A model generated the notes under the pieces. The model was not told where the DNA came from, made no database searches, and saw only the letters and a program-made list of their open reading frames with translations. Shown piece after piece: positions 1 through 64,000 of a stretch of 64,000 nucleotides of DNA (its first letter is position 1; every line of letters starts with the position of its first letter). A program made the translations under genes and the position numbers. Source of the DNA: the human T2T-CHM13v2.0 reference genome, Homo sapiens. The stretch lies in the NCBI RefSeq assembly GCF_009914755.1, contig NC_060926.1; one strand, given 5' to 3'.

Positions 1-439
1 ACTTTCTCTTCTATTTCTTCCTTTTGAAAACTAGCCATCTTATTTTCCTATTCCCATCCTATCTGTCATATTTAGAGAGATCTGTCAAATTTATCCTTGA
101 TGCAGACTTATGCTTAATAGCTTAACAAAACATTACTACATCCATTTATTTTTTGCATTTTAGTAACATATTTTGGAGATAGAAAACTTTAATATAAAAT
201 AATTACTTTCTTATTAGTACAGGAACGTAGTGTTCATTCATTCATATACGTGCTAATACCCCAATAGTTGGCACAAAGGCCATGAAAAGACATGAGCTAT
301 TCTATCCACAAACAAGATTTCCCCATCTAACTATATCTAGCTCTGCCTGCTATACTTGTTTGCCCTTGAATTTATCCAGACCCGAAGCAGCAGCATATTG
401 GCTTTGCACTTGTGTTTTTGTTCCTTCTGTGACTTTGCT

Positions 440-720
440 TCTCTTCCCAATTAGCCACTGTTCTAATCAATTTAATCCATCTCTGACAGCACGCCATATT
501 TTCCTATCTTGTTGATGAGCATGTCATGTGGAACAGAGTCAGAAGCCTCCCTGATGTCAAAATATACTATGTCTGTCCCTTCCTTCTTGCATACAACGTC
601 TGACACTCTGTCAGAGGAGGCAATTGAATTGGTCTAACATGATTTGTTGGTCACAAAGTCAAGCTGATTATTACCTATCATTCTGAGCCCTTCCATGTGC
701 TTGCAAATTGATTAGGCATC
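440..720 (-). mobile_element. L3/CR1 LINE fragment (degenerate RT region)
   Basis: The reverse complement reads ...accaacaaatcatgttagaccaattcaattgcctcctctgacagagtg...gacatagtatattttgacatcagggaggcttctgac..., resembling the CR1/L3 RT segment (KSCQTNL..DIVYLDFSKAFD). Boundaries approximate. Confidence 0.7.
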
Positions 721-1264
721 TTGATCTTGTGGTTAATGCACTTTTTGTCATTGTGTAGAGTCTGGGACACTTCAATGCAATCTTGGGCTACTGTGAGAAT
801 ACATTTACCATCTATTCCACTTTCATTAAAGATAAAGAGCTCATTTGCTTTTATAGCTCAGAAATTCTAAGAAAATTCTTAATGCTCTCAAGGACTCTTG
901 GGAATCTTAATAGTAGCCTAGATTTGGCATCACAAGAGTTAAAACGAAATCAAGTTTCTTATCCTTATTACCAGGAAAGACAACACACGTTTGTTGAGTC
1001 CCTGCTATGTAAAAGGCATTTCTGCTGCTTGGTTATGCGATAGATACAAAGTTGTATAAGACGGTCTGAAATCTTGTGTTGTCTGTAGAGAACACGGACA
1101 CATGAGAAACTAATTGACACCAAAATATTTTATGTGAACAATGGGGAAAAAAAGACCATACAGCTTTTTGGTTGGTTGTGTGTTATTAGGAATCACAGTT
1201 TCTTTGTGCCTGCTTGTCTAGCTAAATCATTTAAAATAATAATGCAGACATATTATTTGCATAT

Positions 1265-1410
1265 TTCTTTTTTAATTTAAAATTTTAAATGATCCATAAT
1301 AGATGTACATATTTTTGGTGTTCATGTGATAACAGGTACAACCATATAATGTGTAAAGATCAAATCAGTGTAACAGATACCCATCACCTTATATTTATCT
1401 TTTCTTTTTG
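1265..1410 (-). mobile_element. Old L1 (L1MA/L1PB-like) 3' end fragment
   Basis: T-rich tail followed by ataatagatgtacatattttt...gatcaaatcagtgtaa...ccatcacct, typical of an antisense L1MA 3' end. Confidence 0.6.
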
Positions 1411-1630
1411 ATTTGACTGCTTCCTAAATTTCGACTCATCTTTTATTTATCTACATCCTCAAAATGCCTAGTGGCAGTGAGGCTGATTTATTTATATTCT
1501 TGGTGTCATTACATGTTTCCTATTGTTTTCTTTGTCTTTTTCTTTTTATCAGCTTTGTACTTATGCCTAGTTAAGGGCTTGTAGGTATGTTCTTTCAAGG
1601 ATGGGAACATTTTCCCAAGATTCTTGATCG

Positions 1631-1698
1631 TAGGGTCTCTTGAGAACTCTCACTGTTACTGTTCTAGGGTCTCTTGAGAACTCTCACTGTTACTGTTC
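1631..1698. repeat. Perfect 34-bp tandem duplication
   Basis: tagggtctcttgagaactctcactgttactgttc occurs at 1631-1664 and again at 1665-1698. Confidence 0.97.
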
Positions 1699-3600
1699 AA
1701 TAAAGGCTTGGTAATAACATATTATCACCATCAACAAAATATAAAAAATATAACTCCTTGTATTTATAAGCATATTGATAAGAATCAAATTATTAATGAA
1801 AGAATAACAAAAATGCTTGGCAAAAAATATCCAACGACCACCTTTTTTATTTTGCTTTTTTTCCAAACAGATTTATTTTAAAATACAATTCTGAATTAAA
1901 AAATTAAAATATTCCAGGACAAAACATTTGTCACTATACTCAGCTACAATCCTTTGAGGAAATACCTTTTCTATTGCTTATTGATAGGCTTCTGTCATTA
2001 CAAGTTTGAGGTCTCAAGAGCTGGGAAATATTAGGATATTGGATGATACCGGATGATATTAGATAATTATTGATAATTCTATTAGGTGTGCTGAGGTACT
2101 TAGGAAATTATTAGTTCTCAGAGAAGGATACTGTTCTACTTAAAGTGTAGTGCTATAGGTAAATTCCTTGGAAATGTTTGGCAATACATAATACATGTAC
2201 ATAAATACAATACATATATGTGCATATACATGTAAAATATCTATTTGAAGTCTCAGGTCTTGAGCCCAGAAGAAGCTTCTTGGAAGCTCTTTTCCCCCTG
2301 CTTCTTCTGATCACTGCATTTTTTCATGGCTTTATGACCCCACAACCATCACCTTTACTTTTTCTCTTCTATGCCACTCTTACTAGTTCTAATGTATTTT
2401 CCCAGTGTATGAAAAGGGAATCTTATATTATATCATCCAGTCAATATTTTGAGCCTCACAGTGTTCTGCAGTCTATTCTTTTTAGCCAAGTGAAAATGAA
2501 AAGGAGGCAACAGAGAGGGATGCCCATGTCTGCATCAAAACCTGCAATGCGCACACACTCCTCATCTGCTTGTCTCCTCCCTTGAAACACACGTAGGGTG
2601 TGACAATGAAGATCTGATAAGCAAAGTAGTAAAAAAAGATCAATAAATAAATTCTTCAGACAAGTGGCCCTCAAGACAAGTTTGCTGAATCTGTAACTTA
2701 GACATTTAAAAATCTGCCAAAGTCTCTCCTTGCTAAAGAAATATCATAAAAGGCTCTCATAAAAAGGCTGATGTTTTCTCCAGACATAAAAGGACAGAAA
2801 CATTTCAAAAGAGTTATGATACAACTTGGCTTTTTTCTTGGCATAAACAACATTTCCTTGAGGTTAAAGGGTTGAAGTAGATCTAGTAACTTTAGAATTT
2901 TATTTCAATAAAGCAAAATCAATCAATAAGATGTATGCTGTTGAAATCCAAGCAAACTCTGGCATAGTGTAATTGCACAAAAGTGTCTGAGAAAAAAGAA
3001 TGTAGATCAATAATTGATTTTCTCTCATTTAAATTTTTTATTCTCTGTCGGTCAGGATACAGACTAAAGGGAGTGAAGGCCTTTTTAAGCTCCCTGCTTA
3101 TTTGAAGTGTGCAATAGATGGATAAAAGCAAGCTTCTTCCAAACACAGTTCTCTTGCTTTCTCATCATTTTGAATCTGTGGATGCAAAGAACAATTTTTG
3201 AAGTACATTAAAAACAACGACTACAGAAAAGATCAAGCTCACATTAATAAAAGGAAGTATGGGCTAGTGCATACATTTGCTGCATAAAGCACATGGAATA
3301 TACTTTTTCTGATTCTCATTCATTCAAAATTTTGAAGCAGCCTAGAGCTGTAAGAACTTTGGAGGTCTTTTATTTTGGCTTTCCATTTTTAGAACTCCTA
3401 AGTGGTGGTGACCATCTTATCTCCAGGTGCTGGGAAGACTCCCACTGCATGAAAGCTGGGCCTTTCTATTATTGGGCAGGTTAAATTCTAAGAAATCTTT
3501 CAGTTTTATTGGATACAATCTATTTTTCACTGATGGATTCTGACTTTGTCTTTTGCAGCTATGAGTAATAGCTAACAAGGGAGGCAATAGATTGTAGAAA

Positions 3601-3787
3601 AGTGCCTCTCAAGTGTGGTTCCTTCACTACCAGCATCAGCCTCATCTGGGAAGTAATAACAAATACAATTACAAGGTTCTACTCCAAAGAGATCGAATCA
3701 AAAACTCTGGGGGTGGGACCCAACCGTCCATGTCTGAACAGCCCTCCTGGTGATTCTAAAACATGCTAATGTTTAAGAATCCCTGCT
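3601..3787. mobile_element. MER5A (hAT-Charlie MITE)
   Basis: ctcaagtgtggttcc...cagcatcagc...gaatcaaaaactctgggggtggg...tgattctaaaacatgctaatgtttaagaatccctg. Confidence 0.8.
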
Positions 3788-4581
3788 TTATCTATTCGTC
3801 TTATAAATAATGAGTCTCATTCTAGGACAGTTTCTAGAACTGCCTATTACATTCCTCTGAACAAGGTATGGGTTGAATAAGCAAACCCAAGTGTACCCCT
3901 TTTTTGAAAACAGTCTAAGTCAAACTATCCAATCCAATTCAAGAAGCAGCAAGCCCCTACCTTGATTGATCAGATCAAAGAACACGAATAAAAAAATAGG
4001 TTTGTCATATCTGCAAGGTAAGTAAAGATGCATTTTTTGATTATTAGCACCATGTAACAGAAGCTGCTAGATGGAACAATTCCAAACAACAAAAACAAAA
4101 ACTGGTGGTGAAATTTTTCTTTTTCTTTCTTTTAAAAATAAATTTGGATTTATCATTTCTTTTATGATGCTTTAAATGTCAGGGAAAGCCTATCCACAGT
4201 GTGCACAAGTCTAATTAGGATTATAATAAGTAACTGCTGGAATGATTTTGAAATTGGCGCTAATCTACTCTTGTTACTCCGTGCTTGAGGAAACTGAGAC
4301 TTAACGTAGATCAATAATCCATCCTCATAAAATTTAGTTACATGCAGACAGTTAGTAGCAGATTCTGCACTCGGAAACAGTCTCTGGATTCCCGATCCTC
4401 CAGGCTTTCTCATCCATGTCCGGCTGCATTTCTTTTCTTATTCTGGATTTATTCTTGTTACCATGGAAGCTACAGATATAGAATAGTATAATATAGGACT
4501 TTCAGATTTAGAGCAGTTCAGGGCTGTGAATGTAGCTTAGCACATCATGGTGCAAACATAAAATTAAAAACAAATAAAAAC

Positions 4582-4885
<304 letters not shown>

Positions 4886-4898
4886 ATGAATACTTTAA

Positions 4899-5322
<424 letters not shown>

Positions 5323-6379
5323 ATATGTGCTCAATTTTTACCTGGTCACTGTGTGAATATTGGGTATTATTTACAGTTGAATGCCACTTCTATGAAGGTA
5401 AGGGCTGGGTTTTATACAATTTATAAGCTTAATAGTGATTAGTTTACTGTCTTAAAAATGTCAATATTTATTTGGTCAATCAGTGCAGAAAGCACAATCA
5501 AGAAAAAGAATTTATAATAAATGTCCTTTCCCCACCAGAAAGTGGAAAAGTCAGGAAGAGCTACCATGATCCAGAGAAAAGGGAGCAGATGTCAGCAGAG
5601 GCATCAGGACTGGGAAATCATGTGATGAGGGGGCATTTGAAGGAATTTCGGAATCAGGGAAGTGATTTTAGGCTGCAGAGCACGAGTAAAGGCTTCTTGT
5701 TCAGAAGAACCAGTGAGGCATTTGGGTGATATTGAAGAAGAAGGTGTTATTCTTCTAACATTATAATTTGGGCTCCTTAATTTTCTTTAAGTAATAAAAC
5801 CTAGAAAATTACACAACTGAATTTTTTTTTCAACTTAGAAGTGGCATGAAAACTGGATTCACGGGTGAGGAAAGTATTTGGGTAGGAAGAGAGGATTATT
5901 ATGATATTTTCCAGGCTTCTCCCTGCCAGAATACTTGGCTTTCTGGTTTCCATTACTGTACACTGCCCAGTGTGTTTATCTGTAAAACAGTCATCCACAT
6001 TCATTTTCTGAGCAACTATAATGAACAGGAAATTATGTGCTTAGAATGAGAAACAAGATAATTGTAAAAACTGTTGACTCAATTATTTCCCAGGCATAAC
6101 CCCTCCGGTAGTACCTACCCATCTTTATGTCTAAGTGGTCTGCCCTAATTAGATGTATGTTGGTAGATTATGGAGAGCTAATTAAAATGTTGATGAGACC
6201 AGGCCAGTAAAGCAAGAGAATGAAGCAGGCGTAGGTGGATATTCTTGTATTGAACACCTGGAGAAGGTTTGCCTTTGTAAACAAGACACCTGCTTCCAGA
6301 GACCAAGCTAGTCACTGCCATAATACAAATGTTAGTCAGTTGCTATAAATTCTGATATTTTCTATGAAAAGCCAAGAGT

Positions 6380-6925
6380 ACCATCAATTGATGAATGGAT
6401 GAAGAAAAGATGATATACATACCCAATGGAATATTATCAAGAAGGAAAAAGAAAAAAGGAAATCCTGTCATTTGTGACAACTTGGGTGAACCTGGAGGAC
6501 GTTATGCGAAATAAAATAAGCCAGGCACAGAAAGAGAAATCTTACTTAAATATGGAGTCTAAAAAGTCAAACTCATACAAGTAGAGAGTAGAATAGTGGT
6601 TACCAGAGGCTAGGGATGGGTAGGAATGGGCAAATGGGAGATGTTGATGAAAAGATATAAAGTTTGAGTTAGACAGAAGGAATACATTTTAGTCATGTTT
6701 TGCATGGCATGGTCACCATGGTTAGTAATAATGTACTGCACATTTCAGAAATAAAGGGGTAGATTTTAAATACTCTCACCACAAAAAATAGTAAGTAGGT
6801 GGGGTGATGAATATGCTAATTAGCTTGAGTCAATCATTCCACAATGTATACATGAAGTAAAACATCACATTGTGCCCATAAATATATACAACTATCATTT
6901 GTCAATTAAAAATAAAATAAAAAGA
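6380..6925 (+). mobile_element. L1MA-type 3' end, apparently inserted in a hAT-Charlie relic
   Basis: ccatcaattgatgaatggat...gaacctggaggacgttatg...cattccacaatgtatacatg...tttgtcaattaaaaataaaa; degenerate TSD gaaaagcc/gaaaagct. Confidence 0.85.
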
Positions 6926-7692
6926 AAAGCTAGAGATATGAATTTCATGCGAAATCACCCAATTTTTAAATAGTTATACAGCACTTTCAGCCACACAGAA
7001 CAAGACAGCAGCCCTCATTTGGACCTAGGCATCAGTTTGGAAAGTTGACAGGTAGATAAATCTCAAGCACTTCCAGGAGGCAAGTCTGTAGAGGAAGAGC
7101 TGGATATTTGGTCTGGAATTTTGTGATCTTTCCCACATATTGTAACTAGCCCCTGACTTCTTAGGAGCTCTTGTGTCTGAAGGCAAACAATACATCACTA
7201 ACTCGATGCTGTACCAAGTCTGATTTGCAAAATTTATGTCAAATAAGCCTCCTGTTAGGGAATTTGATTTGGCATATAGCTCCTTCCAGACCTCAAACTG
7301 TCTTTCCAGCCAGATAATGTACTCATCATACCCAAGATGTTCACTAATGCTGCTCAAAAAGTGTGAGGATCCATTGAGGTTTGAATAAAAATGCTAAGCC
7401 TACTGTTATGAATTGGGAATATTTACCAGCTCTGATCCAGATAGTAAAAGGAACCAGTTGTGCATTGTGAAAATGCTAGAATGAAATGTAAGCCTGGCAT
7501 TTTGTGGCAGCAGCAGGATGAGACCTCATACAGTGGGCCCTTCTGCAGCTTCTGGAACCTGTGTGGAAATCACAGCAAGAGTATTTATTATGCATTGTTT
7601 CTTTATTATATATTTGTGTCTTTGGGTTAGGCTGATTATAAAGACAGTGGTCTTATGGTTTACAAAATGATCATTTCCTGCAATGTCTTTAG

Positions 7693-7972
7693 AGTGGTGT
7701 TTCTCAAATGTTTTGAACCATGACCAAACATGAAATACATTTTTCATTGCTACCTGGTATACACACACACACACACACACACACTCAAGCAAAATTCCAG
7801 GAAACAGTGTTTCTCTTACTACATAAAATCCACTGTGGTATTTTATTTTCTTTTTATTTCCCTTCTAGACTAGCCTAGGCGAAACTAATTTATTCTATTC
7901 CACTTAATAAAATATGTAAAAGATGTTACAATCCATTAGTGCGTTGCAACCCACAATTTCAAAATCACTGCT
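7693..7972. mobile_element. hAT-Charlie-type MITE relic containing a (CA)n microsatellite at 7761-7784
   Basis: Ends gtggtgtttctcaaatg... and ...tttcaaaatcactg resemble Charlie TIRs. Confidence 0.55.
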
Positions 7973-8065
7973 CTAAAATATGTTAGAGTTTATAGAGATC
8001 CTTGGGCACTCAACCTGACTGCCCAAGTCTAATGATGAATATATCCTTAAATTCCCTGTAACAGC

Positions 8066-8220
8066 AACAAGAAGAGAGAAAAATAAAAAACAAAGAGAAA
8101 TAAAGGAGACAGAGAAAGAGAGAGGGAGGAAGGGAGGGAGAGGGAGGGAGAGAGGGAGAGGGAAAGGGGGGGAGAGAAAGAGAAGGAAAGAGGAGGAGAC
8201 AAAAGGAAAGAAAAGAATCA
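8066..8220. repeat. Purine-rich (GA/GGGA) low-complexity tract
   Basis: agagggaggaagggagggagagggagggagagagggagag... Confidence 0.9.
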
Positions 8221-9440
8221 ATTTCAATTGATGATTCCAATTCTTTAGTTCTTTCATTTATTATCTGAATATCTATGATTAATGGAGGACATATTAAGTG
8301 CAAGATGGGAGTAGTATTAGGTGTCTCCAGTGCAATGTTTAACAAAGCACTCAGGTTCTTAGAGATGCCCCAAAAGTAAAACTTAGCTAGTCCAACAAAC
8401 AAATAAATTGTAAATTGGCAAGAGTCAGGGCAAAATCGACAGAATTGTGTTCTGTAAAAGAAGATGGTATAAGTAATTTCAGGGATACGAACTGTAGAGT
8501 ATTTGGGGCAGGCAGAGTGTTATACTAGGATTTGGTATAGAATAAGAATGCAGTGTCTGGTTCTTGAAACCTGGAAAGTCTAAATCATAGTGTGATTCAT
8601 TTCTCTTTTTGTGAGAGTTGTTTTAACTAGATCAATTCTGGATAAAGCTGATGTTTTTGCTATTGTTGATGATGCTAAATATGATAAATATGGTAGCATT
8701 TATAGTGCCAGACACTAGACAAAGGAATTTGAATGCATTCAATCATTTAGTAGCTTGTATCTTCATTCTTCCTTCTCCACTTGGCTGGACTATTCTTCCT
8801 TCACATGCAGACAGCTCTCTTTCCACTTGGTCCTGAATGATCCTACAACTAGTTTCTTTGTAACTGACTTCGTCAAGTGCTCATTGAGGGCTGGTTGATG
8901 GAGACAGAGTGAGTAGTGCCAGGATTATGCTTGCTGTATTCATTTTCGTCGACCATCTATATATTTCCAATCTTTGTACAGTGCACTGTAGGAACTAAAG
9001 AGCCAGGGGCATACTTAGCTAAGTATTTCCAAAATGTTTCAAATAAGTACTGTGGATTATCTATAAGCATCAACACATAATCCGGCATCATTTCTCACTC
9101 CTCATCTAACTTGAGTTATAGTTTATAAAACATTTTCTTCGTTTCCAGGATGGCTTAGGGTCCTGCTCATCTTATTTTTCTACTTCTACCTGCTTAGCAG
9201 CTTCTTGTTTCTTTTTTCTCCCCTCGTGTACTTGTTCCTTCTTATCTCTCTGACCTCTAAATGTTAATGGGCCCCAGAGTTCGGTTTGTGAAGGAGACCT
9301 TAGCTAGTCTTATTACTAAGTACCATCTTTATGCTAATGAATCCCAAATGCATATCTTCAGCCCAGGATTTTCCCCTGAATTAAAAATGTGTATAGACAA
9401 CTTTCTACTTGATATCTACACTAATATGGCTAAAGGGTAT

Positions 9441-10325
<885 letters not shown>

Positions 10326-10528
10326 GCCATCTTAACAATAAATGTCCAAAACTGAGCTCTTGATATTCTTATCACCAATCAAGCAAATAAAAAAAAAACC
10401 ATCTAAACGAATAAAACAAACCAGCAAATAATAATGATTTTTCCTACATTTTTTATAATCTTCCCTATTTCATTAATGGCAATTTTATTCCTTCATGTTA
10501 CCCAGGCCAAAAATCTTATCTTTGATAT

Positions 10529-13239
<2,711 letters not shown>

Positions 13240-13806
13240 ACATCTATTTTTATCACAACCCACACCTGCTCTGTCAGCACAGCCTGTAGGGCCAGGTTCT
13301 AAATATAACTAGAATTCATTTCGTTTTCACCAACCTCACTAGTACAACAGGTCCTAACTGTTCACCTAGGTTACTCTCAACCATCTATTTTGTTAAAGAA
13401 GTCAGGAAGCATGAATCAGATTATTTAAATCCTCTGCTCACCAGCCTCTAATGCTTATTCATTGCATTTCTGAGTAAAAACCAAATCCTCACTATGGTCT
13501 GTCTGATCTGGACCACTTTAAACTTCACCCCACACTCTAATGCTCTCTCTGTTGTCAGGCCTTTCCTGCTATGCCTCTATGTAAACCAGGCAGACCCTTC
13601 CCTGGGGTTCTTTGGGGCTTTTTAAATTATTGTTTCCTCTGCCTGAAATGTTCTTCTCTGATAGTCACATGGCCAGATCCACCCTTCAAATGTCATGTTC
13701 TCAATGAGGAACCTCCTGGCTATTCTATCTAAAGTTTTCCACAGCCAACAGTTTTTATCTCACATCCTGTGTTTTTCTCTTAGTTATATTTTATTATCTA
13801 ATATAC

Positions 13807-14186
13807 TGTATGGACTGAATTGTGTCCTCTCCCTGCCAAATTCATATGTTGAAGCTCTAATCCCCAGTGTTAAAGATAGGACTTTAAAGAGATAACTAAG
13901 GTTAAAATAAGGTCATAAGTGTGGGATTCTAATTCTATATAATTGCTGTCCTTGTAGGAAGAGGGAGAGATACCAGGAGCACACACACAGAGAGAGAACA
14001 CCACTTGAGGACACAGTTGAGACGACGACCCTCTGCAAGCCAAGAAGAGAGGCCTCCCCAGAAACCAAACCTGCTGACACCTTGATCTTGGACTTCCAGC
14101 CTCCAGAACTGTGAGAAAATAAGTTTCTAGGTTTAAATGACTCGTCTATGGGGCTTTGTTCATGGCAGTCTGAGTTGACTAATGCA
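13807..14186 (+). mobile_element. MLT1A-type solo LTR
   Basis: tgtatggactgaattgtgtcc...aaattcatatgttgaag...ccttgatcttggacttccagcctccagaactgtgagaaaata...gactaatgca. Confidence 0.88.
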
Positions 14187-14406
14187 TACGCTAACCATTT
14201 CATGTACTTATTTTGCATACTGCCTGTCTTCCTTTTAGAATGTAAACTTCACCTGGAGAGGAATTTTTATCTGTTTTTTTCACCACTGGAATTCTTAGTA
14301 CTGATAAGGTGCCTTAGCTGTAGTAAGAATCAAGTACTACTTATTGAATGAATAAACAAATAGGTGAGAAAACAGTCCTGGTTTACACTGCTTTCTTTTT
14401 ATCTCT

Positions 14407-15255
<849 letters not shown>

Positions 15256-15329
15256 CAGTGGTCCCAAAAAGTATTTTGTGTTTCAGAGATGTCTCTTCTC
15301 TTTAAGTGGCAGACTAACTTAAAAGAAAG

Positions 15330-15510
15330 CTTATGGGCTCTGGAACCAGATTGAATTGGGTTCAAATCCTAGCTGCAATCACTTACCATATGACCTAGTG
15401 CAAGTTACTTAACCTTTTGACCTTCGCATTATTTGTAAACTAAAGATAGAAATACTTGCTCAGAGCTTTTGTGAGACTTAAAAGAACTCTCATGTGAAGT
15501 ACCTGATACA
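15330..15510 (+). mobile_element. MIR
   Basis: ggctctggaaccaga...gggttcaaatcctagct...caagttacttaacc. Confidence 0.75.
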
Positions 15511-18084
15511 ACTACTGATATTGATCTAAAAAACATCACAAATTTTCCCTTATAACTACTCTGTGGCTGAATCATCAATAGATTAATCTAAATGCCTGTA
15601 GAAAGTCTACTTTTTGTCTTATTAGACAGAAATTATTAGGCATCAGCCTGGTATACTTGCTATTGACTCTTCAAAGCTGTACTTTCTTTTAGTCATTCTA
15701 ACTGACAGTTTTCAACTTTAAGGGATGGCCTTAAAGCCGATAAAGTCCAGGTTTTAGTGACTCGATTTATTTCTACTGTATTTGTACCCTTCATGATGTC
15801 ATTGAGTTAGGCCAGAAGGCTTCTCAGTTTTCTATATTTGAACAAAAGAGGCCTAATTTCCAAACATCAACATAGAGGAGAGTGAATGCTCTTGATTCAG
15901 TGCCATATACCTGGAAAATAACTGAGGTATTCCCAGCAGCTGCTGGTAGCCTCCGATAAGTCCAAGTGAAATATGGGCATCTAAATGCAAAGACAGAGGC
16001 CCTGTCCATTCAAAGTCCCACAAATCAGCCTGTAAATATGTAGGCAGCTATGTGTTTGAATATTTATTCTTGTATTTTATGCAGCTTCTTCAATAAGAAT
16101 TAGAGAAGCAGGTTAAATTTGATGCAATGTCTTAGGCATTAGATTCAATTTAGAGAAATACATGCTAAAGAGAAATAAGGTTTTTTTAAAAAAATTTACT
16201 TTATTTTTTAACAGGAAATTAGCTTAAGCACTGCTTTCAGGTAAAACCATTCTATAACTGACATCATTTTTAAGTGCTCTATATTGATTAAACACTTTAG
16301 CTAGATTTGTAAGTCTGATCAGAAAATATGAGTTGTAAATCACGATGTGATTTTTCCTTTGATCCCATTTAAACATTTTCTCCTTTGGATCACATGATAA
16401 CTTCTGATAAAATTCTGGAAACTAAAATCCATTTAATTGGTAATGATGTTTCTTGTGAAAACGCTTAACACACAATTTTGTTAAAATGCAGGAACATGAA
16501 TGTATTGGTATCTGCTTTTCTCAAGAATAAAATTGATTTCTTCATACTAATCATCTCTTCAATAAACTGTCCCTCTTCTAGTCAAGTCATTAAAATGATT
16601 CTTTCTCAGACACTTTTTGATCTAAGTTATAACTGTCATTTTAGAAAGAAAATTTCAAAATGATTAAGATTTTTTGTTTGAAAGGGGCTTGATTTCTCCT
16701 TAACACTTTACTAATAGAATATGAAGTGAGGATCCCAAGGCAGCTTACATATTTCTGCAGTTTTGTTTATTATATTTTCTGAATTCAGATAAATCTGAAC
16801 AGGCACCTATAAAACCTTTAAATATAAGAACATTCAGTATTTGGAATACAACACCACATTTTATTGTGGCAATGCAGACATTGTAATGGTTTGGGTTTCT
16901 ATCTCTCCAGGCCTGGTGGACAACTGAGAAGAAGAATTGATCGTAGAGTGGATGAGTGCAGAAAGCCATTTCGTAAGGTGATATTTGATGCCTGCATTAC
17001 ATGGGACTCTACATTATTTCTCTCTTCTGGGTCTAGATTTCATAAGCCACTGCTTTCAAGTAGACTGAAGTTGGGAACATATTATCGACTATTATGAAGG
17101 CTAATATTCTACTAAATATAAGTACCATCTAAAGATGTGGAACACAGGTGAAAAGTTGGCATTCATCCTTTTAAGTGTCCTCCTTTCACAGGTGAAGTGT
17201 GTAGCCTAAGGTTATGCAACTACGCAGTAAAATTAGCAGTAGATCCCAGGTGTTCTTATTCCCTGGACTGGTGCTTTTTCTACTCTATGAAAGGAAAGGT
17301 AGTTTTGCTAGTGGGTAATTTGGAGCAAGGAGACTCCTAAGTGAAGGAGTAAAGAGGTTGGAGGGAGAGGCAGGGCAGTCTGCTCTTCTCCCACCCCTAG
17401 TGTTGCCTACGTTTCTGCTCTAGGGATGTATGTTTAACAAAAACATCAAAGGTGGACTTGATCAATGGACTAGAGAGCTGAAAGTTTTATAGAACTTTGG
17501 CAACCCAAGGGAGCTACAGAAAGAGGAGGGTTTGCAAGCTAATGGCAATTCTGTTTTATCTCTATCATCTTACCTCACAGCAGTCATAGGCTTCTCTCTA
17601 GCCCATCCACCAACCCCACACACATGCAGTATAACTGGACAGCCCCAAGGTATCTATAACTATGCCCTAGGTAGCCCACTCCCAAGCTTGAATTTTCTTT
17701 GGGAAAATATTCCCAGTTAGAACATTTTGGGTTGCCCTTATCTTCAGCAAGTCTCAATCCCAATGTCAGTTCAAAGTATCAGAGATAATTAGCAGAACTC
17801 AGTTTAGGCATGTATAAGGAATGAGCAATGGACAAAGGGCATTGTCTAAAAATAATCCTATTTTTGTCAGAGAAAGATAAACCAGATGGAACAAATTGGG
17901 AGGCAAGTAATATTTTAAAAATCATTATAACACATATAGTAAAAATAAAGTTCAGACTATGATACAATTGTAAAATAAAAATGAGTCTTTTTCTTACCCT
18001 GCATTCCAGAGGTAACCATCATTTACTTTCTTAGGCATCCTTCACCAAATGTTCCATGTGTATTCATGCATCTATGTATCATCT

Positions 18085-18085
18085 T

Positions 18086-18150
<65 letters not shown>
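18085..18150. repeat. Compound (TCTG)n(TCTA)n microsatellite
   Basis: Seen directly, next to the Alu poly-T. Confidence 0.95.
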
Positions 18151-18151
<1 letters not shown>

Positions 18152-18153
18152 AT

Positions 18154-18484
18154 CTTTTCTTTTTTTTTTTTTTTGTTTTAAGATGGAGTCTTGCTCTGTC
18201 GCCCAGGCTGGAGCGCAGTGGCACGATCTTGGCTCACTGCAAACACCCCCTGCAATCTCTGCCTCCGGGTTCAAGCAATTCTCTTGTCTCATTTGTGCCT
18301 CAGCCTCAGGCATAGCTGGGATTACAGGCGCAGTTCACCATGCTCAGCTAATTTTTGTATTTTCAGTAGAGACAAGATTTCACCATGTTGGCCAGGCTGG
18401 TCTCAAACTCCTGACCTCAAGAGATCCACCCACGCTGGACTCCCAATGTGCTAGGATTATAGGCATGAGCCACTATGTCTGGCC
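18154..18484 (-). mobile_element. AluS (Sx/Sz-like) with two internal micro-insertions
   Basis: Alu body with extra bases in ctcactgcaa-acaccccctgcaa-tctct and ttgtctca-tttg-tgcctca. Confidence 0.93.
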
Positions 18485-18531
18485 CTATTTTTTTAAAAAA
18501 TAAAAGCAAATGGGAGCTTACTATTCCCATG

Positions 18532-22114
<3,583 letters not shown>

Positions 22115-22233
22115 CTAAGACAGCCGTTGTGTCCTGTATTGTGTTAATTTCTCTCAGTCGCCTGTCCATCACTTACTTCCAACAGTCATAGTATTCGACC
22201 CTTTATAAAAGCGAACCTTGGCATGCTTTAAAG

Positions 22234-22413
22234 CAGTGGTCTCAGCCCTGACTGCACTTTAGAATCACGTGGGGAGCATTTGAAAACTACTGATGCCTGG
22301 GCCCTAACCCAGATTAATTAAATTAGAACTTCTGAGGGTAGGTCCCAGGCATAGCTGGTCTTTTAAAGCTCCCCAGCAGATAGTAAGGTACAGCCAGGGT
22401 TATGAAACACTGG
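22234..22413. mobile_element. MER5B/MER5A1-like MITE
   Basis: cagtggtctcagccctgactgcactttagaatcacgtgggg...cagccagggttatgaaacactg. Confidence 0.75.
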
Positions 22414-23574
22414 TCCAGAGATTCAGCTTGTAAGAATCACTTTGGATCCCAATTCTGGTTTGTAGTGTTTTAGCAGTGTTATGCATAAATTTGATAACCA
22501 TGCCTGCTGATTTCTTCTTTCTTGTCATGGGCAAGAAAATCTCTGTTAATTGTTCCTTTTTGTTTTTTGTTTACTTTGTAATTCAACTATTTTTCTCTAA
22601 AATTAAATATTAGAAGTTCTAGTCAAATTGAAGGTTTTGGGGTGAATTTCATTCTGTACAACTGAGGCTTTATGTATTAAGAAAACAGCATGATTTCAGG
22701 TGGTCAATGTGCTTCTATGGCCATAGCATCAGTTTCATTTACAATGATTCCTCTTGATCTCTCTTTCTCCTTCTCTTGATGAAAATTTCCATGCTAGGTT
22801 TCCATCTTTTCACTGTTTTACTCTGTCAGACATATGCCTGCATAAACATTACCCAGCCATGATAACCAAATTAATGAAATCCTTACCAGGGCTTTGGATC
22901 ATTGGTCATTTTTCTAGGACTAATAGATTTACTTGCAGTGTATATTGTCTGTGTATATTATCTGTGTAATACCAGGAAGACTTTCCATGGGCAGCCATTT
23001 AAAGTGAGTTAAGAATATTTAACATGATTTTTTTTTTTGAAAGAGAAAGTATTTTGGCAAAGTTGTTCCTGGAGGAGTCACATAGACAGTATCGAGGCTT
23101 CATATCTCCTTTATCTATGATCTCATGGGAAGTCTTGAAATTATAATAGAGCAAGTTCTGACTTTCACAAAATGCTGTTTCTGACCATAGTCATTTTGGC
23201 AGCATATACGTGAATGTTTCACAGTGGTATTTCAAGTCAGATTGGTGAGCGGCTAAGGGTGACTGACAAATTATCTCTAATTGCAGAGGAATTACTAAGG
23301 CACTGTTCATACAGTGCCATGTACTCTTTTGGACTGATTTGGAAGGGACAATGAAAAATGTGGCAGATGACAACTGAGGCCTGAAAATGGATGAAGGGGC
23401 TGGGTCTTAGCATTAGACTGGATTTTTTTTTCCCCAAAAATACTAATTCACAGGATTCCCTTGGATATCAAGTTTTCTCTCACTTCTTTACCTCCAAATG
23501 ATTTACAATCAAGGGATCAGTTTTATTGGTTGCAGCAGAGATCTCAGCCCTATCAAATCAACGTACCATTTTTC

Positions 23575-23860
23575 TTTTACTTTTAAAATTGACATATAAT
23601 GATTGTACATATTTATGGGTTACATAGTAATGTTTTGATGTATACAATGTATAGTGATCAGGTCAGGTAATTAGCATATCCATCATCTTGAACATGTATC
23701 ATTTATTTGTGTTGGGAATATTCAATATCCTCCTTCTAGCTATTTGAAACCATATATTATTGTTAATTAGAGTCATCCTGCAGTGGTATAAAACACCAGG
23801 ATTTTTCCCCCATATAGCTTTAATACAGCTTTAATTTTACATCCTTTCACAAATCATGCC
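23575..23860 (-). mobile_element. L1MA-type 3' end
   Basis: aattgacatataatgattgtacatatttatggg...attagcatatccatcatc...tccttctagctatttgaa. Confidence 0.82.
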
Positions 23861-24359
23861 ATTTTTAATAAGAAATATTGTGTAAAGTCCTCTTTACTTT
23901 CCTGAAATGCATATATGTGTGTATATGTGTATATGTATGTATAAATAACTACACATTAATTAAAAGAATAATTATAATGTCTTAGATGTCCTACAAAAAG
24001 AACAATAAAAGGAAAGTAATTTGGTGAACTTCTAATGTCTTTCAATACATAAATCCTCAGGCAAACTCAGGAATAGATCTTAGCATACAAAATGAATAGT
24101 CATTCCTATAGTCATTTCTATCCATGGAAATACTCTGCATGTAGCAAATGCAAACTAGTACAGGGATGTTGGTTTTGTTACAGACTCAAAGACCAAGAGT
24201 GATGTTTCTGTCTAAGTGAACAACTCTTGGCAGTTTAAAATATAATAGAATCCAGTCTCCCCTTTGTTTATGTAATGGTTGGATTCCAGGAAAAAACAAT
24301 CATGAATATTAACCTCTTGCAAACATATTACTGTTTATGAGCAAATGCTTAGAATTGAG

Positions 24360-25010
24360 TGTATCCACCCATAAGAATGGTTAAACAAAAACCCAAACCT
24401 AACAATACCAAGTGATAATATAGTACAATAGAATTCTCATACATTGCTGATGGGAGTGTAAATTGGTGGAGCAAGGTTGGCTAAAGCTGAATATTTGCCT
24501 GCTCCATGATCTAACAGCCCTACTCCCAAGCATGTACACTTAGCAGCAAGCAGCATACATGTTCACAGAAAATATGTGGAGAAATGTTCATAGCATTCCT
24601 AAATGAAGGCAAGTCATTGTGTCTATCACTATTAGAATAACAATTTGTGGTATATTTATGTAATATAGAATATGCTATAACAATGAAAATGGACCAACCA
24701 TACCACTACATGCAGTAACATGGGTGAATCTCACAGAAAAAATGTTAAACAAAAAATAATCACAATAGAATACATAATGAATGATGCCATTTGAACAATT
24801 TAAAAGAGGGAATCTAATCTGTTGTGAGAGAAATAAAAATAGTGGTTAACTCTAGGGGGAAGAAAGAACTTGGAATGTTTCTAGAGTGTTGGTCATGCTC
24901 TATGTAGTGGTCTGGGCGGTGGTTACACAGGTGGTTCCATTTGTAAAAATGTATTTGGTTATGTAATTAAAATATGTAAATTTTACTTTAAAAAACATTT
25001 ACAAAAACAA
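24360..25010 (+). mobile_element. Old L1M (ME/MD-like) 3' fragment
   Basis: ctcatacattgctgatgggagtgtaaattgg...catgggtgaatctcacag...ggtggttacacaggt. Confidence 0.72.
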
Positions 25011-26176
25011 AACAGAAGGTTCATCTCTGTACATGTCTAGTGGGACACTCTTTTGAGGTAGAAATATTACTTCGATTGCAAGACTTCTGTCACCTTGATT
25101 TCTGCATACTAAACACCTGTATTATTACAACTAAAATGTTGGCACAAAATGTCCAGCTGTGTCCTAGGAGGCAAACTATCCCTGCTGGACACTAGGTTTG
25201 AGACGTAGTCTAAAGAAAACTTCTCAAATTTATTATTTTCTCATCTTTAATATTTGATTTGCCTTTTAAATTTAAATAAATATATTTTTAAACAAATGTT
25301 ATTGTATGCAAGTCAAAAAATCAGTCTTATTTGGCACGAATAGATATAAATTTTAAAAACAAATGAAATGACACAACAATAAGCCAGTACTGTCACACAC
25401 ACAGCCTCCTAGTTAGCTTTTTTTTTTTTTCTGGAATAGTGTTAACCAATATTAGGATATTGATGGCAGAAAGATTCATCAAGCTGAGACTTTCTAATTG
25501 ACATAACCAAAAGGTTTGAAAAATAATTGCAAGAATTCTCACTACAGGACTTTTTAAAATATTACAATTTGTTATGTGGATGGTGAGCTGCTATACTTGT
25601 ATGTATCCTCAGCCATCCTGCCCTTTCTGGGATCTCTCATGACTATTAAACCATTAACCTTGGTGTCTCTCCCTAGGTAGATAGATTTATAATCCCCTAC
25701 CCTAGCTTTGCAGAAAATGATCTGATTATTTTCTAAAGAGTGAACCAACACACTGTTAATTTAGTAGTTATACCTGGTTGGCATGAGTGAGTATACGCTG
25801 GGGGATGAGTGCTGTAGACCCAAGTCTGCCTGCTAACGTGGCCACTGCAAAGAATGCTAGGAAAACTAATACAAAGAAATAAACAAGACTTCTCTAATTC
25901 TGTGTTGATTTCAGGTAAGAAATCACAATCAAGAACTTCCTCCATAGAGACAAAGGTTATAAATGACCATATAGAACACTGATTCACCTGCTCTCATTTT
26001 TTTTTTTTTTGGTGCTCCCAATTTCAGAGATGTATCTCAACATAGTGACATGATTCAATATGATTTAATCCTGTATATGGATACCATAAAAATAATCACA
26101 TGAATTATCAGAATCAGGTGTAATACTTCTGTAACATGTTGGAAAGTATGACTCTAGAAAAAATGGTCTAAGTTCC

Positions 26177-26585
26177 TGTTATGGTTTAGATCTGTGTGCC
26201 CATCCAAATCACATGTCAAATTGTATTCCCCATTGTTGGAGGTGGGTCCTGATGGGAGGTGATTGGATCGTGGGGGTGAATTTCCCCCTTGGTGCTGCTA
26301 TATTGATAGTGAGAGAGTTCTTGTGAGATTTTTCTGTTTAAAAGAGTGTAGCATCTCCCCTTCTCTCTCCTGCTCCTACTTTGGCCATGTAAGACATACT
26401 GGCTTGTCTTTCACCTTCTGCCATGATTATAAGTTTCCTGAGGCCTCCCGAGAAGATGAGCAGAAGCTGTTATGTTTCCACTTCCTGTGCAGCCTGCAGA
26501 ACCATGAGCCAATTGAACTTCTTTACTTTATAAATTACCGAATTTCAGATATTTCTTTGTAGCAGTGTGAGAACAGACTAATACA
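26177..26585 (+). mobile_element. MSTA/B solo LTR (MaLR)
   Basis: tgttatggtttagatctgtgt...ccatgattataagtttcctgaggcctcc...gaacagactaataca; 5-bp TSD gttcc/gctcc. Confidence 0.9.
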
Positions 26586-27149
26586 GCTCCAAAACATATG
26601 GGAGAAATTACTTCAGTATTAGGTTAAACTACATACAGTTGGAGTTTCTGAAGATCAAAAATATTCAACTGTTGGCAATTTCATATTTTTCAAAATAATA
26701 GCAGCAATGGTCACGAATTTATTTATATACAACCATAATGCAGTGTGGTCCTGCTGATGGAAGGAAAATCAGACTATGTGTCATGATCCAGGAACAAGCT
26801 CTACCGTTAAAACAGTGTAATATTGGGCAAATTAGTTCTCCTTGGGTACAGTTTACTCTTGCATGTGGAGAAAACATTAACTCGATTTATGTTTCCCAAA
26901 TGTGCACTATCAGCCCCTGTGAGGCTGTGGCATTAATTAAATAGGTTATTGAATTTGTGTGCTCATCAAATATTTTCTGTAGAAATAAATTATATCTTGC
27001 ACATGTATATTTGATTCCATGATGATAAATGAGTATAAATCAATGCATTCAATTTATAGTAGAATTTTATAATATCATTATCTATTTTATAATTTATAAG
27101 TTTTAAAAGTATAACTATGAAATTTAAAGAATAGTCTCACTTTGTTGGG

Positions 27150-27194
27150 GGTCTGTTTTCAGCGTTAAAAGATGTTTAACGCTGAAAACAGACC
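27150..27194. repeat. Perfect 20-bp inverted repeat with 5-nt loop
   Basis: ggtctgttttcagcgttaaa-agatg-tttaacgctgaaaacagacc. Confidence 0.97.
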
Positions 27195-28381
27195 AAATGC
27201 ATGCCGGGCTTAAAAACACGAAAACATTAAAAACTTAAAAACATGAAAAACATGAAGATGTTTTTCCCATCTTCATCTGATAAAAAATAATATTAAAAAA
27301 TACTTTGAGCAACAAGGGCCAATTGGAACTCAGAAGAGGGAAAGAACAAATCAAGGTTGAAGCCAGAAGTCTCTCTGTTTATTGATATGATGCCTGGTAA
27401 ATACTTTCATTTGGACAAAATGGATCATGGAAAATAGACTAGGGTTATACTCTCATAGAAGTTGGATAAGCTCAAGGTGACTGAGATTAAGTCTAGAGAG
27501 ACAGAACAAGGCCAATCTGGAAGATAAACATAGGTGTGGCTTTTTGAATTTAGGATTGAATAGAGTCAAATGAAAAAGAAGTCAGTTCATGCTTTGAGAA
27601 TGTTATATGGCCAAAAGAATCCCCAGTTTTGATTCAATATGTTTGTGAATATTTAAAACTTAATATGATCTTTGGAGCTTCAGTATTCTACAAAGTACAT
27701 AGCAGACTGAGAAGGTTTTTCAGCCTTTTATTAAGACTCTAGTGTTGTCTTCATTTGGAATCAAGGATAATAAAAAATTAAGGGATTACCAGAGAGAAGA
27801 GCCAAGAATTCCCACTGGGGCCTTCTAATTCCCAAACCCTAGAATAGTGGGTTTTTGCAACATGATTTCAGAATTGTTTTAGACAAGTGACGGTGGGTGC
27901 CTCCAATTCTTTCTGTATAGGGTTGTTTATTGCAATTCTTCTATCCCTCTTCTACCTTGTCTGTTGGTTGTATGAGGAGCATACAACTTGTCTCTTTAGT
28001 TCAGAGATTTCCAAGAGAAGAGAAACCACATCTTCAGTCCAGATAGGACTGAAGGTACAGGAAGTCACAGGATTTGAGTCTTATACTGCAATTATATGAG
28101 ACTTTGTCTTTTTTTTCCAGGGAAAATGAATGAATATATTTTAGGGACATAAGGGAAGAAAATGTATATTTATGATGCAGAAAATGATCTTTGGCAGATT
28201 GTATATTTCTTTCAATTATCTGCTGCTCTCCTGCGAGATTATTATCTTTTCTTCTCCTTTAGAGTCAGGCTTAGTCATGTGACTTGCTATGAGTGTTATC
28301 CTGTGAGTGTGCCATTTTTTTCTCTGCTACCACAAGAATAGCATAGCTCAGATAGAAGCTGTTGCTTAAGCCTGTCTATCA

Positions 28382-28669
28382 TTTATCCAGCCTATCATTG
28401 ACGGGCATTTGGGTTGGTTCCAAGTCTTTGCTATCATAAATAGTGCTGCAATAAACATAGGGAATATCATACACTGGGGCCTTTTGGGGGGTGGAGGTCA
28501 AGGAGAGGGAGAGCATTAGAACAAATACCTAATGCATGCAGGGCTTAAAACATAGATGATGGGTTGGTAGGTGCAGCAAACCACCATGGCACATGTATAC
28601 CTCTGTAACAAACCTGCATGTTCTGCACATGTATCCCAGAACTTAAAGTAAAATAAAAAAGAAAAAAAA
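28382..28669 (+). mobile_element. Short L1PA8-like insertion with 5' inversion (antisense 28382-28459, sense 28460-28669)
   Basis: Antisense L1 (gggttggttccaagtctttgct) is joined to a sense 3' end (aatgcatgcagggcttaaaa...cccagaacttaaagtaaaataaaaa). Confidence 0.88.
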
Positions 28670-31329
28670 CTCATTGGCAGGACACACATTAACATTATAA
28701 TATTAAGATATTTGCATAGTCCATTAAGCTATACTTAGGACTCATCTACACAAGCAAGTCAAATAGAAAATGGAAGCAATTGCCTAACTAACTTCTGATA
28801 TCCCTTGCTTTAGTTATCTAGATATTTAAAGGGAAAAAATTCTTAAATTATTCATTTTTACTTTCTTGGATTTCAAGCTTACTTAGGTATGGACTTAATT
28901 TCAAAGTTTCCTAATTTCCACAAAAGACAATTTGAAGTAAGATAACTCTTGGAGTGGAACATCATATAAAAATGGCCTCTTTCTTTTCTCACCTGAGAAC
29001 AGTATTCCAGTGAAATCCTGACTAACTAGAAATCCTTGCACAGGGTTCAAAGCCACAAATACATCATTTCATGAAATAGTCTTAAGTTATCACACATCAC
29101 TGCCAACTTCTGAAATAATACAGCAGGACCATGTTGTAGTGTCTGACTTGGAGATATCATTTAATCGCTTTTATCTCCCATATGAATTGTCTTGTTTGGT
29201 GGAACTACCATAACCACTCTTTTCTCTATGAGTTAATGAGCCTGATGTACCAGGTTTTTTTGTTTGGTGGTAACTGTAATTTGAGCATACTCAAACTCAA
29301 CTGCCCTTTATTAAGGCAGAAGGTCTCTGCTCCACAGCTGAATCTGAAAGCTGTTTGGGATGATATTCTGTCCTTATAATAACTTCTGGTATACAGAAAT
29401 TGCCACTTGGCCCGTAAAATGTTTATTGGAGGAAAAATGTAGACACACGTATCAGTTTTTTTTCCCATCATTCCTATTCGATTATTTTAACTTAATTGTC
29501 CCACCCCCTAAAAGGTAATTTTCTTTCTGTTTGCTTCTTCACATTTTAAAATAAAGTTGTAGCAAAATATGTTCAAGAATCCCTGGCTGTCCAGAGAACA
29601 AAGTTTTTATGACTTATTTTCTGAATGAGAAAATAAGAGAAAGAAAATAAAAGAAAGAAGGAAAGCATATTGTGTCTCAAAAACAGAACAAATTTTCCCT
29701 AGTGTTTGAGTATAATTTTTTTTATTATAGTTGTGATTCAAATGGTGATGGTGAAAACAGGGTCACTGAGCTTCAAGAAAGCCAAGTTCTGCTTTGAGTT
29801 TCTCAACTAGCTAAGGGCATAACCTGGGGCAAATCTTTTCATCTTTTAATTTCTTTATGTACAGATTAAAACCTCTAGACCAGTACTGGTTATCCCTGTT
29901 TTTAGGTGCAGCATTAGTTATCTCTGTTTTCTGTTTCAGGTCACCTAGGTTTCAAAAGAAATCACTTCAGGAAGAGGTATCATTCAGTGTAAACAAGGGG
30001 CTTATCCAGTGTATGTACCAAGAGACAGACTGTCTTCATGAGTATCAGAGGTGTTTCTGTCAAAACTGCCAAAAAATTTAGAATATAAAGAAAATCTAAC
30101 TATTTTCTAAGTATAAGGCAGTGTTGAATGTTCCAAATGCTGCTGGGAGTACATTGTTACTTTAATTTTTTTTTTTAAGAGCTCAGCAACCCTTGTTGGA
30201 AACCTCTTAAATAACCTTTTCCTGGCTCCATTTTAATTTTGTTTTTCTCAGCCCTAGAATTGTCAGCCACCAAGCATGAAATGTAAGGGTTCTTTTTTTG
30301 TAAAACATTTTAAAGGAAATATACCCATTCTGAACATTTCTGGAGAAAATGACCTCTTACCTACAGAATTACCAAGGCATTTGTGGTAAAGATGTATTCT
30401 TTTCTCCTGGAGCCAATTTGGTATATTTTGATTTATGCCTTTGACATGTTTTAAAGGTTAGGAAAATGTTCAATGTGTTTCTGCTTCTAAAGTTAAAGTA
30501 GTCACTTCCTCAGATATGGCTGCTTAATGTTCAATCCTCTTAAAAAATAATTTGAAGGCTGGTGTTGGTGAAGGAACAAGTGCAGTTTTTGCATTAAGTG
30601 TATTAAGCAGAGCTGCTGCTGACACAAATAAAATATTGTTTGGGGAGGCTGAGGCAGCTTTAGGGAAAGAAGTAAGGCGAGGGTGGGAAGTGCTTGAAAA
30701 GTCAAGTCCTTTCTCTTTTTCCCTTCTCCCTGTTGGGCTGAGGATCTTGTTTGACATTCAGAAGATGGGTAAAATAAGGATGCACTCTGTAAGCCACAGC
30801 TTTATCAGGAATTTTCATTATTCACTTGTGCAAATCAGGAAGAACCAAGCAGGAAGAACCAAGGAGCCTAAGTGAGAGCTGTGCTCTTGGATTTTTAACT
30901 TCCTTACATTATGAAAATCAATGATGAGTTTAATTGAGCTAACATCCAAACTGTACCTTGAGTTTGACTGGCATTGAGTCCAGTTATGAAGATGTGGTGA
31001 CACAGAAGAGAAGAGCACTAGACCGTGCTCTGTCCCTTTGGGCTAATCCACACTAGGCAAGCTAAGCCACTTTAGTTTTTTCTCTCTCTCTGGCTCTCAT
31101 TTTCCCACTCTGAAAATGAAGGTTTTGGACTAGTTGTTTTTTAGGGTGCCTTTTGTGCCACTTCTCAGTTTGTTTTTGTTTCTTTACTCAGCATATTCTT
31201 CTTGTTTTCTTGACCTCTAGAAATTTCCTGACATCCTGCCCTCTCATGTTGGAAGAACCATCTAGTGAATGGTTACTTATCGCTACTTTCTTAAGGTACT
31301 TATTTTTTTGTCATTGTTGTGTATTCTAT

Positions 31330-32650
31330 TTTTAATTTCACTTTTAAAACCATAAAATTTTGTAATTATCAATTTATGTCAACATTAAGCTAGATTTACC
31401 TACATTTTTATCATGTCTTTGCTCTTTATTTCTTCTTATATTTCAAGCTGTCCATCTGTAATTATTTTTCTTCTGCCTGACATCTATGCCTGTAAACAAT
31501 TTTCTTTAGCTAGGCTCCACTACAAGTTTTAGCTTGCTTGAATATGTTTCTAGTTTGTCTCACTTTTCAAAATCATTTTTGGATATAATAATCTTGATTA
31601 GTAGTTTTCTTTTAGGACACTTGAAGAGATTCCACTGTCCACTGTCTTCCATTGTTGTTCTAAATGTGTCATCTGTCACTTATAAATGCTGCTTCTTTGA
31701 AGTAATACCACTTCTCTCTAGCTGCTTTCTCTTTGTCTCTCTCCCTCCCCTTCTCTCCTTCTTAATCTGCATTTTCATGACAATGTGTTCAGATGTGGGT
31801 TTCTTTTTATTTATTTATACTTATCGGGTTTCACCAGATTTGTTACATTTGTGGATAGCTATTTTTCATCACTCATAAACTACCTGAGCTCTCAGCTCTT
31901 CAATCATTTTTTCTGCTCTAGTTTCACCTCTTTACTTCTATAAATATGATTATTTGTCTGACAGCAACTTTTCATTCAATTCTTCATTCTTCATGCCTCT
32001 TAATCTCTTTTGTCGTATTTTCCATCTCATTGTCTCTCTGTGCTCCATCCTGGGTAATTAATCCTGATCTGCATTTCAGTTGTTCAGTTAACTTCATAAT
32101 TGGGTTAAACTACCATGACTTAATTAATGTGAACTGTGCTATAAATATTTATGCATTGGTTTATGGTTACATCTTTCAGAATTTTATTTTTTATTTAGGT
32201 CTGTTCAGTGCCGTCTCTCCTGAAGGGGAATAAATGGTTGAGGAGAATTTACTTTTGCATCAGACTTTTGTGGAACACTTTGGGATTCCAGCTTTATGGG
32301 TGTTGAAATTGTTCTACTAGGCAAAATTGTTTTAGCAGAGCTAGGGCTTTGTTCCTCATGACAAAAACTAAGGTTCATATTTACCATGTTGGGCAAAATC
32401 CTGCAGGGCAAAGCAGTTTTGTGTTTCCATTTACCTTTCTTTGTTCTTACTTTTCTTAAATTTTAGTCATTTTTAGATATTGTCTGGTCTCAACACCTTA
32501 AAGAATGTGTGTGTGTCTGTGTGTGTGTGTGTCTGTGTGTACATCTTTATAATACTATCTTATGGTTTTATATTGTATCTTTCACTTCTAGTTGTTTTTG
32601 GTAGAGGATGAAAAAAGATATCTAGCCCACCATATTTCTTTCCAAAATAA
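31330..32650 (-). mobile_element. Highly diverged old L1M/HAL1-like fragments
   Basis: T-rich antisense L1-like sequence (acacttgaagagattccactgtc...ttccattgtt; ttcagatgtgggtttcttttt). Confidence 0.5.
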
Positions 32651-33155
32651 TTTGTCTCTCATTTGTTGTTTGTGACTGGTCTCTACTGAAAGTCCTCCTG
32701 ACTCACTAGCCTGGCTTTCTTCATTTCCACTTCAGGCTCTACTTTCTATTTCTGGCTACAAGGCTCAGTCCTCACCCTACCTCTTCATCTGCCTCTGCTT
32801 CCCAGGGAATTGTATCTAATCCCAAGGTCTTACATATCATTCATATGCTAATAAATTCCAATTTTATATTTACAGTCTAGACTCTCGCTGATTCTCAATT
32901 ATATTTTTAATCATTTATTAAACAGTTTCATTTGGGCATTTATTTGTTTTCTCAAATTCAGAATGTTTAAAATGAAACTCTGTTTTATTCATTCCAATTT
33001 TATTTTTTCATCTTAATTCCCCATTTCTGAAAATGCTGCCACCATTTTCTAGACTTGATTAGCCCTAAGACCTATAAGTGAGCCTTGATTTTTCCTCTTA
33101 TTGATAACACGTCTAGATCCATCTGGAAATGCTCTTGTTCCACTTCTCAGATAGA

Positions 33156-33388
33156 CAGGTGCTCCTCAACATACAAGGGATTATATCCTGATAAAACCAC
33201 TGTAAGTTGAAAACATCAATGTCAAAACACATATACTACCTCAATAAAACCATATTATAGTTGAAAAATTATAAGTCAAACCATTGTAAATTCAGATGCT
33301 AAACTTACTATGAGGCTACTTCCTGATAAAACCATTGTAAAATCAAAAAATTGTAAGTCAAACCATCATGAGTCACGGATCCCCTGTA
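33156..33388. mobile_element. MER47/Tigger5-family MITE within L2 fragments
   Basis: caggtgctcctcaacatac...cctgataaaaccactgtaagttgaaaa...gtcaaaccatcatgagtcacggatcccctgta. Confidence 0.7.
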
Positions 33389-33634
33389 TCTGTAATCTGA
33401 TCATTTTTTACCATACCCACTCCTAACATCTTCATCCAAATCATTGTGATTTCCAGTGTGATCCAGTGTGAATTCTGCAATAGTCTCCCACCTCTGTCTT
33501 TGTTATCTCACTTCCTTACCCACCAATATAAATAAATAACATAATCAGATATAATATAATAATATATTATAAATGATATAAATCAGATTGTTTCTGTCCC
33601 GCATTTATAACCTCAGATGGCTTACCATATCATT

Positions 33635-36345
33635 AATATATATATTTATATGTATATATATTTTTATATATATAAATTTTATATATAAATATATATCTTA
33701 TATATATTTATATATAATACATATATATTTTATATATATAAAATATATATACATATTTATATATAAAATACATATGTATTATATACATTTATATATAATA
33801 CATATGTATTATATACAATTATATAATACATATTTATAAATATATATATTTATATATATTTATATATAAATAAACATATATTTATAGATTTATTTATATA
33901 AATATATATTTATATAAATATATATTTATATATATTTATATAAATATATATTTATATATATTTATATAAATATATATTTATATATATTTCTATATATATA
34001 TAAATATATGTATAAATATATATATTTATACATATATTCATATAAATATATATATTTATACATGTATTTATATGAATATATATTTATACATGTAATTATA
34101 TGAATATATATTTATACATGTATTTATATGAATATACACATTTATGCATGCATTCATATGAATATACACATTTATGCATGCATTCATATGAATATATACA
34201 TTTATGCATGCATTCATATGAATATATACATTTATGCATGCATTCATATGAATATATACATTTATGCATGCATTCATATGAATATATACATTTCTGCATG
34301 CATTCATATGAATATATACATTTCTGCATGCATTCATATGAATATATACATTTCTGCATGCATTCATATGAATATATACATTTCTGCATGCATTCATATG
34401 AATATATACATTTCTGCATGCATTCATATGAATATATACATTTCTGCATGCATTCATATGAATATATACATTTCTGCGTGCATTCATATGAATATATACA
34501 TTTCTGCGTGCATTCATATGAATATATACATTTCTGCATGCATTCATATGAATATATACATTTCTGCATGCATTCATATGAATATATACATTTCTGCATG
34601 CATTCATATGAATATATACATTTCTGCATGCATTCATATGAATATATACATTTCTGCATGCATTCATATGAATATATACATTTCTACATGCATTTATATG
34701 AATATATACATTTATACATGCATTTATATGAATATATACATTTATACATGCATTTATATGAATATATACATTTATACATGTATTTATATGAATATATTTA
34801 TTTATATATGTATTTATATAAATTTATATATTTATATAAATACATACATTTATATATGTATTTATATAAATACATACATTTATATATGTATTCATATAAA
34901 TACATACATTTATATATGTATTTATATATGTATTTATATAAATACATATATAAATATATGTATTTATATAAATACATATATAAATATATGTATTTATATA
35001 TGTATTTATATAAATATATGTATTTATATTTATATAAATACATATATTTATATATGTATTTATATAAATACATATATTTATATATGTATTTATATGTGTA
35101 TTTATATAAATATATGTATTTATATAAATACATATATTTATATAAATATATGTATTTATATAAATATATATATTTATATATGTATTTATATAAATATATA
35201 TTTATATATGTATTTATGTGAATATATATATTTATATATGTATTTATGTGAATATATATATTTTTATATGTATTTATATAAATATATTTTTATATGTATT
35301 TATATAAATATATATATTTTTATATGTATTTATATAAATATATATATTTTTATATGTATTTATATAAATATATATATTTATATACATATATATTCATATA
35401 TGTATATAAATATATTTATCTATGTATTTATATAAATATACATATTTATATAAATATATATATTTATCTATTTATGTAAATATACATATTTATATGAATA
35501 TATATATTTATATATTTATTCATATAAATATGTATATTTATATAAATTTATATATTTATAAATTTATATATTTATATAAATATATATATTTATAAATTTA
35601 TATATTTATATAAATATATTTAGTTATATATATTTATATAAATATATTTTTATAAATATTTATCTTTTTATTTATATAAATATATTTATTTTTCTAAATA
35701 TATATTTACATTAATCTATTTGTTGATATAAATATATTTAAATATATTTATTGATATAAATATATTTATATAACTAAATATAAATATATTTAGTTATATA
35801 AAGATATATATATTTATATAAATATATATATAAAGAGATATATTTATATATTTATTTATATAAATATATTTCTTTATATAAAGATATATGTAAATATATT
35901 TATTTATATAAATATATTTATATATGTAAATATATATTTATATATTTATATATTTATTTATATAAATTTATATATTTATATATTTATTTATATAAATTTA
36001 TATATTTATATATTTATTTATATATATAAAAATATATAAATATAAATATATATAAATATATATAATTATAAATATAGAAATAAATATAAATATAAATATA
36101 TAAATATATATAAATATAAATATATATAAATATAAATATATATAAATATAAATATATAAATATAAATATATATAAATATAAATATATAAATATAAATATA
36201 TAAATGTAGAAATATATAAATATAAATATATATAAATATGTATAAATATATAAATATATAAATATATAAAAATATATATATAAATACATATATAAATATA
36301 TAAATAAATATATATAAATACGTATATAAAAAAATATATATTTTT
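33635..36345. repeat. ~2.7-kb AT-rich low-complexity/(TA)n-derived tract
   Basis: Almost entirely A/T, with variable tatatttata and tataaatata units. Confidence 0.98.
34111..34800. repeat. 30-bp minisatellite, 23 in-phase units (consensus tttctgcatgcattcatatgaatatataca)
   Basis: Two units per 60-nt line in exact phase; 18 core units at 34141-34680. Confidence 0.98.
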
Positions 36346-37541
36346 TTACCTGCAACAATATGCCAATTCAACCACTTAATAGCTTTCAAAACTCTGACCA
36401 ATTATGTAATTTCGATGCTCTTAGCTTTTTTTCTTTTTAAAATTGTAGTAATGATAGCAACTATCTGGGGTGATGTGGGGGGAGTTGCATGGTGAAATTA
36501 ACTTATACATTTGAAACAATTAGAAAAGTCACTGGAACGTGATAAGTGCCCTATTAATATTTCATTGCTATTACCTGAAAATATTGAATTTGTTTACTTA
36601 TTTGTTTAATTTCTGTATACTTCACTAAAATATAGGTCAGTAGCTCAAATTATGATATTCCTCATTGTCCTCTATTGTCATATCTACTGCATAGCAAATT
36701 GGAGGTGCTCATTTAAGACTTAATGCCTGAATAAATTTGATCTCCCACTCATTCTTTTATTAGACACATGTTGAGTAAGTGTCCACTATGGGCAAGACGT
36801 TGTGCTAGCTTTTGGAACTACAAAGATAAATAAGTCTCCGTCTTTGAACTAGTGGGGCTAATTCTGTCTTGAAAAGACAACTAAGCAGAGATCTCATTGA
36901 GGTGCAATGTGGTAAGTGCTCTATTAGGAGAAATCTCTGGTAATTCCTGAAGTCTGGTGATATGGAACACCATTTGGAGAAATACTTGTGCTTTCTTTTA
37001 GATAATGCTTTACATTATAAGATCGACTCAACATTTTGGCTTCTGGAAGTTATCATGGATAGGTTAGAAAGAGATGTAGAATCTTGGTTATCTAGCTCTC
37101 CTGGATCTTATCAACTTTCTGCAATGAATGGAAGGTGAATTGGTGAATCCACAGGCATAAGACTATTCCACTGAATTTAATGAATTGGAAAAAATAGCCT
37201 GAAACAAAAGGAACTGCTATTTTGAGAGTGGCTGCATTGTCCTCCACAGCATAATGATCATGGAAGGTCAATACTTCAGGTTATGATGAAGGTACTTTTA
37301 GTTAAGCAGAGACAGAGCAATATCCTTGAGAGAGTTTTTCTTTAAAGATGAAACACCTTACTGAACTTCCACTGGAGGGACTTTGAAACATATTTTAAGT
37401 AAGAGGAAGAGGACAGCAATCATGGTGTGAAGAAACAAGCCAGAATTTTGAAAAAAAAAAAAAAAAGGAAGGATTGACTTCTAGCTGCTTGTTATATCAG
37501 GATTCTCCAGAGAGACAGACCTGATAAGATGATAGATAGAT

Positions 37542-37577
<36 letters not shown>

Positions 37578-38676
37578 CATACATAAAGGGGTGCTATAAC
37601 AGGAAAATTTCCTCATGTTATTATGGAGGCTGAGAAGTCTCACCACAGGCCATCTGCAAGCTGGAGACCCTAGGATGCCAGTTGTGTGGCTCATCCAAGT
37701 CTAGAAGCCTCAGAACCAGTCAAGTTGATGGTGTAATTATTGGTTTGATACTGAAAGCCCAAGAACCTGGAGAACCAAAGGGATTCTGGTGTTAAGTCTT
37801 GCAATCAAAAGGCCAGAAAACCTGAAGTTCTGATATCCAAGGACAGGAGAATAAGAATCTCCCAATTTCAAGATGGAGAGAGAGGGAAAAAAAATCACAT
37901 TTTCCCTGCTTTCTTCTTCCATTTGGGCCCACAGTGGATGGGATGGTGCCTGCCCACATTGAGGGCAGATCTTCCCCACTCACTCCACCAACTAACACAC
38001 CAATTTCCTCTAGACACACCTTTACAGACACACCCAGAAATATTGTTTTACCAAGTCTCTAAGTATTACTTAATTCAGTCAAGTTAACACCTAAAGTTAA
38101 TTAGAACAATTCCAACCCCTATCAAATGGGTACCCATATTCATTCCTCAGACCATGCTTAATCTCCAAGTAAAGACAATAGTAAGGTAAATAGTTTCACC
38201 TAACATGATAGAACCACCATATGAGCAGCCCAAAATGCACTAATCCCTTCTCAAGAAGAGGAGGTAAAGAAAGACCTTGGGTAATGTTTATTCTTCTCCT
38301 GAGATCGTATAACTTAAATACTATGATATAAGGTTAATAATAATAGTATATCTTATGTTAGATATTGAAGGAATAAGGGAGAAAGAAAAACAAAGATACA
38401 TGCTACACACATACACACACACCCACACACACACTCAATGTATTCTTAACAAAATAGGGAAGAAATGCTCATGACAATTGCAGTCCTTGTTTCCATAACT
38501 GGTTCACCTGGTTGTAATGTAAGGTATTTATAATTACCTTCTTCCACTACTTATTCTGTATTCTCTGTGTCTTCAGCAAGCACCTTAATTAGTTGTGATT
38601 ATTTACCTAGTGGGGTGACCAAAACCTTTGTTTCTGAAGGGTCTGGGTCATTCGTAGTCCTTCCTGGATTGGGTTG

Positions 38677-38946
38677 TTACAGTTTCCCATTGACCTTAAT
38701 CACAGAGTATGGTAAAACAAAAATATGACCTAAGGAATCTCCTGTATTCCAGACACACTCTTCCTTACCTCCATCGCGGAGTAGTAGTTCAATTTCTTCT
38801 TGGTAGTCTGAAACAATCACCCCAGCCAACACTGTTACTTCTTTCTTAACTTTTTGACTCAAAGGCACGAGGAACTCAAAGTGGCTGGGTGGCAGTCTTA
38901 ACTTCCAGTTCCATAAAATTATTGTTATGTCTTCTGGTGGCAGCAT
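38677..38946 (-). pseudogene. ERVL dUTPase remnant
   Basis: NWKLRLPPSHF...VTVLAGVIVSDYQEEIELLL resembles HERV-L dUTPase (AGVID.DY.GEI motif degenerate), located downstream of integrase. Confidence 0.85.
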
Positions 38947-39030
38947 TTCTCTCTCTGGAAGTAAGACATCTAATCTATAAAGTCGTGTAAAGTTGCAGGA
39001 ATAGGATACAAAAACTTTGCTAGTGGGTCA

Positions 39031-40779
39031 CTAGGGATAACGGTGAGTTCTGTCATGCCCATGTCTCCCTTTGATTCCTGGACCATAAATCTTGACTATG
39101 CCATACATTTGACACTGATTCAGAGTATATGCAGCCTTTTGGAGAACCTTGCCCCAACCCTGCAAAGTATTATCATTTGGCTGGTGCTGTAACTGCAACT
39201 TTAATAGGCCCTTCCACTGTTCTATCAAGCCCACTGCTTCAGACTGATGAGGGACATGGTAAGACCAGTGGATCTCAGGATAAGCATGGGTCCGTTGCCA
39301 CAAGTGTTTGGCTGTGAAGAGATTTCTTTGGTCATGGCAACACTGTGTGGAATACCATAATGGTAGATAAGGCATGCTGTAAGTTGATGAATGGTAGTTT
39401 TGGCAGAAGCATTTTGTGCAGGGAAGGCAAATCCATATCCAGAGTGTCTTTTTTCCAGTAAGGACAAAACACTACCCCATCCATGATGGGAAGTGGTCCA
39501 GTGTAATTAATCTGCTACCAGGTAGCTGCTAATCACCCCAGGGAATAATACCTCATGAGGGGCTCAGTGTTGGTCTCGGCTGCTGGCAGATTGGACATTC
39601 AGCAGTGCCTATAGCCAGGATGGCCTTGGTGAGTGAAAGTCCATGTTGCTGAGCCCAAGCATAACCTCCATTCCTACCACTATGGTTACTTTGTTCATGA
39701 GCCCACTGGGCAATAACAGAGGTGGTTGGGGAAAGAGGCTGACTGGTATTCACAAAACCACTTCCATTTGATGATGGAATGCTGCTGTGCGTTCCCAACT
39801 TTATAGCTTGTTGGGTAAGATGACACTAAGTTTATGATAGGCAGCTCAGGTTACATGATGAGTTGGTGGCCCATGATCAAGTGTTCAGTTTTTACTGAGG
39901 CCGAGGAGCAGGCCATGAGCTGTCCCTCAAAGGGAGAGTAATTATCTGTGGATAATGGCAGGGCCTTGCTCCAAAGTTCTAAGGGCGTCCCTTGAGATCA
40001 CCTATGGGGGCCTGCCAAAGCCTCCAAACAGCATCCCTATCTGCTACTGACACCTCAGCTACTATTGTATCTGCTCGATCATATAACCCAAGTGACAGAG
40101 CAGCCTGGGCCTGTTGTACATCCTTCTCTTGTTCTGGGCCTCACTCAAAACCAGCAACTTTCTAAGTCACTTGGTATGAGCCAGAGTAACACAGCCACAT
40201 AAGTAATGTATTGCCTCCAAAATCCAAGTAGGCCTACCAGGCATTATGCCTCCTTCTTGGCTCTAGGTGTGGCCAGATACAGCAATTTATCCTTCACCTT
40301 AGAAGGACATGTCCCATACTACTGGATCCCTAGAAACATCACTGAAGGAGAAGGCCCTTGAATTTTTGATTTATTTCTCACCCTCTGCCATGCAAATGTC
40401 TTATCAATAAGCCCAAAGTAATTACTACTTCATGCTCACTAGGTCCATTCAGCCTAATATCATCAGTGTAATGGACCAGTGTGATATTTCATGAAAGGAA
40501 AAGATGATCAAGATCCCTGTGAATTAAATTATGGCATAGGGCTTGAGAGTTGACATACCCCTTAAGAAGGACACTGAGGGTGTATAGCTGCCCTTGACAG
40601 CTGAAAGCAAACTGCTTCTGGTGGGCCTTAGAGACAGAGGTAGAGAAAAAGCCATTGGCCAGATCAACAGCTGCATACCAGGTACCAGAAAATGTGTTAA
40701 TTTGCTCAAGCAACAGAACCGCATCTGGTAAAACAGGTACAATTAGAGTCAGCACTTGGTTAAGCTTGTGATAAGCCAT
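39031..40779 (-). pseudogene. ERVL pol remnant (RT, integrase), disrupted
   Basis: YAAVDLANGFFS...QKQFAF...GYVNS (RT); WAHEQSNHSGR...ECPICQQ (IN HHCC); IHWSYHVPHQSEAVGLIEQWKGLLK (IN core). Confidence 0.88.
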
Positions 40780-41599
40780 TGTCGTTCTCTAAGACCTATC
40801 TGTCTTTTGCACAGACCAAATAAGAGAGGTTACTGGGAATGTAGTGTGAATTACCACCCCTGAATCTTTCAGTTTCCAACGGTGGCACTAAATCTATGTA
40901 ATCCCTCCAGAGATGCGGTATTGTTTTTGGTTTACTGTTTTTCTAGGTAGAGAAAGCTGTAATGGCTTCTGTTTGACTTTTCCCACCACTCCATAGGTTA
41001 GGGAACTAATGTGAGGATTCCACTAACTGCTTGGCGTGTCCATTCCAATTACGCATTTTAGAATTGGGGAAATGACCACAGGATGGTTTCAGGGAACCAC
41101 TGGACCCACTTGGAGTTGGGCCCAAGCTGAAACTCCATTGATCACCTGATCTCCATAAGCCCCTAATTTACCTGGAGGACCACAGTGATGTTTCTGATAT
41201 CTTAAAATCAATGTCAGTTCAGAACCAGTGTCCAGTAGTTTCCTAAAGTTCTGATTATTTCCTTTGTCTCAATGCACAATTATTCTAGTAAAAGGCCATA
41301 GGTCCCTTCGGAGAAGGATGGGAGAATCATTAACCATATAAATGTTCAGTAGTGTACAGGGGTCTTTGCTAGAGGGGACCCAGCCTCCTCTTCATTTAAA
41401 GGGTTTTGGGTCTGTAAACTGCCCCAAGACTGGAAATTTAGTGAAGGGCCATGATTCTCTGTTTTAGTGATTTGAGTTACACTTTTGTTCATTTGACCTG
41501 AAAGTTTTCTGCTTATACAGATTAAGTAAAAATTTAGTAGGTTTACTATCTACTTTACTTCTAGAAACACTGTGAATAACTAGCTAACACCATAGGTTT

Positions 41600-43200
41600 A
41601 CACAAGTCAGACTATTCTGATTGTTGCTTTGCCTCTGTTACCCATAAGAGTAACTTCACCCATCTTGCCTTTGATGATTGAGGGCCACCACTTATTCCTG
41701 CAGTCCTGAGATCTAATTATTTCCATAGCATCTATGTTTTTCAGTCATGTGACTGTGGCTTCCACTGTGAGGTCCAACCTCCAGAGAAGGACCATCATGG
41801 AGCCCTTCAGGAACGCTGGGGCTCCCCTCCCAAATTTATTCTCAAAGTATTGATGAAAAGTATGTCTTCTGGACCCTCCCAGTGTGGGTGAGTAGGTTTT
41901 AAGTGACAGATCCACTATAGCATTCCAATCTTCCTAAGCCTTTTAATGTTTTTGAATTCCTTCCTCTACATTAAACCAAGGGAGACCAGGCATCTCCAAC
42001 TTGCTCATGATGGGACACCTTTTGATTTATGTTTTAGCCAAACAACCAAACTATTAGCACTTTCCCTAACTCCCCAAGCTACCACATGAAATGCAGAATC
42101 TCTTCTTAGTGAGCCTATATTAATAAATTGGACCTAATCCAATTTTGTGTTCTTTTCACTATGACCTCACATCCTTAATACCTATTCCCACACATGTTCT
42201 TTGGATTTCTGATTGTATAAATTAGAAAACTCAAGTAGATCTTTTTTTAAAAAATTTATTATTATTATACTTTAAGTTTTAGGGTACATGTGCACAATGT
42301 GCAAAGTAGTTCTTTTGGAGTGTAGTGCACCTCCTCATGGGCCACCCTTTGTGCCTCACCTTTAGGAGCCTGCTGGGACTTGAGTCTAGTTATATGTCCA
42401 GAAGCAAAGAGGAATATTGTTGGTGGGTTCTGAGAAGAATCAGAATTGTCTTTGTAGGCAACTGTCTCACAGGAGCTCATTACCATTTCTTTAGGCAATG
42501 CAGGGTTTATCAGGCAGATGTATTAATATAAAGTATGGTACCGTTGTGGGAAGAGATACAGCTGCAGCCACTGGGGGTGAGGGTGGGAGGTCACTTTTTC
42601 TGGCAAACAAGACTCATAAGAATTTAGGGGCTTAATGTCACCAGCCTCATCAGGGCCTTTCTACATGTGTTCCCATCCAACTTACAGAATCCCATTTTTT
42701 CCCCCAATCAATACTGCCACTTTAACAGTAGACACCCTGCAAGGCTGACTTTAGCTTTCATTGTAATTCAGACAATCATATGATCAGTGCTTGTGTTTGA
42801 TTTTCAGCAATTTCAGCCCTGTGGATGCAGGAAGAAAGATTCTGACCAGGCACACTTAAAGAAGCCCTTAGGCTATTTATGCTTATTTGAATCCCTGAGC
42901 TAATTCTTTTTTTTCATAATTTTGTCCAGTGACATTAGAAGAAACCAACTGAAGTCATTATGTTTCTTTGTTTTCCACAAATGTTCGAAAGTGTCATATA
43001 CAAAGTCACCAGGTTCCTTTCTTCTTGTATGTGTTTAATTCAAAGTATCAAATATAAATATTCTGGGTATCTATAAAAATCCTATGCCATGGATTCTCAG
43101 TGCTCTCTGTACTATTAGAAGTAGAGCCCTGAGCATTTTTAGATCTAATCAGATTACAGAACGAGTTCCAGAAGCTCCAAAATCAGTTAATAAAACTCAT
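41600..43200 (-). pseudogene. ERVL gag remnant, disrupted
   Basis: ORF 42265-42498 (ITRLKSQQAPKGE...EEVHYTPKELL) resembles HERV-L/Fv1-related gag and lies just downstream of the 5' LTR. Confidence 0.75.
42246..42303 (-). mobile_element. ~58-bp L1PA 3'-terminal insertion in ERVL gag
   Basis: ttattattattatactttaagttttagggtacatgtgcacaatgtgca, flanked by TSD aagtag[a/t]tctttt. Confidence 0.92.
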
Positions 43201-43323
43201 CCTTAAAGTCTTCTTTCTCTAGAACCACTCTGGTAGCAAGATCTGTATCAGTCAGGTTTCTCCAGAGACAGAAACAATAGGATGGATGGAAGGATAGATG
43301 ATAGATAGATAGATGGATTATTT

Positions 43324-43372
<49 letters not shown>

Positions 43373-43879
43373 GTGTGAAAAGAGATTTATAAGGGAAATT
43401 TGCTCACACGATTATGGAGAGTGGGAAGGCCATGACAAGCTGTCTGTGAGCTGGAGACCCTGGGATACTGGTAGCATGGCTCAGTCCAAGTTCAAAAGCC
43501 CCAGAATCAGAGAAGCTGATGGTGTAATTCTCAGTCCAAGGCCAAAGGACTGACAACTGGTGTGCTGCTGTTGCAATTCTTGGAGAGCCTGAAGTTCTGA
43601 TATTTAAGAGTAGGATAATAAGACTGTCCCCATTTGAGGAGAGAGAGAAGAGAGAGAAAATTGCCTTTTCTCTGCCTTGTTGTTCTACCTGTGTCCTCGG
43701 CTGATTGGATGGTGCCTGTCCACGTTAATGTTGGATCTTCCCTACTCAGTCAAACTCATATGCCATTCTCCTCCGGAAACATCCTTACAGACACACCTAG
43801 AAATGATGCTTTACCATTTCTCTAGATATTTCTTAATTCAGTTAAGTTGACACCTAAAATTTACCATTACACTTCTCTA

Positions 43880-44045
43880 CTTCATAGCTCTGTGATCTTG
43901 GATAAGAGACTCAACCTGTCTGAGTATCTGTTTCCTTGTCTTTAAAATGGGGCTAATAATATCTACAAATTTGTCATAAGCATTGGAAACAATGTACATA
44001 AAATACTTGGTACATAGTAGACCTTCACAGTAATTATTATTCATT
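43880..44045 (+). mobile_element. MIR
   Basis: agctctgtgatcttggataag...tgtttccttgtctttaaaatgggg...ttggtacatagtag. Confidence 0.75.
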
Positions 44046-44572
44046 TTTATTATGAAATAAATAGGCATAAAAAGAATGTAAATTAATCTGTCTATTAATA
44101 TGCAAATTTGCTTTTATTCATGTGCGACTCTTTCTTTGCTGCTATTTTTTATTATTGCTGGTAATTAATGCCTCAAATGCTAGCAGCTTTTATGCCTTTA
44201 ACTATCAGAAGCTTAGCAGCTCTACCTTGTTTATATTCAGGTTAACTTATTGCTGCCTATGTGAAATTGTGTGAAGGGATTTCAGAAGTCATGGATAATT
44301 TTCATCAATTGCTGAATTCTATCCTGGAGGTTGAAATATTTTCACAAAGGCAATGACCTCCTCTTCCTACCCTGCCCCATTAAAGATAAGGCTTAGATAC
44401 TACATCTCTCTTGAAAATCTTTCTGCTCTTTCCTTCTCCACATTTGTCACTTTAACATCTCCCATGCATGCCCTCTAGACAAAATTCATCTTTCCTCTCT
44501 ATGTAGTTTGAACACATTGCTTACATTTACCATAAGTTGTGAAAACTAAAATATTGTTTTTTGTGATACATG

Positions 44573-44661
44573 GCACCTAGGAGTTTGAGGCTGCAGTGAG
44601 CTATGATCATGGCATTGAACTCCAGCCTGGGTGACAGAGTGACACCTAGTCTCAAAAAAAA
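44573..44661 (+). mobile_element. Alu monomer/AluJ 3' fragment
   Basis: ggagtttgaggctgcagtgagctatgatc...ccagcctgggtgacagagtgacacc...ctcaaaaaaaa. Confidence 0.85.
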
Positions 44662-45782
44662 TTACAATGTGAAAAAGTATGAAGTTGGTGAAGATGATGA
44701 ATTTCAAATTAGGCTGCAAGGTCCAACTTGACAAAACTCTGGGTTCATTGGGCAAAATCTATTTCAGAATGTTTTTCTATGGCTGATTTTGATATCTAGG
44801 GTTGGAAGAGAATGGAGAAATCATGAGGACATTTAGAATTATGAGGTTAGTGCCTGCTAAGAATGAAAGGGGGAAATTTATGCAGAGAAGGGAGATGGTC
44901 ATAAGACAATACAAACACCACCAGTGTCCAACTTTGATGAGTACTTTTCTTATTAAGCACATATTTACCGACTTTATTTTATAACATCATCAAATAATAT
45001 GATTTTCTATACTCTCACAAATCACTTATTGGGGAACATTTTATGCACTTGAAAATGTGATTTTAGATAGAAGAATCCCAATGCGCTTAAGACTCAAATG
45101 CAAGACAGCATGTAATCATGCCAATGAATTCATTTTGTAAATAGATGCTTATAGCAAATTATAAGTAATTATAAAGTAATTATGTAAATTATTAAGTGAC
45201 AATGAATTAGTATGGCACATATTTATAAGGAGGGAGTTATTGTTGAGCATTTTGCAATGCCAATGTTAATTAACAAAGGCTGTATTAGAGTTTGGGGGGA
45301 AAGCTTTACTAACCCAAGCCTGAGGATATCTGAAGTGAATGAGAAATGTTAATCTGCAAGCCATTTGTGTTAGATATATACTATTTTCCTGATGTATTAA
45401 CATTTTCTAAAAGATAAATTAGATTAGTTCAGCATAGCTTGTTCTTTGTCAGCTCACGCTGGTGCCTTATGATAATTGTTTTTCTTGGCAGAATCTGGCA
45501 GGGATTATCAGCTATCACGTTAAACCATCCCCCAACCCCTCAAGTGACCTTTTCCCAACTATGAAAACCAGAACAACAATTACTCATTTTTGGGCCATTG
45601 ACAGTTCTCATTATTTCATCATTTCTCAAGGTTCATTAATATTTGTGTCATGATCAGTTTTGCATGTTATTTTAATTTCCTGAGATAAAATTATTGTTGG
45701 CTTCCACACATATTCTTTTAAAGCAACAAGCTGCTTTCATCCCAGTTAAACTTGCCAAAACTTTCCCTACTAACCCAAAGTC

Positions 45783-45830
45783 CTTAATCTGACACCAAAC
45801 TCAGTGCACCAAGTTTGGTATCAGATTAAG
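45783..45830. repeat. 19-bp inverted repeat (1 mismatch), 10-nt loop
   Basis: cttaatctgacaccaaact-cagtgcacca-agtttggtatcagattaag. Confidence 0.92.
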
Positions 45831-46326
45831 ATAATTAAATCATTATCTTTAAGAGTGATTCCTAAATCTCAAGGGGTTCCTTCCAAAGGAGATGCATCAG
45901 AATCTACTGCACCATTGAGCCTTGTGTGATAAAGCCCTCCACAAGATTTAAGGAATCAGAAGTAAAGGCTTGGGAGGATGGGCATACAAATTAGGCCCTG
46001 CATAAGGAAAATGCATATAACCAGGAAACCTGTTTTAATTAAGCAGAAGTCTACATGCTAACAAAGAGAAGAAATTAAGGAACTCTAGCCAAAACCAGAT
46101 TTATCATAATTTTCATACATCCATTTTGTTTTCTCCCTTCTGTATCTGTGATTATGCAAAGCTTGCCTGATAAATGATAATTGGGATATAATCAACAGAT
46201 AAATAGGGGTTAGGAGTTAACCATGTAAGAAGTTAGAGAAGGCTGTTCAGGCAGGTAAAATTGCATATATGAATAATGTGAAACCTAGTGTGGGGATGTG
46301 ATTTTGCCTTGGAGACATTCAAAGGT

Positions 46327-46665
46327 TGTATTAGTCTGCTTAGGCTGCTATAACAAACTGTAAAAGACTTGATGGCTTAAACAACAGGAATTAATTTTTT
46401 TCACAGTTCTGTGGGCTGGAAGGCTGAGATCAGTAAGTCAGCGTGATCAGGTCCTGGTAAGGACACTATTCCTGGCTTGCAGATGGCTGTCTTCTTATAA
46501 TGTCTCTTCACATAAGGGCACTAACCCCATCATGAGGACCCCACCCTCCCGACTTTAACTAATCCTAATTACCTCCCAATGGCCCCATCTCCAAATATCA
46601 TCCCATTAAGGGTTAAGGCTTCAATGTATGAATTGTGGGAGGGGACAAACATTCACTCCATAACA
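46327..46665 (-). mobile_element. MLT1A-type solo LTR
   Basis: tgtattagtctgcttaggctgctataacaaa...cattcactccataaca; perfect 5-bp TSD aaggt. Confidence 0.9.
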
Positions 46666-47317
46666 AAGGTCAAGGAACCTGGAGAGCAAGAGAAGATGAA
46701 TATGAGATGAAGATGAAGAGCTGACTAAGGAGATATTTTTAGAAGCATGATAATGGCAGGTCATGGGGCTGGAAAGCGAGGATACTTCCAGTAAGTCAGG
46801 AGAGTAGTCAAGGAAGTGACGATGTCTTTGGGACACCCCAACTGTGGTGATCTTACAATCAACAAAATAAGCCTCAGCATTCACACTGTAGTTAAGCTCA
46901 TTCAAGCAAAGCTATCTCCAGTAGGGAATTTCCCCCATGAAGAGCATGAACATTTTGATTTTACCTGTTGTCAAGCTGATCCTCATTATTTGCTCATCTT
47001 AATGGTAAAAAACACAGCCTGGGTGGAGATTTAAGCTAATGAGACATGTGATATATGAACAAGCATGCACAACTACTGTACATGTCCACCCAGAGGACCA
47101 CCCAGAACACGCATACTAGCAACACCTCTTACCATGCCCTTATGAATAACCATGTAAGACTCCCATAAAGGAAGTCTCCCTAGTCTCATTCTTTGCCGTC
47201 TCAACCCTACTAGCACCCCGCCCTGAATCCTCTCACTCTCGGGGGTACTGTCTATTCTGCACCTAACTTTCAAAATATTGTTTCTCCTTTGCAATATGTA
47301 GTGACATATTTTTATTT

Positions 47318-47441
47318 AGCAGTTTTGAAACACTCTTTTTGTAGAATCCGCATGTGGATATTTGGACCGCTTTGAGGCCTTCGTTGGAAACGGGAATATC
47401 TTCACATAAACAGTAGACAGAAGCTTTCTCAGAAACTTCTT
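47318..47441 (+). repeat. Alpha-satellite (alphoid) fragment, B-type monomer, 124 bp
   Basis: agcagttttgaaacactctttttgtagaatccgcatgtggatatttggaccgctttgaggccttcgttggaaacgggaatatcttcacataaacagtagacagaagctttctcagaaacttctt follows the 171-bp alphoid consensus closely. Confidence 0.97.
47379..47395 (+). promoter_or_regulatory. Canonical CENP-B box
   Basis: CTTCGTTGGAAACGGGA, an exact 17-bp match with both CpGs intact. Confidence 0.96.
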
Positions 47442-48039
47442 CACTCTGTGATGCATCTCCTTTGCTCTATGCGTCTCGTTTAAATTATTTTAAACTGTGA
47501 AGACAAGAACCGAGGTCTCACAACAGCTGTCAACACTCAGTGGTGAAGAGCTGTGTGTTAAATGCCACGGGACTTAGATCATGTGCAAAAGATTTTATAA
47601 GCATTAAACTCCCAAGCAGAGTACTCTTATTTCAGAAAAATCACCCTGGGGGTAGCATAAAGACTGGGTAAGAAAGAAAGAATCTGTAGGTGGGAGGACA
47701 CCTAGGGCGGGGATGTTCATTATAGGACACTTGTAGTAGTCCAGAAGAAAGATGGCAGGAGCCTGAACCATGACAGTGAGTGAGATGAGGGAGCTAAGGG
47801 AAGTTCTGGGTATTCAAAGGAAATAGTTGCAGTTCTAAGCCTAAAAAACAGAGGATAGGTCACAGAAATAAATAATAGGGGCATATTGTTTCCCTAAATC
47901 TCTTCTGTGAGTTGTGCAATATTTTAATTTTACCACCCAAATTTCTATGTCCATGCATAATGGAATTCACTGAGGCAGTAGTGGCCGTCAATCATTGCTC
48001 CAGTGCAGAAGTTCAGCTCGTGCTGGGGTTATTTTCATG

Positions 48040-48414
48040 ACGTTTTTGTTCATTTTCAGTTGCTATAACAGAATACCAGAGACTGGGTAATTTAGAAAGA
48101 AAAGAGGCTTATTTGGCTCACATTTCAGCAGGCTGGGAAGTCCAAGACTGAGGGGCTGCACCTGGTGAGGGCCTTCTTGCTGTGTCATGACATAGTGGGA
48201 GGACATCACATGGCAAGAGGCAAGGAGTGTATCAGCTGAAGTCTCTCTTTCACTTCTTATAAAGCCACCAGTTCCACTGTGGGGGCCCAACCCTGATGAC
48301 CTTATCTAATTCTAATTACCTCCGAAAGGCCCTACCTCCAAATGCCATCAACATATGCATTTGGAAATTAAGTTTTCACCAAGTAAAATTTGGGGGATAC
48401 ATTCAAACCATAGC
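48040..48414 (-). mobile_element. MST(C/D-like) solo LTR
   Basis: tgctataacagaataccagagactgggtaattt...ggctgggaagtccaag...cattcaaaccatagc. Confidence 0.85.
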
Positions 48415-49539
48415 TCATGGTCATGACAATTTCGCGGATAGTTGTGCCATGTGTCTGGACTGGGACCATTGAATGGTGGTTTTCCATCACTGAAGAAATA
48501 ATTAAAGTGACCCAAACAAAGTGAGTGAGTGAGCGTAAAAGTGTCCAGGGCTAGGAACTATAAACGGTAGGTCACCTTATTCTCAGTTGGGCTGAATTCT
48601 CATGTTGGGCTCTACTTTAGTAGAAGGCAGTTGGGAAGTGCCTTCTTACCAACATCAGAAAGAAGTCAGATAAAATCCTGACTTCTTTCTGACTAATCTG
48701 GGACTCCTATGAGAAAAAGAATTGGTACCTTTTAGTTAAAAGAAAGAGATCTCTTCCTGAAGAGACCAGCAATAGGAATATTACACTGCTTCATCTCATA
48801 TCTAACCCCAAAAGAGCCAAGAAAATGCACACAATATGGAGAGAAGCAAATGGATCAAAACTGAGATTAGAACATAATCCCTCAGCAGCCAGACAGTCCT
48901 TAGGAAAGAGAGGCAGTGCTGTGGGATAGGTCCAAAACAGGAAGTCCAAAAACAGAAAAAAACTACTTTTAAAATTTAGATTTATTCCAGAAAGAATTTA
49001 AAATATGTCAAGCACATACATTAATTTAGTATGTTTATGATTATCCTTATAGTTTATAATACTATTTTTATAATTTACTATATTTCCCAATGCTGATATT
49101 CTGCTTTCTAGCATATGCTATCATTTTACATATACATATGCATACACACGCACACACACACAAACACACACACCCCAGGATGTGTGTGCTAGGATAAAAG
49201 GCAGCAAAACCAAAAGATGCACTTGCTTACAGGCACTGCAAGCAGCATAATCAAGGATGTCCACGAAGGAGAGAAGCCTAGAGCTCAGACCTGGAGAGCT
49301 GTTTCAGTGCTAAGCACGAGGAGTTGGTAAATAAGGAGCATGCCTGGAAATAGAGTGCAAGATGAGCCAAAGGGAATGATTTAAGATGGAGTCTATGAAT
49401 GAAGTGAAAGTGTCAGGAGCCCTTTCTTACTGATAATTGCTTTGTGGAGATAGGTTCACCTGCAGCCTAAAGTCACGGAGCACGTTCAGAAAATAATAGC
49501 AATTTGCCATGTTTGTTGGGAATAAATAGAAATCTAGGG

Positions 49540-49692
49540 AAGTGATTCTCAAAGTTTGTTCTCTGAACCATCAGCATCAGCATTATCTGGGAACCTGTTA
49601 GAAATGCAAATTATCGGACCTCTCTCCATATCTGCTGAATCAGACACTCTGGGCTGGGATCTAGAAATCTGTTTTAATAATGTTTCCTGATC
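49540..49692. mobile_element. MER5A
   Basis: agtgattctcaaagt...cagcatcagcattatctgggaacctgttagaaatgcaaatt...gctgaatcagacactctg. Confidence 0.82.
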
Positions 49693-51029
49693 TAAGGCAG
49701 TGTGTGTACCTGTTCCTGTGTGTGCACAAGTGCATGAGGGAGGTATTGAAGAGGACAAAGGCAGGGACAGGTTGGGAAGAGCTAAGTATTGTTTTAAGCA
49801 AAGTCTTTCTCCTTTTGGTATAGGTGACCTCTTCTTCTCCTGGTCTGACTCTGTAAGGGGTGAAAGAGGATATAGTAGGAATCCCAGTCAAACAATCTTG
49901 AGGTTATTAAGGTGGTATGATGGAATGCCTTTCTTAAGAAATTATCAAGATGGACCCTACTTTGTTATTTTGCCCCCACATTCTTTATGCAAACCTTGAT
50001 TAATTAAATTTTTAAAACTTGCTAGGTTGTTATTGATGGAACTCTGCTCAAACACTGCTGATTAGTATAATCACCTTGGATACAGAGGCCACAGAATTCT
50101 AAGGGGAAGAACACCTTTCATGTCTTCTCAGCCAAGGAAACCTAATACCTCTGAACTCTAGCCCCTTAGCCCTTCTGAAGCTCTTTAAATAGCTCATGGG
50201 GGTTTAGGAAGATTTTTCAAAGTACTATCTGAATGATATTAACTTGGAATATTTTCTTTTAGCCCCCAAAGGATTCATTTTTTAAAAATGCTGCTTGATC
50301 ATTAACACAACCAGTGTCCTCATTAATAATCTGAGCTGCCTACAACCATGTCCTGGTTACCTCTGTGCTCTGCTATTTACAAGCTGGTCACAAGGAGCTC
50401 TTGCAAGTCATTGAATAATAATCAATTTGCTTTGTTTTCCTTCTAGATTCATTAAATTGTCTTCCAGGATGCCCATTAAACATGCATTTCTCATCAACTA
50501 AGTGGTTCAAAATGAGAGCCTTTGAACACTTCTAATTAGCTCTGTAAAGTTTAGAACAAAGTTAACAGAGACCCCAAAAGACTATTGTTTGGAGTTTCAG
50601 CCCACGGTTTGCTAGTTGCCAAGTAATGCAAAATCAAGAGTGCAGTTTTTACCCCCTGAAGATCTCTTTGAAAAACCAAGATAAAAGGAAGTACATTATT
50701 TACAGTAGTTGTCACATTTGTGGCTAATAATTGTTATTTAGGTTAACTCACATGCATACGAAACGTGTTGCCTCACTTGGAGAGGAATGGCTCGGTTTTC
50801 CAAGCCCTGTAGGCCTTTTCAGAGACCTGAGCCAAGGGAGGTCTAACATCTAAGAAAGATTGTTATAGTACTCCAGAGTTTGAAACTCTTTTTTCTTGGA
50901 TGAAAGCACTGTAAAATTAACTCTTACCTAGCTACAAAGATTGGAGGGCATTAGCAAGACTACCTGCGAGATATTTGAGAGGCATATGGAGAAAATGGAT
51001 GATCTCTCAGAAATATCCTCTTAGAATAG

Positions 51030-51210
51030 CCGTTATCAACCTTGCCTATGTATCTGAAACCCATGGAAAGCTTTGAACCAATGTTGATATCTGGGACCCA
51101 TCTCAGACCAATTACTTAAAAATCTCTGCTGGTGGTATAGCCAAGACAGAGTCATATTTCAAAAGCTGCTCAGATGATTTTAATGAGAAGCCGAAGTTGA
51201 GAGCTATTGT
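51030..51210. mobile_element. MER5B-like MITE
   Basis: ctgggacccatctcagaccaatt...aatctctg...gatgattttaatgagaagccgaagttgagagc. Confidence 0.6.
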
Positions 51211-51866
51211 CTTAGAATCCATCAGTTATCACTTTCTGGTCCCTGAAGAAGAGCTATGGGACCTATATGGGTTAAAGGGATGCTCCTCCCCACTTCCTAC
51301 TTATAAAGGAATAGCTGCTCTTCTATTTTTGTCAGAGCAGTAGCATAGATTATCCAAAAGCCACTTGTGTTTTTTTTTATTGTTTTAAAAAAATCTTAAA
51401 AGAATCATCTAGTTTAACTTTGTATTAATAAATATTAAAATTTGTTTGCACTCAAACTAATCCAATAAGCATACATTGACTAAGCATAGAGATGGATTTT
51501 GGGGGATATGAAGGCTACTGACATTGAAATAGTCCCACAAAACACAGAGCAGATACACAGTTAAGAGTGAACTTTAATTAAGCTGTAAATATTTTGAGCT
51601 CTATAGATTTTTCTTAGTATCTTCAGGTTCTAGAGAGTTAATGTGGAAGAAGCACACCCATACAGGTAAATTAGAGAGAGACCACAGCATGGCACATGAA
51701 GCTTCCAAGTGACTTTCACTTGTGGCCACAGATAATATTTATTGTGAAAAACCCATTGAAATCCTTAAACCTTGGTAAACTTAGAGTTTGGTAAATTGTC
51801 TTAGAAAGTCAAATCATCCATATTGGTTGGTTCTTTGTATAACATAACTGTAAAAAATTATTTAGT

Positions 51867-52163
<297 letters not shown>

Positions 52164-52261
52164 TTATTTAGTTTAGGAGTTGCAAACTGTCAGCTATATT
52201 TTGTTTGGCCAACTTTGTGTTTTAAAAGCATAGGTCAGTGGAATTCTTTGTGATTCCACTG

Positions 52262-52991
52262 TGATATAAACAGAAGGCAAGGAAATACTGGGAAGAAGAC
52301 GGTAGGGTCCCTGGTGAGGGCTCCACCCTCAAGCCTGGGCCCATCACCCTAAATGAGAACTTCACATTCCTGTTTTCCGGCCTGAATGTTGCTTTTTGGC
52401 TCACACTGCCCCCCTATCCTGTACCTATAAAACCCCTAAACTCCACTGGCAGAGTAGCAGAGCGGCATGGCAGAGAAGGAGAGAAGAGAAGAAGCATCTG
52501 AATGCCAAAGAGGCAGCTGGATGGTTGGAAAGGAGTTTGGCTGGTGATGGCCAAACTCCAGGGGGAAGATTATCTTTCCACTCCATCCCATTTCCAGCTC
52601 CCCATCCCACTGAAAGCCACCTCCATCACTCAATAAAACCTCTGCATTCACCAACCTTCAAGTCCATGCGACGTGATTCTTCCTTGATGCTAGATAAGGA
52701 CCCGGGTACCAAGAGGGCAGGATGTGGTGTAAAAGGCTGTTATCCTGACTCTTCACTGAGTTGGTTAACACTTAGCCATCTGTGGATGGCAGTTGCTAAA
52801 AGAGCATTAATTGTTACACACCCCTAGATGCTACCATGGGGCTGGAGCCCAAAAGCACTTCCCCAGCCCCAGCACCCACTCACCTGCCAAGTTCCCCCTC
52901 CCACAAGGGGTTTGAGTGTGGTGGCCGAGTAAGCAAGCCATACCCCCTCTCACAGGTTCCATGAAAGGGTCCAAAGAACTCTCCCATCTCA
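52262..52991 (+). mobile_element. LTR1-family (ERV1) solo LTR
   Basis: tgatataaacagaaggcaaggaaatactggg...ctccaccctcaagcctgg...cctataaaa (TATA-like)...caataaaa (polyA signal)...gaactctcccatctca. Confidence 0.8.
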
Positions 52992-53387
52992 AGGGTACTG
53001 TGAAACAAAAGCCACAGGAGTTGATCTGGTATTATTCTGACTTTTGTTTAAAGTGGTCTTATGGGAACTAGGTCATCCTAACATATTTTTCTCTTAGCAG
53101 GGCAAACCAAGCAATATCTTGTACTATGTTTCTCCTCCAGATCTAGCAGATGACTCTCTTAAGATCAGGACAAATGTATCACTAATAAATATTTCAGGGC
53201 ATGTTTTATTGTCTTATACATTTAAACCTTACTTGTTCCCTCGTGTAGGTTCTAAGTCCTATATAGAGAAGGACCACCTATACTTATTTTGTACTTCCCT
53301 CATTACATGAAGTGTAATATTTAGACACATCATGATTATTAAACACATGCAGGGTGATAAGTAGTGTTATTCAAATACATATAGAGT

Positions 53388-53513
53388 TTTGTGTGTGTGT
53401 GAAACACATATGGTAGATATAAATGACATATACAAGTGTGTGTATATATATGCATGTGTGTGTGTATATATATGCATGTGTGTGTGTGTACATATATATA
53501 TATATATATATAT
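53388..53513. repeat. (TG)n/(TA)n compound microsatellite
   Basis: Seen directly. Confidence 0.9.
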
Positions 53514-55253
53514 TTGGAATGCCTATTTGTAGAGAGAGGGGGATTTGAGAGGAAGAACTGAAGAGCATTCTTAGCATTTTATGAATATGATCATTGCCCT
53601 GCCAACAGAGCATTTCACCAAGTACAGAAACAGAACCATTTAAACAAATAACATAGATAGAAGAGTATGGATGTTCTAACTGAATCAGATGCCCTAACTT
53701 TGCAAATTCTGCCAGATGGGAGGTGAGTGCCCTGAACTAACATCTGGTAATGAATATTAAACAAAGAATAAAAATAAAAGTTAGTAAAGGCATTTTTTTT
53801 CTTCTTGCTTCAGGCCTTGGTTTAAACTAATTTCATCGGATCCTCTTTTCCTTCTTATGATGTAGAATTTTATTTTCCAGGGAATTGAAGACTCTCTAGA
53901 AGAGCATATTAAACAATTATTCTTATCACCGAAGACTGCTTTTTGACAGGTACACTCAGAGACAAAAGAGAAACACCTTTCCCTGGAGGAAATGGGAAAT
54001 AAGGAGAAAGAATACAAAATGTAATTCTAATGTGGTACAGTCCAGCCACACTAGAAAAAGGTGATGAATAATTCAGGAGAAAATAAAGTACAAATTTGGA
54101 ACCTTTTGTGAGCATACTAGCAATCTCAGAAAAAGAGATAAGTAGACTTGGAGCAGAATTCAGCTAGATCATTGGATGTTGGCTTAGAATTCACCTTTGT
54201 TTTGTCTGAGTAGTTGGTCAGGCTCCAGTTGAAGCTGAGCGTGGCTGAACAGTCAGAGAGGGAAAATGAGGCCATGAAATCAGATATAGTGACGTAAAGC
54301 AGTGTAAAGCACATCTCTTCCTTTGCACAATAATAGCAAATCTGATTTTTCTCTCTGTCTTAATCATAGTGCTATTTACCTTGACACTTCTGGCATTCTT
54401 GGTAGGACCACATCCTAGACTCCCAGAATTTTCTTAACCTTGGAGATAAATTTAAGGTAGAGAAGATGATAACCATATAACCCCAGCATCAGAGTTCAGC
54501 TCTGCTTGTTTCAATAGTGCTTTGGCATTCCAGTTTCTAGTCCCTCCTTGCCATACTAGGCCTGTGAAACTGGCCTTGTTTTAGCTACACACTGTAATAG
54601 AAAACCATGCCTATGAGACAGATTCTACTAGTATTCATGAAACTCCTTCTAGTTAGCTTTATTCTAACTCTTATTCTTTCATACTCTCTCCACTATTCCC
54701 TCTCTAGCCTTGACAAATCATGACAATATTTCTTTCTTCTCAAACTCAGTGCCCTGTGAGAGTCTCAGACTACTTCCACTCTTCTGAATTCTTTTTTGTC
54801 AGTGATGGTTTTGGACTTCCCTGTTGTTTCTTTATCTTCATTTAGACAGACTGGAATTACTATGAGGTTGGCCAGTGACTCAGTGATTCAAAAAGTTGAA
54901 GCTGTATGTGATTTGTTGGATGCCTTCTTGAATTCCTGCCTCTATTGGCCAATTAGAAAGGACAGTTCTCATGCATTGTCTAGGATGCCTTCAGAAATCG
55001 CTGTCACTCAAATTCATATTGTAGCTACCATAAAATATGCAACTTGGATAGAATTATTCTCCAAGAGCATTTCTTCATGAAATCATGTATCAAAATGGCA
55101 TGCTATTTGTGCAAATTTAAGGCGACTTATGAATATTTTGAAACTCTTGTGACCCCCTTCTGTATGGAATATGTTCTAAGTTTGAGAGGGGGGGTATATA
55201 GACTGTCATTTTATGTTAAATGGCAGTGTGAAAGAGAGAAAAAAACAGTTAAG

Positions 55254-56253
55254 TGTGAGCCAACAATAAACTTGAAGCCTCCGCCTGACTCAATGGACCC
55301 CCTCTTGGCCAAAAGGACCTCAGAGAAATCGGAAAAACCTGAATTCCCAGACTGGACACGCCTCCTTATACTCTCAGCCTTTTGGAGTTTAGGCACAGCT
55401 GACAAGCATTAAAGTTAAAACAGATATCATAAGATTGACACAGCAGACTCTTTGTGGCAATAAGATATCAAATTATAAACCAGACCTAAGGCCATGCAAG
55501 GCAAGGGTTAAATCACACCCTACAAACCATAACATCTCATGACGTGGATTCTTAAAAATGATCCAGGTACAGCATGGCTCACTTTCCAAACTGATTCTAG
55601 TGTAGTATCACATGACAGATAGCAGACCCTCAAGCAAATAAAAACATTTTACTCCAAAATATATTTGGCATATTTTGAAATGGCCCTGCAAAGCTGTCTT
55701 TTGTGGAGAAAATTTGCGTCTGCAGAGAATCTCCATTAATGCAGCTAGACCTTCCCTTTCTAGGCCTTTTCTGGCTCTAGAAGAGAAAATTAGTCTGATA
55801 CCATTAGGTCTCAAAAGAGACATTTACTGCCTGTTCTCTTGGAGCTCTGTTACCTAAGAGGCTTAATCTACATAACAAGGGCCTTGGTCCCCACAACCCC
55901 TTTATTTTAACTCAAGCATTCATTTCTACTGACTTTAGGTCCTTAGACAATAGCTTAACTCTCTCAACCAATTGTTAAATAAAGAATCCCTAAAACCCAC
56001 ATGTGACTTACAAGTTCTCACTTCAAGATGTCCTACCTTTCAGGCCGAACCAACATGTACCTTGTACGTATTGATTTATGTCCTTGCCTGTAACTCCCAT
56101 CTCCCTAAAATGTATAAAACCAAACTGTAACCCAACTGCCTTGGGCACACTTTCTCAGGATCTCTTGACATTGTGTTTTCTGGGTCATGCCACTCATATT
56201 GGCTCAGAATAAACCTCTTTAAAATATTTCACAGTTTGGATTTTCTGTTAACA
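55254..56253 (+). mobile_element. MER4D/E-like solo LTR
   Basis: tgtgagccaacaataaa...aatggaccccctcttggcc...ctccctaaaatgtataaaacc...tattggctcagaataaacctctt...gttaaca. Confidence 0.85.
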
Positions 56254-57022
56254 AAAGAGGAAAAATGGAAAATTAAACTATAAAGAACCAGTAAAAATAA
56301 ATGTAATTGGCTTTATATCTTAGAGGAATATATGTATAAAAATGTATTTTGTTGTTATGTTTTGTTGTTCCATATGTTCTCTTGCTATTGTGATTTTACA
56401 GACTCTCTACTTTCTCATTGGTTGTTCTCTGGCAGCTCATTTATAATGTGGATTTTGATGTTTGGTGAATATAACAATGTGTCAATGAAAAGAGCCAAAC
56501 TATAAAATATTTACAGAGATTTATTCCGAGCCAAATATTAGTGACCATGGCCCGTGACACAGCCTTCAGGAAGTCCTGAGAACATGTGGCAGCCAAGGTG
56601 GTACAGCTTGGTTTTATACATTTTAGGGAGACATGAGACTTCAATCAAACACACTTAAAAAATGCATTGGTTCAGTTCAGAAAGATAGGACAACTAGAAG
56701 TGGGGGGCTGGGGTGGCTGCCCTGCGGCAGGGGCTTCCAGGGTATAGATGGATTGAAATATTTTTTGGTTGAGAATTGATTGAGTTTATCTAAAGACCTG
56801 GGATCAAAAAAAAGAAAATGTCTGGGTTAAGAAAAAGGACTGTTCTTATTTGTAGAGGAAGCCTTAGCCTTGAGAGAGAATAGGTTGAAAAATGTTTCTT
56901 ATCAGGCTTAAAGTCTGTGTTGGTGTTAATGCTGGACAGGTATAATGAGGCATCTCTGACCCACACTTCCCATCATGGCCTGAACCAGTCTTTCAGGTTA
57001 AACTTTAAGAGTGCCCCTGGCC

Positions 57023-59223
<2,201 letters not shown>

Positions 59224-59398
59224 AAGAGTGCCCCTGGCCAAGGAGTAAGTCCATTCAGATGGTTGGGGAGCCTTAGAATTTTCTTTTTTGTTTATAGATG
59301 TTATACATAACAATGATATCCTTGTCCTATCCACAAGAGCCTATTGAATTCACAAAGTAGCTAAAATATTGCATGTTTGCAACATAGTGAGATCTTAA

Positions 59399-59829
<431 letters not shown>

Positions 59830-59928
59830 TCTACTTTCATTTTTATAGGAAACGATTAAGACCGTTTTTTGTTTCTGTTTTGGTTGATAGATATGATGGA
59901 AGATGTGGGGATGAGAGAAGGAGACTGA

Positions 59929-60664
<736 letters not shown>

Positions 60665-60734
60665 ATAAAAAGGAGTTCTTAAGATGTCTTTATCGAGATG
60701 GATAAGAGGAAAACAAAAAGCCAATTTGGCCATA

Positions 60735-62096
<1,362 letters not shown>

Positions 62097-62339
62097 CATT
62101 CCCATGAAAAGAGAAAGAGACATTGATCAGATCTTGCCCTATACACAAATGAGATGTTAAGATTGGTCCACAGCAGATTGATTGGCAGTCTTGAGTAACG
62201 TGGGAACCCATGCATACAGGACATATGCAAATTAGAGTCCTGGAATTTGATTTTACTCTGAAACAACAGAAATAACATTCTCTCTTAGACCAAATTCTTA
62301 ATAGCTTGGAATCATTGACACTTAGATTGGAAAAGGATA

Positions 62340-62470
62340 TTATCTGGTTTAGTTTACAGGTAATGACGTTGAGGCCTGTACAGGTAAATGAAGTGGCTCA
62401 TCTGAGAGCACATGCCTGGTTAGTGACAGAGGGATTAAAAAGAATTGAGATCTCTTGACTCCTGGTCTAC
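62340..62470 (-). mobile_element. MIR
   Basis: tttacaggtaatgacgttgaggc...ggttagtgacagag...tctcttgactcc. Confidence 0.6.
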
Positions 62471-64000
62471 CCCTTCTTCGTGGAAAGAAACCAAAGCACA
62501 TTCTTTATGAGACCACCATGGAAGATGTTGCAAGGCCTTCGAAGTAGGGGATGATACCTGTTCATCGCATGGCTCCTGTAGACGTAACTAACAGCAGTAT
62601 TGAAAAAATGCAAGCTCCCAGTGAATCTCTGTTTCCTTTTAATGCTGCAGTTTGTTTTCTGGCAGCCTGTTAGCTTGCCTCAGAAGAACATTTGAAGTAG
62701 GGCTAGATTTCCCTTGACATTGTTAAATCCAGATCCTTTCCAAAGTAATTTCTTGAAAGCTATTTAAGTTGTCCCACTAGATGAATACCTGCTGATGACT
62801 GTTCTATTCACCAACTAATTCCTGAGCTTTTCATTGCTCGATTGCCTATTTAGTTTGTGTAATTTAACACTTTGTTGTCATATTTGTCTTAACTTTTTCA
62901 TTTTTATTTTCTTCTTACCAGAGGCAAGCAGAGAGACAAGGGAGAATGATTTATGAACCTTTCTAGCTTGAAATTCTTGGCCCTTTTTGTTTCTCTTTGG
63001 AATTTGAATAATTTGAGATGTATAGAGGCATGAATAAGGGGTGGTTATACAGATTTAATTTTGACTTTTTTGAAATTCAGTACCAAATAACATGTTGATA
63101 TTCTCATGAATTCAATAATACACTTCAGCAAACACATTTCGTGTTACCCTATTTTGTTATTTATTGTGTGATGACTTTCTGAAATTGTTATTATAATAGC
63201 TATTTACTTGCAACTTTTGTTTTTTATTTACTAATAGCTAAGCTACAGTTAAAAGGACCTGAGATGAAGCTGGGAAATAAAAATAACAGTACAAATTAGC
63301 ATATTGTAAATATCAAATAGTCTTATATATACACATCTTTGCCCACTGTATTCCCTTGGTTTGACTGCTCTTATTTCTCTGTCTGATTTACCCTATTTTT
63401 CTACAAGATGCAATGGGGCCCTTTCCTCCTTTGAGAAGCCTTCTCTCACCTCCTAGACTGGCTAAATGACCCATCTCTCTGCTTTTAGAGAGCCTTGTTC
63501 CTCTCTTCTTACCACAGAACCCCTTGTGCTTTACGCCAGTAGGTGTTCTCCTGCACACCCAGTTTGGCCTTGGAGATGTCTTCCTGGGAAGAGTTACTTC
63601 AGTGCCTCAGGTATTTGGGTTCTTATCATTGCTAAAGGGTACATTACCAGCATTTTAGGAGGGAGTTTTTTTCCTCTTCAAATTCCCTGAAATAATGATG
63701 TGTCTTAGACCTGTTTTCTTCCATCTACTAGGTGTCAATCCTTCTAGGTCACGGATACATTTTTGATAGATGTCATAATGTCATTGTACCACCAACCCCC
63801 TTCTACCTGCCACACTTTAGCATCTGTACTTTGGACCATTTATTTGAAAACAATTCCTTGAAGAGTCTCCAGTGGGACATTTTTCCTTGTGTGTATGTGT
63901 GTGCATGTGCATACAAGTGTGGTTGGCTTGGTGCCATCTCATATATATGGCATTTACATTCTGCAACATTGCCCTTTAATGAAAACCCCAGTTCACGGGA

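What the first reader, a model, noticed from the sequence alone, without database searches (positions are those of the whole stretch)
47297..47441. Orphan alpha-satellite fragment with a perfect CENP-B box inside a solo LTR
Seen: 124 bp (47318-47441) of centromeric alphoid sequence containing the exact CENP-B box CTTCGTTGGAAACGGGA, with all 4 CpGs of the fragment intact. There is no poly(A), no TSD and no other satellite in 64 kb. About 21 bp of unassigned filler (tgtagtgacatatttttattt) precede it. The host LTR breaks at ...ctttgcaata and resumes at cactctgtgatgcatctcc. Established: this box is the CENP-B binding site and marks B-type monomers of great-ape centromeric arrays. Inference: centromeric DNA or RNA was recently captured during double-strand-break repair. 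The break appears to fall in the LTR's AATAAA signal (LTR consensus recalled, not aligned). The result is a potential ectopic CENP-B site on a chromosome arm, possibly lineage-specific or polymorphic.
Basis: partly seen in the sequence, partly recalled or inferred. Interest (0 to 1): 0.82.

Follow-up and report, generated by a model that had tools for sequence, protein, structure and literature searches.

The report
Known stray alpha-satellite piece (sat_613)
A single partial centromere-type repeat carrying an intact CENP-B binding motif sits inside an old retroviral LTR on the arm of chromosome 2, but this insertion is already published and most likely a harmless scar of DNA break repair.

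Summary
Window 47318-47441 is alpha satellite, with an exact 17-bp CENP-B box at 47379-47395. It is the only alpha satellite in the 64 kb.

It lies in a solo LTR. Twenty paralogous LTR copies read GCAATA-AATT-ACTCT at this point, so about 4 bp inside the LTR's AATAAA were replaced by 146 bp (47297-47442). There is no target-site duplication and no poly(A).

The locus is already in print as sat_613 (Feliciello et al. 2020, PMC7719264). That paper gives 146 bp at hg38 chr2:114383778-114383923, a 0.9 monomer of type R1, in LTR43, 58 kb from DPP10. It dates the insertion to the human-chimpanzee ancestor, with gorilla and orangutan carrying the empty LTR. It never mentions CENP-B. A 2026 preprint catalogues CENP-B boxes on CHM13 arms and finds about 84% unbound.

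Best reading: end-joining capture of an alpha fragment at a double-strand break, with the box as a passenger. No near-identical donor was found; the best match is 95.2%.

Already known; low interest.

The parts
46854..47296 (+). Left (5') part of the host solo LTR, called LTR43 in Feliciello et al. 2020. It ends in ...TTTGCAATA, the first four bases of the LTR's AATAAA.
   Evidence: 39 non-self genomic copies at 79-83% identity, most covering query 5-447 of 46850-47296; left HSPs end at 47294-47296; no second copy in the window. The true 5' end may lie further upstream: the paper places the insertion at LTR43 position 506, whereas 443 nt are matched here.
47297..47308 (+). 12 nt of unassigned filler at the left junction
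   Evidence: no alpha similarity at any of 13 register shifts (best mean 4.26 of 12; 95% of random 12-mers do as well); no local template; the best match of the whole 21-nt filler is 16 of 21 in its own 3-kb block, and 5 of 21 blocks reach that; absent from all 20 LTR paralogs.
47309..47441 (+). Alpha-satellite segment of 133 nt, about 0.78 of a 171-bp monomer. Published as sat_613, type R1.
   Evidence: 47318-47441 matches genomic monomers end to end, best 95%; 47309-47317 match 324 relatives in register (mean 5.92 of 9, best 9 of 9; 0.15% of random window 9-mers reach this); 62 of 133 BLAST HSPs start at 47309 and 95 of 133 end at 47441.
47379..47395 (+). Exact canonical CENP-B box, with two CpGs at 47382 and 47391
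47442..47442 (+). Ambiguous junction base (C). Alpha relatives and most LTR paralogs both have T at the corresponding place. One paralog (L027) reads AATCACTCT.
47443..47535 (+). Right (3') part of the host LTR, resuming at ACTCTGTG...
   Evidence: 39 non-self copies at 80-88% identity covering query about 1-94; right HSPs start at 47441-47444 in most loci.

Best explanation
This is the published dispersed alpha repeat sat_613.

About 7-10 million years ago (dating from the paper), a double-strand break opened inside the polyadenylation hexamer of an already resident solo LTR43, on what was then ancestral chromosome 2B. The break was sealed by end joining that patched in a free fragment of pericentromeric monomeric alpha satellite. 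The patch was 133 nt of alpha plus 12 nt of filler, and about 4 nt of target (AATT) were lost. This is the signature of a class-2 templated sequence insertion, like a NUMT.

Whether the patch was DNA or a cDNA of alpha-satellite RNA cannot be told from the sequence.

The perfect CENP-B box was simply carried in from a monomer type that often has it. It has had too little time to decay. As a single, probably methylated site in CpG-poor intergenic DNA, it most likely has no centromeric or regulatory role.

Shown: the identity of the locus, the anatomy of the junctions, and the absence of retrotransposition marks. Inferred: the break-repair pathway and the lack of function.
For: Identity with sat_613:
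- The paper's row gives 146 bp at hg38 chr2:114383778-114383923, 0.9 monomer, type R1, LTR43, and 58,435 bp to DPP10.
- In the window the hub's masked stretch 47300-47445 is 146 bp, and DPP10 starts 58,693 bp further on (hub table).

Anatomy:
- Twenty distinct LTR paralogs are uninterrupted here and read GCAATA-AATT-ACTCT or near variants. Fourteen of the 20 have AATAAA across the break.
- There is no duplication of target at the inferred junctions and no A-tract at either end.
- The 12 filler nt have no alpha, LTR or local source.
- The insert size, 146 bp, is within the 73-414 bp reported for experimental break-patch insertions. Class 2 insertions are defined there by no TSD, no poly(A), microdeletion, microhomology and added nucleotides (passages of PMC5110952).

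Passenger box:
- The core motif is present in 38 of 330 sampled relatives, and the full canonical box in 25 of 330.
- All 7 of the closest relatives keep both box CpGs except one (L007).

Likely no binding:
- About 84% of arm CENP-B boxes lack CENP-B in RPE-1 cells.
- A methylated box binds CENP-B about 8-fold more weakly.
- The surrounding 5 kb has CpG obs/exp 0.17, typical of methylated DNA.

Not an artefact: the insert is present in hg19/hg38 and independently in CHM13.
Against: - The empty site was inferred from paralogs about 80% identical to this LTR, not from the orthologous gorilla or orangutan allele. The exact number of lost bases (2-4) and the absence of a 1-3 nt duplication are therefore not proven.
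- The authors who described the locus report a 3-nt 'target-site duplication' (CAT) and favour eccDNA recombination.
- No near-identical donor was found. The best match is 118 of 124 (95.2%), at chr9:44.75 Mb and in the 2q21 relic centromere. Only 40 of 2,360 candidates were scored genome-wide, plus 318 HSPs across the five 10-kb chunks of the relic that contain alpha and two chr9 chunks.
- The preprint says bound arm boxes are mostly those inside divergent alpha satellite. That raises the odds of binding for this site above the 10% base rate.
- Methylation and occupancy at this site were not seen.
Confidence: 0.7

Rival explanations
1. This is the published model for the locus. An extrachromosomal circle of alpha satellite, excised from a tandem array, recombined with the LTR through a 2-10 bp stretch of shared sequence. 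That stretch (CAT) is left duplicated at both ends.
For: Feliciello et al. 2020 list 'CAT' as the duplicated target sequence for sat_613 and propose this model for all dispersed repeats. CAT does occur at 47305-47307 and 47454-47456.
Against: - If CAT...CAT were the junctions, 47443-47453 would have to be alpha and 47297-47304 would have to be LTR.
- Instead, 47443 onward matches the LTR paralogs (ACTCTGTG.TG).
- 47297-47308 is absent from all 20 paralogs.
- A 3-nt repeat some 150 bp apart is expected by chance.
- A circle made by recombination between tandem monomers should be a multiple of 171 bp (inference). The alpha part here is 133 nt, and about 4 nt of target were lost rather than duplicated.
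Confidence: 0.12
2. LINE-1 machinery reverse-transcribed an alpha-satellite transcript into the site. This could be canonical target-primed reverse transcription, or the endonuclease-independent form acting at a pre-existing break.
For: The target is A/T-rich (AATAAATT). On the minus strand the insert would end in an A-rich stretch (47309-47317 read in reverse). Class 2 insertions have been proposed to be cDNA patches.
Against: - There is no TSD and no poly(A) abutting a junction. The A/T-rich 9 nt are alpha in register, not a tail, and 12 nt separate them from the junction.
- The canonical form is therefore excluded.
- The endonuclease-independent or cDNA-patch form leaves the same scar as DNA capture. 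It is a sub-case of the best explanation rather than a true rival.
Confidence: 0.1
3. The site is a functional 'ectocentromeric' CENP-B site. The intact box is bound in vivo and shapes local chromatin or the expression of DPP10, and its integrity reflects constraint.
For: The box is perfect at 17 of 17 positions. The preprint reports about 10% of arm boxes bound, mostly those inside divergent alpha satellite, and effects of CENP-B knock-down on three neighbouring genes.
Against: - A 17-bp motif with two CpGs is expected to survive 7-10 My without selection (inference from the low number of rare bases, 3 of 124).
- About 84% of arm boxes are unbound.
- A methylated box binds about 8-fold more weakly.
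- The nearest gene is 58 kb away.
- Gorilla and orangutan lack the insert altogether.
Confidence: 0.1
4. The insert is an assembly chimera, or the locus is part of a pericentromeric alphoid zone.
For: None found.
Against: - The same 146-bp repeat is in hg19, hg38 and the independent CHM13 assembly.
- There is no other alpha in the 64 kb.
- The nearest alpha hits on this chromosome are at about 95.04-95.06 Mb and 132.66 Mb, some 18-20 Mb away.
Confidence: 0.01

Closest known systems
sat_613 of Feliciello et al. 2020 (Genome Biol Evol 12:2125, PMC7719264)
   Same: It is this locus. It matches on 146 bp, on 0.9 monomer of type R1, on being embedded in LTR43, on lying about 58 kb from DPP10, and on hg38 chr2:114383778-114383923. 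The paper dates it to the Hominini ancestor, with the LTR empty in gorilla and orangutan.
   Different: - The paper never mentions CENP-B (0 occurrences).
- It reports a 3-nt duplication (CAT) and an eccDNA recombination model.
- The paralog comparison here instead indicates loss of about 4 nt, 12 nt of filler and no duplication.
Class 2 templated sequence insertions (Onozawa et al.; review PMC5110952, passages read)
   Same: A short patch (73-414 bp in experiments) from a distant locus placed at a double-strand break. No TSD, no poly(A), with microdeletion and added nucleotides at the junctions.
   Different: Those were defined as human polymorphisms or induced events with a unique, at least 95% identical donor, and their screen discarded alpha-satellite sequences. 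Here the event is fixed and old, and the donor is a repeat family with no identified source copy.
Ectocentromeric CENP-B box sites (Saggese et al. 2026, bioRxiv 10.64898/2026.05.28.728588)
   Same: It is a match to NTTCGNNNNANNCGGGN on a CHM13 chromosome arm, which is the definition of the 1,359 catalogued sites. It should therefore be one of them.
   Different: Its row could not be seen because bioRxiv supplements are closed, so its class (box-only or bound) and population frequency are unknown. Unlike many arm sites, which the preprint calls degenerate or spurious, this one is canonical and of clear alpha origin.
sat_84, the only other Hominini-age dispersed alpha repeat in that paper
   Same: A single monomer-sized alpha insert inside an older repeat (L1PA16), with the same age class.
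   Different: It is type J1A (a young family) on chr11. It was not examined here.

Membership tests
Alpha satellite (dispersed euchromatic alpha repeat in the sense of Feliciello et al.) | Sequence homology to 171-bp alpha monomers over at least 50% of a monomer | tested here: met
   124 nt match end to end at up to 95%. Homology extends to 133 nt, 47309-47441.
Alpha satellite (dispersed euchromatic alpha repeat in the sense of Feliciello et al.) | Single repeat lying outside (peri)centromeric arrays | tested here: met
   It is the only alpha in the 64 kb. The nearest alpha hits on the chromosome are about 18-20 Mb away.
Alpha satellite monomer type R1 (SF5) | Classification by monomer-type HMMs (HumAS-HMMER / Shepelev annotation) | not testable with these tools
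   Taken from Table 1 of PMC7719264. That R1 is the B-type, box-bearing partner in SF5 is recalled, not tested.
CENP-B box | Canonical 17-mer YTTCGTTGGAARCGGGA, including the 9 contact bases | tested here: met
   Exact match at 47379-47395. The motif definition is as quoted in the preprint.
CENP-B box | Occupied by CENP-B in cells, with unmethylated CpGs | not testable with these tools
   No CUT&RUN or methylation data are available here.
Class 2 templated sequence insertion (break-repair patch) | No TSD, no poly(A), no cryptic poly(A) signal use | tested here: met
   The TSD-like 16-mer is an internal LTR motif.
Class 2 templated sequence insertion (break-repair patch) | End-joining marks: microdeletion, added nucleotides, 0-few nt of microhomology | tested here: met
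   AATT (2-4 nt) is missing relative to 20 paralogs. There are 12 nt of filler. One ambiguous base sits at the right junction. This rests on paralogs, not on the orthologous empty allele.
Class 2 templated sequence insertion (break-repair patch) | An identifiable donor locus retained elsewhere in the genome | tested here: inconclusive
   The best match is 95.2%. The search was not exhaustive: 40 of 2,360 candidates were scored.
LINE-1-mediated (class 1) insertion | TSD of at least 5 bp and a poly(A) tail at a TTTT/A-like site | tested here: not met
eccDNA short-homology integration (model of PMC7719264) | Short sequence duplicated at both insert ends, one copy from the target | tested here: not met
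   CAT at 47305 and 47454 is not at the junctions defined by the LTR paralogs. 47443-47453 is LTR and 47297-47308 is not.
Solo LTR (LTR43) | A member of a dispersed LTR family with no partner LTR or internal region nearby | tested here: met
   39 + 39 non-self genomic matches to its two halves. No second copy in the window. The name LTR43 is from the paper; no repeat library was available here.

The most novel reading that the evidence does not exclude
The single, perfectly canonical CENP-B box of sat_613 is actually occupied by CENP-B in some human cell types. That would make it a natural, Hominini-specific one-box 'ectocentromeric' site. The empty gorilla and orangutan alleles would then serve as a built-in evolutionary control for what one CENP-B box does to arm chromatin upstream of DPP10.

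A second, compatible twist is that the fragment came in cis from the then-active centromere of ancestral chromosome 2B. One of the two best matches (95.2%) lies in its 2q21 relic.
Probability: 0.1. Interest if true: 0.4.

Novelty: already known. Interest (0 to 1): 0.15.

Why it matters
It matters little on its own. The locus, its age and its host element are published, and arm CENP-B boxes are catalogued.

This check adds three small things:
- The published repeat carries a perfect CENP-B box, which that paper does not mention.
- For this locus the junctions look like an end-joining patch (loss of about 4 nt, 12 nt of filler) rather than the published 3-nt duplication and eccDNA model.
- The insertion destroyed the LTR's poly(A) hexamer.

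If the box were bound, the site would be a clean natural test of a single CENP-B box outside a centromere.

Tried and rejected
- **16-mer as a TSD.** The pair at 47283-47298 and 47456-47471 (D12) is rejected. The same pair of motifs is in the uninterrupted paralogs.
- **Whole 21-nt filler as degenerate alpha.** A gapped global alignment against 64 monomers was no better than shuffles: 167 of 300 shuffles reached the best score. An in-register test then split the filler. The proximal 9 nt are alpha. The distal 12 nt are not, at any of 13 shifts.
- **Local template for the filler.** This is the 80% direct repeat at 47911-47930 (D5). It is rejected because 5 of 21 3-kb blocks of the window give 16 or more matches of 21.
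- **Junction elsewhere in the genome.** A 30-nt pattern spanning filler and alpha found only the locus itself at up to 3 mismatches.
- **Donor search.** I searched genome-wide, then in 70 kb of the 2q21 relic and 20 kb of chr9. Nothing was closer than 95.2%.
- **Earlier findings of this scan.** These were closed to the session.
- **LTR copy L015.** It was left out of the junction comparison because it has no right-hand match; its LTR is interrupted elsewhere. L029 is the same genomic copy as L019 and was counted once.
- **Other paper by the same group.** PMC7348797 does not mention DPP10, sat_613 or CENP-B in its main text. Its supplementary table of 31 repeats was not opened.

Full report
**What is there**

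The window is chr2:114762001-114826000 of T2T-CHM13 (hub note; confirmed). At 47318-47441 the sequence is alpha satellite. It matches genomic monomers end to end, and the best non-self hits are 95% identical (43 matches listed, 40 of 2,360 first-look candidates scored).

The exact 17-base CENP-B box occurs once in the 64 kb, at 47379-47395. The 9-contact-base core motif also occurs once, with no match in 100 shuffles.

Seven 3-kb alpha arrays used as queries hit the window only at 47303-47456. So there is no other alphoid DNA here. The hits on this chromosome are the locus itself, 95.04-95.06 Mb and 132.66 Mb, so other alpha DNA is 18-20 Mb away.

**The host element and the empty site**

The two flanks belong to one dispersed LTR family.
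- 46854-47296 has 39 non-self matches at 79-83% identity.
- 47443-47535 has 39 non-self matches at 80-88% identity.
- No second copy lies in the window, so it is a solo LTR.

I compared 22 fetched copies with the window across the break. One (L015) has no right half and was dropped. Two (L019, L029) are the same copy. That leaves 20 distinct paralogs.

All 20 are uninterrupted at this point and read GCAATA-AATT-ACTCT or close variants. Fourteen of the 20 have AATAAA across the break position.

In the window, AATT is replaced by the 146 bases 47297-47442.

There is no duplication of target at these junctions and no A-tract at either end. A TSD-like 16-mer found by the repeat finder (D12) is an internal motif present in the paralogs too.

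The base at 47442 (C) is ambiguous. Alpha relatives and most paralogs both have T at the corresponding place, and one paralog reads AATCACTCT. The loss is therefore 2-4 nt.

**The 'filler'**

- **47309-47317 (9 nt)** agree with 324 alpha relatives in register. The mean is 5.92 of 9 and the best is 9 of 9. Only 0.15% of 1,991 random window 9-mers do as well.
- **47297-47308 (12 nt)** show no alpha similarity at any of 13 register shifts.

Tested as the whole 21-nt stretch, the filler has no local template. It is absent from the LTR paralogs. A 30-nt pattern across the filler-alpha junction occurs nowhere else in the genome at up to 3 mismatches.

So the insert is 12 nt of filler plus 133 nt of alpha, about 0.78 of a monomer.

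**It is already published**

Feliciello et al. 2020 (PMC7719264; I read the abstract, sections 12, 13, 14 and 16, and supplementary file 1 part 2) list sat_613 as follows:
- hg38 chr2:114383778-114383923 (146 bp);
- 0.9 monomer, type R1;
- intergenic, 58,435 bp from DPP10;
- embedded in LTR43 at position 506;
- inserted in the ancestor of Hominini (about 7-10 Ma), with the ERV empty in gorilla and orangutan;
- 'target-site duplication' CAT.

In the window the masked stretch 47300-47445 is also 146 bp, and DPP10 begins 58,693 bp beyond it (hub table). I take the identity as settled.

I could not re-test the dating, because no ape genome is available here. The paper does not contain the word CENP-B.

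**Mechanism**

The scar consists of a few target bases lost, a dozen unassigned bases at one junction, no TSD and no poly(A). That is the scar of a fragment patched into a double-strand break by end joining. It matches the definition of class 2 templated sequence insertions (PMC5110952, passages). The screen in that work had discarded alpha satellites.

The published eccDNA and short-homology model fits this locus poorly.
- The two CATs (47305, 47454) are not at the junctions defined by the paralogs.
- 47443-47453 is LTR sequence.
- The alpha part is not a multiple of 171 bp.

Canonical LINE-1 insertion is excluded. Whether the patch was DNA or cDNA cannot be decided from the sequence.

The caveat throughout is that my empty site comes from paralogs about 80% identical to this LTR, not from the orthologous allele.

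**Donor**

The two best matches are 118 of 124 identical. One is at chr9:44,752,865. The other is at chr2:132,660,654, inside the relic centromere of ancestral chromosome 2B. The two share nearly identical flanks.

Scanning 70 kb of the relic and 20 kb of chr9 gave 318 HSPs and nothing closer. Against 330 sampled relatives, three window bases are rare: 47349 C, 47353 T and 47413 G. No donor is identified, and the genome-wide search was not exhaustive.

**The CENP-B box**

Among the 330 sampled relatives, 38 keep the core motif and 25 keep the canonical box. Most of the 7 closest relatives have it. So the box is a family trait carried in with the fragment.

Of the four CpGs, three are shared with relatives. 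The one at 47349 is rare in the family, with T in 317 of about 330.

A 2026 preprint (10.64898/2026.05.28.728588; I read the abstract, sections 5, 21 part 1, 22 and 29, and passages) maps 1,359 such boxes on CHM13 arms. About 84% are unbound in RPE-1 and about 10% are bound, the bound ones mostly within divergent alpha satellite. This site fits the preprint's search motif, but its row is in supplements I could not open.

CENP-B binds a methylated box about 8-fold more weakly (PMC12513831, section 7 passage). The surrounding 5 kb is CpG-depleted, with obs/exp 0.17.

I therefore rate the box as a neutral passenger, with roughly a 10% chance that it is bound.

**Context noticed**

The head-to-head telomere repeats of the chromosome 2 fusion lie at chr2:114,027,401-114,028,200 in this assembly. 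That is 0.78 Mb proximal to the insert. If the published dating is right, the insertion happened when this DNA lay near the short-arm end of ancestral chromosome 2B, about 18 Mb from that chromosome's then-active centromere. The history of the fusion is established knowledge that I recalled.

**Verdict**

The locus is an already described, fixed, 7-10-My-old dispersed alpha repeat. My only additions are the refined junction anatomy and the note that it carries a perfect CENP-B box.

Noticed in passing
window 33627-36345: A 2.7-kb AT-rich tandem array with periods of 30, 42 and 90 nt, about 30 copies of the 90-mer, and 78-82% matches. It is not centromeric satellite. It resembles the AT-rich minisatellites found at some rare fragile sites (recalled).
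   Followed up: no
outside the window: G000:C2:114,027,401-114,028,200 (L043): Head-to-head telomere-type repeats, with forward hexamers switching to reverse at about 114,027,700. This is the ancestral chromosome 2 fusion point, 0.78 Mb proximal to the alpha insert.
   Followed up: partly
L002 (C9:44.75 Mb) and L003 (C2:132.66 Mb): The two best alpha matches have almost identical flanks over at least 60 nt on each side. This indicates a segmental duplication shared by the 2q21 relic centromere and the chr9 pericentromere.
   Followed up: no
window 47283-47298 and 47456-47471: The LTR family carries an internal imperfect direct repeat (TCTCCTTTGC...) on either side of its poly(A) signal. It mimics a 16-bp target-site duplication around anything inserted there.
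   Followed up: yes
window 60019-60437 and 59022-59222: A long (TTTC)n microsatellite of about 107 copies and an (AT)n of about 100 copies.
   Followed up: no
window 47451: The LTR reads TGTGATG where none of the 20 paralogs shown (or 8) has A at that base. The alpha relatives read TGTG.TG shortly after the fragment's end. This may be a chance substitution or a trace of imperfect homology used at the right junction. The orthologous ape alleles would tell.
   Followed up: partly
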